Assembly (NCBI GenBank): GCA_004431415.1
Contig: QPMI01000395.1
Span: 186,001-250,000, forward strand
Source: Cyanophora paradoxa CCMP329
Taxonomy: Eukaryota; Plantae; Glaucophyta
Length of the DNA stretch: 64,000 bases
Reading direction: 5' to 3'
Part shown: positions 1-64,000 of the stretch, one piece after another
Layout of the letters: each line of letters begins with the position of its first letter
Position numbering within the stretch: the stretch's first letter is position 1
Position numbers and translations under genes: made by a program
Notes under the pieces: generated by a model
Databases searched by the model: none
The model's input: the letters and a program-made list of their open reading frames with translations, nothing else
Told to the model about the DNA's origin: nothing

Positions 1-497
1 CTGCTCAGCGGCTGTTTCCCTACTTCCCCTAGGCCTGCAGCTTCTTCCGAAGTTCGGCCTTTTTTTTTTACGTAATCCTGTAGTGTATTAGCCTATAGCT
101 AGTAGGGGACGGAGCCCCGACTACACAACAGCTACTGCTATTACAGTGCCGCAGTGCCATCGTACTACCCTAGGCCTAAGCCTACCAAAAAACACAACAC
201 GCTAGTCTACTTCCCCACTTGTGGGCCTCCGACTAGACGAACCCCTAGGGATAACCCTACGCTAGCGCTGACCCAAGCTTAGCTCTCAAACTACGTGAGC
301 AGCCCCGGGAAATCCGGAGCCTCCTCGGCACCGCCGAGGCAGGTATACGTAGGTCGAGCTCTCGAGGGGGGAGGGAGCTGGGGCTGGGAGGCCTAGGAGG
401 CTGCCCGCACACGCGTGGAGCAGCGGGGGGCCCGTCCGAGGACGTCGACGTCGACGTCGACGTCGACGTACCCCCGGGGCCCGTCTGCAGACGGGCC

Positions 498-503
498 CGG
501 AGG
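498..503 (+). repeat. Left target-site duplication (CGGAGG)
   Basis: CGGAGG immediately precedes the left terminus and is identical to 27782..27787. A 6-bp TSD is typical of Polinton rve integrases. Confidence 0.93.
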
Positions 504-811
504 ACACATATACAACGCCCGGCTTTTAGACCTCGGCTAATTTAAATTGATATCGTTAGTATATAACCTGTATTTATAATAGATCTATCGTGAATATGTG
601 TGTGTTTTATCTGTTATATGTATTTATTTTATCGTGAGTTATAGCTTCTTTTTAATAAAATATGTGAAATATGTATAGTTTATGTGAAGTTTAGCTATAT
701 TCTCGATGAGTAGACTTATATATATCGTGAGTTTCATTATAGTATAGGTGTGACTCAACTTAGTTTAATTATAACTTGCCTCAGTCTAAAAGCCGGGCGT
801 TGTATATGTGT
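504..811. repeat. 308-bp terminal sub-unit bounded by inverted copies of the 28-bp terminus (mirrored at 27474..27781)
   Basis: ACACATATACAACGCCCGGCTTTTAGAC at 504..531 and its exact reverse complement at 784..811. Confidence 0.9.
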
Positions 812-973
812 GTTGTTCTGAATTTTCAATGCATAAGCGACGATCATGCGTCGTTTCATCAAAAACAACTACCATGAGCTGCATGGAACGTTCTGTATGC
901 GGCTCTCTATAAAACAAAGTAGATCTATGATATATTATGATTGATTCTTTTGTATTTTAATTGGTCTTATTCA

Positions 974-1343
974 GTGTTACAGGTGTTACAGGTTTATCCC
1001 AAAGTCCGCCCTAGGAGTGGGGTCTTGGTTCCCGAGTTTGGGCAAGACCTGTAACACCTGTAACAACGTAAACAATTATCGTGTGCTGCATAAAACATTT
1101 CGCGCGCATCGAAAATATGTGATAGTGAATAGTTTCGCACTGAAAACGATACGAAATTGATCGTTATAATACAAAAATAATTACTACTGATATTATTATG
1201 ATATACTAAGACTGATATTTTGTTGTTTTAATAGGTTCTTACTGAATTAGGTCAGTGTTACAGGTGTTACAGGTTCATCCCAAACTTTGCCCTAGGAGGG
1301 GTGGGGATAGGAAACTTTGGATAGACCTGTAACACCTGTAACA
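974..1343. repeat. Two type-A palindromic iteron-like modules (TGTTACAGG x2 ... CCTGTAACA x2)
   Basis: GTGTTACAGGTGTTACAGG-spacer-CCTGTAACACCTGTAACA at ~974..1066 and ~1255..1343, each preceded by an AT-rich tract. Mirrored in the right TIR. Confidence 0.85.
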
Positions 1344-1389
1344 CCTTACTGATTAGCACGTAAATGCATGAGTTTCGCATCGAGATCGT

Positions 1390-2100
1390 GCGGCTACACA
1401 TAGAAACTACGCAATTTACCGCAACTACTCAAAGAAACTACGCAATTTAATACCGGAACTACTGAAAAGATACCAAAACTACGCAACTACGCAACTTTCA
1501 GAAAAAGTTTGAAACTCGGGCTGGAAAAATTTAGAAAAGTGTAAAACTTGCGTAGTTGCGTAGTTTTGGTTTCGTTTGCGTAGTTTTGGTTTCGAATTGC
1601 GTAGTTTTTCATGGTAAGATGAGTAGTTTCAAGTAGTTTATATATTATAAAGTAGTTTCTTATTAATATCAATATGATTCTATGATATATACCATGCTTT
1701 CTCTACTGAAAAGAGCGCCGGCATACTACAAGGGAAGCTACGCGATAGTTTCGCACTGAAACACGACCGTTTTATAGGCTACGCAATAGTCTCGCACTGA
1801 GAAGCATGCGGGCAATCGGAGACTACGCAATTTAACGTAACTACGCATGAAAACTACGCAATCTGATCGCTTTTAATACCGAAAACTACACATTTAATAC
1901 CAAAACTACGCAACTACGCAACTTTCTGAAAAAGTTTAGAAGTTGGCGGGGAAAAAAATTAGAGAAGTGAAAAACTTGCGTAGTTGCGTAGTTTTGGTAT
2001 TAAATGCGTAGTTTGCGGTATTAAGTTGCGTAGTTTAACATAGGTAGTTGAGTAGTTTAAAGTAGTTTTTATTAATTATAAAGTAGTTTATTATTTATCT
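1390..2100. repeat. Two type-B palindromic iteron-like modules (AACTACGC repeats converging on GCGTAGTT repeats)
   Basis: Multiple AACTACGC(A) copies followed by inverted TGCGTAGTT copies around a conserved spacer (~1477..1570 and ~1900..2000), then AT-rich AGTAGTTT tails. Mirrored in the right TIR. Confidence 0.88.
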
Positions 2101-2483
2101 TATTGTTATCAGTCTGAGACTCTATGAAAATCGATTGACCTTAGTGTGAAACAGTGCGCCCCGCCCACTATGCAAGATACATGCAAACTACATGCGAGTT
2201 CTATGAAAACAATAACGATTTAGTCATGTATATATTTCGTATATATGTCCGAACCTCCGTGTATGTGATCCCGCGCGACTTTCGTTTTTGTTTTTCTTTT
2301 TTTCTCATATCACGACATATACATATATATACCGGCTTCACCGACGAATTCAGGGTCATCACATCGCGGCGATTCCGAAAACATATAGCATGCCACAAAG
2401 TAGTTTTTTATGTGTTTTTCGATCGATCGACCAATCGCGGATGTGAACCGACTGTTTTATTTTATTTAATTTATCATTCATGG

Positions 2484-2573
2484 GTGACAGGGGGGATACC
2501 GGTTAAGGTGACAGAACGTGACAGGGGGGATACCGGTTAAGGTGACAGAACGTGACAGGGGGGATACCGTAAA
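2484..2573 (+). repeat. ~33-bp tandem repeat (GTGACAGAACGTGACAGGGGGGATACCGGTTAAG, ~2.5 copies)
   Basis: Direct repeat visible in the sequence. Confidence 0.8.
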
Positions 2574-2721
2574 GGTGGCATTTTGTGGACATTTGTGGAC
2601 ATCGGGGCTACCGGGTTTGTGGTCATTTTGTGGACAAATTGCGAACAAAAACTTGAATGCATATATATGTGTATATGACTGACCAGCCGCTGAGCGACTG
2701 ACCGGCTTGCAAGTTGCAATT

Positions 2722-2777
2722 TCCCGAGTTCCGAGTCCCGAGTCCCGAGTCCCGAGTCCCGAGTCCCGAGTCCCGAC
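2722..2777 (+). repeat. Heptamer microsatellite (TCCCGAG) x8
   Basis: Direct tandem repeat visible in the sequence. Confidence 0.9.
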
Positions 2778-3143
2778 TCGATAACACCGGCGATCGCGAC
2801 TCGGCGGCGACCCCCCCTCTCGTTATCCGGGCGTAACTTTTGACAGCAAGCCGATCTCGGCGCGCTCTCAATTGCTACGTGCTCGTAACTTGCTTCCGGG
2901 CATGTTGGTGCTAGTTTGACTAGCTTAGTCGCCGGGCGCGCAAAACCCCAGTTCGACATATTGACGGGTGCCAAAAACCGAGGTGTCCCCTACGTCGTGC
3001 GCGCCGGCGCGCGTTCTCGTGCGTTTCCACTAGTCATACTTTGCATCCGCGCGCGTATAGAGTAGTTCTACACTACTACAAAGCGGCGCGGTCTGATTCG
3101 CAAAGCGCGCGATTTGGCGGCTACGAAAGCACCGCGGCGCCTA

Positions 3144-4586
3144 CTACTTGCGTGGTCTCAGAGTCGCTTTTCGATCGCCATTAGCTACCGGCGCTACCGT
3201 TGCTACTTTTCTACTACTTCTTAATGTAGCTTTGGTTTCCGGCGCTTTGTAGCTCTCAGTTTGATTAGAGAACGACTTATACCATCGTTGGCTATTCACT
3301 CCGCCGGACAGCTTAGGCTCGGCGGCTGTTACTAGCCGCTGTAATTCTTTATTTACTCGTTTCTCTTTTTGCACGCGATCCTCTAATAGAGTGCCTTGCG
3401 GCACAGTCGCGGCGGCTTCTATGCCCTCTCTACGCAATTGCGCATCGACGCGCGCCTCGTCCTTTGCCGCCTCTAATGCATCTACTGTGGGCGCCATTAG
3501 GTAATCGACCGCCTGAACCGGTAAAAGCTCGTGGAAGGCAAAGCGACCCTCTACGCGATTGCCGTCCGGATCAGTTAGCATAAACTTATAGCCCTCGCGC
3601 GCGGCGACAGTATATACGATTCGGCTCCAATTGTTACCGCCCTTAGCGAATGGCGTCTTCTCGATGCGTAGCCTTACTGACATGCCCGGCTGAATCTGAT
3701 CCAAATAAGCTATCGATTTCTTGAATTTCGCATCTTCTTTTTGAACTATGAGCTTATAGTGACTCTCGTTGGTCTCGGCAGGCATATAGCCGGTCGCAGA
3801 GTGCACCGTATTATTATAATTATATTCCAGAGACGAAAGGACATCTATAAATCGCGCCGTATTATTCGCGATGCAGTAGCTCGTGATCAGCCGCCGCATT
3901 TGCTTGTTAAATGCTTCTATGCGCCCTTGCGCGCGATGGTCGGCTGTGTCCGCTATCTGATGCTCGATAAACTGATTCTCGAAATATTTGCGCATAATAT
4001 CATTGCGGAATTCGCTTCCCGCATCGCTTTGCACTTTGAATATTGGTCTCGGCGCCTTATTTTGCAGCTGAATAAATGCGGCTAAGGTCGACGCCGCGGA
4101 CTTATCCCGCATTGGGATAATGAACCCGACCCGTAATGTGTTCTCCATAGCCGTAAGGAAAGCACTGTAATTATCGTTATACTTAGCATACGCCGGAAAG
4201 AATAGCAGATCAATTACGTAGGTATCGAGAGGCTGTCGGATCGGTATAGCCGGGTCTCGTTTGCGGGATAGGTGCGGCGCATTAATTTGGACGACCTCTT
4301 GCCGGCTATACCACTCTTTCAATTTCTTATAATTCTCGTCGGGCAGCTCTTGCCGTAGCTTAGTGATCCCTTTGAAACCGGTTTGTGGACTGTAAAACTT
4401 CCGGGCAATTTTCGATTCCTCCGGGACAGCAAGGGCTACGGGCACGTCGCGGGGCACCAAAGCCTTTAAATCAGACCGCTTTACTATGCGGCTCTCTTTA
4501 TTCTCTTTCGGCACGGGGATCGGCAATGTGCTCCCCTCTAAATCTTGCGATCGTCTTACTATTGGCGGTCTTGACATCCTTGTCAT
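3144..4586 (-). CDS. Retroviral-like (rve, DDE) integrase of Polinton type
   Basis: Catalytic triad contexts IDLLFF, VQSDAGSEF and QGRIEAFNKQMR. Also YNNTVHSATGYMP and the SH3-like GMSVRL...NWS motif. Start is likely ATG 4586 or 4577 rather than the track's GTG at 4625. Confidence 0.93.
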   Translation of the reverse strand: MTRMSRPPIVRRSQDLEGSTLPIPVPKENKESRIVKRSDLKALVPRDVPVALAVPEESKIARKFYSPQTGFKGITKLRQELPDENYKKLKEWYSRQEVVQINAPHLSRKRDPAIPIRQPLDTYVIDLLFFPAYAKYNDNYSAFLTAMENTLRVGFIIPMRDKSAASTLAAFIQLQNKAPRPIFKVQSDAGSEFRNDIMRKYFENQFIEHQIADTADHRAQGRIEAFNKQMRRLITSYCIANNTARFIDVLSSLEYNYNNTVHSATGYMPAETNESHYKLIVQKEDAKFKKSIAYLDQIQPGMSVRLRIEKTPFAKGGNNWSRIVYTVAAREGYKFMLTDPDGNRVEGRFAFHELLPVQAVDYLMAPTVDALEAAKDEARVDAQLRREGIEAAATVPQGTLLEDRVQKEKRVNKELQRLVTAAEPKLSGGVNSQRWYKSFSNQTESYKAPETKATLRSSRKVATVAPVANGDRKATLRPRK

Positions 4587-4649
4587 CAGACAATAAAAAA
4601 GATCAATGTAACATTTTACATGCACGAGGCAATAGAAGGTTTTGTTTGT

Positions 4650-5255
4650 TTACGGTAAATCAGAGCAGAAGATATTAGCAACGACACCATTTCGGTTGTT
4701 TGAATTGATATACCACATATGACTGTTACGACTCCACTTCGCTCCATTATCTTTTAAGAATTTACGCAATGTGGTGCGGCGTGTAATATTAATTCCATGC
4801 TCTTCGAATTTCCGATGATATTTGGACAGATCACGTTTAACATGGAAATATAGAATGCTGATTGGTTCTTGCTCATGCTCACGCTTCATGGCTCTCACTA
4901 CATCTACCATGCTATACTGAGTGCATCTAACATGACCCCAGAAATCCACAACAGGTAAATATCCTCCTGTATCATCATCGACCAGGATGATATTATACCT
5001 ATATCTGTAAGGGTTCCCAGTGGCTTTAACATAAGCGAATACGTTATCTGATGATCGGATTACTATTTTATGCGGTTCTTCAATGAAGAAGCCAATCGAC
5101 TTCACATCTTCTCTACGAATGTATGTATTCACAAATGAGAATTGAACATGCTCACTATCAAAGGAGAAAATGACATCTAACAGTTCCACCATGTTTAATG
5201 ACATTTCAGAGAGAGGGAAACTAATGATAGGGTTACCATTAAAGCGATAAGCCAT
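4650..5255 (-). CDS. Hypothetical viral protein with C-terminal DUF5710-like motif
   Basis: 201-aa ATG ORF. LKDNGAKWSRNSHMWYI resembles the GA(R/K)W....WY motif. The element's shared upstream motif is present. Confidence 0.55.
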   Translation of the reverse strand: MAYRFNGNPIISFPLSEMSLNMVELLDVIFSFDSEHVQFSFVNTYIRREDVKSIGFFIEEPHKIVIRSSDNVFAYVKATGNPYRYRYNIILVDDDTGGYLPVVDFWGHVRCTQYSMVDVVRAMKREHEQEPISILYFHVKRDLSKYHRKFEEHGINITRRTTLRKFLKDNGAKWSRNSHMWYINSNNRNGVVANIFCSDLP

Positions 5256-5498
5256 TGCCTTTTACTTTAACCTGAGAAAATATTTTCCTGTTGCCTAAAT
5301 GTAGCGCGTTCTCCTTAAATCATTTTGCGTTGCCCACGGGGCTTTCAATTTTTGACGATCCGCGGTGAGACTCTCTCACGTTTACTGTCAATAAAATCAG
5401 GCTACCTGAGCGTTTATTGTCAAAATTTTAATAATTAATGAAAATCTTGACAATAAACACCGCAAAACGCGCAATAAAAACGTGCAGTAAACAGTAGA

Positions 5499-5663
5499 AT
5501 GGACGCCCCGGTATGGGACGCGCACCCGATCCCTAATTACTTCCTAATCAACCCGGACGACCCCGGATTAAAGTGCATTTGGCTTCTCCATATCCTAAGG
5601 CGACAGCTCCTTCAATTAGAGCGCAAACCAAGAAAAAGAACGCACGATAAGATAGACGACTAA
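5499..5663 (+). CDS. Small hypothetical protein (54 aa, MDAPVWDAHP...)
   Basis: ATG..TAA ORF below the track threshold, converging on the pPolB stop codon. No recognisable motif. Confidence 0.3.
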   Translation: MDAPVWDAHPIPNYFLINPDDPGLKCIWLLHILRRQLLQLERKPRKRTHDKIDD

Positions 5664-8600
5664 CAGCCGAATGGAAGGCTATGTATGCCGTCGCCTGATA
5701 TGCAGCGCTTGCTATCGAATTGGGTCAGCGCTATCCGCTTGCTCTCCAAATCATATAAGTGGTGGCATCGCCGTTGCTTGTTTACTACTGTTACTGTTTT
5801 TGTGATCCCGTCAAATAGGCAGCGCTTAAAGTCGTCGAAATGCACCTCTTTCGAGGCTGTCCCGCTCATTTTTACCTTGTCGTAGCTCTCGGTGCGGAAA
5901 GCATATAGCTTCGGTCGCAGCCCCACATACTCCACTATCTTGACGTCGGGCATCTCATTTTTATATTTACCGGGAACCATCCGGTTCTCGGGACTATTAG
6001 GGCAATCTAAATAAGGGCTGATCGCTCGCATGCCCGCTTCCAGATCCGCGCTCTCTATATACAGACAGAACGAGTCGGTATCGTGGAACAGCAGCTGAGC
6101 TTGCGAGAAAGTCGGTCGGATCACGTCGTAAAAGAAGCTATAATTATGCAGCTTCGCGGCATCCAGCACATAAGCGCCAATCGCAACCGGTTTATCGAGT
6201 TTTACGTGTTTACTATACATTTCGAATGCAACCGCAGTCTCGTTTAATACATTCGTCGCTTTTACCAGTGGGCTCGCCGCATATTTCTTAAACAGCTTCG
6301 TGCTATTCGCGATCTTTACCACTGAGCGCCCGCGACACGATTCCAGGCATTTACCGTAAATAGCATTGTTCATCAATTTAAAAAAGTCGCTCTCGAATTT
6401 ATTCCGGGCTTCCTTTCGCAGTTTCGTGTTCAGATCTATATAGGGCTTCATAAATGCAGCGGTTGCAAACGAGAGCACACGGTGGATCTTAGTAACTACG
6501 ATCCCCTTTTTTACCATATAGAGCAGCATCGGCTGAGAGACCACGTAATTATATTTCGGGGTAAACGAGGCGATCAGCTTCGGATCTTTACTGAGCTTCT
6601 CGCCGCTAATCTCCAAAAGCCCACGCTGATATTTGCCGAGCATGTCCGCAGTAATTACCTCTTTACTCACGATCAGCGGGAAATCGCGATGGTCAGCCTT
6701 TAAATAGTCCGGATAGGCAAGGTCGACCTCTATAAATGCACTCCGCCCTACGACCTCGGTAAAAGCTGTGCTTGTGTCGTCCCAGCGATAGTCCCCGACC
6801 GGTAAAGGCTGACTGAGCGCATAGCCATATAGATTATTCGCATCCAATAGCACTATATGTTTATTCTCGCTATTAGCCTCGGCATATCGTGTGGGCATGG
6901 TCGCAAAGCCGCCCCTAATTGCCCGCTCAATAAATTCGTATTGATCCGCATCGCTGATCTGTTCTATCGCGACCCTCGTATGCTTTAACATCGCGTCCCA
7001 CGATAGTCCCGGTGCGCTCACATAATGAGTCGGATCCAGACCGTATTGCTCATGGGCGAGCATACTGAATTTACCGAATTTTACCATGAGATCATTAACA
7101 TCGGACGCCTGAAAATCCATGAAATTCGAGGCGTCTATAAACTTGTAAAGTCCCACTGTAAAGAGAGATACTCATCGAAATTCTTACTTAGGATCTCGAC
7201 CCGCAGCTTGTCGTCTTGCTGTGCGATTTTCCTGAATATAGCATGCCCGCACTCGTCCATCCGATCAATGACCACGGCTACTTTCGTTTGCTTTGAGATC
7301 CTCCTATGTAAATTGCATTTTCGGCAAGCTTTCCCTATATAATCGCCGCTTTGGTGACAGTGATCGCGCACAGGGAAGTTTTCGTGGGTAAACCGCTGAT
7401 TGCATATATAGCAGTGTTTGGTCAGCTTATAGGCTTGCTTTTGCGCCTCTGTGAGCGGGATCATAGGTGTGTTGGTAAATAGGGTATTAAGCATCTCGCG
7501 ACACAGATCCCCTAACGTGGTAAACATCTGTCCCAGCGGATCCACGCCCTCGAATTCGTGATTTTCAACATGAGAGCCCATAACAACATTAAGTGCCACC
7601 GACTTTACCTCTCGCTTGGTTCGATTTGGTTCATTAGGAACCGGCACCGACTCCATCTCTACTTTGCAGTAGCAGACAGTGGGCAGCCACACCATTTTCC
7701 TTAGGTGTTGCAGTCCGAAAGTAATAAAGCTTCCGGGTTCCGGGCATTTACCTTTACTCAGCCGCCAATCGATACAGCGATTAGAGTCGGTGTGGCTATC
7801 GAGTTTCTCCTGTGATCTAAACCGGGACAAACAGGTTTCGCAATAGAAAATGCGCCCATCGTTTGCTTTATCAAAGGTGGTCTTTAAGAGGCGGCTCAGT
7901 GACATTATCGTAATATAGTGACCCTGTCCGTTTGCGTCCTCGATCAGCAGCAGGTTTACCTTCGATTTACGACGCGGATTACTTGACATGTGCAGTGGGT
8001 AAAAGGTTTGGGTCGCATTGTCGGCGCCATATATATTAATTGACAGCTCGGGATTATTGTCCTCGAAACGATCTATTAATGCAGCATCGCAAGCCACCGG
8101 GAAATTAATGCCTGAGAAGTCCAGCTCAGTCATCCACCGCCTATATTGGAACGGATCATTACGTTTGTGTCTGTTTATGTCGTTTCTGTGCAGCCATGCG
8201 AGGATAGCGTAATTAAAGCAGTCGTGACCATCGATATTCTTAATATTTACTGTGGCTCGCTTTAATCCAATCCATTCGGGGGTCTCAATGTAGCAACCGC
8301 CCATCGGCGCATATGACAAAACGGCGACATGTAGCTTATCTAATTTACTTAGCCGGTAGCTGTCGACCTGTATCATCTGTTCATTCATTTGCTGAGCTAC
8401 ACCCACTAACTCAGTGAGAATATTGCGCGACCTTGTGATTACGAAATAATCGCTGTATATGTGTTTGGTGATAAAAACGTTAGGATCACTCACTTTTACG
8501 TATCGGCAGATGAAAGTAAGTCGCACCTTAATAGCTTTCAGTTCATCCAGCCTTTCTTTCAGCCGCCCAGGCAGATTTGCAGCGATGGTAGTGAGAAATT

Positions 8601-8922
8601 CCACCGGATCTAAGATTATCTGTTCATCCGCCTTATAGCTATACCAGGCGTATGCTTTATTCATTGCGAAACCGTCTTCCTCATCGGGTTCTATGACGGC
8701 TAAGCGCCGCCCTTCGGTATAGAAGCGCTCCACATTTTCCAGGCGATTATAGAGCTCGTCGGCAATATTTCCGAGGTTAGCTAAGCGGGGTTTTCGATCT
8801 AAGATCGCCGCCCTACGATCATATTCGGCTTCGGTGATCTCCCCAGTGACTAAAAGACTACCTAACAAGCCTAATATTTCGTCCTTTTTCTCTTTTATAA
8901 GGCGGTTGGTTTGGCGGGGCAT
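5660..8922 (-). CDS. polB: Protein-primed family B DNA polymerase (pPolB), split into ORFs 7135..8922 and 5660..7156 by a 1-nt frameshift
   Basis: Polymerase motifs LLDANNLYG, KLMNNAIYGK, HDTDS and LRPKLY, plus YGLDPTHYVSAPGLSWDAMLK. The N-terminal Polinton-type region has CFNYAILA, GHYITI, CETC, CYIC and VRDHCHQSG...ACRKCNL. Adding one C at CCC 7152..7154 gives a single 1087-aa ORF (..LQW-G-LYKFIDAS..). Confidence 0.95.
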
Positions 8923-9053
8923 CTTTTACTCTAAGGGAACATTTTAATTTCGGGGAAAGGACGCGTTCAAAAAATGTGGAAACATATTTAAGGACATCTC
9001 AAAAAATGACACGGAGGAAAACATTTTATGTGTATCAGATATAGAGAAACACA

Positions 9054-9548
9054 ATGAATACCCAAGAGATAATAGAATATTGTAAGACACTTACAAATAT
9101 TCCCGTAACAGAAGCAACAAAAGAATGCACAGACAAGAACTATCTCAAATGGGAAAAGAAGAATGCCCGTAAGAAGGTAATCTTTGTTATATCACAAACG
9201 CGTAAACATCAGGACATGTTTTTACATCTTAATATGGCTTCCCAGTTTTACCATCCTCGTAGGCAGCACATATGCGCATTGGTTTACAAAGGATATAAAA
9301 TGTTAATACCACTTGACATTACGAAAGAGAAATGCATTGAGGTAATACAAAATGTTATATCGGGCTTTTCTAAAAAACAAGATGGGGAAGTTAAGTGTGT
9401 GATTTGTTTAGAGGTTATAAAAACGGAAGATTTAGCTTGTGCGCAGTGTAATAGTTCTGTGTGTGAATCTTGCATATCCGAAATGACTTATAAACAACGT
9501 TTTTCCTGTCCAGTTTGTCGTATTGAGAGTTTGCAACAATACCATTAA
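9054..9548 (+). CDS. RING-finger protein (putative E3 ubiquitin ligase)
   Basis: C-terminal CVIC-x9-CAQCNSSVCESC-x10-CPVCR cross-brace pattern. Confidence 0.8.
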   Translation: MNTQEIIEYCKTLTNIPVTEATKECTDKNYLKWEKKNARKKVIFVISQTRKHQDMFLHLNMASQFYHPRRQHICALVYKGYKMLIPLDITKEKCIEVIQNVISGFSKKQDGEVKCVICLEVIKTEDLACAQCNSSVCESCISEMTYKQRFSCPVCRIESLQQYH

Positions 9549-9558
9549 TTGCAAGTGC

Positions 9559-9795
9559 CTAAGTTAGCTTTGTGACACTTCTTACCGTTAGTCTTACGTT
9601 TTCGGGCAGCTCTATTGTCAGTTGCATAGTGTCAGATTTGATAACATGGGTTTTTGTCTTTTTACCGCGGCGATTCGGGTAGTAACCGAATATTCGCCTG
9701 AAAAGATCCTGTGTGGCTTCAATATCCATGGTCGCGGTTTGAGTGATCTCGTCCGCAGTCAGGGCGTGCGTATAGGTCGGTCTGATAGCGGTCAT
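9559..9795 (-). CDS. Small hypothetical protein
   Basis: ATG ORF (MTAIRPTY...) filling the gap between the RING gene and the repeat array. Confidence 0.45.
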   Translation of the reverse strand: MTAIRPTYTHALTADEITQTATMDIEATQDLFRRIFGYYPNRRGKKTKTHVIKSDTMQLTIELPENVRLTVRSVTKLT

Positions 9796-9879
9796 TGTGT
9801 TGTCAGTATATACAATCAAAGGAAGGCTTATATACCTTTGTCAAATTTTGAGAATGGCACGATATATAGTATACAAAAT

Positions 9880-10152
9880 AATAAACTACTTAATTAATAT
9901 AATAAACTACATGAAACTACTTGACTTTCCTTGAAACACTACGCAACTTGAAACCAAAACTACGCAATTAATACCAAAACTACGCAACTACGCAACTTTT
10001 GCGCTTTTCAAAATTTTTCCCGCCCCGAGTTTCAAATTGTTTCTGAAAGTTGCGTAGTTGCGTAGTTTCCAGTATTAAATTGCGTAGTTTCCAGTATTAA
10101 ATTGCGTAGCTTCGCTATGTAGTCGCGTAGTTACTAAAAAATGATGTAGTTG
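9880..10152. promoter_or_regulatory. Internal type-B iteron/palindrome array, putative replication origin of the primase-helicase
   Basis: Same AACTACGC/GCGTAGTT module and spacer as in the TIRs, located immediately downstream of the primase-helicase stop codon. The origin function is inferred. Confidence 0.7.
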
Positions 10153-10171
10153 CTTATTGTTTCCGTGTCGT

Positions 10172-12586
10172 TTACGCTTCTATATCATCCTCATCTTCGT
10201 CTTCGAACTGTGTCTTGGCGATCTTAGTGAGCCCCTTATAAACTCGCTTCGCCTTTCCTTTAATTGTTGTGACAGTAGATTCAATCTTGAATGTTTCATA
10301 CACTTTATTACTGATAGAGCGAGTGGTAACCTTCTTTTTGATATCGTAGTTTCGCATCATATCCGCGCAAGCTTTGAATACCTCATCGCAGGCAACATGG
10401 GCACCCTTTTCCTCTGACAGCTTATAGTTTTCGCGCAGATAGGAACCCACTTTATCGCTGTCGTCGAGATATTTGGCGCTATGCTCGATGACCGATTGCG
10501 GCGGGTTTTTCAGGATCTCTTTTACTTTGCCAGTGGCGAGCATATCGATGAGAATCTGAATATTTGCTCGCTTGTAAACATTTTTCTCGTCGCCCTCAAA
10601 CATTTCCATAAGGGTTTCATCCGCTTTCTTCTCTCCGGCTTTGGGATTAGGTGAGTAAACAGAGCGGAATGGGATCGATCTGAACCGGCGCTTTATAGCA
10701 TTGTCGGGCAAATCGATTTCCAAATTATTATTGCACAGGATCACCATGGTAAACCGTGGTTTGAAATCAATAGGATCCCTGAAAAGTCCACGTGCTGTGC
10801 AGAGATCGCCACCTGTTAGTTCCTTCATCATCCCACACAGAATCTTATCGCCATCGTTGGGTTCGTTTGAGTGGGTGAGCCGGACACCTTGCTTATTAGC
10901 AAGCTCGGGAATCGGGCTATTCGCTTTGTGGGGCTGTGTGAGCAAAGTAATGCTAATCGGGCGACCATAATCGCCGAATGTCTCTTGCATAAACGTTTCA
11001 ATCACACTCTTTCCATTAGCACCGACGCCTGTGAACAGATAGAACGTTTGCAGGTCGGTTTTACCTGTGAGTGCATATGCATAGAGGCTGATCAGGTAAT
11101 TGTAGAGTTCCATATCTCCGCCACAGATATCCAAATAAATGTCTTTCAGTCTTTTAACCTTCTCCTGATCCACTTCCTCGCTATAATCAAAGCCGACAGT
11201 CTTGCTCACCATATCTTCCATCGTCCCCTTGCGGAAAGTCATATTATTTAGATCAAACACGCCATTGGTAAACCCCACAATATTGGGAACTGTGTCCAGA
11301 GTCGCCATAAAGTCATCGTCTTGCAGCTGTGTGATAATATGCGGTTCCAGCGACTTTTGATACGGTGTATTCTGAATCCTCTTGTGAATTGCCAGCAACA
11401 TATGGGCGCTTTTCTCAGCCTTTTCCTTCACAAGATCATCTCCACTTGCACTAACAGCATTGGAAAGATGATATCCCGCCCTCTTAAAGAACCACTGTGC
11501 CACATGCTCGGGGATCTTAGAGAGTATCGACTTGTCCGTTTTGTCATATTTCCAGATACCATTTTTGGGGTTAAGGTTAAACCAGACATCATTTGAATAT
11601 TTTGTGGTCGCTTTCAGGATCTTGGCGCAGATGATTGCAACAGGATAATGGGCACCTTCAACTGAAACGGTCTTGTCAATGAGAGTGTTAATTTCTAAAT
11701 GGTGTTTCTCTTCCTCGGTCAGCTCTATGTTAACCGAGAACTCTTTCGGCTCGCAGTTCTCGCTATAACTCTTCACAATATACTCATTATACTTGCCATC
11801 TCGCTTTTTCTTCACCCACCAGTTATTGGAATCGTGGGATTCATCGCAGCAGGGACACAGGAACCCCTTGTTAGCCGAATTAAAGTCAAAGCCCTCATCG
11901 CGGCGTGCATAGATGTTTGGGAATAGGAACCCCATGCCACACAGCCCGGCAATAATAGCAGCTTCGGTATTATCCTTGCTCGAATTTCCCGCTTTCGGCT
12001 GTGGATTATTGGCATGCTTGTAATCGTAGTTCTCAATAATCCATTTACGAAAAGCGTCGGAGGGCTCGTTAAACTTGCACGACGATGCCCACGGCTTAAT
12101 TACCCAGGTCTTATTAGGGCTTGGACATACATTGAGAAGTCCCGAAGTGCCAGTGCCAGTGATGGTTTTGAGGTCGACCTTCTTGTATTCCTTAAAAGCC
12201 GGCGCGCTATCTGTGATTTTCAGCTTATCGAACTCATCAGGGCGTCGAAAGAATACATGGTAGCCCTTTCGAGTCTTTTCGAGCGGCTGATGGGCATCGA
12301 AATCATCGGGAAACATCTCAACGAATTTCTGATACGTTTCCTCATCGTCGAAATCAACGACCATCATCGAATTCGACAGCAGAATGCCCCAATTAGTGAA
12401 CTCGTTGGAAGCAAAGGCTTCGTCGTATCTTCCCCAGTTCCAAACACCGCCTTTATGGGTGTAGGCGGGCTTTTTAACCTCGTCTTTCATGGGAATAATC
12501 GTGTTTTTCGACAAGGTCTCATCGCCACGCAGCCAATCAGCGAGCTCTTGGAGTAAAGTCTTTTGTTTCAACGTCATCTTCGCCAT
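10172..12586 (-). CDS. PrimPol (AEP) primase fused to D5-like SF3 helicase
   Basis: PrimPol motifs NWGILL..MVVDFDD and EKTRKGYHVFF. Zn-binding CPCC..H..C. D5_N-like VGFTNGVFDL. Walker A GVGANGKS, Walker B HSNE, MKELTGGD...ARGLF and motif C ILCNN. C-terminal winged-helix-like region. Confidence 0.93.
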   Translation of the reverse strand: MAKMTLKQKTLLQELADWLRGDETLSKNTIIPMKDEVKKPAYTHKGGVWNWGRYDEAFASNEFTNWGILLSNSMMVVDFDDEETYQKFVEMFPDDFDAHQPLEKTRKGYHVFFRRPDEFDKLKITDSAPAFKEYKKVDLKTITGTGTSGLLNVCPSPNKTWVIKPWASSCKFNEPSDAFRKWIIENYDYKHANNPQPKAGNSSKDNTEAAIIAGLCGMGFLFPNIYARRDEGFDFNSANKGFLCPCCDESHDSNNWWVKKKRDGKYNEYIVKSYSENCEPKEFSVNIELTEEEKHHLEINTLIDKTVSVEGAHYPVAIICAKILKATTKYSNDVWFNLNPKNGIWKYDKTDKSILSKIPEHVAQWFFKRAGYHLSNAVSASGDDLVKEKAEKSAHMLLAIHKRIQNTPYQKSLEPHIITQLQDDDFMATLDTVPNIVGFTNGVFDLNNMTFRKGTMEDMVSKTVGFDYSEEVDQEKVKRLKDIYLDICGGDMELYNYLISLYAYALTGKTDLQTFYLFTGVGANGKSVIETFMQETFGDYGRPISITLLTQPHKANSPIPELANKQGVRLTHSNEPNDGDKILCGMMKELTGGDLCTARGLFRDPIDFKPRFTMVILCNNNLEIDLPDNAIKRRFRSIPFRSVYSPNPKAGEKKADETLMEMFEGDEKNVYKRANIQILIDMLATGKVKEILKNPPQSVIEHSAKYLDDSDKVGSYLRENYKLSEEKGAHVACDEVFKACADMMRNYDIKKKVTTRSISNKVYETFKIESTVTTIKGKAKRVYKGLTKIAKTQFEDEDEDDIEA

Positions 12587-12768
12587 TTTCGATGTCTTTC
12601 TACCTTAATGCAAGAAATTAATTTTTCTTAGGCTGATCAAATTTTGGCGAGTTGTCTTTAAATGCCCTACAAATTTTTTCCCGATGACTAAAAACGATTG
12701 GGGAGCTTGCCGATATGCATCGGAAAGCCGCTTGAAAAATAAGGAATGGATTCAGCGGCGGATTGCGT

Positions 12769-12990
12769 TTAATACTTGCGGGGTCGCCCGCGGTTTCCAC
12801 TGTGAATGCCCTCTTCTTGCTTGCGACGGTAGTAATATTCCAGCGCCTTTTTCTTTTTTAATTCGCGATATTCGGGATCGTCGTTATAGCGCATCCGCTG
12901 TTTATATATATCCCTGACACGCCAGCCCGCCTTATCGAGATCTACCGGGTTCCCGTTCTTATCATACACAGTCATAGCATGCGTCTCCAT
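12769..12990 (-). CDS. Small basic DNA-binding protein with AT-hook-like RGRPRK
   Basis: 73 aa, DPEYRELKKKKALEYYYRRK...GNRGRPRKY. Preceded by the shared upstream motif. Confidence 0.6.
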   Translation of the reverse strand: METHAMTVYDKNGNPVDLDKAGWRVRDIYKQRMRYNDDPEYRELKKKKALEYYYRRKQEEGIHSGNRGRPRKY

Positions 12991-12994
12991 TGGT

Positions 12995-13180
12995 TTACCT
13001 TACTTTAAGCTGAGAAAATATTTTTATCAGTGGTCTTTCCTGTTTCTTCTTTAAATCATTTTCTGAGCTGTCATTTTTTGTGACCGAAGCGAGCTCTTCT
13101 CTACGTTTTTTAATAGCGGCTTCCAGTGCATATTGCGCGCATTTCCTGTATAGGATCGCGTAGAGATCAGGGTCGGGCAT
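12995..13180 (-). CDS. Small hypothetical protein
   Basis: 61-aa ATG ORF co-oriented with its neighbours. Confidence 0.35.
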   Translation of the reverse strand: MPDPDLYAILYRKCAQYALEAAIKKRREELASVTKNDSSENDLKKKQERPLIKIFSQLKVR

Positions 13181-13207
13181 TCGATACTATTTACCGCGAA
13201 AATTGTT

Positions 13208-13555
13208 TCAGCGATCGTATTCGCCCAAATAAAGCGGATTAATTGGCGGATATGGCGAATCAACGCGAATATGACCTTCTACGAAATTAGGGCACGACCG
13301 GCGTCGTATATAGGATACTTGCACGTCTTCTATTGCTACCTGTGGGATTATATTGGAGTCAGCGGGCACAGGCGAGGGCGATCGGGATCGTGGGCGATCG
13401 TGATTATCGCTGTGGTTGGAATATACAGATAATCGCCTACCTCCATTGTCCTCGTCCGAAATGTCAACCTCTACGGTTGTGTCGCAGCATCCGGACTTAC
13501 AGTGAGATATGAAATGCAGGTGAAACATCTCAATGCATTGCGTGATGAAATTCAT
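13208..13555 (-). CDS. Hypothetical protein
   Basis: 115-aa ATG ORF with an HCKSGCC motif and an RS-rich stretch. Confidence 0.45.
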   Translation of the reverse strand: MNFITQCIEMFHLHFISHCKSGCCDTTVEVDISDEDNGGRRLSVYSNHSDNHDRPRSRSPSPVPADSNIIPQVAIEDVQVSYIRRRSCPNFVEGHIRVDSPYPPINPLYLGEYDR

Positions 13556-13604
13556 AGATCCTAATATTGCACAACGTATTAAATATTGGAGAAAAGAAAA
13601 GGGA

Positions 13605-13784
13605 ATGAGGGTGTTACTTGCTCGTGTGTTCCCATACGAATTAGTCGACCTTATAATGGTGTTTGTGGAGCCGACTTGTCCCTATTGCAAGGGAATTCAT
13701 ATAAAGACCCGCTCTAAATACGGGCGGATTCATTTATGTTTGAACGACTTGCACATTAGAAGCGACGACGCCCACCAAACATAG
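13605..13784 (+). CDS. Small protein with F-box-like and CxxC motifs
   Basis: MRVLLARVFPYELVDLIMVFVEPTCPYC... FPYELVDLIM resembles the F-box LPxExxxxI motif. A-rich leader before ATG 13605. Confidence 0.35.
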   Translation: MRVLLARVFPYELVDLIMVFVEPTCPYCKGIHIKTRSKYGRIHLCLNDLHIRSDDAHQT

Positions 13785-14427
13785 ATGACAGATTGGCACC
13801 CGGCTGTGCATGCACACCCGACGGGTTAACGAAACCGCCCGGCTTTGGTGCATTTTCAGCTATGACTGTCTCTTTTCTTTCGACTGTCTGAATATCGGGA
13901 ACAGTTGCCCGCTTCTTTTCCATTTCCACGCGAACAGCTTGTTTAATCAGCTTGCGCTGTTTATAGTCCTTAGTGAAATCATCAAAGGCTCGCACAGTAG
14001 TGTCGTAGGTAGCCAGTCGCGCTTCGAGCGCCCTAAACTTCTCCTCTAATTCCTGACCGACTTTCTCGCCCTTGGTCACATATACTGATGCCCGCTTTTT
14101 AGGGGCTTCCATCGATGCAGGTAAAGCGGCTGTTGCTTCGGCTTTTACCACCTTATTATCGGTTAGCTTTTCGCCTGTGAGCTGTGATTCAGCGAGGGAT
14201 TGATCCGCCAGCTTTCTATCAGTGGAATCGACCGGCTCCCGCTTAGCATCCACCTTTTGAGCACGCTCTGAAACCTTTGTATTCGGGTCAATCAGATCGA
14301 AATCTATTTGATCAGAAGCGGCAGCACCGCCAGTGCGACCGGCATCCTCCGCAGGATTAATCTTGCCAGCGACAACAGCGCTTTGATCTTCCATTTGGAT
14401 CGCTTTCCGCGAGTTCTTGGGTGGCAT
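13756..14427 (-). CDS. Hypothetical charged/coiled-coil protein in the morphogenesis block
   Basis: 223-aa ATG ORF directly after the ATPase, with a central coiled-coil-like segment and the shared upstream motif. Confidence 0.65.
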   Translation of the reverse strand: MPPKNSRKAIQMEDQSAVVAGKINPAEDAGRTGGAAASDQIDFDLIDPNTKVSERAQKVDAKREPVDSTDRKLADQSLAESQLTGEKLTDNKVVKAEATAALPASMEAPKKRASVYVTKGEKVGQELEEKFRALEARLATYDTTVRAFDDFTKDYKQRKLIKQAVRVEMEKKRATVPDIQTVERKETVIAENAPKPGGFVNPSGVHAQPGANLSSMFGGRRRF

Positions 14428-14450
14428 TTATCATTATGCGAGAAATTTAT

Positions 14451-15362
14451 TCAAAATTTACCCAATTTGTTCGCAAATTTTGGGCGGCGCTTTTCTTGGT
14501 ATGCCAGCAATAGATTGGGGTCTTTAAGTAGGTCGGCTTCGATTATTCTTTTGGTGGATCGCTTTAAGGTGGCGACGTTTCCACTCACAGGTTTCGTTAT
14601 ATCGGTGGTTTGGGGTTGGTCGCCATTTACCTCTGTGGAGCTCTGTTTTACCGGCTGTTTACCAGCGGGCTTTATCTCTTCCACCGCTTTTTTAAAGAAC
14701 CGCTTGAATTTATATTCGTCAGGCACCGGATCAGCCTTGCCCACAGAGAATTCCAGGCTATATTTCGAGTTGTCAATGCAGATAACCTGATAGCTGTGAC
14801 TGTATTCGTTCATCACCTTCTCAAACCAATGCTTTTCGTATGGATTAAACTCGTCCTCAGCACTCTCCATCTCTTTTCTGTTGGGCAGCGAGAATAGAAA
14901 GATATATTCGGAGTTAACCCTAAGTGTCGGCGAAATCTTAGTGAGTTTTTGTGACAGAATCCACACAGATATGAATAAATGGCGCCCCGACGTGAATAGC
15001 TGATTTAATATAGGTTCACCTCTTCCTGACATCGAAAGACTTGGATTGTCAATGAAATCATCGAGTATGATTAACAGGTTACCGACTTTCTCCTTTTTCT
15101 TGATTCGCTCCTTGCGTTTCTGTATTATATTGTCGATCAGCTTATGATCGAAATCCTCATACAAATACGATGTGACATTGTCATATTGATGGTTCCAGAT
15201 CGTGGAAGCGAATATCATCACCGAATCTATCTTGTCCTCGTTGTGGTAAAGCAGGTATTTTAAGAATACTGACTTACCTACTCCCTTTTTTCCGACAGCA
15301 AGTAAACGGCAAGGGAATGAAAGACTTGCCGGGTCAAACTCACTCAGATCTTGTATATCCAT
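14451..15362 (-). CDS. A32-like (FtsK/HerA) genome packaging ATPase
   Basis: Walker A GKKGVGKS, Walker B LLIILDD, GRH arginine finger, WILSQK and LRVNSEY. Likely start is ATG 15362 (MDIQD). Confidence 0.94.
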   Translation of the reverse strand: MDIQDLSEFDPASLSFPCRLLAVGKKGVGKSVFLKYLLYHNEDKIDSVMIFASTIWNHQYDNVTSYLYEDFDHKLIDNIIQKRKERIKKKEKVGNLLIILDDFIDNPSLSMSGRGEPILNQLFTSGRHLFISVWILSQKLTKISPTLRVNSEYIFLFSLPNRKEMESAEDEFNPYEKHWFEKVMNEYSHSYQVICIDNSKYSLEFSVGKADPVPDEYKFKRFFKKAVEEIKPAGKQPVKQSSTEVNGDQPQTTDITKPVSGNVATLKRSTKRIIEADLLKDPNLLLAYQEKRRPKFANKLGKF

Positions 15363-15411
15363 TTCCCTTATTAGAAAGATATAAAAATTACGAAACGCCA
15401 CAGCCCTCTAT

Positions 15412-16134
15412 TTACTCAACATCATTGAGGATCGCTTTATCACCGAGAATTTCTTTGGCTTTTGAGTTGTAGAAAAGTGCAGCCTCCTCCTTTGTGTTGC
15501 ACACTTTTCTCCACCGCTGTTTCTTATATGAAAAGCATCCTTCCCATTTTCCAGTCGCTGTTTCAGTTACACCACGAAATCCACTTGTATTCAGTGAGTA
15601 AAGAGGAGGTTTTGGTTTAATTTCAGGGTTTACCTCGTTCAAAACAGCAAGATCTCCAAATAGCTCTTTTGCTTTTTGGTTGTAAGCGGCAGCAGCTTCT
15701 TCTTTTGTATCAAACGTTCCCAAATTGTATGGGACACCACTTTTTTGAATATTTGCCCTGAACCGACCGGTTCTTTTCTCTTGGAAAACACCTTTGAAAC
15801 CAGTTTTGTTTCGTTTTCTCATACCTGTATTAAATACGCTGTCTTGCGGTGTTAAGAATCTAAGATTACAGCGACGATTATCGAGTTTGTCTCTACTGAT
15901 ATGATCAACAAAGTGCCCTTGTTGATGTCCGAAAATCCATTTGTGCATGTCGATGTTTTTCTTTACACCAGCAATGTAACCCCATGCATATCCCCGTTGG
16001 TTATGGTAATACCACTTGCTTATTTTCATGACATGATCATAATCGGCTTCATCTATAAGCGCATACTTGCCCTCGCCATGCTTTCCACACAAAGCGATTC
16101 GCCTGATCCCTTCCATTTGTTCGAGATACGCCAT
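15412..16134 (-). CDS. Free-standing HNH-AP2 homing endonuclease
   Basis: YALIDEADY, MHKWIF, VDHISRDKLDNRRCNLR (HNH), and two AP2-like domains (TGFKGV...LGTFDTKEEAAAAYNQKAKELFG; SGFRGV...KEEAALFYNSKAKEILG). Confidence 0.92.
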   Translation of the reverse strand: MAYLEQMEGIRRIALCGKHGEGKYALIDEADYDHVMKISKWYYHNQRGYAWGYIAGVKKNIDMHKWIFGHQQGHFVDHISRDKLDNRRCNLRFLTPQDSVFNTGMRKRNKTGFKGVFQEKRTGRFRANIQKSGVPYNLGTFDTKEEAAAAYNQKAKELFGDLAVLNEVNPEIKPKPPLYSLNTSGFRGVTETATGKWEGCFSYKKQRWRKVCNTKEEAALFYNSKAKEILGDKAILNDVE

Positions 16135-16208
16135 TAAATCTTATAATCGTCTTGTCCTTAAATAGACAAAGGATTAAAAATGACATCAAATTTTGCCCGC
16201 GACAGTCC

Positions 16209-17657
16209 TCATGCCGTCACGCGAGACAATCCATTGGCATTCATCACAAGAATATTGTGGCAGTAAGCCGAGATCTGAACACCGACCTTTGTCCAGGTGG
16301 CGAGGGGTGTGCCATTGGGTGTGAGCAGCAGGAAGCTCGACGCGGATTGTGTTAGATCGACGTAGCCAGTCGCCTTCTCACCTTTGAGCGCCGCTTTACC
16401 ATCGAGGGCAAAGCAGAAGCCAGTGTAAATGGGGCGCTTGTTGCTATCGATCCAGTTGGTCATCTTGAATTTATCGGCGAGCTCCATAGCCGCAGATTGC
16501 AGCGGGACACCAGTGTTAGAATATAAGTAATTGTTGTTATTTAGAACTTGCATCACGACATTATCATCGAAGGCAAGGGTGCGGACAGTAGAGTGCCCTC
16601 CTTTATTATCGCCGAGTGCATTTTCGTCGCGAATCTTGACAACAAGTGCGTAAACAAGTCCAGAAATTTGAGATAGTGACAGGCGGAGACCGGAGCCGAG
16701 AGCTTGACCGGTATAATCCGCAAACTGAATATCAGTGTATGGGATGGCGATGCCAGAGGTCTTAACACGAGTAATGATTTCGCCCATCGTTTCCTCATCG
16801 ATGTTAACAGCATCCATAATAAGACGAGGGGTCGTCATTTCCAGATTCGCAAGTGCAGGTGTAGGTGTGAGAGCCGCACTATCGAAAATCGCAGTGGCAT
16901 TAGGGTGGGCTAAGGTCTTAATATTTCCGAAAGCAGCCGCAACAGCAAGCGTCGTCTCGCCATCAGTCGAATTGGCAGCAGTAATTGCAGTCGTGTTATT
17001 CTGAGCGTAAACGCCAGGAACCGCCGCAGTTTCGAGCAGCGCAGGGGTTTGGAAATATACTTCGACCGCGATTTCGGATGGGAGCGCACCGATGGGCACG
17101 CCAGCATCGAGGAAGCTTGGAATTCGCATGGTAAAAATGCCGCCAGCTTGGTTGCCGCCCTCTACCTTCGGTCCGAGATGTAGCCCATGCTTGCGCTTCT
17201 TTTGATCGAATTCAGCCGGAGTGTTAGCCAGGAAAGCGTAATCTACCAGTCGCTCAGCCGGAATAATTTGCTCATACGACCCGTATTTAATGCTGACTCG
17301 CTGAACAAACGAGCCAGGAAGCCCGCGGACGAATCCAGTATTGAATAGATCAGCCGAGCAGTCAGCAGAGGTCTTGGCGATGGCAGTCAGCGCCTTCGCC
17401 GATGGGATGGTAACTTGGAGGCTAATACCATTGCACCAATTGTAGCGAGGGAGATAGAAGACCACACGAGTGGTAGCACCAGTAGAGGAGAACAGATTGC
17501 CGGGATCCGCAATTGGGAGCACCTCCACACGAGAAGGCTTGAATTGTTTGTCCACACCCACGATAAATCCGCGATCCAAAAGCATGCTCTTGTAATCCTC
17601 CGGGGTTTCGAGGACGGATTTGAGCGTGAGGCGGCTAAGCGAGGTCGTGGGATCCAT
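16209..17657 (-). CDS. Major capsid protein (double jelly-roll, PLV type)
   Basis: 482 aa, beta-rich, located between the penton and ATPase genes. Segments VVFYLPR, FVQRVSIKYGS and IPIGALPSEIAVEVYFQ and the C-terminal AYCHNILVM fit a PLV MCP layout. Confidence 0.8.
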   Translation of the reverse strand: MDPTTSLSRLTLKSVLETPEDYKSMLLDRGFIVGVDKQFKPSRVEVLPIADPGNLFSSTGATTRVVFYLPRYNWCNGISLQVTIPSAKALTAIAKTSADCSADLFNTGFVRGLPGSFVQRVSIKYGSYEQIIPAERLVDYAFLANTPAEFDQKKRKHGLHLGPKVEGGNQAGGIFTMRIPSFLDAGVPIGALPSEIAVEVYFQTPALLETAAVPGVYAQNNTTAITAANSTDGETTLAVAAAFGNIKTLAHPNATAIFDSAALTPTPALANLEMTTPRLIMDAVNIDEETMGEIITRVKTSGIAIPYTDIQFADYTGQALGSGLRLSLSQISGLVYALVVKIRDENALGDNKGGHSTVRTLAFDDNVVMQVLNNNNYLYSNTGVPLQSAAMELADKFKMTNWIDSNKRPIYTGFCFALDGKAALKGEKATGYVDLTQSASSFLLLTPNGTPLATWTKVGVQISAYCHNILVMNANGLSRVTA

Positions 17658-17690
17658 ATTTCGTTTTTATCTTCCGCTGAGAAATTTATT

Positions 17691-18977
17691 TTAGAAGAAC
17701 GGATTATTTTTTACAGCCACCCCGCTCAACGCATTCGTTAAATTGCCGCAATGCGGGTAGTCCTCATAGAGCATTTTCGCGAATCCCTTATTAACAATGC
17801 GCTGTAAATCGTCGTCGGGCTCATCCACTCCCATAGTAATTTCCAAAATGAATGTGTGCTCGCAGCTTCCGAGGAAATACCTATAACCGCTCTCCGTGAG
17901 AATTTGCACAGTTAAACTATCAAACGAAAGGCGCGTGTTAAAGTATTTCGTGAAAGCATCCGCCCCATAATTAATTAGCTCAGCATCAGCATAGGCTGTG
18001 CCTTTCGAAATCGGGATCTTAGCGAGGAATCCATTAGTAGCCTCGGTGCATGTCGTAAAAAGCGAGCAGTCCGGCTCTGTGATCTTTAAAACTATTGCAT
18101 TATCCGGTGTATAATCAGGGGCAGTGCCTCCGGCTATGCCTAAGACCAGAGCCGTCGAATTATAATTGCGGAATGCATCACCAGCTGAGTAAACGACACC
18201 GCTCCCAGCGAAGGCTGTGTAGCCCGATCCGTTGTATTGATCTATCATTATATTCTCTCTGATTGATGTAAACCCGAGAAGAGTCATCGTGCGATAGGCG
18301 AGCACCTTTCTCTCATTCGCAGTAGACCCAGTGGCATTACTCGGTCCATATTTCGTGAAAGCTATGTAGACATAATCACTCGAATAAAAGCATATGGCAT
18401 TTAATGTGCTCTCAAAACGACATCTCACCACCGGGTAAAAGGTTCCCCCTGTCGATGCGTAGCTTGGATTAATTTTTGTGTCGATCATATCCTTGATGTA
18501 GTTGCCAGTTCCATTTTTCGTTAAGATGTTATCGATTGCAGTGGCAAGGTCGGTTCCAGTCGAGTATGTGCCCGGAGGGATCGTAATTGCTACGTCTCTG
18601 TATCGGGTATATCTTCTGAAAGTGTTTAGGTAATCAGGCGGTATATAGTTGCCTTGGTCGCCAGCATCTATGGCTTTGTAAGCGTCATATATTGCAGTTG
18701 CCTGTGAATCTCTGATTTCCTGAGTGGCACCATTCAGCTGACCGCTCGAAAATCGGTAAGGAAATGATATGAAAATCGTATTAGCATCATCGGCTTTCGT
18801 TTCCCCGATCTCAGTATAGAATTGAGGGCTTGGAACCGTGGGAATCGTGTTGGAAAATTCGATCTGTCGCACAGCGATGCTCTTCACATTGTGGTATTGC
18901 TTTGGAAGGGTCACCTTATAGGAATGAGCCGAGCCCTCTGATCGATCACGGCTACTGATGCTGAGATACTCGCGCAT
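17691..18977 (-). CDS. Minor capsid (penton) protein 1, single jelly-roll with insertion
   Basis: N-terminal YLSISSRDR..YKVTLPKQYHNVKSIAVRQIEFSNT and C-terminal FLAKIPI...FDSLTVQILTESG...HTFILEI. True start is ATG 18977. Confidence 0.82.
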   Translation of the reverse strand: MREYLSISSRDRSEGSAHSYKVTLPKQYHNVKSIAVRQIEFSNTIPTVPSPQFYTEIGETKADDANTIFISFPYRFSSGQLNGATQEIRDSQATAIYDAYKAIDAGDQGNYIPPDYLNTFRRYTRYRDVAITIPPGTYSTGTDLATAIDNILTKNGTGNYIKDMIDTKINPSYASTGGTFYPVVRCRFESTLNAICFYSSDYVYIAFTKYGPSNATGSTANERKVLAYRTMTLLGFTSIRENIMIDQYNGSGYTAFAGSGVVYSAGDAFRNYNSTALVLGIAGGTAPDYTPDNAIVLKITEPDCSLFTTCTEATNGFLAKIPISKGTAYADAELINYGADAFTKYFNTRLSFDSLTVQILTESGYRYFLGSCEHTFILEITMGVDEPDDDLQRIVNKGFAKMLYEDYPHCGNLTNALSGVAVKNNPFF

Positions 18978-19004
18978 TTTATTCTTTATTAATAGGAAAT
19001 AAAA

Positions 19005-19979
19005 ATGATTCGGAAGCCAGTTAACGATTTCTATAATGGCAAGTTTACGAGGGTCAATGTTAATATCGATTCTATTGAGCGCAGTGCAGGGCACCCGGGA
19101 GAATATACAGTAAAGCTTTCTCAGCGACTTCTGAACGTAAAAGGGGTGCGCATTGCGAGCGCCGAGCTCCCAAACACGATTTATGCTGTCACCGATAATT
19201 CCAGAGGCGTGACCATACAGGGAATGACGAACAGCATCACCTTTTCCCCTTTCCCTGATATAGGAAACTACACCCCCGCGATTTGGGGATATGGTAATAA
19301 GAACTTAGGCTATTCGGGCAGCTTTGTAGATGTGGATCCTCTCACAAGCGAAAGCGTCACAGTCTACTACAAGTGGCTCTATAATCCAGCGACTATGAAA
19401 ATTACGTTTTATTCGAGCATTCCCCTCGCACTGAGCTGTGCATATGACGACTTTGCAAGGTTCCATGGAATGATCAAAGGGGATATGTATCAAACAATTC
19501 CAGTTGGTGAGGGTTCAGAGCATCTCACGGTAGACTATTTACCCCTCACACCCAGCAATCCAAAATACTCATTTCTACAAGCCTATGAGGGCAAAACAAA
19601 ATACCCCGCCGGAATATCTGTGCTTCCATTCCCTCTCGAACATGCAGTGACCTTCCCAAATGCGATTAATCTAAATCCGACCCCCTATGTTTACCTACAA
19701 ATTAAAGAGTTTACTCCCTTTTACGACAGGTATATGGTAGCAGCAAAGACAGATGAGGGCGGAAATGCAAACCTCGCTAAGATCCCACTAACCAGCCCCT
19801 TGGGATCGTTTGTTTACTACCTGACATTCCGCAGAATCGATACTGTGGAGTTCTTTAATTCCCACGATCAGGCTTATGACATAGACACCCTCACAATTAA
19901 ATGGCTCGACGCCTACAATAATGTAGTCAACTTTAATGGCGTTAATCACAGCTTTATATTAGAGGTGCTATCGGGTTAA
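19005..19979 (+). CDS. Minor capsid (penton) protein 2
   Basis: VNIDSIER..YTVKLSQRLLNVKGVRIASAELPNT...YVYLQIKE...LAKIPL...IDTLTIKWLDAYNNVVNFNGVNHSFILEV, typical penton-like termini. Confidence 0.86.
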   Translation: MIRKPVNDFYNGKFTRVNVNIDSIERSAGHPGEYTVKLSQRLLNVKGVRIASAELPNTIYAVTDNSRGVTIQGMTNSITFSPFPDIGNYTPAIWGYGNKNLGYSGSFVDVDPLTSESVTVYYKWLYNPATMKITFYSSIPLALSCAYDDFARFHGMIKGDMYQTIPVGEGSEHLTVDYLPLTPSNPKYSFLQAYEGKTKYPAGISVLPFPLEHAVTFPNAINLNPTPYVYLQIKEFTPFYDRYMVAAKTDEGGNANLAKIPLTSPLGSFVYYLTFRRIDTVEFFNSHDQAYDIDTLTIKWLDAYNNVVNFNGVNHSFILEVLSG

Positions 19980-19997
19980 AATAATCTTATATTACAA

Positions 19998-22900
19998 ATG
20001 AGTATCACGAATCTCCCCTTTATCACTCGGGAAACCTTGTATTTGGATGACGGTTTCGAGCTCAGCAGTAACATTACCGCTTCCAATGTGACCATATCTT
20101 CGAACCTTGTGGTAAAAGACTTTCTATTAAATCAGAGCAACCTTCAATATATCGATATCACCAGCAATCTCCCTTTTACCTATGGCACTGATAACTCAGC
20201 CCTCGTTATCTATCATGGGGGCTCACCTGTTGCATTCTTTGGCAGCAATTTCCCCACTGTGCGAACCTTCCAGCACGAAATCAATAAAGCCCGCCCCATC
20301 CCACTGACAGCTGTCGTCGAATGGGATCCTGTTAAATATTCGCAGAGCATCACAAGCAATATCACCCTCACTCGACCGCATTTAATTGATGTCATGGGGG
20401 TCGACCTTGTAAAGGAGTTTTATAGCGAGCGATTTACCAGAAATGAGCGAGATGTAGCCCAGGATCTCGAAATCTCGGGTTTATCAATAGCTACCGCAGC
20501 AAACACGGCAGGGCTCGCTGTTTTAACAGGGGCTATCACCATCACTGATGCGATCATGTATTTATCCCGCGATTTGGTGCCTTTGCTCAATCATCAATTT
20601 AATCTCGGGCAATCTAACACTGATGCTGTTAAGAAATGGCTCAATGTGTATGCCTATGATGGGTGGTTTGATGACTTGCACACGACTAACCTTTATAGCA
20701 CAACCTCAAAAACAAGTAATATAATCTTGCCTTTCAATCACTCAGTCCGACCTAATCAGATTCTTACCAATGATAATGCACTGATCAGCTACACCGACTA
20801 TAATAGTAACCTTTCCCGCTCAGTTTCGCGAACTGAGACCTACACTGTCGAGGGATACCCTCAGCAGCTCGCAAATGGGGTCTATGTCGCTTATGTAGGC
20901 AAACCTACATATACATTCACTTGGGATCAGTTGGGTGTCACAGGTTTCGAGACGAATATACCCACTGTTTCATTGGTGGATCACACTACTTATTATAATC
21001 CTATCTATAACAATAATGAATCTAATAAAGCATTTATCCAAAATGTCACCTCCACAGGGTTTCAGGTCTCGTTTGTCATTAACGAGACATACAATTTACT
21101 TATCATCCGAAACAACTCATTGAGTTCCGAAGCTACTATTAGTTTCACTCTCACCATCAATTACATTAGCCCTGTATTCGATAGCAAACCCAGAGTGAAG
21201 GTTTACCGAGATTTACAAGGTAGCAATATCGTGCCCTTCTCACAGAATTTCGATCTTGGGGCGAATTCTTTAAGGTGGAACACAGTTTACTCTTTGAGTG
21301 CAAACACCTGTAATATTGTAGTCGCAGGTTCATCGGCTACTATTGGAGATCTGACCGCCCCTTTTAAAAAGGAGTATCTTAAAGAGCTGTATATAACAAA
21401 GTCTGATTTACCAGATGCTATTTCGTTGGTGCTCTCCCCGACTCCCAGCATCTCATACCACAATGTGAAAGACACAAGTAATGTAGTGCGGAGTGGAAGC
21501 AAAGTATTCCAGGCATCCGAGATATCAGCATCAACATATAGATACCTTGCAGGGGTTCCAGCGAATTTTAATTTCACATTTGAGACACCTTTTGTTTCCC
21601 CTCCTACTATTGAAATAACAGACACGAATTTGTATGTGATCAATAATGGATCATCTACCTCTCTCAACAATGCGCCCCTTGGTTACTCTCCATTTGTCGC
21701 CACAAATATAACAACAACCGGCTTTACACTTGTCGGAAATGCAACAGTGACCTATGCTCTGTCAGGATATCCTGTTGGATTGTATTTTGCGAAGTTTAAT
21801 CTTACTCCAATCCCACCTGTGTCCCTTTCTCCTCCCTTTACTATCAGTTGGAAGGCAACAGGAACAATACCTCGGTTTGACTCCGAAGATCGATTAAAAA
21901 TAAGGTATCCTCTCGATGTGACCGACCTCCATACTACGAGAATAAATGGGCAGAATTTCGTATTTAATGGAACCAATGCTACTCTGATCGATAATCGAGT
22001 GACGAATAATTACTTTTTCGATTCTCGATATATTAATACTTGCAACATTGTCATACAGAACACGTTTGAGAATCGCAGTAAGACCTTAACAGTCACCTTG
22101 CCCACTCATTCGAATGTCTCAGATGGATTTCACTATTACCTGTTCAATCGCAATTACACCTCTTATATTCCATATCCTTCTGAGACTGTCAACATGAGCT
22201 ATCCCAGAGTTACCCTTACATCGACCAATGCTGACTTCTTTGGATCCACGGACTTTATGACCTTCTTTGCTTTTACATCCTCTACTGATGGGCTCTTAGT
22301 TTATTACACTTTCAGGTATGATGCTGTTTGGACTCAGCTTGACAGCCACCCAAACACTGATGTGATCACAGCAGGTGATAAGAAATATATAAAAACCGCT
22401 TCCCCATGGGTTTGCACTGTCCGGCTCGATGACAGATATACTCCTAACCTAAATAACATTGGATTGCACTCGACATGCAATATTTATGTGCAAGGTGCAA
22501 TTTCGGCTACCAAATATTTCGAGGGTGGAAATTGTGATACAGGACATAGGTTGCTATCGCGAAATGGATTCTTTGAGTCATTCAGTGGGACGGCTCTACC
22601 GCCCTTTATCAGGGACACAGTCTATGATACCACATGCAATATTTGGGTGTGTCGCTCTGTGAGCAATCCGCCTGTGACAAAGGAATTATATAAATACCTG
22701 TCAGATACCTATGGTGCAATTACAGGGTCTTCAACAGGAAATCCAGCAACGGCTCCCATCGTGTTTGCAAATGCATACACAGCGCCGACATCATTAGCAG
22801 GGTCGACAGAGCCGCCACCAAACGATCCCAATCCGAACCAGCCTAACCCAGATCCCGATTCAAAAGATCCCCCTACAACTAATCCAGATCCAAACACGAC

Positions 22901-23324
22901 ACCTAATAATCCCTCAAATCCTACAAATCCAGTCGGATCGCCAGGAATGGATCCCGGGACGTTAGTGCTTCTCATTCTCTTGCCAATTCTCGGTGCCCTT
23001 GGACTTGTGCTTGCATACAAATTCCGAGCTTTATGTTGTGCTTGCATAGACAGAACCATTGCAGGTGCAGGTAATAAATACTCGGTGCCAGAAATGAATG
23101 TGACCCAAACAGCCGAAGGAGATGTGGGGTTAGAGGTGAGGTCAGCCGAGGGGCATGGTCTTAGTGTTGTGAGAACTGATCAACCACCAGCAAGTAGGGC
23201 AGCACCCAAAAAATCACGAGCAGAACGAATGGCTGAATCAATAATGAATGAAAATGCAGACTTTATGTCGGAGATTGCACAACGAGAGGGCAGAACATAC
23301 GAGCTTCTCCCAATGCGACCTTAA
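19998..23324 (+). CDS. Large fibre/spike-like protein with C-terminal transmembrane helix
   Basis: 1108 aa, S/T/N-rich. Fibre-type motifs (NIVPFSQNFDLGANSLRWNTVY) and gp53/H-lectin-like segments (FTFETPFVSPPTIEIT...TTTGFTL...ISWKATG). P/N/D-rich linker, then TM LVLLILLPILGALGLVLAY followed by CCAC. Confidence 0.7.
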   Translation: MSITNLPFITRETLYLDDGFELSSNITASNVTISSNLVVKDFLLNQSNLQYIDITSNLPFTYGTDNSALVIYHGGSPVAFFGSNFPTVRTFQHEINKARPIPLTAVVEWDPVKYSQSITSNITLTRPHLIDVMGVDLVKEFYSERFTRNERDVAQDLEISGLSIATAANTAGLAVLTGAITITDAIMYLSRDLVPLLNHQFNLGQSNTDAVKKWLNVYAYDGWFDDLHTTNLYSTTSKTSNIILPFNHSVRPNQILTNDNALISYTDYNSNLSRSVSRTETYTVEGYPQQLANGVYVAYVGKPTYTFTWDQLGVTGFETNIPTVSLVDHTTYYNPIYNNNESNKAFIQNVTSTGFQVSFVINETYNLLIIRNNSLSSEATISFTLTINYISPVFDSKPRVKVYRDLQGSNIVPFSQNFDLGANSLRWNTVYSLSANTCNIVVAGSSATIGDLTAPFKKEYLKELYITKSDLPDAISLVLSPTPSISYHNVKDTSNVVRSGSKVFQASEISASTYRYLAGVPANFNFTFETPFVSPPTIEITDTNLYVINNGSSTSLNNAPLGYSPFVATNITTTGFTLVGNATVTYALSGYPVGLYFAKFNLTPIPPVSLSPPFTISWKATGTIPRFDSEDRLKIRYPLDVTDLHTTRINGQNFVFNGTNATLIDNRVTNNYFFDSRYINTCNIVIQNTFENRSKTLTVTLPTHSNVSDGFHYYLFNRNYTSYIPYPSETVNMSYPRVTLTSTNADFFGSTDFMTFFAFTSSTDGLLVYYTFRYDAVWTQLDSHPNTDVITAGDKKYIKTASPWVCTVRLDDRYTPNLNNIGLHSTCNIYVQGAISATKYFEGGNCDTGHRLLSRNGFFESFSGTALPPFIRDTVYDTTCNIWVCRSVSNPPVTKELYKYLSDTYGAITGSSTGNPATAPIVFANAYTAPTSLAGSTEPPPNDPNPNQPNPDPDSKDPPTTNPDPNTTPNNPSNPTNPVGSPGMDPGTLVLLILLPILGALGLVLAYKFRALCCACIDRTIAGAGNKYSVPEMNVTQTAEGDVGLEVRSAEGHGLSVVRTDQPPASRAAPKKSRAERMAESIMNENADFMSEIAQREGRTYELLPMRP

Positions 23325-23353
23325 TTTTTGTAGAATGCCATAATAGAGAAATA

Positions 23354-24817
23354 ATGACGGAACCCATAGTAGAAACGACAGTAAAGAATGCTGTATTGGA
23401 TAATCAATTTTATATAACCCATGCCAATATACCCAGTGAATCCAATGACCTAATTGTTAATCTAAAAGGCTATGTGATGGGAGCTATGGCTTCTAACCTA
23501 TGGAATGACATTTTCGGTTACGAGTTTGGTCACATCTATGACATTGCAAATGGGATTGGCTATGTGGATGCAATGGCAGGCACAGCCTTTCGCAATTTAA
23601 ATTGCAACTGTGTGGGTGGGTGGATGTTTCAGATCTGTTCAAATGTCGATCCTACTATTGATCCCGCCACGATTACTTTTGATTGCAATCTGTATGCCCC
23701 CAAAACCATTTTTTCTATCACTTGCAATCTCGTTAATTCGGATGTGCCCATAGTAGCACCTGTAATAGGTGCATCAAATATGTATATCCAAAGAAATCCG
23801 GTCGTGCATACAGGTGCCGAATTTATATTGGGCGACAACACCCCAATTAGTCGACTCGAATTGCCCACGAATTTCACCTTTAATCTCGTGGATGAGTTCC
23901 CTAACAGTCAAAGTCTTATGTATTTCACCTCTGAAAATCGCCTTTCGGGTGCATTCTCACCAATCGAGCTGTCTATACCAAAGCAAAAGGTGAGCTATAA
24001 GGAGCTCACAGATGTCCCGGCGGGTTTTAGTGGAAAGTGGAGTGATATCATTCAGAAGCCGACTTGGAGTAGTGTAGCATACACAGGAAATTACTATGAT
24101 TTAGTAGGAACTCCCGATTTCACAAGCTATATACCTCGTTGGATCGATCAAGGTGTAATTATATCAGAATCTACACTCCCTTTCAATGGGACATGGGATA
24201 GGTTATTTACTAAGCCGAATTTGCATGCTGTTGCCACAAGTGGTGACTACAACGATTTAACTAACACCCCTATTGCACCGACCTTGCATGCTGTGGCTAC
24301 AAGTGGGAGCTATACAGATTTAGTTAATACACCTAACCTCCACGCTGTGGCTACAAGTGGAAATTATGATGATCTGATTAACACACCTACTTCGCCACCC
24401 ACTCACAATCACAGCATAGAGTTGCTCACGAATTTCGGTAATTATGTGAATCCAAATGCATATGTGCAACAAGGGACAGCGGATGTAGTTATACCTAATC
24501 AAGTTTATACAGTAGGGCAAGTGTTTACAGCATCAGGAACCGTTACATTTTCTACCCCATATTATAGTGATCCAATAGTTAATGCTACTCTCGAAAACAG
24601 TATTATTTTAACAAGTGTCGATTTCACCAATAGCATATATCTCTCTGCTGAATATCAGTTCGGGAATCGCATTGGGTTCAAAAATAAATTCACTTGGATT
24701 GCTATATTTACTTGTTATTCGGCAATCAATTATACGAATGTGCCCCAAAACGAAAGAACCCTTAAACTCCATTGGATTGCTGTCGGACCTCTCCAAAACA
24801 ATAATATTCTCACGTAA
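23354..24817 (+). CDS. Tail-fibre-like protein with phage-type LHAVATSGxYxDL repeats and C-terminal gp53/H-lectin-like domain
   Basis: Three LHAVATSG(D/S/N)YxDLxNTP repeats plus degenerate copies. C-terminal SGTVTFSTPYYSDPIV...LHWIAVG. Confidence 0.75.
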   Translation: MTEPIVETTVKNAVLDNQFYITHANIPSESNDLIVNLKGYVMGAMASNLWNDIFGYEFGHIYDIANGIGYVDAMAGTAFRNLNCNCVGGWMFQICSNVDPTIDPATITFDCNLYAPKTIFSITCNLVNSDVPIVAPVIGASNMYIQRNPVVHTGAEFILGDNTPISRLELPTNFTFNLVDEFPNSQSLMYFTSENRLSGAFSPIELSIPKQKVSYKELTDVPAGFSGKWSDIIQKPTWSSVAYTGNYYDLVGTPDFTSYIPRWIDQGVIISESTLPFNGTWDRLFTKPNLHAVATSGDYNDLTNTPIAPTLHAVATSGSYTDLVNTPNLHAVATSGNYDDLINTPTSPPTHNHSIELLTNFGNYVNPNAYVQQGTADVVIPNQVYTVGQVFTASGTVTFSTPYYSDPIVNATLENSIILTSVDFTNSIYLSAEYQFGNRIGFKNKFTWIAIFTCYSAINYTNVPQNERTLKLHWIAVGPLQNNNILT

Positions 24818-24837
24818 TTATAAAGAACAATCAAACC

Positions 24838-25749
24838 ATGTCGACTGTGTTTACCCCTGTCTTCTCCCTGAGTGCATCAGCTGTCCATAATGTGCAACAC
24901 ACAGTCTATGATTTATCTCCGAGCCACCCTTCGACTGAGACAGCGAAAACCGATTCTTTTAATGACCAAAGCATACTCAGAGTCAAAGAACTCAGAGCTG
25001 ACAAGATTGATGGACTCGTTAAAGCTACTCAAATAATCGTATCTAATCGACCCGCAATCTCTTCGGGGCTGGTCACCAAAGAAAATCTATATGAAGGTCA
25101 ACAGGATTCCAAAACGGCTTTTAATCCGGCTGATAGGAATTCGGCGGCTTTCCAAGTTTACAGTGGTGGGGCATGGATTGGGACTGGACTTGGAGTGAAT
25201 GGGAATGCGACAGTTAGTGGGACAGGCTCATTTACTGGATTACTCACAGCAAGTGGAGGAGTAAATGGAAGCACTGGGACTTTCTCAGGGCTTCTTACAG
25301 CAAATGGAGGAGTTACTGGAACCACTGGCACATTCAGTGGCAATGTTAAAATGAATAGTCACCCAATGATGGGAAGATATGGAACCGCAGCAGGGGGAAC
25401 CGGAAATACAGATGTGAAATTTGTCGACTATACCACTGGGTTTACAAGACTTGGGACATCAACTTTTGCTGAGGGTCGGTTTACCTGTCAAACAAAAGGA
25501 ATATACGTTGTTCATGGTTCTGCATTAACAGATACTATGGCATCAGGCACAGGTAAACTGGAAATTAAGATAAACGGTAGTTCTGTGAGTCAATTTAGAT
25601 TTATGATACCAATTGCTAATCTATATACTGGTATGGCAACAGGTGGTGTGGTATCACTTTCCCCGGGCGATTATGTAGAGATGTGGGTTCAGAATGCATG
25701 GAGAGATAGATGTGGACTTTATATAGCCATGCTAACCGCCATCGATTAA
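24838..25749 (+). CDS. Fibre protein with Gly-rich repeats and C-terminal C1q/TNF-like head
   Basis: Repeats GTGSFTGLLTASGGV / TGTFSGLLTANGGV. C1q-like GRFTCQTKGIYVVHGS...VVSLSPGDYVEMWV. Confidence 0.75.
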   Translation: MSTVFTPVFSLSASAVHNVQHTVYDLSPSHPSTETAKTDSFNDQSILRVKELRADKIDGLVKATQIIVSNRPAISSGLVTKENLYEGQQDSKTAFNPADRNSAAFQVYSGGAWIGTGLGVNGNATVSGTGSFTGLLTASGGVNGSTGTFSGLLTANGGVTGTTGTFSGNVKMNSHPMMGRYGTAAGGTGNTDVKFVDYTTGFTRLGTSTFAEGRFTCQTKGIYVVHGSALTDTMASGTGKLEIKINGSSVSQFRFMIPIANLYTGMATGGVVSLSPGDYVEMWVQNAWRDRCGLYIAMLTAID

Positions 25750-25771
25750 TTTTATTGCCTTAGAATAAAGA

Positions 25772-26035
25772 ATGTCGAACATATTCGAGGTGATTTTATC
25801 GAATACTGAAAAGCTGGCAATGGAATATATTGCGTTCTCTCCTGCTGAATGGATTATTAATGTAGTGAAAAGTCGTGCAATGTCGGCAACTGATGACATA
25901 GTAGCCAAAGAGGTTCAATCTTGCATTGCCGCTGGAATTCCGATTCCACTCACAAAGGAAGCGATTGTAGAGCAAGCATTTAATCGGGGGACTGTTCGAA
26001 AGGCAAGCGAAATTACTGTGAGTGCTCCTATGTAA
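25772..26035 (+). CDS. Small phage-like protein, putative partner/chaperone of the C1q fibre
   Basis: 87 aa, LAMEYIAFSPAEWIINVVKSRA...IPIPLTKEAIVEQAF. From recall it resembles small proteins that follow C1q-domain fibre genes in T4-like cyanophages (not searched). Confidence 0.55.
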   Translation: MSNIFEVILSNTEKLAMEYIAFSPAEWIINVVKSRAMSATDDIVAKEVQSCIAAGIPIPLTKEAIVEQAFNRGTVRKASEITVSAPM

Positions 26036-26095
26036 AGAATTCGAAGAATGAGAGATGGGTTTATTGTTATTTTTCATAGATCATGCATAAGAAAG

Positions 26096-27781
26096 GCATG
26101 TATCTTGCATAGTGGGCGGGGCGCACTGTTTCACACTAAGGTCAATCGATTTTCATAGAGTCTCAGACTGATAACAATAAGATAAATAATAAACTACTTT
26201 ATAATTAATAAAAACTACTTTAAACTACTCAACTACCTATGTTAAACTACGCAACTTAATACCGCAAACTACGCATTTAATACCAAAACTACGCAACTAC
26301 GCAAGTTTTTCACTTCTCTAATTTTTTTCCCCGCCAACTTCTAAACTTTTTCAGAAAGTTGCGTAGTTGCGTAGTTTTGGTATTAAATGTGTAGTTTTCG
26401 GTATTAAAAGCGATCAGATTGCGTAGTTTTCATGCGTAGTTACGTTAAATTGCGTAGTCTCCGATTGCCCGCATGCTTCTCAGTGCGAGACTATTGCGTA
26501 GCCTATAAAACGGTCGTGTTTCAGTGCGAAACTATCGCGTAGCTTCCCTTGTAGTATGCCGGCGCTCTTTTCAGTAGAGAAAGCATGGTATATATCATAG
26601 AATCATATTGATATTAATAAGAAACTACTTTATAATATATAAACTACTTGAAACTACTCATCTTACCATGAAAAACTACGCAATTCGAAACCAAAACTAC
26701 GCAAACGAAACCAAAACTACGCAACTACGCAAGTTTTACACTTTTCTAAATTTTTCCAGCCCCGAGTTTCAAACTTTTTCTGAAAGTTGCGTAGTTGCGT
26801 AGTTTTGGTATCTTTTCAGTAGTTCCCGGTATTAAATTGCGTAGTTTCTTTGAGTAGTTGCGGTAAATTGCGTAGTTTCTATGTGTAGCCGCACGATCTC
26901 GATGCGAAACTCATGCATTTACGTGCTAATCAGTAAGGTGTTACAGGTGTTACAGGTCTATCCCAAAGTTTCCTATCCCCCACCCCCTCCTAGGGCAAAG
27001 TTTGGGATGAACCTGTAACACCTGTAACACTGACCTAATTCAGTAAGAACCTATTAAAACAACAAAATATCAGTCTTAGTATATCATAATAATATCAGTA
27101 GTAATTATTTTTGTATTATAACGATCAATTTCGTATCGTTTTCAGTGCGAAACTATTCACTATCACATATTTTCGATGCGCGCGAAATGTTTTATGCAGC
27201 ACACGATAATTGTTTACGTTGTTACAGGTGTTACAGGTCTTGCCCAAACTCGGGAACCAAGACCCCACTCCTAGGGCGGACTTTGGGATAAACCTGTAAC
27301 ACCTGTAACACTGAATAAGACCAATTAAAATACAAAAGAATCAATCATAATATATCATAGATCTACTTTGTTTTATAGAGAGCCGCATACAGAACGTTCC
27401 ATGCAGCTCATGGTAGTTGTTTTTGATGAAACGACGCATGATCGTCGCTTATGCATTGAAAATTCAGAACAACACACATATACAACGCCCGGCTTTTAGA
27501 CTGAGGCAAGTTATAATTAAACTAAGTTGAGTCACACCTATACTATAATGAAACTCACGATATATATAAGTCTACTCATCGAGAATATAGCTAAACTTCA
27601 CATAAACTATACATATTTCACATATTTTATTAAAAAGAAGCTATAACTCACGATAAAATAAATACATATAACAGATAAAACACACACATATTCACGATAG
27701 ATCTATTATAAATACAGGTTATATACTAACGATATCAATTTAAATTAGCCGAGGTCTAAAAGCCGGGCGTTGTATATGTGT
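26096..27781 (-). repeat. Right terminal inverted repeat (~1686 bp)
   Basis: Begins GCATGTATCTTGCATAGTGGGCGGGGCGCAC and mirrors 504..2184. Confidence 0.95.
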
Positions 27782-27787
27782 CGGAGG
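27782..27787 (+). repeat. Right target-site duplication (CGGAGG)
   Basis: Immediately follows the right terminus and is identical to 498..503. Confidence 0.93.
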
Positions 27788-28816
27788 CCACCCTGAGGGC
27801 AGGCCCCGAGCGGTGTCAGGGCTTGTAGCCGAGCGGGGAGAGTCCGAGGATGAGCTGGGAGAGCTCGAGGATGATGTCGCCGCAGTGGAACCGTGAACAG
27901 GACGTGGAAGGGCGGAGGGCAGAGGAGAGGGCGGGGAGCGCGTTGGAGTCGGCGGTGGCGGGAGAGGGGTTGGAGGCAGATGGGGCAGTCATGGGGCAGT
28001 GGGATCCCGGATGGAGCTGACGAGCGCGGGTAGAAAAAGGGAAGGGGGGCGGATCCGGCGGCGGGCTGGGAACGGGGGGCCGGGAGAAGGTGGGGGGAGG
28101 GAGGGGCGGGGGCGGGGGGAGGGCGGTCTTGGGGCGGCACCTCGTGCGTAGGAGGCGTCTGCGGCCCGGGCGCTGCCGAACTTGTTCCTGCCGGTGGGTC
28201 AGCCGCGAGGCGCTGCCGCAGTGCGGGGCGCGGCGGATGCATATGCGCGATTGTTGGCTGCGGTGCGGAAGCCCGAGGAGCCGCGGCCGGCCGCCGGGCT
28301 AGGGCGGCCAGCTCTCGCCGTATCACGGAGGTCGCGGGGGCGAGTCCTGCGGCCGCGGGCGGCGGTACGGCCGGGGCGACCGCAAGGGCGGCCGGCTGTG
28401 GTGCGGCCGGCGCAGGCGCCGCCGTCGGTGGGCCGGGCGTTGGTGCAGCGGAGGTCGCAGTCGCGATTGACGGGGCGGGCAGCGGCGCGGGTTGAAGGGC
28501 TGACGGGGCGGGCGGCAGCGGCAGCGGCCGGGCGGGGGAGGGCTACGAAGGAACAGGGGGCAGGTTGGAGCCCGGCCAGCAGCCGGCGCGGACGCGTACG
28601 GCGGAGACGAGGTGGCGTGAGGGCGTTGCAGCGACCGGAAGTACGAGCGGATGCTGCGCATCGAGGTCGGTTGAAATAATTCCTGTTGAAATAATTATAA
28701 ATATATTGTTTCTCAGCGCTCCTAGCCTACTAGGCTAGGCTATAGCTAGGCCTGCGCATGTCGCGCCGCGACGTCTACGTATCACTAGTAAAAGGGGGGT
28801 CGCCGCCGACTCGCCG

Positions 28817-29052
28817 GAGCCTGTTTGAGCCTGATTTATAACGTTCAATGGTCATGATCAACAGGCTTGAATCAGGCGGAAACAGGCTGGAAAAACAGGC
28901 TCAGCCTTATTTCGGAGGATTCAGCCTGATTTGAAACAGGCTGAAACAGGCTTGGATCAGGCTGAATGAGGCTTAGATCAGGCTGGAAACAGGCTCCAAT
29001 CAGGCTGGAAACAGGCTCCAATCAGGCCTATTTCACTGATGAGTCAGGCTGG
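28817..29052. repeat. Degenerate ~10-bp CAGGCT/AGCCTG tandem array in host DNA
   Basis: Many AAACAGGCT(G/C) and ATCAGGCT units, some inverted. Confidence 0.7.
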
Positions 29053-29479
29053 ATCACGCTTGCGCATGCTACGTACCCCCGCCCCGCCCCCCGCACCGCG
29101 CCAGCACACATAGCATCGGAACTCGCATTGCACTGTGTGGAATTCGCACAGTGCGGAGCGGGCTGCATGCCACTTTCCCCTACTTTCTTTTTGAATTAGA
29201 AGAGCTTTCGTCTGCTTTTCCCCTTGCCACTTTCATCTCACTTTCATTCTATATTTCACCCGCTAACAGCTCGCTCTCAGCTCTCAGCTCGCGATCGGGC
29301 GCTCTAGATCTGCCGGCTTGGACCGCAGCCGCGGCAGTTGCAAACTTGCAATTGCACTGCGCATGCGGCACGCACGACCGTCGGACCAGCGACCGCGCGC
29401 GCCTAGCATCGGGCTACTCGAGCTCCGATCCGGCCGCCTCGAGCTTCATCAGCCTCGGACCTTCGCTTCGGATCCAGGG

Positions 29480-30215
29480 ATGGAAGAGTACGCGACCTGC
29501 CGCAGTGCGGCGACGCCCCGAGCTTTGGGGCGACCTTCCTCAAGAATTCGAAGCTGGACCACGGCCTCCGGCAGGAGCTCCAGGACGCGGCCTCGGACCC
29601 CGTCCTCACGCTCCAGCTCGTCCACCAGAGCATCAACAGCGCCGCGCTGCTCGCGCCGCGCGCGCGCCCGTGATCGCTCGCGCCCGTTCGCGAGCCCATA
29701 CTGGACGATCGATATATATCGCGAGGCCGACGTCTCAACAAAATTTAAATAGCGATATCGATCGCGCGAGAGCCATAAACCCGATTCTGAGTCCGCGCGC
29801 GCAGGGCGATCGCATGGATGAAACGGAAGGGTACGCCTAGGCCTCGTGCTGCCAGCATCGCGGCGACTTCGACAGCAGCGAGGACCCCGAGGCCGCCTGG
29901 CTCGCCCTCACGGACGAGAGCTACAATAAGTGCATGGCCGACTTCGCCATCGTCCACGCGAACATCAACCCGGCACCGGCCAACGAGCTCGACGCCGAGG
30001 CGCAGGCCGCGGATGAAGCCGACCTCCTCGCCGTGCGCTCCCGCCCCTAGGCCTAGCCTGCCCGATCCGCCCCATGACCAGCCGCTGAGACCCGATCCTG
30101 AGCTCACGCGCTCCCCCGCCCCGCCCCGCCCCTGCGTTCGAATTCGCAGGAGGAAGACTTCGCGGAGGCGCTCGCCGAGTCGGACGCGGACTTCGCCGCC
30201 GCCTTCGAATTCTGA
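29480..30215 (+). CDS. Small multi-exon host gene, unknown acidic protein (boundaries approximate)
   Basis: Short coding-like exons (FLKNSKLDHGLRQELQDAASDPVL; CMADFAIVHANINP; EEDFAEALAESDADFAAAFEF-stop) separated by short intron-like segments ending in CAG. Confidence 0.3.
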
Positions 30216-30848
30216 TCGCGATCGTCGGATCACCCGCGGCCGAGTCGGAACGTGCTGCCGCGCTTCGATCATCGCGAGGCTCCGAGGCTCTGTGCGTGTC
30301 AAGGTGTGGACGGTGTGGGGTCTTGCATGCGCAATTGTTCGCGGAATCGATCATGCATATGAATCGAAAATGAATTCGAGTCGATTCGAATTGTCTCTCC
30401 GGTTCACTGCAGCTGAGTCGACGTTTTGCATTCATTTAAAAATTCGCCTCCGATCTAGATTCAGATGCATCCTTACAACGGGCCGGGCCAGCTGCCGCGC
30501 GCATGCGTCGGGGTGGGTGCGCATGCTAGCTATAGCTACTGCATGCGCACTGCCACGCGCACTGCCCCCGTCCGCGCAAAATATAATGGCCCCATCCGCG
30601 CATCCTCGAGTTTTTCTCTCGAGCTCGAGGCTCGCGGCACTCTATTGCATGATATATATATAACTGATCGAAAATTTGCTCTAGCTCTAGATTTTTCAAT
30701 CTTTTCCTCGAGCTCTAGCTAGTCGAGATCATATAAGAGGCTCTCGAAAATTCCTGTGCGCCCGTGCCCGAAGCGAGGCGCAGATCTAGAGCTCGAGAAG
30801 GAATTAGCAGCAGCCGGCCTGCTGGCAGAGCTTGAGATCGAAACGACC

Positions 30849-32240
30849 ATGGCGCAGGCGGAGCCCGACTCGACGACGTCGCTTATGAGCCTCCCAGGTG
30901 CTGGAACTTCGCTCGAGCTTTTGATTCGAATTAGCTCGTCCTTCGCTCGTCTTTGAAGTCTTGCGCATGCTGAATCTACGCATGCGCAGACGATCTTGCG
31001 CTGTGGTTGATGGAGAGAGCAGCGGCGGTCAACGGGACGCTCGATGTCGTGCGCGGCCTCGCCTCCTCTCGGCGCCGCTTCCAGCGGCTCGCATACGGGG
31101 AGTCCTCGAAGCTCTTCGAGCAGCCTACATTCGTCCTTAGCGGCAGCGAAAAATTTCGCGCTGTGAGCCAAACCGAATTTCGAAATTCAAAAATTCGTAC
31201 CTTTCAGAAATTTACTTGTTTCGAATTTGCACAGAATGCTGCCGAAGGAAGGCATTCGGGCGTACGCGTGGCACGGTTCTGCGCGCAATTCGGCGCCCGC
31301 ATTCAGCGGCTGCACATATATTTTGGCGACGCCAGTGTCCTGCGCGCCTGCCCGAACCTCACCCACCTCTCTCTGGCGCGATCAAGGATCAACGTCGACG
31401 ACCAAGCTGAAGAGCGCGAAGGGCCTGATCGGGACCGTTATCTCGATGAGGAGCTCCCCGAAGGCTTCGCCCTGCCCCGCCTCCGCCACCTCGACCTCTC
31501 GGGGCTCCACGTTACCTCCGGCGCCTTCCTCGCGCTCCTGCGCGCGTGCTCGGCCTCCCTCGAGTGCCTCTTCCTCCGGTGCGCTTTAGCGGGCCGAGCT
31601 GTATACATGTGCCATGGCCGCGACCTCGAGCTCCACCCCGCAGCTGGCCACGGGCCCCCGAGTCGACAGTTCCCCCACGCCGCGCGCAGCTGCAGCTTTC
31701 CGCGCCTGGAAAGCCTCGACGTCTCGTTCACAAACATCAGCATCGACGAATTGCGACTTCTCCGCAGCCGCATTCGCTCGCTCCGGGAGCTCTACGCCGT
31801 GCGTCGAGCCATTCAAATTCCGTTGCGCCGATCTAGCTATATGGCCTTACCCACTCGTATGCATTAAGTATTCAGATTAATATTAAAGCACAAGATATTC
31901 TGGGCTCACGGAGTCCAGCATTGAATTAATTATTATTGATTGACCTGCAGCTGTATGATCATGAACGTCTGCGATTAAATTAAAATTCATCACTCAATAT
32001 CGGCAGTGCAGGCCGGCATGCGCATCTCGCGATCGGAAGCGGAAAGGTGGGAGCAGCTCGCAAAAAAGGCCAGCCGCCCTGGTAGCCTCATCTTGAGCAG
32101 TACTCTTGTGCGTGATCATTCAGTTCGAAGCATAATTTTTCAGTTCAACCGATCTCGCCGGGCAGGCCTCTTTGGATGTCGCGTCGCTGCGAGATCTCCG
32201 CAGGCACTTTGAGGGGCGACTCGACCTCGCCCGATTAATC
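30849..32240 (+). CDS. F-box/leucine-rich-repeat protein (spliced; 3' end approximate)
   Basis: F-box-like SLMSLP|DDLALWLM. LRRs CPNLTHLSL, LPRLRHLDLSG, LECLFL, FPRLESLDVSFT and LRELY. Confidence 0.7.
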
Positions 32241-32483
32241 ATCCCTTTCGTCTCAGAAGGTTACCGTTTTCAAGTTTTCTTCGCGATCTTGTTGATCGTG
32301 ACTTGACCGCTAAGTATAATTAAAAGAGAGACTCTGAGATTCATACGCATATGCATGCGCAGCGCTTTATGCCGTGGATCAAGACGGGGTTTTTGAAACG
32401 GCGCGGCGCTTCGTCACCGCACTGGACGTCTCGCCGTCTGTCTCGCCATTCAGCAGCGGAATCGATATCCTGCATTTCGATCC

Positions 32484-34195
32484 ATGGGCGAGCGTGCATT
32501 AATACTTAACTTCAATTCATAATTAGAAGTCTCCGCGCCGCTCACGCTCAAGCTCACGGGGTCTCCGGCGGCGGGCGTGCGCAGGTCCCTCCGTACTTCC
32601 GATTCGCGGCCGCGCAGCTGCTGAAGCCGTGCACGTGTGTGCGCGAAGACGGCACGACAGCACTCCACCGGATAGCCTTTGCCGCTGATTGTGATCCACA
32701 CCAAAGGGCCGCACGGGCGAGCCTTCACACACAATCAATGTATTTCACATTTGTTAACTTCGATTCCGCCGATTTCGATTCTTAGCTCGGAGAGTGGAAG
32801 AGCGCTGTCGAAGAACTGGGGTGGAAGCCTGCGGTCGCGGCCCTCGTGAATGCGGGGCTGCGGTCGGGCAGCGCTAGCCGCCGCGGCCGCACGCCCCTCC
32901 ACCTCGCCGTCGACGTCGAGATCAAATCTGTCGACGTCGGCCTCGTCGAGGCGCTGCTGGACCTCGGCGCCGACCCGCTCCGCCAGGCACGGGCTGCCCC
33001 GGCCCCTGGGGGCCCGCCGGCGCCCCGGCCCGCCGCCAGCATGCTTCGAATTTCTGACAAGGCGGCGCGGGCAGGATGCAGCGGGATCAACTGCGCTGCA
33101 TCTCGCTTGCAGGCGCGACAATGGCTGGCCTGAGTCAGCTCGGGCTCTGCTGCGGGCGGCAAAGCGATCGGGGCGCGCCCGCGACCTCGTTTCAACGAGG
33201 GACGGCGCGGGACGCACGCCGCTCCACGTCGCCGTCCGCTGCGCCCCTGGAGCTGCAGCTGTGGGGGCCCTGCTGGAGGCCGGCGCCGACCCCCTCTGCA
33301 AGGTGCGGCCCCAGCCCACTCTTCAGTACACAATGCGATAATAATATTGAAATGCAAGTAATTGATTTCGCGCGCGCTGCGTTTTTCGCGCGAAACTGAC
33401 TCGCGCGCGTGCGGCGATTCCTTGCAGGACGAGTCGGGCAGCACTGTGTTGCACATCGCATGCGAGTGCGGACAGGCCAATGCAGCGCGGGCACTGCTTC
33501 AGGCGGCGACCAGGGCCGGCGTGGAAGTCGAAATCGTGTCGGCGAAGGACGGCGGCGGCCGCTCGCCGCTCCAGCTCCAGCTGCTCCTTGCGAGCGACAA
33601 CGAACAAGACGCACGGCCAATCGTGTCCTTCATGACGCCAAGCATGAATGCCAAGGATTGTGTTTTCTTTTCGAACAACCTCCGGTCGTTTATCGCTGTC
33701 TACGTCGTTGGTGCGAAGTTTTTCGCGCCCCCCAAACCTCCCCGCGCTCTGATCAGCTTTGATCCGATCCGATTTCAGAGGCGCTGGCGTTCAGGGGCTC
33801 GTTCGAAACGCTGGATGCCCTGGGGGTGCGCCGCGCCTTCCTGGAGGAGCCGCGCTGGGGCGAGAAGAACGCCGAGACCCTCCTGCACTTCGCGGCCCGC
33901 AAGAGCACCCTCGAGGCCGTCCCGGCGCTCCTCAGCGCCGGGGCCGACCCCCGCCGCAAGGCCCGCCTCCCGACCCCCGTCCTCCGTCCTTTAGCTTCGC
34001 CCCTCGCGTTTCTGACGCCCGCGGCCCGGCCCGGCCCGGCGCTCGCAGAACTCGGAGGGCGAGACGCCGTGGGAGCTGGCGGAGGCGGCGGAGAAGAGGG
34101 ACGTCAAGGAGGCGATCCTCGCCTTCCCCGACGAGAGGCCCCCCACTGATCCTAGGCCTGCGCATGCCGCTGCCGCCGGTATACGTAGCGAATAG
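32484..34195 (+). CDS. Ankyrin-repeat protein (spliced; 5' end approximate; possibly two genes)
   Basis: GRTPLHLAV, GSTALHLAC, GRTPLHVAV, GSTVLHIAC, ETLLHFAA and GETPWELA, with LLxxGADP linkers. Confidence 0.8.
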
Positions 34196-34731
34196 CGCGT
34201 TGGAAGGTCTTTAATTTGCAAACCGTAATCGTAAAGTGATCGATCGCGAGCGAATGAGGGGCAGGCTATAGCTATCCGAGGAGCGGACCTTACTCGGCTT
34301 CACGAATGATTCAAACTGCCGCCCGGCAGCCGGGCGCGGGGCGGGGCGGGGCGGGGCGGGGCGGGCGCCCGCGCGCTTGCTCACGCCAGGAATGCCGCCG
34401 GCACACCGCGCTGGGCTCTTCGGGATCGCCCCCGGCCCGCCTCCTTGTCCCCGGACCCCTTCGACTCTACAAAGCTGAGAGGGTAGGGCCGCGTAGAGTA
34501 GGGTCGCAGGGTCTATGGGGACCTGATGATCTGCTCCTGAGCCAGCTCCCCGCCCCCGCCCCTGTAGCCCCCCTGTAGCACCCTCCCCGACGCCCCTCGA
34601 CCCCCCGAGCCGCCGTTCGAATCAAATATCGATTCGATTAACGAATGTCACGTGCTCCAGGGGAAAAGGCTGTACACTGCGGGGCTAGCTAGGCTAGGCT
34701 GGGGTAGGGTCCGGGCCATCGCGGGCGGCCC

Positions 34732-35828
34732 TCACCGCCTCAGGTTCTGGAGCCGCGCCATCAGCGCCGCGTCCTCGTCCTCCGCCGAGCCGCCGCCACC
34801 GGGCGCCGCGGGGGGCGCCCCGCCCGCCGGGGGCGGCGCCGGTGGGGGCGAGCCGCCGGGCCCGGGCCGCGGGGCGCCGCTCCCGCCGGCGGCGCCGGCG
34901 CCGACCGCCGCCGCGACTCTCCTGTTCGGCTCCGCGGCCGCGGCGGGCGCGCTGACGCCGGGGACTCCCACGAGCTGCGAACGAAGCGAAGCCGTCACGC
35001 GAGCCCGAGCGAAGCAGCGGACCGAACGGATCGGGGCGGGCTCGAACCTCGGAGTCGAGCTTGATGCCGATCTCGTCCAGGACCTGCCTGACCAGGGTGT
35101 CGCTCTCCTCCTCCTCGTCCTCGCCGCCCATGACGTCGTCGATCGTGTCGCCCATCATCTCCTCCTTCGCGTCCATGATCTCGCTCTGCTTGCTGAACTC
35201 CTTCATGATGTCCGCCATCTCCTTCATCTGCAGCTTCTCGTTCATCTTCGTCAGCGCCTGCGCCGCGGAGTGCGCGTCAGCCAAGGCGGCTGCGATCAAA
35301 TCGATCGCTGCGCGGCGATGCGGACCTTCGTAACGCCCTTCATCGCTCCCGCCATCGCGGCCGTCGACTTGAGCGTCTGGGGTGGCCGTGAGCGGCGCGT
35401 GGGCAGCGCGCGCCGGCAAGGGTAGGCACCTGCAACCGGAGGCCGACGGCCTGCAGCTGGGCGCGCATGTTGTAGAACTTGTTGACGTGCGCCCTCGTCC
35501 GGACGAGGTCCTTCGCCATGATCTTGACCGCTCCCTGCAACGGAGGCGGGCGTTAAGGACCCGGAATGTCGCTCGGGGCGGCCGGCGGGGGCACCATTTG
35601 ATTCTGCTGCGCCGTCTTCTTGATCTCTGCGACGAGCTTCTTCTCTTGGGTCTGGAGCCGGGTGCGCTCGCGGTCCAGCTCGCGCACGGCCCTGTCAATC
35701 ATCCGCTTGTACTCCTTCATTTGCTCTGCGCCGCGCGTGTCAGGCGAGCGTCGCCGGGCAGAGGGACGGCGGCAGAGCGTGCCTTCCGGCGTCTTCTTCT
35801 GGCCGAAGATGCTCCCGAGGAACGACAT
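34732..35828 (-). CDS. VPS2: ESCRT-III subunit VPS2/CHMP2 (spliced)
   Basis: MSFLGSIFGQKKTPE, RAVRELDRER, KIMAKDLVRTR, MKEFSKQSEIMDAKEEMMGDTIDD, LVRQVLDEIGI and C-terminal MIM LMARLQNLRR. Confidence 0.93.
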
Positions 35829-36251
35829 GGCTGCAGACTCCTCTTCGCTTTGTCGCTCGCCTGTACGCAACGCTGGGGCCTGCTAGCTACGCTCTTCGTC
35901 AGGCCGTGCGCGGGCGGAATGGCACAGCGGCGCTCACTTCGTTGGGTTCGCGCTTCTGTCTGTGTCGAATGCGGCGCGTCGGCGGGCTGAGAGATCGGTG
36001 AAACGCTGAGCGGCGACTACGTGTCTGCCTGCCGACTTGCCCCCCCCTGCTGCGGCTGTACCCGTCCACAGCCTAACTTCGAACGCGCGCTAGCTACTGA
36101 AGCTCGCGCGTAGCTATCGCGATGTCCGACGGTCTAGCTATAGCGATATCGGTAGCATAGCATCTAAAACGCGCCCCGTGCCCACCGCAGCTTGCACTTG
36201 AAAAGCCTGCACTGCACTTCACTAACACAATGCGCGCGCGACGCGAGCTCG

Positions 36252-37810
36252 TCACCGCCGGACGGGCGCGGCGGGCGCGGCCGGCCGGCGCTTGGAGGGG
36301 GACGCGCCCGCCCCCGCGCGCGGCTTCGCGGCCGCCTTCCGCGCGTTGTAGAACGCCACCGACTCGGGGTCCGCCTGCAGACGAGGTCAGCGATTTGATC
36401 GGGCGGGTTTGAGATCGCTCGGCCAGCGCTCGCTCGCTCGCTCGCTCGCCTGCATGATACGCTCGGCCTTCATGCGCTCGAACTCCTCGCCGTAGTCGAG
36501 CGGCTCCTCCTCGTCCTTGCCCGCCTTCAGCGCGCCCGTCCCGCCCGCCGCCTCCCCGGCTGCCTCGCCCGCTCCGCCCGCCTCTTCCCCGGGCGCCGTG
36601 CCGTACGTCGACTCGTACCTGCCGCCGCGGGCCCGTAAGCACTTCGAATCGGATCGAATCTGTTCAAAAACGTGGACCCACCAGGATTGGAACTCGAGGA
36701 CGAGCTTCTCCTGGCACTGCTCCACCAGCCGCGAGAGGTACTGCACGTCCTGCCGCGCGACCTTGTACTCCTCGTACGCCGCCTGGAAAGAGCCGGTACC
36801 CCCCTCCGGTAAGAAAAAAATCGTTCCCCCCCGGGGGGGGGGGCAAGCGCGGGCCTGGTACGTCTTCTTGAGGTCCTTCATCTGCTTGATGTACGCGTAC
36901 TCCTCCTCGTCGATGACCTCCTCCTCGTCGCTGGCGCCGCCGCCGGCCGCCGCCGCCGCCGTCCGCTGCGCCTTCTTCGCCGAGACGCGGTCCTTCAGGT
37001 CGTCGATCTTGGCCTTGGTGCCGTTGATCGTCTCGCCCAGCTCCCGCACCGCCTTCTTCTTGTCCTTCAGCGCCGCCTTGTTCTCCACCAGGGCCGCCGA
37101 GTACTCGGCGCCCTGGTCCGCCTTGAACGACTCGAAGGCCACGTTCCGGCTCGGCGGAGGGCCCTTCGGCTTCTCCGGCTTCTCCGCGCCCTCGGGCCCC
37201 GCCTCCTCCGGCACGGCCGGCATCTCCTGCGGCGCCGGGCTGGGCGGGGCCGCCCCGGGCGCCCCGGGCTTCGGCGCCGTCTTGATCGGGGCCTTCCCCT
37301 GCGCCCCGGGCCGCGCGTTCGACGGCGCCATGCCCACGCTGAAAGAAGCGAAGTAGTTAGACCACGAACGTGAAAGCAAAGCAGAGAACAGGATGGTAGC
37401 GGGCGGACCTGATGCCGCGGCCGCCGTCGGCGTCGCCGACCCCGTCCTCGGCGCCGCCGGCCGGCGTGCGCCGCCCGTCGGCCGCCGCAGAGGCGCGGCG
37501 GTCCCCGTGCAGCTGCCCCGACCCGCTGCCCGCCACCCCGCCCGTGGTCAGAACGAGCCTGATCAGAATGGTACCCCCTCCTTCTGCCTGCCCCTGTACC
37601 CCCCGCGCACCTGGCGGCGAGCTGGGACCTGACGCGCTCCTCGGCCTCCGCCACCGCGTTCCCCGCGATCGCCTGCCCGGCCCCCCGCGTCAGAAGAGAA
37701 GAGGGGGAAGGGAGGGGGTAGAGACATAGAGCCAGCCGCGCCTCCCGTGCACAAACTAAGAGCGACCCGGGCCACCCCCTAGCTAGCTAGCATAGCCAGC
37801 TAGCTGCGGG

Positions 37811-37845
<35 letters not shown>

Positions 37846-40456
37846 GGGGGGGGGGGGTAGAGCCAGCCGCGCCTCTCGCGCGCACCCCAAGACCACCGAC
37901 CCGGGCCACCCCCTAGCTAGCTTGGGGGAGGGGGGCGCGGACCTTGAAGGCGCGGAAGATCTCGCGGATCTGGCGCAGGTTCACCACCTCGATCTCCTCC
38001 ACCTCCCCCGCCAGGTACCTGCAGGGAGGGGGCCGCGTCGGCGTGGAGGAGCGCTGGGGGTGCGGTGCGGGGGGCGACCGCACCTCCGGACGAGGGTCTG
38101 CATCTCGTGCTGTTGCTCCTCCGTGTACGCCTCGTACTGCGCCCCGCCCCCGCCCGCCCGTGAGCCGGGAGGCCGGGGGGTGGCGCGGGCTGCGCGGGGC
38201 GGGGTACACACCTGCACGCGGCCGCGGTTGGCCATGGAGTCGTGCATGGCGAGCTCCTGCTTCAGCTCCTTGATCTCCCGCTCGTACCGCCGGATCAGCA
38301 GCTGCGCGCCGCGCCGCGCGCGTTAGAGGGCCATCTTAAGAGACAGAGAGAGGTCTTTGGCGGGCGAGCCAGCTAGCTAAGCGTGCGCGGCCTCCACCGG
38401 CTACGTTAGGGATCCAGCACCTCTAGACAGGGCGGGCCGGGCGCATCTCTAGAAGAGGGAGAGGCCTCTAGCGGGCAGGCTAGCTAAGCGTGCGCTACGT
38501 TAGGGATCCAGTATCTCATCTCTAGCTTGTCTTCCTGGGGCGCACGAGGGGGTCCAGCATCTCTAGCGTCTCGACGGATCCCTAGGCGCGGCTAGGATCT
38601 AGATCTACCTAGGGATCCGGCGTCTCATCTCTAGCTTCGCCACCTAGGTCTAGGCGCGACGCGGCCTCCAGCGGGCGGGGCGCACGAGGGGGTCCTGCTG
38701 CTCGTTGACGGAGGCCTCGTTGCGGACGCGGCTCATGCGCGCCGCGAACTTCAGCGTCGCCACCGTCTCCTCCAGGAACGCCCCCTCCGCTGCGCCGCCT
38801 CGAAGGGTCGGACGAGGTCGATCATCATAAGGGCGATCGCAGGGCGCGCGCGCACGCCAGACGTTGGCGATCATGAGGGTCTTGCAGTTGCCGCCCAGCG
38901 AGTCCTGCAGGGGGGGGGGGCGAGCGGGCGTCAGAGGAGAGTCTAAGGAGGGGGGAGGATGGAGGAGGGCCGGGAGCAGCTAGTGAGGCTCCGCGCGGGG
39001 CCCGCCCCGAGGGTCGGGGCGCCCCGGGCGTCCCCTCTCACCTTCAAGACGGACGTCAGCTTGCTCTGCCGGTACGGCACGTGCTCCCTGCCGCCCGCCC
39101 GCCCCCGCAGCGTCAGAGAGTCGCCGAGGGCCGCGCGCGCTCCGCCCGGCCCGGCTCGCGGCGCGCTCGCTCGCCTGGACTTGTCCGCGAGCGCGATGAC
39201 GACTTGCTCCAGGAACGTGAGCGACTTGTTGATGTCTGCGGCCGATTCAGGAGCCGTCGTCGTATCAGAGCGTATTTAGATGCTCACAGTTCGCCTCCTT
39301 CATGATGATGCCCTCGGACCCGGTCTTCTTGATGCGCTCCGACCCGGCGAGGTCGACGAGGTTCAGCTTGGAGACGACAACTCGCTCCGAGGCGTCCACG
39401 CGGGACCGAGTCTCGACGTAGATCGTCAGGATGCAGTGCGAGCGCGTCGAGCTCTTGTTTAGCTGGTGCTCCCCTGCCCCCAGCCCCCTCGGCTTAGCCG
39501 GCTTCTGTTTGGACTGCTCGGCGAGGGCGGGCGGGCGGACCGATGGCGCGGTTCGTGTCGCCCTCGAAGAGCAGATTCAGGGCCTCTTCCTCGCTCGTCG
39601 CCACGGGCCGCGTCAGCCCCTTCACCATCACGCTCCCTGCGCAGTAGCCAGCAGGTCAGCCGAGCCACGCCGCACGGGGCGGGGGCGGGCGGCGGCGGCG
39701 CGCCCTTGGCGTCGTCCACGATCTGGAGTTCCTGCTGGTCCGCGGCCGGCACGGGCGCCAACAGGTCGAAGAGCTGCTCGTTGTAGATCTCGACGTACCT
39801 TCCCGGGCGTGAGCGGCCGGCGTGGGCGGCGCGGAGCGGGCGGCGCGGGCGGAGCGGGCGCACGAGAGGCGGACGGTGACGGCCGAGTCGGAGCGGTTCT
39901 GCACGTACTTGAAGATCTCGGAGATCGCGCGGGGCGCCATCCCGCGGTACTTGTAGTTCGCCCCGCCCGTCTGCGGCCCGCCCGCTCAGCCGCGGCCGGC
40001 CGGCTGCTCGAAGCGCGCTAGGGCGGCGAGGGCGCCGACCATGGTGTAGGTTTTGCCGGCGCCCGTCTGCCCGTACGCCATGATCGTGCCTGCGGGCGCC
40101 TGAGCGTCCCGCACGCGGCGCGGCGCGCGGCGGCGGACCATTGTAGCCTTCCAGGACCGAGTTCACGATTTCACGCGCACAGTCCTCGAAGACCGCCTCC
40201 TGGCTGGTGTTGTACAGCACGGTATCATACTTGAACGTGTAAGAGTTCTGCGCGTTGTTCACGGCCCCAGCCTTCTCGTTCGGCTTGAGCCGGATTGAGA
40301 TGGTCTGCGGCGCAACGGGCCGTGAGCCTGTGGGTGCAGGCCGCGACACGCGCATCAGCGGCTGCTCACCTTCTTGTCGGAGCCGATCTCTATCTCCGAC
40401 GCTGGCCGGTCTGTCGGCCGGGTGCGAATTGCGACCCGAACCGCGCTCTTCACCAT
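36252..40456 (-). CDS. KIF9: Kinesin-9 (KIF9/KLP1-like), spliced
   Basis: AYGQTGAGKT, YVEIYNE, NKSSTRSH, LNLVDLAGSER, INKSLTFLEQV, VPYRQSKLT and DSLGGNCKT. KIF9-type tail motifs LAMHDSMANRG, IDEEEY and DPESVAFYNA. Confidence 0.9.
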
Positions 40457-40629
40457 CCTGCGAGTCCCTGTGTGTAGCTAGCGTCTGCTGAGCGCCTCGC
40501 TCGCGCCTGCTGGGCTCCGCTGGCGCCTCCCGGAATTGCTCGTCTTCGACTTTGCTGTACCCGGACCGTCCGACCCATCGAACCGAAGTCGTTTCCGCGG
40601 CCTAGCTTAGTGATCTTCCTCGCGTATCA

Positions 40630-42108
40630 ATGCCACCGAAAACAACGGCGAGCTCCAGCGGCGCGGCCGGTGCGCTTGCGCCTTGGCGCGAGCCGCGTTG
40701 GCCCGCGCTGCGCGGATTTGGACGTACGCTGATCCGGAAGCGCAGCGCCGCGTTGGGCGAAGGCGTTCCTCGACGAGAAGGTCGTGCTGCAGGCCGTCTT
40801 GACTTCTGCCGAGGAGATCGGAGCGGATGTCGAAGAAGAAGAGCCCGAGATCCCGCTCCTCGGCTTCGAAGGGTTCCCATTCGATTACCGCTACGTCGGG
40901 CCGACTCCCGACGGCGGCTTCGAATTCGCGCCCGACGACGGCGACGATGACGACGAGAACGAGATCCCTTACGGCCTCGTCCACGGGAAGAGCGGGGGCG
41001 GCGGCGGCTTGGGGATGATGGGGGGCTTCGGCATGAGCGCGGAGCCGTTCGGCGTGAAGCTGCAGGTCGCCATCCCCGCCGACGACGACGAGGGCGAGGA
41101 GGCGGACGACGACGTCAAGTTCGAGAGCCCCCCGGCGCCCTTCCCGACCGCGGCCACCGTCAAGAAGTCCAAGAGCCTTTCGATCAAGAGCGTAGATGAG
41201 GACGGGCAGAAGACGAAGGAGTGGGCGCTGGACGTGGCGGTCCTCGGCACGAAGAGCATCAAGGAGATCGGGCTGGAGGCGGCCGACTACCCCGGCGCCG
41301 TCCTTGCGCGCTTCCGGCCCCGCAAGCTCGTCGTCAGCCGCGAGTGGATCGAGGAGGCGCTCGCCAACGTCCCGGAGGTGCGTACCCCTCCCCCGTCCCG
41401 TAAACCCCGCGCAAGTTGACGCGTACCCCCAGCTCAAGGACGAGCTGGCGGCCGGAGGCGACGCGAACGAGGTGCGCCGCGTACCCCCATCTCCGCCGAG
41501 ACCCCGGCGCCCCGGGCTGAACGCCGCACCCCTTCGCAGGCGGGTGCTGCCCCCGAGCCGCCGAAGGCAGCGGCAGAGGCGCCAGCAGCGAAGCCGAAGG
41601 CGGCGGCGAAGGCGAAGGCAGAGCCCAAGGCGAAGGCAGCTTCGAAGCCCAAAGCCGAGCCCAAGCCCAAGGCGGCTCCGAAGGCGAAGGCGGCGGCCAA
41701 GCCCAAGGCGGCTGCCAAGCCCAAGGCCGAGCCCAAGCCCAAGGCGGCTCCGAAGGCGAAGGCGGCGGCCAAGCCCAAGTCGCCGGCAAAGCCGAAGGCG
41801 GCGGCGAAGCGCAAGGCGGACGAGTCGGAGGAGGACGAAGAGGAGGAGGAGAAGCGCCCGGCGAAGAAGGCCCGCGGCGCGGCGGCGGCGGCGGCGCCGG
41901 CCAAGCGCGCCTCCTCCGCCTCCTCGGCTTCCGGTGGGCCGCCCCGGCCCCGCCCGCGCGCCCCGCTCCGCTCACCGCCGACGGCGCCGCAGGGGCGCGC
42001 AAGTCCGACGGGGCCCAGAAGAAGGCCCCCGCCAAGAAGGCGGCGCCCAAGAAGCCGGCGGCCAAGGCCAAGCCTGCGGCGAAGGCCAAGGGCAAGGGCA
42101 AGAAGTGA
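40630..42108 (+). CDS. Unknown protein with acidic N-terminal domain and histone-H1-like Lys/Ala/Pro-rich tail (spliced)
   Basis: Tandem AAPKAKAAAKPK/AEPKPK repeats, ending KPAAKAKGKGKK-stop. Confidence 0.65.
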
Positions 42109-43239
42109 GGGGGCACCGACGGGTGCCCTCGGGCCCGGCCCCTCGGGCCCAGCCGGGATTCTGGGTCTGGGGGCTGGGAGCCCAGAGCTCGCCTCCCCGC
42201 GGCCCCCCTAGGTCCCCGCATCGATCGACGGCGGGCCCGCCCCGGCGGCTATCTCCGCCCCTTCCTCGCCTCTGGCGCGCGCGACCTTGCCAGCCGCTTA
42301 CGCGCGCCGAGTCCAGCTCTGATCCCCCTGTGTTTAGATTCGATTTTCAAATCAGATTCCATGTAAAGTCATGATCAGAATCATGAGATCCTCCCCTGAG
42401 CTGAGCTTAAGTTACGTTTCCAGCTCTGATATTCAGCCCACGATCTGATCAGTGCGGGACCTTCGGGTTCCGGCCGCCGGGCCCATTTTCAAGCTTCCGC
42501 CGGGCCGGAGCATCTTAATGAGACTTGATCATGATCCGATGATGATCCGACGATCATCGGACCGATCGCGATATCACCGAATTCGAATGCATGCGCATGC
42601 ATATGGGCATGCCAATGAAGCTTGAAGATTTTACCGAGTCGGCGCGCCGATCGGCGATCGCGAGAGTCGATCCGGCGCCAGCGCCGCGCGCGCTAGCGCT
42701 AGCGCTAGCGCGCGTATGCGGCCATGCGCATGGAGGAGATCCAGAGCTCGCAGAGAAGCTCCTTGTGCTTACCGGTGAAGCCCCCAAACAGTCGCCTTCG
42801 ACAGGCTGTCTCAAAGGAGCGGGGAACTTCGACGGGGAAGCCAGCTCACGACGAGACATCGCACACGCGAGAGAACCCGGTATCCCCCCCCGACTCTACG
42901 GCGAGTCTACGCGCAGCTTCCCCCACATACCAGCGGCGCGCTCAGCGCAGCACCAGCACCAGCGCGAAGCACTTGCACGAAACACCGCAACCGCGGTGCA
43001 AGCCAGCGACTAATCCGAGCACCCCTCGCTTACTCATCGGCGGGCACACCTTGCGAGCCCGGCAGTGAAGGGTCGAGCGTCCAGCAACCGCGCGAGGCGT
43101 GAGCGTAGACAGCACTCAGCTTTGCAGATCGCGCATGTACACAGCCAGCCAGCCGCCGAAGCACGCAGCGAAGCACTCTTAGTGCGTGGCGTTGATAGGG
43201 TTAGGCGGTCAGGCTTTCCAGTCGGTAGGACATGAGAGG

Positions 43240-46200
43240 ATGGAGGCTGCGATAGTTTCAAAGAACGCGGCGCGGGTTCGGAGCAGTCCGCGCCGCCAGA
43301 TCGCCCTCCAGCTCGTTGTTGCCATCCTGTGTCTCGGTGCGTGCCTTCGCCGCGGGGCAGATACGCGTCTTACGCACTCTCCGGAGTGCTCACGTACCTC
43401 CCGGCGCCCGTTGGCCCGCGGCCGCTGACCGCCTGCGTGTCTCGGCAGCGCTTGCGCACGGCGATGGCGTGGCGAGCGAGGCTTTGGAAGCCAGCGGCAC
43501 GGGTCGCAGTTTGAAAGAGATCGAGTGGAACGGTGCGAGGACGGGTCGCGCGCCGCTCGCAGGCGCCCCCGCCTGACGCGCCGGCGGCGGGCACGCGCAG
43601 GCTGCGTGACTGGCTCGACGAGCTCCAACGGGCAGGGCCCGACCCTTTCCCTGTCCTGCGGATTCGGGTGGATACAGAGCTTCTCGGTCGTGGAGTGGGG
43701 AACGCCGACGGGCGGCTGCTCGAACCCGCAGCAGAGCGGCTGCCACGACAACGACGCGCAGGCGAAGGTCGAGGCGCACTGCCTCGGGAAGCACAGCTGC
43801 GAGATCGAGGTCCGGCCCCCCTCTTTCTCTTCTTACGTACCCACCTCCCCGCTTTCCGTCTGAGCGGCCGGCCTGCCATGGCCAGGTCGCTATGGACACC
43901 GCCCTGCTGGGGAACCCGTGCCCGGGCCTCAAGGTCAAGACCTTCATCGCCGTCTTCCAATGCAGTGCGTTCTCGAGCATCTTTGAATAAGAAGAAGACT
44001 GATCCGTTAAGCGTTCCTGAGCATCTTTTGATAAGCGTTCTTAAGCATCTTTTTAATCCGGATGCGACCAGCGATGCACTACGTTGCGCCGACGCCGCCG
44101 CCTGCGCCGACGGTGCTCCCCACCGCCAGCCCGCTCCCCGTGGCGGCCACTCCGACCGCATCGCCCATCCCGGCGACCGAATCCCCCGTCCCCACTCCGA
44201 TTTCGGGGCCCGAGGCGCCCTCCCCCTCCCCGGTACCCGTCCTGGAGCCCACCCCCTCGCCGAGCCCCTCGCCCTCCCCCTCCCCAAGCCCGGTGCGTAT
44301 TCGCGTAACCCCCTCCCTCCCGTTTCCTGACGGTCCTGGGGGGATACCGCAGAGCGCGTCGCCGACGCCGTCGCCCACCCCCTACTACGAGCCGGGCCCG
44401 CCGCCCGTCCTGACGGGCGTGCCGGCGGCCGTCCGGCTGCCGATGTACCCCGTCCCGCTGCGCGTCTCGGTCGCGATCGCGCCGGGGGCGGCCCCCGTCA
44501 GGTCGGCGACCTTCACGGACCCCATCACGGGGGAGGAGATCCCGGCCGAGGTGAGGCGGAGAAAGTCGCTTTTCTCCGTCTTCTGAACCGCCCGCCCCCT
44601 CCCGCCAGGTCGCGTCGATGACGGAGGACGTCGTCGTGACGGCGGGCGCGCGCTCGCCTCTGCCCCCCGGCCAGTACAGCAGGTCGGGCTTGCTCGCCTG
44701 TGAACGACTCGAAATTCTTTGTTGCCTTACTTGAGGCCTCTCGCAGCGTGGTGACGGTGACGGACTGGGCCGGGGTGGCCTCGGTGACCTACCTCAACAT
44801 CACGGTCGAGGCCGGCGCCCCGCAGCTGCTCCTCGCGAACCCCGCCGTCGCCGTCGTGCTCCCGGCCCCGGGGCCCACCCTCGACATCGCCGCCACGGTC
44901 CGCTGCGGGGCGGATGGCCCGCTTCGATCTTTGCGCTGTTTTTGACGCGGTTCCCTCTGCAGGTCTGCGACCCGAACCTGACGCCCGGGGGCATGGACGT
45001 GTTCTGGATCCCGGCCCCGGGCTCGGGCCTGGCCGAGGAGGCGGCGCCGCCCGCCCTCGCCCGCTCCGCGCCGACCTGGCAGCCGCCCTCGATGTGTGAG
45101 CGGCTCGTCCTGACCGTCCCGGCGGCCTTCCCCGCCGGCTCGCGCCTGACCTACCTTCTCTACGCCTCGACGCGCGGCGTGGCGGCCGAGGCGCCCGTCA
45201 CAATTGACTTCGTGGACGCCGGACCGACCGTCGAGCTCGCGGCCGGCGGCGCCCCCTCAAACCTCACCCTCCCGTACCCCCCCTTCGCCCTCTCCGCTCG
45301 CGTCCGCGACCCCGCGTCCCCGCGGGCGCCGGCGGCGGCCTGGACGCTGTATCCCGGCGACGGCTCGGCCGTGCGGCTCGAGACGGCGCTGGGCGCCGAC
45401 GGCCTGGCGACGGCGTCCCTCCCGCGGGCGCTCCCGCCGGGGCTCTACGCCGCGCGCTGCCGGGCCGAGACCCTCGCCGGCGCCGCCGCCGTGGCCTCGG
45501 CGGACTTCCGCATCCGCCCAGGGACGCCCCTCCTGACTATGCCCTCCGCGCCCGTCTCGGCGCCGGTGGGCGAGCCCCTCGCCGTCGCCTTCACGGCCGC
45601 CCTGCCCGAGGGGCAGGGCGAGCTCGCGGCCTCGGCCGTCCTCCGCCCCACGGACCCCGACTCGCCCCTTGAGCCCCGGTCCCTCCCGGTCGTCCTGGCG
45701 CCGGCCGCGGCCTCGGCATCCGCCGCCTGCCCCGCCGACTACGTCTGCTGGGCCGGCGCCGTCTCGATGGGCTCGGACGGCCCCGCCGGCGCCTTCTCGC
45801 TGGACGTGAGCGTGCGCGGCCCGACGGGCCCCGCCGCCTCGGGCTCCGTGCCCGTCCGCGTCGCCGGCCTGCAGCTCCTCGTACCCCTGATCCTGGAGGT
45901 CCCGGCTGACACGCCCTCGATCGCCGTGCGCGTCCGCTGGCCGGCGACGGCGCCGGGCGCGCCGCCCCGCGCGTGGTTCAACTTCTCGGGCAACGGGACG
46001 GAGCTGGGCGGCGCGGCGCCGCTGGGGCCCTCGGCCCCCGTCGACGGCGACGCGGGGACCATCGAGGCCAACGCGACGCTGGCGCTGGGGCCCAAGGGAT
46101 CGCTCCTGCCGGGCGCCTACAACGTCTCCGTGGCCGCCGCCCTTGGGGCCGCCTCGGCCCCCGGCGCCTCCCTCCAGTTCGTCCTGCGGCTCACGCCGGC

Positions 46201-49200
46201 GCCCATCCCCATCCCCGGCGACGACCGCGAGGCGCGTAGCCCCCCCTACCTTCCTCCTCCCTCCCTTCGTCCGTCTCACCCCTCTCTTTCCCTCAGGTGC
46301 GGGAGGGCCAGAACTGCGGGCTCAAGTCGGGCCAGTACCTGCGCCTGAACGGGTCGGTGCTGGTGGCGCCCTGGCACCGCGACTCGTTCTACGCCGCCTG
46401 GGCCGTCGTCTCGGTCCGTCCGTCCTTCCCTCCCTCCTCCTCCTCCTTATCTTCTTGCGCTGTCTGACGCGCTCCGCTCCGCTTCGCTCCGCCTCGCGCA
46501 GGGCCCGTCCGGCTACTCGGGCGTGGCGCGCAACGCGAGCGTCGCCGTCGCCGTCTCCGACCACGACGAGCGCTGGATGCGGGTGCGCCGTCTGTCGCCC
46601 CCTTCCTCCTGGCTGGCTCCATCCCCCCGCGCCGACGTCGCCCTGTCCGGCCAGGTGTGGTACCGCCGCGTCTTCGTGTCAATCGACCTGCCGTGCACGA
46701 AGCTCGTGCCGGGGGCGTACCGCCTGCTCCTCAAGGGCCGCAACGGCGCCCTCTACAACGAGTCATCCATCACCATCCTCGTCGTCGGTGCGGCGCGCGC
46801 GCCGGACATCGCAGCGTCGGATCGGAGCGATGAGGGCGGCCCCGTCTCACTTTACTTGGCTTGGCTTCGTTCGCAGGGAACCGTGCCTTCGTGCTCTCGA
46901 CGTCGGTGTCGGGGGCGCTCTCGGGGGTCGTGGGGACGGCGGTGGGGATGAGCGTCGCCGGCTCCCTCGCCGGATCCCTCGTCGGCGCGGCCGGCGGCGG
47001 CGCCAGCGCCATGGCCCTCATCTCCCACGTCCAGGTCCGACCCGTCCGCTCAGATCAGACCTGATCCGAGGTCCTCTCTTGACCGCCGTCGCGCAGTGGA
47101 TGGGCGTGAGCGGGCGGGCCGGCGGCTCCTCGATGCCGCCGAGCTACGCGCAGTTCGTGGACGGGATGAAGTGGACGAACATGCAGTTCTCGAGCCCCTG
47201 GGGCGCCCCCCGCGCCTTCACCCGCCGCTCCGCCTCCACCTCCACCTCGCCGACCACGAGGCGCCGCCTCGCGGAGGCGGCGCTGACCTCGGAGGAGGAG
47301 ATAGAGGCGGAAGAGGCGCGCGCGGCGACCGCCTCGGCCGCCCGCGAGTCCTTCCTCACGAACCTCTTCGCGACGGCCGCCGCCCTCGCCGCCGTGCTGC
47401 TGCTGCACGTGCTGGCGCGCCTCGCGTACCGCCGGGCCCGCCCCTCCGACTCGTACCTCCCCGCCCTCCTCCGCTTCCCCCGGGTCGAGCTGGCGGCCCT
47501 GGAGTTCGCCTACAACGGCGTCTGCATCTCGGCCGCCTCGGTGCTCGCCCTCGGCGACGGCGCCTACACGGCGGCCGCCCTCGTCGTCCTCCTCGCCTTC
47601 CCCGTCGCCTACGCCTGCGCCGTGGCGGGGGCGCTCTGGGGCGCCGTGCGCCGCCGCAAGTGCGTCAAGTTCGTCGAGGAGCCGGCCGAGGCTGCCGCCC
47701 TCAAGAAGCTCCTCGGTGAGGCCGCCCGACCGGTCTTTCGAAGCCGGCGTGCGCCGCAAAGGGCTGAGCGGTTCTTTTGTTCGGTTCGCGCAGGGGGCTA
47801 CAGCGCGCTGCCGTCGCGGCCGAACGAGATCGTGGAGATGGACGACCTGACGGACGTGCGCACGGGCGGCCGCGTGAGCCGCGCCATGGCAGCCTGGTCC
47901 GGCTCCTCGACCCTCTCCGCCCCGGAGGGCGGCAAGGGCGCCTCGGGCAAGTACGAGACGAAGAGCGGCAAGCGCTTCAGCCTGTACGCAGGAGGCGGCG
48001 GCGAGCGCGACGGGTCGGACGGGTCGGGCGGCTCGAGCCCCTCGGCGCGCTCCCTCTCGCCCTCGCCGCGCCCCGGCAAGCCCGTCTGCACCGACGCCGC
48101 CGCCGGGCGCCGCGTCTCCGGCCCGCCCTCGCCGGCCCCCGCCACCCCCTCGGGCATCTCCTTCGAGATGACCTCGCGCTCCTTCCCCGCCGGCCGCCCC
48201 CGCGCTCGCCGCGGCGCGGCGCGACGGTCGCGCCCGAGCCGGGCGCCTCGGCGGCCGAGGCGGCGGAGGCGGCGAACGACATGCTCGACCTGGAGCTCGC
48301 GAGCAGCGCGGCGGGGGAGGACCCGCGGCCGGCCTCGATGCGCAACCGCTCGCTGCGTGCCTGGGGCTCCTCCCCCGACGTCGACGCCGACGCGGCCGCC
48401 TCGTCGATGCGGTCGGTGCGGCCCAAGGTCCCTCTGCTCCGCATCAACAGCCCCTCGATGAAGGCCGCCATGGCCCCGCTCCCCCTCTTCGACGAGCCGG
48501 CCGACCCCGCCCCCGGCTCGGCCGACCCCGACGGCGAGACGCGCTTCCTACGCATGGGCGCCGGCGCCGGGCCCCGCCGCCCCTCGCGTGAGGCGGAGGA
48601 CGAGGCGTTCGCGGCCGCCGCCGCCGCCGCCCTCCTCGGCGCCGTCCCACCCAAGGAGGCCGAGGCGGAGGCGGAGGCCCCCGGGCCCTCGCCCCGCCGC
48701 CGCGCCTCCGACGGCGCCGTCGCCGCCGCCGCCGCAGCGACGCCGCCGCTGGGCCCCGCGCCCGTCGTCGCCGGCCTGCGCCGCCCCTCCGCCCCCGAGC
48801 TCCCCTCCGCCTCCTCCTCCTCGGTGCGCCTGAGCTTGAACCGCCCCCTCCCCTCTTCCTTTCCCTCTCTTGACCCTTGCTCGCCCGCGCTCGCAGCACC
48901 GGGCGGCGTGGGAGTCGCCCGTGCACCCGCGCTCGCCGATGCGGCTCTCGCCGCCGAGCCCCGAGCAGTTCCTCCACCTCCAGCCGGCCCGGCCCCCGAC
49001 ACGCGAGCAGGAGGACGACGCCTTTGCGCTCGCCGCCGCCGCCGCCCTCCTCGGCGCCGTCGGCCCCGCCGCCCCCGCCAAGGAGGGCAGCGGCGACGAG
49101 GCCGACGCCGAAGGCTCCGACGGCAGCGACGCCAACGGCAACGGCCGCGGCGGCGCCCGCGGGCGGCGCGGGCGCCTGGACGCGCCGGCCCCGCCCTCGC

Positions 49201-49935
49201 CGGCCCTCTCCGCCCGCTCGGCGGCCCCGCTGCTCCCCCCGGCCCAAGACGCCGCCGCCGAGGACGGCGGCTCGTCCGAGGGCGGCGGCGCCCGCGCGCC
49301 GCGCAAGGCGGACAAGACCGACTCGCTGCGCTCCTCGTCCGTGGCCGGCGAGTGGGTCCCGACGTGCGCCGAGGGCGTCAAGTTCGTGGAGAAGTGCGGC
49401 CCGCTCTTCGAGCGCCTCTCGGGCCGCCGCTTCGCGTTCCTCTGGTCGGCCGTCGAGCTCCTCAAGAAGCTCGCCATCGCCCTCCTCGTCTCCGCCCCCA
49501 TCGACCCCCGTGCGAGATTCTCTATCTTGAAACATTTCGTATCGAAGCTCAAGTTCCCGCGCAGAGGCCCAGGTGGGCGCGCTGGTGGGACTCCAGGCCG
49601 CCACGATCGCGTACCTCGCCTTCGGGCGGCCTTTCCGCGAGCGCGGCGAGAACGCGCTGCAGGCGGCCGTCGCCGTCGGCCAGACGGTCGTCTTCGGCCT
49701 GCTGCTCGCCGTGCAGCGCGGCGCGGTCGGCGGCGAGCGCGGCGCCGAGGCGATGACGTACGCCAACCTCTGCGTCGCGGGCCTCCTCATCGCCCAGCAG
49801 GCGGTCGCCCAGTACTTCGTCCTCCGCTCCGTCCTCCCCAAGGCCTACGCCGCGCTCCGCGACCGCGCGGCGGGCCGCCGCGCCGCCGGCCGCCTTGCCT
49901 CCGTCTCCTCCAGCGTCTGCGCCCCCAGCGGCTGA
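43240..49935 (+). CDS. Large membrane protein with SUEL/galactose-binding lectin domain, Pro-rich stalk, Ig-like repeats and multi-pass TM region (spliced)
   Basis: Signal-like IALQLVVAILCL. Lectin Cys pattern LSLSCGFG..WGTPTGGC..CH..VEAHCLGKHSCEI..GNPCPG. PSPSP stalk and several hydrophobic helices at 46900..47650 and 49400..49850. Confidence 0.7.
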
Positions 49936-50585
49936 GCCGCGGCCGCGCGTTTCCGTTGATTTCCCCTTGCGCCAGCTTCGATTCCGTTGCGCTAGGCTAG
50001 AGGCTTTTTCCTGCTCCGTGTAGAGAAATCGGTTAGGGGCAGGCTTGTGTTTAGAGGGGTGTACAGGGCGATCCCAAAGGCCCCAGGCCAATTGTAGAGC
50101 AGGCCTGCCATGACAGGCTAGGACCCCCGCCAGGCCTAGGACGCCAGCGCCGCGCTTTCAAGATCAAAGATCGCTTTTTATGTAGGGATCGGCGAGCGGC
50201 CACTTTTTCAAAGTTTTCGGATCGATTTCGGGCAGCCTTTTCTCACACTCTCGAGTTACGGGATCTCGAGGAGGCGTGACCGGCTGCAGCAGCCGTCGGA
50301 CGTCGAGCTCAGCGCTGTTTTTGGAGAGGGTGTGTGCAGCAGTGCAACCGCTGAGCTTGTGTAATTAAATAAGCTTACACGTAGCAACTCATAGTAGTGC
50401 TGTGATGTCGAAGAATAACAATTTAGTAAATCATGCTCGTGATTGCCAAGGGTCAAGTCTCGCACGTGCACGAGTACGAGCTAAGCCGCTGAATTCGAAC
50501 CGTAGTACACGCATGGCCATATGGTTCTGCGCATTGCTTCTAATTCACGAACGATCGCGAGGAGCGTGCGCGCGGGGCCGGCCGC

Positions 50586-53500
50586 TCAGGCGGCGGTGAA
50601 GGAGAGCTCGAGGATGTCCTCGCGGAGCCACGCGGGCTGACCCGCGTCCCCCGCCACCTCCGCGCAGTGGCCCGCCAGCGCCCCCGCGTCACCCGCCGCC
50701 CACCTGCCCCAGCGAAGTGAGCGGCGGGGTGGGATGGGAGGGGGAGGAGGATAGGGGGGGTACAGGGCGACGGCGACGCCGTAGAGGGCGCGGGCCCTGA
50801 GGTCGGGGGGTAGGGGGCCCTCCAGGAGGCGGCGGAGCCCCGCCTCCGCTCCGGAGGGGTCCGCTCCCGCGCTGCGCCGCCCCCTTGAGAACGGGAAGCG
50901 GCGGGGGGTACGGCTCAAGCTAAGGCTTGCCGACCTTTGTGTGAGGCGTTCGATCTGGCCGGCGAGCGTGTTCGCGCCTTCTTGGGCCGAGGCCGGGGCC
51001 GAGGCCGGGGCCGGGGGGGAAAGCTCCAGAGAGCGAAGGGAGACGGCGAGGGCTGCGGCGACGTCGCCGACGTCGCCTTGCAGCGCGGGGAACTGGGGCA
51101 GCACGAAGCGGTGGAAGGGGGCGCCAGGGAGGTCGGCGGCGCAGGGGCAGCCGCAGGGCGGGGCGGCGGCGGGCTCGAGGCGGCGGGCGCGGGGCCACCA
51201 GAGGGGGTGCCGGGAGGGGTCGGCGTCGAGGGCGAGGGCTCCCAGGAGGGCGGCGAAGACCTCCGAGGGCTCCTGGGAGCCGGGGCCGGGGCCGGGGAGG
51301 CCCGGGGCGAGGCGGGCGAGGGCGCGGGCCTGGGCGGCCTTCGAGGCGAGCACGCGCCGGACCGCGTCGTGGAGCTGCCCGACCTGAAGGAAAGCTTAAG
51401 TGAGGAAGCAAGGAAGGAAGGCGACCTAAGGAAAGTTTAGGTACGGAAGTTATGTGGAGCTGCCCGATCTAAGGAAAGTTTAGGTACGGAAGTTAGGAAG
51501 GAAAGTCTAAGGAAAGGTAGTAAGGAAAGTCTAAGGAAGGAAGGAAGGAAGTAAGGCAGCAAGAGAGCGAGGAAAAGAGCGAGGGGGCGGACGGAGGCGG
51601 CGGGGAGGGCGGCAAAGGCGTGGAGGGCGGCGGCGGCGGCGAGGGCCGCCTCCCCGAGCCACGCGAGGCGCAGGCCCGCCGCCGAGCCGCTCCCAAAGAG
51701 CGCCTGCGGGGGGCGGGTGAGCCGTCCGCGGCGCCGGCCTCGCTGGATCTAGAGCTCTAATTCAAGGCTTTCTGAAGCCTTTTACGGCTTCTTGAAACTT
51801 TCTGCGTGGATGGCGCACGGTGGCGAGGAGGCGCTCGTCCGAGAAGGCGTAGCCGAGGGCGCCCTGCACCTCCGACAGCAGCCGCCGCGCCTGCGACGGG
51901 GCGACCCGCGGCGGCGAGGCCGGCACGACTGCGAAGCTCGTCAGGGCCGAAAGGAGTCGTCGGGGCGGGGCGGGGCGCACCGCTGGAGATGACGGAGCGG
52001 GTGAGGTCCTCCCCCGCGAAGACGTGCCGCGCGACGAAGGCGCGCAGCGCCCCAGGCCCGTACTCCAGCGCCACCGCCGCTGCGGAGGCGAGGCTAGGCT
52101 CGGCCGGGGCCGCACGAAAGGGGGGGGTACGCGCGCGGACCGAGGAGGGCCTCGACGGCGTCCGAGACGAGGTTGGGGGCCTGCCCGGGCTGCAGGTGGT
52201 CCTGCGCCGGTCCGCCGTCAGATGATAACTCTAGAAGCGTCTAGATCCGAAGGAAGAGCATGACATGTTTAGAAGAAGATGAAGGCATTAAGGCATCAGA
52301 AGAAGCTTAAGACAATATATTAAGAAGATGCATTAAGGCATCAGAAGAAGCTTAAGACAATATATTAAGAAGATCTAGAAGATGAAGGCGTTCGGGTCTG
52401 GGTCGAGGGCGCACGTTGCGGAGGACGGCGTGGGCGACGGGGAGCGGGGCGGCGCCCGGGGCCGGCGGGGCCGGGGCCTGCGCGCCCCCGACCGCCTGCA
52501 GGTACTCGTTCGACGTCAGGTCCCCGAACCTGACCATAATCAGATCAGACCAGGTCAGATCAGATCGGATCATATCGATCTGATCTGGCTCACTTCTGCT
52601 GGAGGTCGCGGGGGAGGGCCGCCTTGTTGGCGTCGAGGAGGGCCCAGCGGACGCAGAGGGCGAGCAGAGCGTCTCCCACCTGCGAGAGGGAGCCCGAGGC
52701 GGCTCAGGCGTGGCGGGGAGATATATACGGCCTAGGGCGGCTAGGGCTAGAGAGAGTCATCTATCTGTCTCTCTGTCTCCGACCTGCTCGAGCCGCTCGT
52801 TGCTGCCGGCCTCGCCGCCCGTCGCCGACGAGTGCGTGAGCGCCTCCGCCACGAGCGCCGGCGGGCGCGCGGGGTCCAGCTCCGCCCCCAGGTCCTCCGC
52901 GAGGCGGGCAAGGAGCGCCCCGCGCGCCACGGCGCGCCGCAGGTCCCCGAAGGCGCGGAAGGCAGTCGCCAGCGCGTCCCGCATGCGGCCTGGAGGATTG
53001 TAAGAAGGAGCAGGAGCTGAGGAGGAGGAGAACGCGCGCCCGTGACGCCCGTCTCGGCGGCGCAGTGCTCCGGGGCCAGCAGCGCCCCGCCCTCCGTGAC
53101 CAGCAGCGGCTGCCGGCGGGCGAGGAGCCGGGGCATGCCGCCGCCCTCCGCCTCGTACTTCTCCGCCAGCGCCACGAAGCGGCTGGGGTGGCACGGCTGG
53201 AAGAAGGGCACGGCGTCCTCCGTCGTCTTCTGCGAGACCTCCACCACCTGCCGAGGAATGAAATTACAAGGTATCGGCAGTGCAGGATTGCAAGTAGAGA
53301 AAGTACGCTGTAGTAGAAGCGGGCGCGGCCGGCGCCGTGGAGCCCGGCCTCGTCGGCCCGCGGGCGCCGCACGACGGCGTCCGTCAGGAGCGCCTCCACC
53401 TCGCGCCGCTCGCCCCCCGAGAGCTTCGCCTTAGGAGAGGGAGGCTTAGAAAGAGGAGAAAGAAGGGCTTAAGCTTAGCGTAAGCGTTAAGCTTAAGCTT

Positions 53501-54300
53501 AAGCTTAAGCTTAGCTTAAGCGTTAAGCTTAAGCTTAAGCTTAAGCTTAAGAAGCTTAAGAAGGGCGGGGCCGTGCGAACGAAGACGAGGCGAGAGGCGA
53601 GGAGGCCCTCCGGGGCGCGGGGCGCCAGCAGCCGGCGGGAGAGGTCCTCCGAGAGGTCCAGGGCGGCCGCGGAGCCGTCCGCCAGGCGGCACTCGCACGC
53701 CGGCGGCTCCCCGGCGCCGGCGCCCTCGCCCGCCTCGTCCATGACGAAGCCGGGGTAGAAGAGGAGGGGGCCCTCGGCGGCCATGTACGCGGGGGGCGCG
53801 GGGAGGGGCCCGTCCGCGCCGCAGAGGCCGTTGAATCGCTGGAGCCGCTCGCGCTGCGCCGCGCTGAGCGCCTGCGGTCGCGATCGCGATCGATCGCGAG
53901 AGATTCAACCCGACGAATCCGAAAGAGGGAGGGGGCGAGGGGGGGCGCACCAGCACGCCGCACTCGACGGCCGCGAGCGAGGAGAAGCGGCGGTAGGCGG
54001 AGGCGGCGGCGGCCGGGCGCGGGGCCAGCGGGCTGGGCTTGAAGGCCTCGACGTGGGCGTCGCGCAGGGGCAGGGCGAGGCGCCCGCCCGGCGGCAGCAG
54101 CGGCGTCCTCGAGGCGACGTAGAGCCCGGCGAAGCGGCGGGGGCCCAGGTGCGCCGGGTGCGGGGCCTGCCCGGGCCGGGGCGTCAGAAGGCGTGGCGCG
54201 GCGTCGACAAGGGCGACTCGCTCGCCTGCGGCAGGTCGGAGGAGAAGTGGAGGAATGTCAGAAAGAACTGCTGCGGGGGGTCCTCGGTCCTCAGCAGGGC
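50586..54300 (-). other. Dicer-like module: platform, PAZ, connector, RNase IIIa (intact), RNase IIIb (degenerate)
   Basis: IIIa: EALTHSS..SNERLEQ|VGDALL and SDAVEALLG. IIIb: LGYAFSDERLL, LRLAWLGEAAL and SEVFAALLGAL. PAZ-like LTDAVVRRP..FYY..QPLL..LAPEHC. Platform-like LSAAQRERLQRFNGLC. Confidence 0.82.
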
Positions 54301-57300
54301 CGCCAGGCTGCGCGCGGGACTGCTCGGCGGGCGCGAAAGGGTGCGAATCGAAGGGGGGGGGGGGGGGGGGGGGGGGCGCACAGCTCCGGCTCGTCGTCGT
54401 CTTCGACGTCCTCGATCTCCTCGAGGCGCGCCGGCTCGACCTCGCGGCTGCGCCCGGCCCCCGGCACCCGCTGCCCGCGCGGCGTCAGCCGCGTCTCGCT
54501 GGCGCGCGGGGGTGGGCGCACGATGGTGTGGGAGGCGCGTCCCAGGCCCGACCGGTTGCCCGCCGTCTGCGCCCCTCGCACCGCCGCCTCGAAGACCGCC
54601 GGCGCCGAGCCGCCGCCGCCGGCGCCCCGGCCGGCGGCCGCGGCCGCCGGTGGCGGGGCTCCTCGGTAGAGCATGGCGGAGAGGCGGCCGCCGGGCCCGT
54701 AGTCGACGCCGGCTGGCGGCGCCGGGCCCAGCGGCGCGCGCAGGGCCGCGCCGCCCCATCCCGCCGACGCGTTCTCGCGGGGGCCGGCGGCCTGCGGCGA
54801 TTGCTGCGGCGCCGGCGCCGAAGGAGGGCCCGTGCGGGCGCGGCCGGCGTGCATCTCGCGCGTGAAGGGAGTCTCAGCGACCACGAAATTCGAGGGCGCT
54901 GCGGTGCGAGGCGCTGCGGCGCAGGATGCGTGAGCGGCGCGGGCCCGGGCGCGTGGTTGTGCGGTAAAAGAAGGGCACCGGCCGATTCAGATGCAGGCTC
55001 GGGAAACGCGGCTGCTGGCTGCGCGGGCGCTGCGCAAGAGTCGGACGATGCACGGTGAGCCCCTTTCCCAGATCACGGCGCTCACCAGGCGGCAACTCCG
55101 GCGTCGGCGCAGCGGGCGAAGCGGGAGGGGGCAGCGCGGGCCGCGGCCTCGCGCCTCGCTGCGGCTGCGATGGCGCCGTCTCCTGGATCACCAGCAGCCT
55201 GGCCGGAAGTAAACACTCGAACTCAAAGGAAGTGTAGCAGAGTAGGACTCACGACCTGGCGTGCGCGTCTTCAAGACCGGCGACTTCGACGGGCGGCGCG
55301 TACGCCGCGGGCTGAGGCTGCTGCGCGTGTCCAGGCCTGCGCGGACGGGGAATCGACGGGAATCGAGGGGCAGGGACCTCCGAGAGCTCGAGCAAGGCGC
55401 ACCAGGGCAGCGGCTGGTGCTGAGGGTGCCACTGGGGCGGGGGCGGGGCGTGGTAGTGTTGCGGCTGGACTGGAGGGCCCTGCGGGTACTGCAGGCCTGC
55501 GCAAGAGCCTGAGAAGCGTTCTGGGCGAGGCGGGAGCGCGTTCGAACCCGGGAACATCGGCGGGGCGGGCGGCGCGCGGTCCACCTCTGCGATGAAGCCG
55601 CAGCCGCTCTGCCGGTCGTACTGGACGAGGCGCGTCCCCCCGCCGCCGGCCGTCGGGCCCCACGCCAGCACGCGGTCGGCCGGAAGGAAGCCGGCGGCCG
55701 TCGGGACCAGCGGCACCTGGACGGGGGCGGCGCCGCCGGCGGGGACGTGGGGCCAGGGTACGCCGGCGGGCAGGGTGGCCGCCGCGGTCGCGCCATGGAA
55801 GAGAGGGGCGGGAAGCGGCAGCGGCTGGGCGAGCGGTGCGGGCGGGGCTGGAGCCGGCGGGGCCGGCGCGGGCGCCGGGGGCCGCGAGGCAGTCATCGGG
55901 GGCCTGTAGGGCGGCGGGACCCTAACGGGCTGGGGTACCGCGCGAGCCGGGGCTGCGGAGGCGGGATCCGGGGCGGAAGCGGGCGGGGGGTACGCGTTTG
56001 CCGGCGGAGCGGGGGGTAGTGGCGGGTTAGGGGAGGGCGCGGGAGGGGGAGGAGCCGGGGCCGGGGCGTAGGGCGCGTGGAGCGCGGGAGGCGGATTGAA
56101 TGGTGCATGGCCATGGGGGGCCGGCGGGGCAGGGACCGCCTGGTCCAGGAGGAGGGAAGGGGGCTGCAGGTGCAGGAGCTGCGAGGGGGGCGGCCCGTAG
56201 GGGCTCCATGAAGACGGAAGCGGAGCCGGCGCGGCGGAGGGCGGGGCCGCGGCAAGCGGCCGCGGGGCCGGGGGAGGGGGCGGCGGAGCGGGGGGGTACG
56301 AGCCCTCGAAGAGGCGGGCGACGGAGGGCGCCAAGGGCTCGGGCGGTCGCTGTGGCTGTAGCTGTACCCCCGGCGCGAGCTCGCCCTCGTGCTGCTGTAC
56401 CCCCGGGGCGGGCTCCCCCTCGCTGCTGCTGTCCTCGGGCCCCGCCTCGCCGGCCTGCGGCGGCTGCGGCTGCTGGGCCTGCTGCGGCCGCCCAGCGACC
56501 CTCCGGTGCGGCCGCTGAGGCGCCTCCGCCTCCTCGCGCCACTGGTTTGGCTGCCCGCCGAACGGGTGCGGCAGCGGCTCGAGCAGCGCCTCCTCCACCG
56601 GCGCGAAGTCCGCCAGCCTCGGGTCCTGCCCTCGCCCTCAGCTAAGCTCTCCAATGCCTCTTTAGAAGGCGGCGCCGCCGCACCTTGGCGAGGGCCGCGT
56701 CGACGAGGTCGCGGGCGGGGCCCTCGTGGAGGACCCAGAAGTCGCGGGGCGCGAGGACCGCGAAGCGTGGGGCCGCCCGCAGCGGGCGCTGCTTCCCCAG
56801 CACGTCGTCCACGTCCCCCGCCGCCTTCTCCGTCTGCATACGCTTCGAAGTCAACGTCTTTCTAATCAGGATAGACGAGGGAGCGAGGCGCGCGCACCTG
56901 GCCCCACCACGCGACCCCGACCTGCACGTCCCTGCGCCGCGCGGCCATCAGCGGATCGGAGACGGGGCGGGCGGAGACGACAAGGCCGCGCGCCCCAAGG
57001 AGCCCAGGATGTGGAAGGTCTTGAGGGCGCGCTCGGCCACGTCGCTGTTGGAGACGGCGCCGGCGTCGGGGCAGTAGATCACCTGCGCGGGCCGACTTGA
57101 GCGCTTTCATGAGAGATCGAGTTCGCGCGGGGCGCGCCAGCCTCGTCCCGAGGCGCTGGATGCAGTCGCGGAGCAGCAGCTCCGAGCTCGCGAAGTCGCC
57201 CCCCGAGCCGCTGCCGGGAGGGGGAAAGGAATGAGACGAGGCTTGATCTAGAAAGACGAAGATCTAGGTCTTGAGCGCACATCCCCGCGCCGATGACGGC

Positions 57301-59331
57301 GAGCCCCGTGTTCGCGCAGACGACCAGAGGCTGCGATGCGCGGTTGGGCGATGCGAATGTAGGACGGGAGGGCTCCTAGCGACCTTCAGGCCGCCCTCGG
57401 TGAGGAGGAGGGCGTGGCGCGTCGTTCGCGCCGGGTCCTTCGGGCGCCACACGAATAGCGGGATCTGCCCGCTCCGCAGCTGCGCGCGCCCCGGTCGCGT
57501 TTATCTTTCCCGGGAAAGTGGGGCGGGGCGCGGGCTTCGGACCTGGTGGAAGGGCGTGCGGCGGGTGCTCCCGGGGGTCCAGTACCGGCAGATGCCGAAG
57601 CCCGGACGGGTCTTGACGATCGCTGGCGCAGAGGGACTCAGCCAGAGGGGAGGAAAGAGCTCGAGCTCAGCTCGGGCCGAGCAGGCGCGCGCGCGCGTAC
57701 CCATGGTGATGCGCTCGTCGATGTCGACGGCGGGCACGAAGAGGCCCGGCGGCCCCGCCAGCAGCGACTCCGGCACGTGGTTCTCGACGCTGGGGTCGCA
57801 CTCGCGGACCAGGAGCTCGTTCCCGGCGGCGTCCGCCGGCTTGACGCCGGGGAGGCGGACGTCCGGCGGCGTCTCCCGGAACTTGTCCTTCTTGAACTGG
57901 CCGCAAGCGGGCTTAGTCGCGCGGCGGAGAAGGTCGAGCGCGAACGGACGCGGCCGCTGCGCGCACGCGGTAGGGGTCCCAGGTGCAGACGTACTCGCCG
58001 CCGACGATGCGCTCCAGGAGCCGCCTGCAGACGCCGCGCGCCTTGAGCTCGTTGCGCTCGTCGATCTGGAGCCTCCCGGACATCGCCAGCGTCGGCAGGA
58101 TGCGGTGGACGTACTGCCGGGGTGAAGGCGGAGGTCAGGCCGGGCGGGCTGGCCGGCCGGCGCGCGGCGCTTAGAGGCTGCCGGGACCCACCTGGTGGTG
58201 CCGGGTGTCCTCGTCTAGCATATCTTCGGGGTTCGGGCTGGAGATGAGCTGGAAGTGCAGCTCGCCTGCGGGAAAGGAACCTCAGCGGCTCCGAGGCGCG
58301 CGCCGAGGAGCGCTGCGCGGGGCCGGCGCGCGCACCGTGGACGTTTCTGGAGAAGACGGGCACGGCGCCCGCCCGCCCCTCGAGCGCGGCCAGGTCCGGC
58401 ACGTCGCCCCAGCGCCGCCAGAGGTCCCGCATATCGCTCCGGCAGACCTCCGAGAGCTGCGGCGTCACTGGCGGGCCCGTCGGCCGCGCCGCAGCGGTCA
58501 GCGAGCACCGGCGCGGACTGCAGAGGTAGGGCGGCGGCGCACGAGAGGTCGAGAGGCTGCGGCAATCGCGGTCGCGGCAGGTTAGGATGGCGCGTGGGCT
58601 GTCTCCGAGACAGACGATGACGCGATACTCCAGCGTCTGCGCGCCGGCGTATACGTACGCGTCGTACGTCGCGCCGCATGAAAGCGATGTCGGGGCGCCG
58701 CGTTCTAGATCTCGGACCTTGTGCTCGCGCCCCCTCAGGAAGCATCGCGCGTGCGGCAGAGGGTAGAAGTTGATGAAGAACTGTCGCAGTGTCAGCGCAA
58801 GCGCATGCGTCGCGCCCAGATCTAGAGGTGCATTGCACGCGCACCTTCTTCTCCTTGAAGACGGCGCTGCAGCTGCGGAACTGCACGTTGTCGCGCTCGT
58901 TGTGGGCGTCCAAGGCCAGCCCGTCCAGCTGCCGGATCGCCGCGATGGCGTCCGCCGCGTTGTTCGCCAGATTCCACTGCGGGCGATGCGATGTGAGAAA
59001 TAAGCATACAGGGCCGCGTGCGATTGCGTGCGATTGCGTGCGCGAGGCACAGAACTCTAGATCTCCGGTCATCCATGGTCCGCACCAGGTTGCGAATGAA
59101 CCACTCGGGCAGCGTAGACGAGAGGCATATGCGTGGCTCGCTGATCTCGCTGGACTCTTCCTCCGCCGCGGCGGGCGCGGCTGCGGCCGGTTGCGGCTCG
59201 AAGAACGAGCTGTAATCGACCGGCGGCGGCGGCGGCGGCGGCGCATACGCGACATCGAGCAGCTCCGCTCTGACGTATTCGACGACATCCTCGACGCGGC
59301 GCCGAGGCTCCCGCCGACGCGGCTGCGGCAT
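50586..59331 (-). CDS. Predicted TOPRIM(primase-like)-Dicer fusion protein (multi-exon); alternatively two adjacent genes split near 54854..55250
   Basis: TOPRIM exons at 56684..57482, Pro-rich ORF at 55249..56598 and Dicer region at 50586..54884. In-frame GT-AG introns 55199..55252, 55030..55085 and 54914..54978 connect them, and there is no intergenic-like gap. Confidence 0.6.
53467..53560. repeat. Intronic (AAGCTT/GCTTA) tandem repeat within the Dicer-like region
   Basis: Tandem GCTTAA units visible in the sequence. Confidence 0.8.
56684..57900 (-). other. TOPRIM primase-like domain resembling cyanobacterial plasmid/primase proteins (DUF3854/CyRepA1-like N-terminus)
   Basis: VRLPGV, GLFVPAVDIDERITMG, LRSGQIPLFVWRP, LLLTEGGLK|P, VIGAG, VIYCPDAGAVSNSDV and VAWWGQ|TEKAAGDVDD, in the order expected for this family (family recognised from recall). 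Confidence 0.68.
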
Positions 59332-59386
59332 CTTTGGGGGTACAGTCAACTCAAACTTCAGTCCAAACTTCGGTCGAGTGGGAATC
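59332..59386. promoter_or_regulatory. Putative bidirectional promoter between the TOPRIM-Dicer and PIWI genes
   Basis: Only 55 bp separate the divergent predicted ATGs at 59331 (-) and 59387 (+). It contains a duplicated CAAACTTC. Confidence 0.45.
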
Positions 59387-62300
59387 ATGACAGGAGCGGG
59401 CAAGCGCCCGTCCGGGAAGTCGGCAATGCGTGCGCGACCGCCATCCGCGCCGTCGCAACCCCCGGCGGACGGGAGCTCAGCGGACGGGACGGCTTTCGTG
59501 TCCACTTTCCAGTTTGTCGACGTCCAGCAGCCGAGCGCCGATCCGCCCTCCCGGACGATCGCACAGTACGACATCGAGTTTTACGATTCAGACCGGGTGC
59601 GCTCGCGCGATGTGCGAGCGCGCGATGCGCGATATCGATGCCCATCGCATGCATGCGCATGGACGGATGCGCAGGAGCCGATCCTGAGCAGGAGAGTCTG
59701 CCGTGAACTTTTCAACAGCCTGCGGCAAGAAGGAAAGCTGCCCGGTGAGCTCGAACCGCTCTCCTTTCCGGAATAGCTAAGCATCGATATCGGACGCCGG
59801 GCTCGAACGCCTAGCTATGGCTATAGGCGCCTGGCCTGCTTGCCTATGGTCATGAGCTCTGTCCCGCCTGGCGGCTGCGCGTGCGCTGACCTCCTTGCTG
59901 CCGCTTGCAGAGGCCTCTGGTTTCGATGGCGGCAGCATCGTCTTCGTCAAGGGCGGCATTCCGAACGTGGAGGGCGATCCGACGCTGATTCGATTCAAAG
60001 CGGCCGTGCGGATCGGCGGCAGGCTCAGCGAGGGCGTCGTCGCGCTGACGCCGACCGCCGTTTTCGAATTCGATCCCAAAGATGAGCGCGCGAGGGCCGC
60101 ATGGGTCATCGTCCTGCGGGAGGTCAGTTTCTTTCTCGGCCGTTGAGCGCTAGCCAGCTAGGCTGCCGCTGCAGCTGGCTCAAGCTCGATGCGGCTCTCA
60201 GATGCAGCGAGCTGGCGGGCTGCACCCGCGGGGCAGGAGTGGCGTGTTCCCTGACACGGTCTCTGGCAACCAGAAGATCACGTTCAAAGACGCCTCCGGC
60301 CGGGACCGAGAAGCAGTGCGCCCCGGGCCCTTCACATTCTCGTTCCGCCGCCCTCGGCTCACGTGTACGGCATCTGCAGATCGTGATAACGGGCATCAAC
60401 ACGGTCCCGGGCCTGGTCTGCACGGCGGACGGTGGCGTGACGACGGGCTACGCGGCGGACATCGTGAGCCAGGTCGTGCGCGTGGAGACGATCCTGGACA
60501 CGCTGCTGGAGCTGCTCGAGGAGCACAGGGCGCGGAGGAGCGAGCGGCTAGTGGAGGCGTACGCTCGCCCCGAGTTCCAGAAGGTCGTGAGGCGAGAGCT
60601 GGAGGGCAAGACCTTCCTCACAGAGTGCGCGGGCGCCGTCGATCCCGCCCCCGCTCGCTCCGAGCTCGAGCTCGAGGGGCAGGCACGAGCGGGGCGGGGA
60701 CAAGCGGCGCACGATCGCGCGCATCGACTTCGCGCGGCGCCTTCGCGACACGTTCGACGAGGACCTGCCCGGCGGGGGCACGCGGGCCGTCAGCCACGAA
60801 GAGTACTTCCGCCGGGTCCGCGCCCGCCGCGGCTTCCCTGTTTCTAGATCTGTTTCTTTGTTTTTGAAGTGGTGCCGCTGATCTCTCGCGATCGCGAGCA
60901 GAAGCACCCCGACCTGGAGCTCGAGGGAGAGGACGACTCGCCCATCCTCGTCTACGAGCTTCCCCCTCGGTCCGCGCTGATCGATCGCTTGGCGCGGCTG
61001 CGCCGTGCTGATGCGCGCGCAGGACGCCAGGCGAGCGGCCGCGGGAGTGCTTCCTCCCGCCGAGCCTGGCCCGCGTGACGGGCATGTGCGCGCCGCCCCG
61101 ATTCGCTCGCCCCCCACGATCGCCGTCTGAACTGGCTTTCCAGCTACGACGGCGAGACGGAGCTGCGGCAGAAGGTCGTCGCGCTCTCCAAGGTCCGACC
61201 CGCCGAGCTGCTTCAGCTGCTGCTGCTGCTGCGGCTCGCGATCGCCGCCTCTTCTCCGAACGTTCTCACCGCGCCCCTCCCGCAGATGAAGCCGGAGGAG
61301 CGGGCGGTCAAGTGCGTCGAGTTCAGCAACAGGATCGCCGACGGCGGCGAGCGGCCCCTGGCCCCCGACTCGGCCGTCCGCAGGGCGGTCCGCCCTCGCC
61401 CTCGCCCCGCCCCGCCCCGCCCCGCCCCGCCCCGCCCAACGCCGCCTGATGGCGAGGGTGTCGGCAGCCGGCGGAGGCGTGGGGCCTGCGGCCCGTGCGG
61501 TCGCTCATGCAGGCGCAGCACGACGTGCTCCAGGTCGGCCCGGGCGTCTGCCCCGCGCGCCCCCGCTCGATTCGAACCGGATCCGCGCGCGCTCGCGCAG
61601 CCGCCGCGCATCCTCTCGGGCGGCAACACGAGCAACGACGTCGATCCCAAGACCGGTGCTCTTCCCTCCGCTCTGCTTTTCTGCCATCGCTTCGTCAGAT
61701 CAAAGCTGACTCTGCCCCAGGCTACTTCTCCTCGGCGGCGAAGAACCCGGTCTACGACCCCGTACCCCTGCTCGACTGGCTCATCGTGCACCCGCCCCCG
61801 GCGCCGGCGGACCCCCGGCGGCCCTCCTCCTCCCGTGGCCATGGCCACGGCTCCGAGGGGCCCGAGCTGGCCGACCGCCTCGCCACCCAGCTGAAGAAGG
61901 CGGCGCGGGCGGCCGGCGTCGACCTCTCCGAGCCGCGCGTCGCGCCGGCGAATCAACCCTCGCTCGCTGCGCTGCAGCGCTCCGGGGCCGTCACGGGCGC
62001 GGCGTACCTCGCTGCCCTCCGCGAGAACCTCCGGCCCTCCACACAGATCGGTGCGGCTTCATTATAACCTGTCCGCCTCTCAGAGTCTTCTTCTCACGCT
62101 TTTCAGTGTTCTTCATCCTGCCGAAGAATGCGAAGGACAGCATGTACGAGGACATCAAGGGCGGGACGATCCCGACCTGCGGGGCCGTCACGCAGTGCGT
62201 CAAGGCGGAGAGCCTGGTGCGGCCCTTCTTGCCTGCCTTCCCTCTTTTCGGTGCCGCCCCTGACGGAGGGCGCAGAGCAACCCCGGGAAGATCCTGCAGG

Positions 62301-63223
62301 TCGTCCAGGGCATCATCCGGCAGGCGCGCCGGCGCCCGGGAGATCGAAGCCGCTCGGGCCGGGCGAGCGGGGGCGGTTGATCGAGATCGGGTCGCCTGCG
62401 CAGGTCGTCTCCAAGTGCGGGGGCGAGGCTTGGCGCGCAGACCCCACGCGCACCATCGCCCCGCGCGGCCTCGGTGCGGCACTTTACTGAGCCTTAAAGC
62501 AGCTTTTAAGCTTTAAAGCGGTTTTAAAATAGCAGTTATTCAAACTTCGACTCGGACTTTACGCAGGGGACCTGTGCGTCGGGCTGGCGACGTGCCGCTC
62601 GACACGGCAGCCGGGGCACATCGTGGTCGCCGCCGTCTGCGTCGACGCCCGCACCTACAAGCAGTGCGCGCCCGCTCGCGCGCGCGCGGCCTCCATCCAG
62701 CCCGCCGCCGACGGCGCGCGCGCGTCGCAGGCTTGCGTCGGACGTGCGGAGCGTGCCGGCGGACGCGGACCGCGATCGGCGGTCGGAGGCGGCGGCGGTG
62801 GGCGAAGTCGTCGCCGCCGTCCTCTCCGACGCGGCGCTCAAGGCCGGCGCCCCGGCCGCCTCCGCCTCCGCCTCGGTGCGGGCCTTTATCTTCCGGCGGG
62901 ACGTGGACCGCCGCCGGCTGCGCGACGTCGAGCTGCCCGCCGTCCGCGCCGCCGTCGGGCGGGAGCTCCCGGGAGCCCTCCTGGGGTACGCCGTCTCCGG
63001 CAAGGCCAAGCAGCGCGCGTACTTCGTGCCGGAGGGCGCCAGCGCCGCCGACCCCCGCAACATCCGGAACCCCCCCGGTGCGGGCCTGCACGAACCCACG
63101 TACCCCCTCCCCTGCGGTCCGAATTCGCGTACCCCCCGCAGCGGGCCTCTGCGTCACGGGGGCGGGGGCCCCCGCCGACCCCGACGCCGCCTCGAGCTTC
63201 CTCGTCACCCACAGGTGGACTGT

Positions 63224-63256
<33 letters not shown>

Positions 63257-63730
63257 CCCTTCGCCGCTCACCCTCCCCAGCTCGCTGCCCGAGTCGAAGG
63301 GAACGCCCATCCTCTCCCAGTACACAGTGCGCGCGCGCGCCCGCGCGCCGCGCCCTCCCCCTTCTCAATCCATCTATCTATCCATCTTTCTCCCGTCGCC
63401 GAGGCCGACCGGACCCACCCGCCCGCCGCAGATCCTGCAGGACGAAACAGGCCTCGAGAAGAAGGCGTGGGCGCAGCTGACCCAGAACCTCTGCTGCTGC
63501 GTGCGCCGCGCCCCGCCACGCCACGCCATGCCGCGCCTCGCGGCTGACCGGCAGCTGTACCCGGGCCGCTCACCCACCGCCCTGCGACGCAGTACCCCAA
63601 CCAGCCGAAGGCAATCAACGAGCCCGGGCCGCTGCGGATGGCGCAGCGGGAGGCCGAGCAGGTCGCCTCCTGCGTCGCCTCGGACGCCCCGCCCCACCCC
63701 AACCTCCTCGAGACCCCCTTTTACCTCTAG
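59387..63730 (+). CDS. PIWI-clade Argonaute protein, predicted slicer-inactive (spliced)
   Basis: N domain (IAQYDIEF, FDGGSI). PAZ (IARIDF...SHEEYFR...PILVY...FLPPSLARVTG). MID pocket (MYEDIK, VTQCVK, VVSKCGG). PIWI (NPPGLCV, SFLVTH, KGT...YTILQD, LTQNLCC, YPNQP.AINEP). Terminal PFYL-stop. Confidence 0.85.
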
Positions 63731-64000
63731 TCCGCCCTCGTTCCCGCGGTCCCGAACCCCTTCTCCCCCTACGGCCCTTTCCCGCTGCCCTCTTTCCTGC
63801 TTAGGCCCTTTAATTTCTTCAGCCCGGCCCTCTTTCGTCCCGTCTCAAGCCGCACACGGTCTTTTGAGTTTTTTCCTGTCCTGCTCTCTTAGCCTCCGGT
63901 TTTTTTTTTTGAAAATCAGTCAGATTACGTTCAGTCAATGAATCAATTGCAATACGTTTCTGAAGTCCTCTGAAGTCCGTTCCCCCTCACTTGGCCCCTC

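Follow-up and report, generated by a model that had tools for sequence, protein, structure and literature searches.

A nuclear gene pair of Cyanophora paradoxa: a primase-Dicer-like fusion head-to-head with a putative non-slicing Argonaute

Organization and transcription of the locus

The window (64,000 nucleotides from the nuclear genome of Cyanophora paradoxa, a glaucophyte) contains two divergently oriented genes in one block, mostly as a first-pass annotation had placed their features. The primase-Dicer-like fusion gene, designated gene A (coding part 50586-59331, minus strand, approximately 38 exons, 1999 aa), is defined by mapping of a public model at 100% identity and by spliced RNA-like contigs, and the Argonaute-family gene, designated gene B (59387-63730, plus strand, 22 exons, 910 aa), by an open frame with GT/GC-AG splice sites and by motifs read by eye. 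The 55-bp distance previously noted between two divergent ATGs is borne out by the mapped start of gene A (59331-59329, minus strand) and the modelled start of gene B (59387, plus strand); the spacer located by these start codons (59332-59386) is presumed to be a shared bidirectional promoter and 5' untranslated region. One RNA contig extends about 30 nt upstream of the gene A start codon, contig ends not being equivalent to transcript starts. Since the start codons are so close, shared regulation is likely, and the common spacer suggests that the two genes may be co-regulated. The fusion and the linkage are seen in the one genome examined. A polinton-like element is located 22 kb away, its link to the gene pair being one of pure proximity.

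The sole match to an exon piece of the window among 1.84 billion proteins is tig00020510_g9828.t1 (Cyanophora paradoxa, 1999 aa), the public model of gene A, which maps to the window in 38 exon segments from 59331 to 50589 at 100% identity. About 15 listed minus-strand spliced junctions are carried by RNA-like contigs from two studies, which excludes chance as the source of this gene structure. The introns seen in these contigs are of the GT/GC-AG type and 50-150 nt long, and splicing at the junctions leaves the frame open all the way from the linker into the RNase IIIa domain. Some exon joins of the gene models were set by eye, and the Dicer side was fitted to the length of an RNA contig. Gene A is GC-rich, with a host-like GC content, and intron-rich; it is transcribed, and the gene pair is compact.

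The two halves of the gene A protein are joined by a proline-rich, low-complexity linker of about 600 aa, of which a single 1.08-kb exon (55546-56625, minus strand) forms one open frame that RNA contigs enter from both sides, reaching to about 56270 from upstream and to about 56000 from downstream. None of the RNA contigs bridges 56000-56270, and DNA contigs break there too, as would be expected if adjacent primase-like and Dicer-like genes on the same strand had been wrongly merged; such an artefact is nevertheless highly improbable, because both sets of contigs end within one open exon, in the same frame and in a low-complexity stretch, and the public annotation predicts a single protein. 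Low-complexity stretches are typical break points of assemblies. With spliced RNA contigs from both sides ending inside the same exon, the primase-Dicer fusion is very likely real and expressed as one transcript.

A primase domain related to cyanobacterial plasmid replication proteins

The N-terminal half of gene A encodes a putative DnaG-type primase catalytic core with a TOPRIM fold (residues ~339-545; 56705-57770, minus strand), which is interrupted by seven introns and the exons of which sum to 572 nt, equal to the spacing in an RNA contig. When plasmids were searched with tblastn, 73 records matched this domain (E down to 2e-12, 31-38% identity), nearly all of them cyanobacterial and many annotated as CyRepA1-family replication proteins; with phmmer, the domain matched CyRepA-like proteins at 57-90 bits, with 59 of the 61 family members matched by residues 330-560, the best of them at 90 bits. 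The bacterial homologues carry DnaB-like, D5/P4-like or UL9-like helicases, the classical primase-helicase layout. The corresponding cyanobacterial domain has been named DUF3854 and described as "related to Toprim", with its function listed as unknown (PMC10079941). The same region gave nothing significant in a tblastn search of phages. From these sequence relationships, the domain appears to have been acquired from the replication gene of a cyanobacterial plasmid, encoding a CyRepA-like primase-helicase, and to have been filled with host introns since. In a phylogenetic tree its branch is long, at 2.09 changes per site, and no donor lineage within the cyanobacteria is singled out.

Sequence models of Toprim, DnaG and DUF3854 (Pfam, NCBIfam and PHROGs, E up to 1) do not match the gene A protein, and the DUF3854 profile touches only 2 of 46 family members. 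Searches of the PDB by sequence found no match to the primase region or to a profile of its family, nor did word-index protein searches, within their length limits, with the stop-free N-terminal piece and residues 100-620. The TOPRIM-like domain proposed by the first-pass annotation is borne out despite this lack of profile matches, both by the homology described above and by the predicted fold. AlphaFold2, given the CyRepA family as the alignment, modelled the domain with a pLDDT of 82.7 and a pTM of 0.82 (a single-sequence prediction of residues 100-620 was uninformative, with a pLDDT of 35), and the eight best Foldseek matches of the model (E 2e-4, probability 1.0) are all catalytic cores of DnaG, so that the structural check proposed for the middle region did find a TOPRIM fold. 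With VIA-align, the predicted domain aligned to DnaG (residues ~115-407, which take in both its N-terminal subdomain and its TOPRIM core) with Z of 9.6-11.5 over ~197 of 231 residues and an rmsd of ~4 A, and to T7 gp4 and Twinkle with Z of about 9; model residues 67-225 aligned to the TOPRIM domains of gyrase and topoisomerase with Z of 7-8.

All residues invariant in the family are kept in the gene A protein, including Y375/W376, E416, K420, D467, W500, Q502, D509 and D511. E416, the conserved TOPRIM glutamate after the first strand, is in a column at least 90% conserved across 46 family members. The DxD motif of TOPRIM domains is absent, a single aspartate (D467) being found in the gene A protein and in the cyanobacterial consensus alike, and the acidic residues D509 and D511 are located downstream of it. 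Closer to the N-terminus, a Cys/His pattern (C-x6-H-x20-C-x4-C, residues ~136-178; 58544-58780, minus strand) may be a zinc-binding element, with a weak match to Pfam Herpes_UL52 (E 0.15). No CHC2 zinc ribbon was recognised in the protein, and its first 330 residues show no match to the N-termini of the bacterial proteins.

Because every family-invariant residue is kept despite the long branch, the domain may have retained its activity. A possible alternative, though a somewhat less likely one, is that it no longer polymerises and has replaced the Dicer helicase as a module that binds single-stranded DNA or RNA or recruits other factors in the same silencing role, a case comparable to the archaeal DnaG homologue that binds RNA in the exosome. 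The loss of one aspartate of the DxD motif, the long branch, the lack of primase or Toprim profile matches, the weakly matched Cys/His pattern and the uninformative single-sequence fold would all fit such a module, but the single aspartate is also seen in the bacterial proteins, in which the domain is joined to a replicative helicase, and among the invariants kept from the bacterial family are residues with acidic or aromatic side chains close to where the active site is expected. That the primase-like part is a mere relic of a captured plasmid gene, with no role in the function of the Dicer-like protein, is very unlikely: its horizontal origin and the very long disordered linker, which suggests loosely coupled halves, are compatible with a relic, but the domain holds seven introns, has the GC content of its host, stays in an open frame and keeps all family-invariant residues, which indicates long-term selection.

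The Dicer-like half and the neighbouring putative Argonaute

Where the helicase of a Dicer usually is, gene A has the primase domain. In the C-terminal half, the RNase IIIa domain (52018-52858, minus strand) possesses the signature acidic residues and is recognised by Pfam PF14622 (E 2.5e-12, the score being above the curated cut-off), PF00636 (E 4e-07) and NCBIfam RNaseIII (E 6.8e-11), whereas the RNase IIIb domain (51225-51670, minus strand) is degenerate: its weak match to PF00636 (E 0.013) covers positions 2-100 of the 102-position profile, it aligns internally to RNase IIIa, and L, A, E, E and A occupy its catalytic positions. The Dicer-like module is thus predicted to pair an intact RNase III domain in tandem with a degenerate one, and to have no helicase; neither a helicase nor a dsRBD family of Pfam was found in the gene A protein. 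Of the Dicer-type RNase III and PAZ motifs reported by the first-pass annotation, the RNase III part is upheld, and the PAZ-like stretch (53032-53429, minus strand) is a resemblance seen by eye in the spliced translation, with no match to PAZ in Pfam or in PDB sequences. PDB searches of the Dicer half with phmmer gave nothing. A Pfam ArgoL1 match (E 0.073) within the gene was rejected as spurious, being in a non-coding frame.

Gene B is modelled as 22 exons, with all introns GT/GC-AG, that form a single 910-aa frame, which opens at 59387 and ends with a stop codon at 63728-63730, and the motifs of Argonaute proteins, read by eye, occur along the model in the correct order. Three exons (62107-62473, plus strand) encode a predicted 5'-phosphate pocket (model residues Y592, K596, Q608 and K635, assigned by their spacing as read by eye), in which the Y-4-K-12-Q spacing agrees with that of human Ago2. 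The only match of a gene B exon in any tool is a weak Pfam Piwi match (E 0.099) in one of these exons (36 aa, 62109-62216), which covers profile positions 3-36 and falls at the correct start of the profile. All other exons of gene B were blank in exon-by-exon searches (Pfam, and phmmer against the PDB), Pfam searches of stop-free pieces and exact exons as single-exon queries being almost blank; the protein atlas assigned no family to the largest exon, exons having been searched singly. The full PIWI protein that had been proposed therefore stands as an open 910-aa model with ordered motifs, one weak Piwi match being its support from tools, and the identification of gene B as an Argonaute comes mainly from reading by eye.

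In the PIWI-domain exons (62567-63730, plus strand), alignment by eye to the Ago2 motifs indicates that three of the four positions of the DEDH slicer tetrad are replaced (A662, R743 and Q883), in agreement with the earlier description of the protein as slicer-dead. Gene B thus seems to encode an Argonaute that could hold a 5'-phosphorylated guide but would be unable to slice.

A possible DNA-engaging small-RNA pair and its relatives

As a whole, the locus is best explained, tentatively and at somewhat less than even probability, as a DNA-engaging small-RNA pair with primase, single-site Dicer and non-slicing Argonaute steps. Both would be nuclear small-RNA genes, divergently transcribed from the 55-bp spacer. 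The primase module may engage single-stranded DNA, such as that of viruses, mobile elements or repeats undergoing replication or transcription, and make short RNAs on it. RNase III enzymes cut double-stranded RNA, and the product of a primase on DNA is an RNA-DNA hybrid, which calls for a further step: the RNAs might pair with transcripts complementary to them or be extended by an RNA-dependent RNA polymerase of the alga, of which four genes have been reported together with abundant small RNAs (PMC3700990). Cleavage of the resulting duplexes could then fall to the one active RNase III site, which may work as a dimer, in the Dicer-like half that the long disordered linker would tie to the primase half, and the products could be handed to the neighbouring Argonaute, which would silence without cleavage. 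In this scheme the identities of the domains, the arrangement of the genes and, short of a bridging read, the fused transcript are observed, and we infer that the primase is active, what it acts on, that its products reach the Argonaute and what is silenced.

A more specific version, which we regard as doubtful, is DNA-templated silencing in which the primase would write short 5'-triphosphate RNAs directly on single strands exposed while viral, polinton-like or transposon DNA replicates, the half-dead Dicer module would cut only the RNA strand of the duplex, at a measured length, and the non-slicing Argonaute would be loaded with DNA-derived guides. Decidedly unlikely is an arrangement in which genes A and B share a promoter region and act in unrelated pathways, the Dicer-like protein serving RNA processing or a different Argonaute, and its non-slicing neighbour taking guides made elsewhere. 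BLAST is reported to give one Dicer hit in this alga and two or more for Argonaute (PMC3700990), and the long small RNAs bound by AGO1 of Chlamydomonas are independent of the adjacent DCL1 (PMC10226591), both of which would be compatible with separate pathways; on the other side, 55 bp between the start codons makes shared regulation likely, and it is unlikely that two core genes of RNAi are neighbours by chance, the same layout having arisen or persisted in Chlamydomonas.

If the small-RNA pair functions as proposed, small-RNA biogenesis may include a step that synthesises RNA or engages DNA, and RNA silencing could in this way be linked to DNA; this bears on how DNA parasites are recognised by silencing ahead of, or even in the absence of, double-stranded RNA. 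The fusion also points to the recruitment of a bacterial plasmid replication module to eukaryotic RNAi in an early-branching alga with primary plastids, and the gene pair is amenable to testing in vitro. Dicers are known with helicase N-termini or without any, and the literature searched contained no Dicer-like enzyme joined to the catalytic core of a primase.

The DCL1 protein of Chlamydomonas reinhardtii possesses the usual helicase-type N-terminus and is not known to have a primase domain, and AGO1 of that alga differs from the Cyanophora Argonaute, which by eye lacks the slicer residues. Otherwise this archaeplastid alga provides a precedent for adjacent, divergent Dicer-like and Argonaute genes: DCL1 and AGO1 are neighbours and divergently transcribed (Casas-Mollano 2008; PMC10226591), so that the head-to-head arrangement is already known and the earlier view that linkage of RNAi genes is unusual is weakened. 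Both are divergent paralogues within their families, and have been proposed to be functionally linked and to act against molecular parasites (PMC10226591).

CyRepA1 and CyRepA2, in which DUF3854 is joined to a helicase (PMC10079941), share with gene A a homologous N-terminal domain (28-38% identity) and all of its invariant residues. They differ in that the C-terminal partner in gene A is an RNase III module instead of a helicase, and in that gene A is a nuclear, intron-rich, GC-rich gene. The predicted fold resembles those of DnaG, the T7 gp4 and T4 primases and human Twinkle (Z of 8-11.5 over ~197 of 231 residues, with the conserved glutamate), but unlike DnaG-type primases the domain has no detected similarity to sequence profiles and has one aspartate in place of DxD. 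The C-terminal half is like a canonical Dicer or plant DCL in its tandem RNase III domains and, by eye, in the PAZ-like stretch preceding them, but unlike these enzymes it has a degenerate RNase IIIb domain, an N-terminal primase domain and no helicase, recognised PAZ or dsRBD. In the QDE-1 pathway of Neurospora, RNA made on single-stranded DNA triggers RNAi, and in the WAGO/22G pathway of C. elegans, triphosphate small RNAs made by a polymerase are loaded into non-slicing Argonautes. Both are functional analogies only: the polymerases there belong to the RdRP family and are encoded by separate genes, whereas in Cyanophora paradoxa a predicted DnaG-type fold is fused to RNase III.

Structure and expression of the primase-Dicer-like gene

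The minus-strand gene corresponds to P0001, a public protein model of 1999 residues (window 59331 to 50586) that comes from EukProt (Cyanophora paradoxa tig00020510_g9828.t1), is alone in its cluster, and was the only match, at 99% identity, to an exon piece at 57543-57896 (minus strand) among 1.84 billion proteins. Between 59331 and 50589 it aligns at 100% identity in 38 exon segments. Seven runs, drawn from two studies, contain about half of the words sampled from 54600-60500, the share that spliced RNA should give; for 2012 runs the share rises to as much as 87%, which fits DNA. Contigs of four runs, three RNA-like and one of DNA, were compared with 52300-58299 (54342-54415, which overlaps a homopolymer C run, being skipped as a repeat); about 15 listed junctions, found in the RNA-like runs only, skipped 50-151 nt and, after small shifts, showed GT-AG or GC-AG boundaries in minus-strand orientation. 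The introns of this interval are very short, several have GC donors, and GTGCGC is the most frequent donor; long homopolymer C runs lie within introns of both genes of the pair (54355-54378 and approximately 63227-63259).

Joined together, the confirmed exons give a single open frame that links a proline-rich exon to the RNase III region, provided that two more introns, deduced from contig coordinates, are removed. One of these (54914-55034) is a non-canonical intron of 121 nt that is supported by RNA contigs and for which none of the equivalent shifts yields GT/GC-AG ends. P0001 and the RNA contigs disagree at a few junctions only, P0001 using other exons at 54914-55034 and 55030-55087. Seven short upstream exons, identified by eye, total 572 nt, exactly the distance that separates two anchored pieces of a single RNA contig. 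No contig bridging 56000-56270 was found in the RNA-like runs or the DNA run; contigs from both sides stop within the same open exon of 1.08 kb, in low-complexity sequence at which the DNA assembly breaks too. The primase and Dicer halves almost certainly constitute one fused gene, and a mis-fused gene model is improbable. At the other end of the gene, an RNA contig of 5158 nt runs, by coordinate arithmetic, about 1.4 kb of spliced sequence past the Dicer stop codon, downstream of 50586, which suggests either a long 3' untranslated region or overlap with the next transcript.

The Dicer half contains an RNase III domain (residues 1539-1684) that scores above the Pfam cut-off (E = 2.5e-12), with concurring evidence from NCBIfam, and in which the signature acidic residues are present on direct reading. 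A second RNase III match (residues ~1745-1828) is weak (E = 0.013) and covers the whole profile, and its five catalytic positions read as L, A, E, E, and A. The Dicer-type RNase III and PAZ motifs of the first-pass annotation are therefore upheld as to RNase III; the stretch preceding the first RNase III domain is PAZ-like by eye and drew no match from any tool. Neither a helicase nor a double-stranded RNA-binding domain was found in P0001. The two halves are joined by a proline-rich linker of approximately 600 residues, in which residues 600-1180 match no Pfam family; a short stretch within the linker exon (approximately 55575-55640, minus strand) resembles by eye the core of a cold-shock or OB-type nucleic-acid-binding motif.

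Ancestry and fold of the primase-like domain

Searches of Pfam, NCBIfam, PHROGs and PDB sequences detected no Toprim family in P0001. By language-model features, residues 380-600 are nearest to the clusters DUF3854 and Toprim_2 (scores of 0.91-0.94), and the ten best named matches all belong to one clan, a nearness that was treated as a lead only. A tblastn search with residues 395-585 matched 73 records in a collection of 72,556 plasmids, nearly all of them cyanobacterial (including Acaryochloris, Pseudanabaena, Leptolyngbya, Synechocystis, and Calothrix), with E-values down to 2e-12, 31-38% identity and up to 95% of the query aligned; many of the matched genes are annotated as "plasmid replication protein, CyRepA1 family." The same type of search with the primase region gave no significant match in a phage collection. 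With phmmer, residues 339-540 aligned with three CyRepA-like proteins (57-85 bits), and a search seeded with an Acaryochloris protein gathered 61 relatives, cyanobacterial or metagenomic, of which 59 match residues 330-560 of P0001 (up to 90 bits). The C-terminal partners of these relatives (D5_N/Pox_D5, DnaB_C/AAA_25, DUF927, or a UL9-like helicase) constitute a primase-helicase layout, and one relative has a DnaG zinc ribbon. CyRepA1 and CyRepA2 are plasmid replication initiators that combine a helicase with DUF3854, a domain described as "related to Toprim" (PMC10079941); the Pfam model of DUF3854 touches just two of 46 family members.

In an alignment of these 46 sequences, P0001 keeps every invariant or nearly invariant residue (Y375/W376, E416, K420, D467, N473, W499/W500, Q502, K505, D509, and D511), even though the branch leading to its domain is long (2.09 changes per site) and has no settled place in the tree; that the domain is a relic is accordingly among the less probable readings. 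Of the strict DxD motif, the whole family has only one aspartate. For an AlphaFold2 model built with the alignment (pLDDT 82.7, pTM 0.82), Foldseek ranks eight catalytic cores of DnaG first among PDB structures (E ~2e-4, probability 1.0), and the T4 and T7 primases next. VIA-align gives Z-scores of 9.6-11.5 against DnaG (about 197 of 231 residues, rmsd ~4 A), approximately 9 against T7 gp4 and human Twinkle, 8 against the T4 primase, and 7-8 against the TOPRIM domains of gyrase and topoisomerase (model residues 67-225). Homology, residue conservation and the modelled fold thus identify the domain, at the level of sequence and prediction, as a DnaG-type primase core that derives from cyanobacterial plasmids, and the TOPRIM-like domain noticed at first reading is borne out despite the lack of a Toprim profile match. 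The first 330 residues of P0001 have no detectable relatives; a Cys/His pattern within them scores weakly against the zinc finger of the UL52 primase (E = 0.15), a putative resemblance.

The plus-strand gene and the head-to-head arrangement

The plus-strand gene was modelled by reading frames by eye and then searching for exon boundaries with codon usage as the score. The resulting 22 exons have GT/GC-AG sites, with donors mostly of the local consensus, and form a single open frame of 910 codons from 59387 to a stop codon at 63728-63730. The predicted protein presents, by eye, Argonaute motifs in the correct order: an N-domain-like region, a PAZ-like region, a MID exon, a 5'-phosphate pocket, PIWI motifs, and a PIWI-like C-terminal end. 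The pocket residues, read by eye as Y592, K596, Q608, and K635, have a spacing that we take to match that of human Ago2. Tool support is thin: the single Pfam Piwi match (E = 0.099, profile positions 3-36) falls in the exon of 36 residues after the MID exon, and all other exon-level searches of this gene were blank. A Pfam ArgoL1 match at 56946-57035 (minus strand, E = 0.073) was dismissed as chance, its frame being non-coding in the RNA-supported model, and this counsels caution with weak exon-level matches. Judged by its sequence, the product is very probably an Argonaute-family protein; the full, slicer-dead PIWI protein proposed at first reading is in line with the open frame, the ordered motifs and the three slicer positions read by eye as A662, R743, and Q883, and its placement in the PIWI clade is putative.

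The start codon of P0001 (59331-59329) and that of the Argonaute model (59387) are separated by 55 bp, in agreement with the divergent starts first reported. An in-frame ATG upstream in the minus-strand gene (59388) overlaps the plus-strand ATG within a short palindrome (59385-59390); its use would give the coding regions a two-base overlap. By contig arithmetic, about 30 nt of the spacer next to the minus-strand start codon are covered by one RNA contig. The short gap, the overlapping ATGs and this contig indicate that the transcription units are back-to-back or overlapping. The head-to-head gene pair is real, and a pair of functionally unrelated neighbours is one of the minor alternatives.

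Genomic setting and possible function

GC content is 40-49% over window bases 1 to approximately 28,000 and 58-78% over the remainder; third-codon-position GC indicates many short coding segments, and bacterial-style open reading frames in the GC-rich part were rejected as meaningless. The gene-pair locus is nuclear DNA of the glaucophyte. The low-GC block (1-28000) is an integrated polinton-like viral element, as first reported. Its minus strand encodes a DNA polymerase B of the protein-primed type (E = 8.8e-13), a primase-helicase matching D5_N/DUF5906, and a packaging ATPase similar to Pox_A32 (E = 3.8e-10), with features at, for example, 5663-7156, 10175-12586, and 14454-15401. Approximately 22 kb (about 23 kb in the first estimate) lie between the Dicer gene's 3' end and the element. 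Its primase-helicase is separate from, and unrelated to, the primase domain of P0001, and proximity is the sole connection between the element and the gene pair.

The anatomy in the first-pass annotation is largely correct, and the function that it put forward is a proposal only. The kept invariant residues and the primase-helicase context of the bacterial relatives suggest that the domain may have polymerase activity. An active primase module would then feed the Dicer/Argonaute pair, the reading that we favour tentatively, with a substrate, a hand-over and targets that we infer; a primase-derived domain that serves only for binding is somewhat less probable and comes second.

Cyanophora has abundant exonic small RNAs and, by BLAST, one Dicer match, two Argonaute matches and four RdRP genes, in a study that mentions neither Dicer/Argonaute linkage nor a primase domain (PMC3700990). 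No description of a Dicer fused to a Toprim or primase domain was found in the searchable literature. The head-to-head layout itself is not new, because DCL1 and AGO1 of Chlamydomonas are likewise adjacent and divergently transcribed, an arrangement conserved in two sister species (PMC10226591).

Follow-up and report, generated by a model that had tools for sequence, protein, structure and literature searches.

A nuclear gene of Cyanophora paradoxa joining a primase-like TOPRIM domain to a Dicer-like tandem RNase III module

Dicers carry an N-terminal helicase or none, and that end of the enzyme shapes substrate choice and movement along the substrate. The window analysed here, a 64,000-nucleotide stretch of the genome of the glaucophyte Cyanophora paradoxa, raises the question of whether one gene can place an entirely different domain at this end. 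A first-pass annotation, made from sequence alone, had proposed an in-frame splice path that fuses a TOPRIM domain to a Dicer module, replacing the usual helicase. All coordinates below are positions in the window.

Splice path and transcription of the fusion gene

The fusion gene lies on the minus strand, and its coding region occupies 50586..59331 when a public gene model is threaded onto the window. It comprises 38 exons and 37 introns, with 1999 codons followed by a TGA at 50586-50588. The public model, Cyanophora paradoxa tig00020510_g9828.t1 (EukProt, 1999 aa; here P0001), was retrieved by a search with a single exon and threads onto 59331-50589 at 100% identity, with the same introns as the RNA-guided path. 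The fusion is therefore already on deposit as a gene prediction; a literature search found no paper on it. GC3 is 0.85-0.98 over the entire coding sequence.

The TOPRIM-type and RNase III exons are connected by a single in-frame splice path with RNA support. In two studies, spliced RNA contigs extend from 56000 across a linker to the exons encoding RNase III, and contigs also reach from upstream exons into 56624-56292. Guided by RNA, the path between 56854 and 52400 reads through 1138 codons without a stop and shares its introns with P0001, so the proposed in-frame connection held. Transcription is seen in RNA contigs for both halves, the TOPRIM side and the RNase III side. None of the listed RNA contigs bridges 56001-56291, where X8 provides the sole cover (56092-56246), and a contig that covered two genes would not prove a single transcript. 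The DNA run X10 is colinear with the window.

A 58-nt intron with GT..AG ends (56626..56683, minus strand), supported by RNA contigs and P0001, separates the final TOPRIM exon from the exon that opens the linker. The protein reads ...DLVDAALAK before this intron and DPRLADF after it, and P0001 across the junction is DAALAKDPRLADF. The alignments of X1 record 2 and X3 record 12 stop exactly at the acceptor (56624/5), beyond which these records hold 1687 and 194 further letters, respectively. RNA alignment thus shows the acceptor side only, and the donor side rests on P0001. The splice from ...DLVDAALAK into the linker exon had been predicted and held on these grounds: its acceptor by RNA contigs, the whole by P0001.

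Three further introns had been predicted. Two of them, 55030..55085 (56 nt) and 54914..54978 (65 nt), were recovered exactly in RNA contigs from the two studies, with joints in X1 and X3 that are not present in the DNA run X10. The third, 55199..55252 (54 nt), is not among the listed RNA joints and is supported by contig-length arithmetic and P0001. X1 record 1 has 341 letters from 55546 to 54979, which equals 568 minus 51+66+54+56, and this length requires the intron. Four introns within the two open reading frames of the first-pass annotation had been overlooked. Within its frame at 55249..56598 lie 55497..55547 (51 nt; contig arithmetic, piece ends and P0001) and 55337..55402 (66 nt; joint in X1, X3 and X8), both multiples of three. 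Its frame at 54291..54884 missed 54471..54521 (51 nt; joint in X1, X3 and X8) and 54308..54381 (74 nt, GTGCGC..CAG; P0001), the latter holding a 28-nt poly-C run. By record arithmetic, 74 letters are missing here in all three RNA data sets; they were masked as 54342-54415, and canonical ends give 54308-54381. This intron shifts the frame, and therefore the TGA at 54291-54293 is not read. A GC..AG intron follows at 54167..54225 (59 nt; joint in X1 and X3). Of the nine introns in the interval 56683-54167, five have lengths not divisible by three, so the frame stays open only with the splicing that was observed.

Outside the RNA-covered stretch, an exon model built by dynamic programming differed from P0001 at six places and was dropped; P0001 was preferred because it retains the family's AWWGQ motif. 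Our own joined exon model served for local frame and stop counts only, and all searches used P0001 or single exons.

Domains of the encoded protein

The first ~260 residues of P0001 have no assigned fold. A Cys-x6-His-x20-Cys-x4-Cys pattern can be read there (58546..58753, minus strand; residues 136-178), and the Pfam Herpes_UL52 model matches this N-terminal region below threshold (E 0.12, 12.7 bits). On this weak match, a zinc finger of the UL52/PrimPol type is possible.

The following domain (56707..58071, minus strand; residues ~262-545, nine short exons) is a DnaG-type primase catalytic core with a TOPRIM subdomain, of the DUF3854/CyRepA lineage. Its fold is predicted by model, and primer synthesis has not been demonstrated. 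By sequence it is related solely to the primase-like domains found in plasmid replication proteins of cyanobacteria. BLASTP aligned it with a Crinalium CyRepA1-family protein (E 3e-22, 34% identity), and tblastn returned 79 plasmid records, nearly all cyanobacterial (best E 2e-15), with matches annotated as 'plasmid replication protein, CyRepA1 family'. Relatives were found at 74 loci in GTDB genomes. An AF2 model based on a 38-sequence alignment reached pLDDT 75.7 and pTM 0.78. In VIA-align, the top eight rows were all DnaG, T7, T4 or Twinkle primases (Z 14.5-10.4 over 181-244 residues), DnaG cores scoring Z 14.5-12.6, and the top 26 Foldseek rows were all primases or Twinkle-type (DnaG cores, E 7.5e-5). 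The link to DUF3854 rests on three lines alone: its clusters match the domain model with TM 0.65, language-model features connect the two (0.96), and hhalign to the DUF3854 domain of Slr7037 gave E 0.0056. The TOPRIM identity proposed earlier therefore held on sequence and model evidence.

Several searches of this part were silent. The Pfam DUF3854 model matched neither P0001 nor five cyanobacterial relatives at E <= 1, with Slr7037 scoring E 3.4e-50; the Pfam Toprim model gave no score on P0001, and direct BLASTP of the domain against Slr7037 was not significant. NCBIfam had no match on the N-terminal parts. Chance-level rows were all that came from tblastn of the domain against phages and from a PDB sequence search with the N-terminal 560 residues. 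Raw open reading frames and single exons gave only a weak RNase III start by Pfam, the exons being too short for the TOPRIM region, and ESM Atlas returned nothing usable with one exon. An AF2 model of the TOPRIM part made without an alignment (pLDDT 53, meaningless Foldseek rows) was dropped for the alignment-based one.

All 17 family-invariant residues are kept in P0001. The TOPRIM glutamate lies in the exon 57384..57479 (minus strand; LLLTEGGLK, Glu416 at 57398), where Glu and Lys are invariant in the 38 aligned members; Glu416 aligns with ITEGAKK of Slr7037. The exon at the DxD position (56994..57082, minus strand; VIYCPDAGAVSN) reads D-A-G, with Asp467 at 57067 and with D and G invariant in the family. 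The TOPRIM DxD motif is thus absent: P-D-A-G stands here and in all 37 cyanobacterial relatives, and FDNDN (D-N-D) of the Slr7037 DUF3854 domain aligns at the same position. Given D-A-G, catalytic activity may have been altered or lost, a possibility on which there are no biochemical data. The last two TOPRIM exons (56684..56931, minus strand; 56931-56898 and 56833-56684) carry AWWGQ..K..DVDD and end in ...DLVDAALAK. The pattern A-W-W-x-Q-x-x-K-x3-D-x-D is invariant in the family, and the D-x-D of P0001 (DVDD) comes after AWWGQ. A CHC2 zinc ribbon, present in some cyanobacterial relatives, was not detected in P0001. In the domain tree the Cyanophora branch is very long (3.5 changes per site), too long to place, and for this reason no donor lineage is named.

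A Pro/Ala-rich linker follows (54382..56625, minus strand), comprising 633 codons in seven exons (56625-55548, 55496-55403, 55336-55253, 55198-55086, 55029-54979, 54913-54522 and 54470-54382) with 25% Pro and 19% Ala. No Pfam domain was found within these ~630 residues, which are likely disordered. Its 1899 nt contain no in-frame stop, as against two and five in the other two frames; a simulation that preserved dinucleotides gave 5.5 stops on average, with P(0) = 0.005. A protein homologue search with the linker reading frame found nothing, a result whose meaning is limited by the length window and word filter.

The C-terminal module contains two RNase III domains in tandem, the first intact and the second weak and degenerate; this part of the predicted Dicer module held. 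RNase IIIa (52020..52858, minus strand; residues 1539-1684) carries NERLEQVGD and SDAVEALL, matches Pfam Ribonucleas_3_3 (E 6.9e-12, 46 bits against a cut-off of 35) and Ribonuclease_3 (E 1e-9), and aligns with bacterial RNase III. RNase IIIb (51227..51670, minus strand; residues ~1745-1828) has LRLAWLGEAAL and SEVFAALLGA for the acidic motifs. Alone it matches Ribonuclease_3 below the cut-off (E 0.014), and it forms the second stretch of the whole-protein match. As read from the sequence without any assay, four of its five acidic positions are altered. Catalysis by RNase IIIb could have changed or disappeared without these residues, and biochemical data are lacking.

The region before RNase IIIa (52989..54307, minus strand; residues 1186-1538, ~350 codons), whose introns are all RNA-supported, takes the position of the platform, PAZ and connector of Dicers. 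Pfam, NCBIfam and PDB sequence searches of residues 1180-1540 found no domain, and the platform/PAZ part of the proposed module is not established. Sequence searches often miss divergent PAZ domains. Pfam likewise found no dsRBD, PAZ or DUF283 in P0001. Neither the whole of P0001 nor its parts scored with any helicase family in a search that detects helicases in CyRepA1 proteins. The absence of a helicase, as claimed, thus held for Pfam over the whole protein; that the TOPRIM domain replaced one is an evolutionary reading and not an observation.

Relation to Dicers, primases and plasmid replication proteins

A primase (TOPRIM) and a Dicer-like double RNase III in one chain were found described nowhere else in literature and protein searches. 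Two very large protein searches and a literature search yielded no other protein of primase-like and RNase III architecture; within these searches, the earlier statement that no TOPRIM-Dicer architecture is known held. A homologue search with the TOPRIM part found nothing, and one with the Dicer part found only P0001 itself, both limited in meaning by the length window and word filter. Since no orthologue of the same architecture was found, conservation cannot support the fusion.

With Dicers, P0001 shares the C-terminal tandem RNase III, the full ERLExxGD and DxxEA motifs of RNase IIIa and the ~350 residues ahead, where platform, PAZ and connector would sit. Most Dicers have a DExD/H helicase, which is absent in the Giardia type; P0001 has no detectable helicase, and its N-terminus instead consists of a bacterial DnaG-type primase core and the 630-residue Pro/Ala linker. 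A match to Arabidopsis DCL1 in the Cyanophora paradoxa genome was reported in 2013 (PMC3700990), and its identity with the fusion gene has not been shown. Plus-strand open reading frames at 60101-63938, where PIWI was sought by Pfam and PDB searches, gave no match, and a PIWI gene is neither confirmed nor rejected.

CyRepA1 proteins combine DUF3854 (Toprim-related) with a DEXDc helicase (PMC10079941, PMC9978351). Compared with the CyRepA1/CyRepA2 proteins, among them Slr7037 of pSYSA, P0001 shares the EGxxK, PDAG and AWWxQxxKxxxDxD motifs with CyRepA1-annotated relatives but lacks the zinc ribbon, the SF1/SF2 (DEXDc) helicase and the C-terminal part. Pfam finds the helicase domain in the Crinalium and Synechocystis CyRepA proteins. 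With one domain in common and no helicase, P0001 is not itself a CyRepA protein. Unlike CyRepA genes, the fusion gene is nuclear, with 37 spliceosomal introns and host GC content.

The predicted fold takes in both subdomains of the RNA polymerase domain of the DnaG, T7 gp4, T4 gp61 and Twinkle primases (for Bacillus subtilis DnaG, Z 14.5 over 243 residues at an rmsd of 3.7). P0001 keeps their TOPRIM glutamate; however, identity is just 12-16% and DxD has become D-A-G. DnaG-type primases are often coupled to a helicase, whereas the partner in P0001 is an RNase III nuclease and no CHC2 was detected. Dicers are also known coupled to an RNA-dependent RNA polymerase, for example Tetrahymena Dcr2-Rdr1 and, in fission yeast, Dcr1 with RDRC. 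In concept these resemble P0001: a polymerase that copies a template is physically coupled to a dicing enzyme, and the duplex is produced and cleaved at a single site. Those systems use separate polypeptides and a eukaryotic polymerase with a double-psi beta-barrel; P0001 is a single chain with a DnaG-type fold whose activity is undemonstrated.

Interpretation and rival explanations

Our overall reading, which we favour with moderate confidence, is one nuclear gene encoding a four-part protein of about 2000 residues. The primase-like domain would have been acquired from a cyanobacterial plasmid-type gene, by endosymbiotic or horizontal transfer, and would have shed the zinc ribbon and helicase of its source. 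It is inferred now to occupy the position held in most Dicers by the DExD/H helicase. In the mechanism we consider likeliest, the tethered module would bind single-stranded template and may lay down short complementary RNA, thereby delivering duplex, or making it, for RNase III to cut. This step is inference only, without biochemical data; in other Dicers such a role is played by helicase domains or partner RNA-dependent RNA polymerases.

The rival that survives best, and that remains possible, accepts the fusion and holds that the primase-like domain is catalytically dead, serving as a nucleic-acid-binding, localisation or dimerisation module. The protein would then act as an ordinary RNase III enzyme, perhaps single-strand-nicking or dimeric. 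In its favour are D-A-G at the DxD position, the absence of the CHC2 zinc ribbon found in some cyanobacterial relatives, the very long branch and the silence of the Pfam DUF3854 and Toprim models. Against it, all 37 cyanobacterial relatives have D-A-G as well, which is thus a family trait rather than decay of the Cyanophora gene. Moreover, every family-invariant residue is kept, the TOPRIM Glu and the D-x-D in AWWGQ..K..DxD among them, and a complete two-subdomain DnaG core is predicted, not a remnant.

A second rival, which we consider very unlikely, is that gene prediction and contig assembly merged two adjacent genes, one for a TOPRIM protein whose tail is Pro-rich and one Dicer-like with a long leader, with read-through or overlapping transcripts mimicking one mRNA. 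RNA contigs do break at 56000 and 56292 with none listed across the gap, long open frames arise easily in GC-rich DNA, and the linker has no detectable domain. However, one 1078-nt exon contains the whole gap without a stop or frame change, all 633 linker codons are open (P ~0.005), and the open frame needs five spliced introns that are not multiples of three. The Dicer-side contig begins 537 codons before the first Dicer-region residue, in the frame of the TOPRIM exons, and a transcript of the TOPRIM part alone that ended in the gap would lack a stop codon. There is also little to recommend a TOPRIM nuclease of OLD-family or RNase M5 style as a second cutting activity beside RNase III: RNase M5, RecR and topoisomerases do appear in the same fold list through their TOPRIM domains (Z 5-7), and a second nuclease could compensate for a dead RNase IIIb, but complete DnaG, T7, T4 and Twinkle cores with both subdomains match far better (Z 10.4-14.5) and the sequence relatives are replication proteins.

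A bolder reading, a primase-coupled Dicer, is unlikely. In it the DnaG-type domain would make short RNAs on single strands, DNA or RNA, from invading or mobile elements, and the tethered RNase III module would process the duplex or hybrid so formed into small RNAs. If true, silencing triggers would be produced without an RNA-dependent RNA polymerase, using a domain captured from a cyanobacterial plasmid.

The architecture defines a concrete, testable protein: whether the domain binds single strands or primes on them, and whether the enzyme cuts one strand or two, can be asked directly. It is a clean case of a cyanobacterial plasmid replication domain in an intron-filled eukaryotic nuclear gene, fused to a eukaryotic module. 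Its host is a glaucophyte, a deep branch of plastid-bearing eukaryotes in which RNA silencing has barely been studied, and a Dicer-like enzyme with a bacterial primase core would be a new way to feed an RNase III nuclease.

Transcript evidence for a single reading frame

The TOPRIM-type exons, a Pro/Ala linker (56625-54382) and the RNase III exons lie in this order on the minus strand of the Cyanophora paradoxa window, where GC content around the gene is about 70-80% and spliceosomal introns are short. Contigs from four public sequencing runs were aligned to 52500-58499. Those of X1 and X3, two runs from separate studies, behave as RNA: they omit short stretches with CT..AC ends on the plus strand, equivalent to GT..AG on the minus strand. 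X10, a 2012 run, is colinear with the window at the same places and is therefore DNA. A single X1 contig of 5158 letters (record 1) extends from 56000, inside the linker, to the RNase III exons.

The first-pass annotation had proposed that two continuous ORFs, joined in frame by three introns, fuse a TOPRIM domain to a Dicer module. Introns 55030-55085 and 54914-54978 held, as the contigs of X1 and X3 omit precisely these stretches. The third, 55199-55252, held indirectly, supported by contig-length arithmetic and by P0001, a public gene model. Between 55546 and 54979, X1 record 1 has 341 letters, which fits only if 51, 66, 54 and 56 letters are removed. The continuous ORFs failed as drawn, as they contain four more minus-strand introns: 55497-55547 and 55337-55402 (both multiples of three), 54471-54521, and 54308-54381, which holds a 28-nt poly-C run. 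The joint of this last intron was dropped when 54342-54415 was masked as a repeat in the read alignment, and the intron was recovered by contig arithmetic: each of the three RNA data sets is missing 74 letters at this point, and GTGCGC...CAG at 54381-54308 is the only canonical solution. Its removal shifts the frame, so that the TGA at 54291, the end of the originally drawn ORF, is not read, and translation passes from ...DDDEPEL into LAALLRTEDPPQQFFLTF. With RNA-defined introns, the path from 56854 to 52400 comprises 1138 codons without a stop.

The 1899-nt linker has no in-frame stops, versus 2 and 5 in the other two frames; simulated linkers of the same dinucleotide make-up carried 5.5 on average, and only 0.5% had none. 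Of the nine introns between 56683 and 54167, five have lengths not divisible by three, so it is the splicing seen in RNA that keeps the frame open. Throughout the CDS, GC3 stays between 0.85 and 0.98.

Agreement with the public gene model and gene ends

A search with one exon against 1.84 billion protein representatives returned a single match at 99% identity, the 1999-aa P0001 (EP00741_Cyanophora_paradoxa_P010153; gene tig00020510_g9828.t1). Threading placed it on 59331-50589 with 100% identity and 37 introns, and all of those between 56683 and 53248 are identical to the RNA-derived ones. The same fusion, with the same introns, therefore already exists as a deposited gene prediction. Database searches of the spliced product used P0001 or single exons, while our own joined exon model served only for frame and stop counts. 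No paper describing the fusion was found in the literature searched (Toprim, Dicer and fusion together gave nothing relevant); small RNAs of this glaucophyte alga are the subject of a single paper, which gives just an Arabidopsis DCL1 BLAST match to a gene model (PMC3700990).

GC..AG introns seem common in this gene, two being RNA-supported (54167-54225 and 52990-53039) and two taken from P0001 (57083-57137 and 56932-56993), all on the minus strand. For one of them, 52990-53039, the length differs: contigs from two RNA studies omit 50 nt, and P0001 removes 44 nt with GT..AG ends (52990-53033), which adds two residues (Ala-Arg). P0001 may be slightly wrong here, or both splice forms may exist.

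Two contigs, X1 record 2 (2020 letters) and X3 record 12, reach the TOPRIM-to-linker junction. Both match the window over 56292-56624, and the match breaks off precisely where the acceptor of intron 56626-56683 is predicted; a further 1687 and 194 letters, respectively, lie beyond it. The donor side of this joint rests on P0001. The P0001 exons from its ATG (59331) to 56684 sum to 1656 nt; by this indirect contig arithmetic, X1 record 2 would begin 31 nt before that ATG, which is plausible for a 5′ end. None of the listed RNA contigs crosses 56001-56291, although a small contig of X8, another of the runs, covers 56092-56246. The gap sits within one 1078-nt Pro-rich exon, and assemblies tend to break in such sequence. 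Upstream of the P0001 ATG the frame is open for 81 codons to an ATG at 59574 (59332-59574), and codon usage resembles that of coding sequence from about 59430. Which ATG starts translation is uncertain; contig arithmetic favours a 5′ end near 59362. In X1 record 1, the coding exons downstream of 52782 leave some 1400-1500 letters unaccounted for; these may span the 3′ UTR and reach a neighbouring gene's transcript (about 47.8-50 kb, below 50586).

A primase-type core and a tandem RNase III module

Pfam and NCBIfam gave no score on the N-terminal domain. Its primase-type identity is shown by four other agreeing lines of evidence: sequence matches, invariant motifs, predicted fold and language-model features. 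P0001 residues 385-555 matched 79 plasmid records by tblastn, nearly all cyanobacterial (best E 2e-15) and many annotated "plasmid replication protein, CyRepA1 family". BLASTP aligned residues 342-539 to residues 170-370 of a CyRepA1-family relative from Crinalium (1333 aa; E 3e-22, 34% identity). A pattern scan across prokaryotes, with each species represented by one genome, placed the domain at 74 loci, almost all in cyanobacteria. The Cyanophora protein keeps all 17 invariant columns of a 38-sequence alignment, which include EGxxK, PDAG and AWWxQxxKxxxDxD. An AlphaFold2 model from this alignment (pLDDT 75.7, pTM 0.78) was compared with solved structures. The eight best VIA-align matches were the primase cores of DnaG, T7, T4 and Twinkle (Z 14.5 to 10.4, 181-244 residues), with other TOPRIM proteins lower (Z 5-7); Foldseek agreed on primase cores. 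The best ESM Atlas cluster was 92% DUF3854 (TM 0.65), and language-model features indicated DUF3854 and Toprim_2. These results identify the domain as a DnaG-type primase core within the DUF3854/CyRepA lineage, its fold being predicted by a model, and place it in a subfamily with D-A-G at DxD.

Slr7037, a bona fide CyRepA1, carries DUF3854 and helicase families, as CyRepA1 is described in the literature (PMC10079941, PMC9978351). It has no BLASTP match to the P0001-type subfamily and is only distantly related to it (hhalign E 0.0056, motifs in register). Among the cyanobacterial relatives are proteins with a zinc ribbon and a helicase, neither of which was detected in the Cyanophora protein. 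A Cys-x6-His-x20-Cys-x4-Cys pattern at 58546-58753 lies upstream of the core, in the place expected for a CHC2 ribbon. Its spacing resembles the UL52/PrimPol zinc finger; Pfam Herpes_UL52 reached only E 0.12. The branch leading to the algal sequence is very long, and its position in the tree is not resolvable. The same cyanobacterial domain occurs in MAGs labelled Rhizobium sp. Q54 and Actinomycetales, probably through binning contamination or a recently moved plasmid; the former copy differs very little from a Pseudanabaena sequence (branch lengths 0.08 and 0.12).

For the nuclease, the tandem RNase III part of the first-pass claim is shown, and its platform/PAZ part is not. RNase IIIa exceeds Pfam cut-offs (E 6.9e-12 and 1e-9) with both acidic motifs present. 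The second RNase III domain is the second stretch in the Pfam match (E 0.014 on its own) and has lost four of five acidic residues. Helicase, PAZ, DUF283 and dsRBD families gave no Pfam score on P0001. The 350 residues before RNase IIIa fit platform/PAZ/connector in size and place, with domain identity not established. In one plus-strand frame at about 62800-63100, the translation ...VRAFIFRRDVDRRRLRDVELPAVRAAV...YAVSGKAKQRAYFVPEG resembles PIWI on visual inspection, and the long ORFs of this stretch have no match in Pfam or PDB. A PIWI gene here is neither confirmed nor refuted.

A putative plasmid-derived domain in a Dicer-like protein

The most probable reading is one gene encoding one protein, in which an N-terminal region of unknown fold precedes a primase-like core, and a long, probably disordered linker connects that core to a Dicer-like nuclease. 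The main rival holds that the primase-like domain is a catalytically silent binding module, which we consider rather unlikely. A two-gene artefact in place of a fusion is unlikely. The primase-like domain was probably captured from a cyanobacterial plasmid-type replication gene; its host GC content and the 14 introns of the N-terminal region (P0001 1-552) would reflect a long residence since then. The role we favour, by inference only, is binding or priming a template so as to bring or make duplex substrate for the nuclease.
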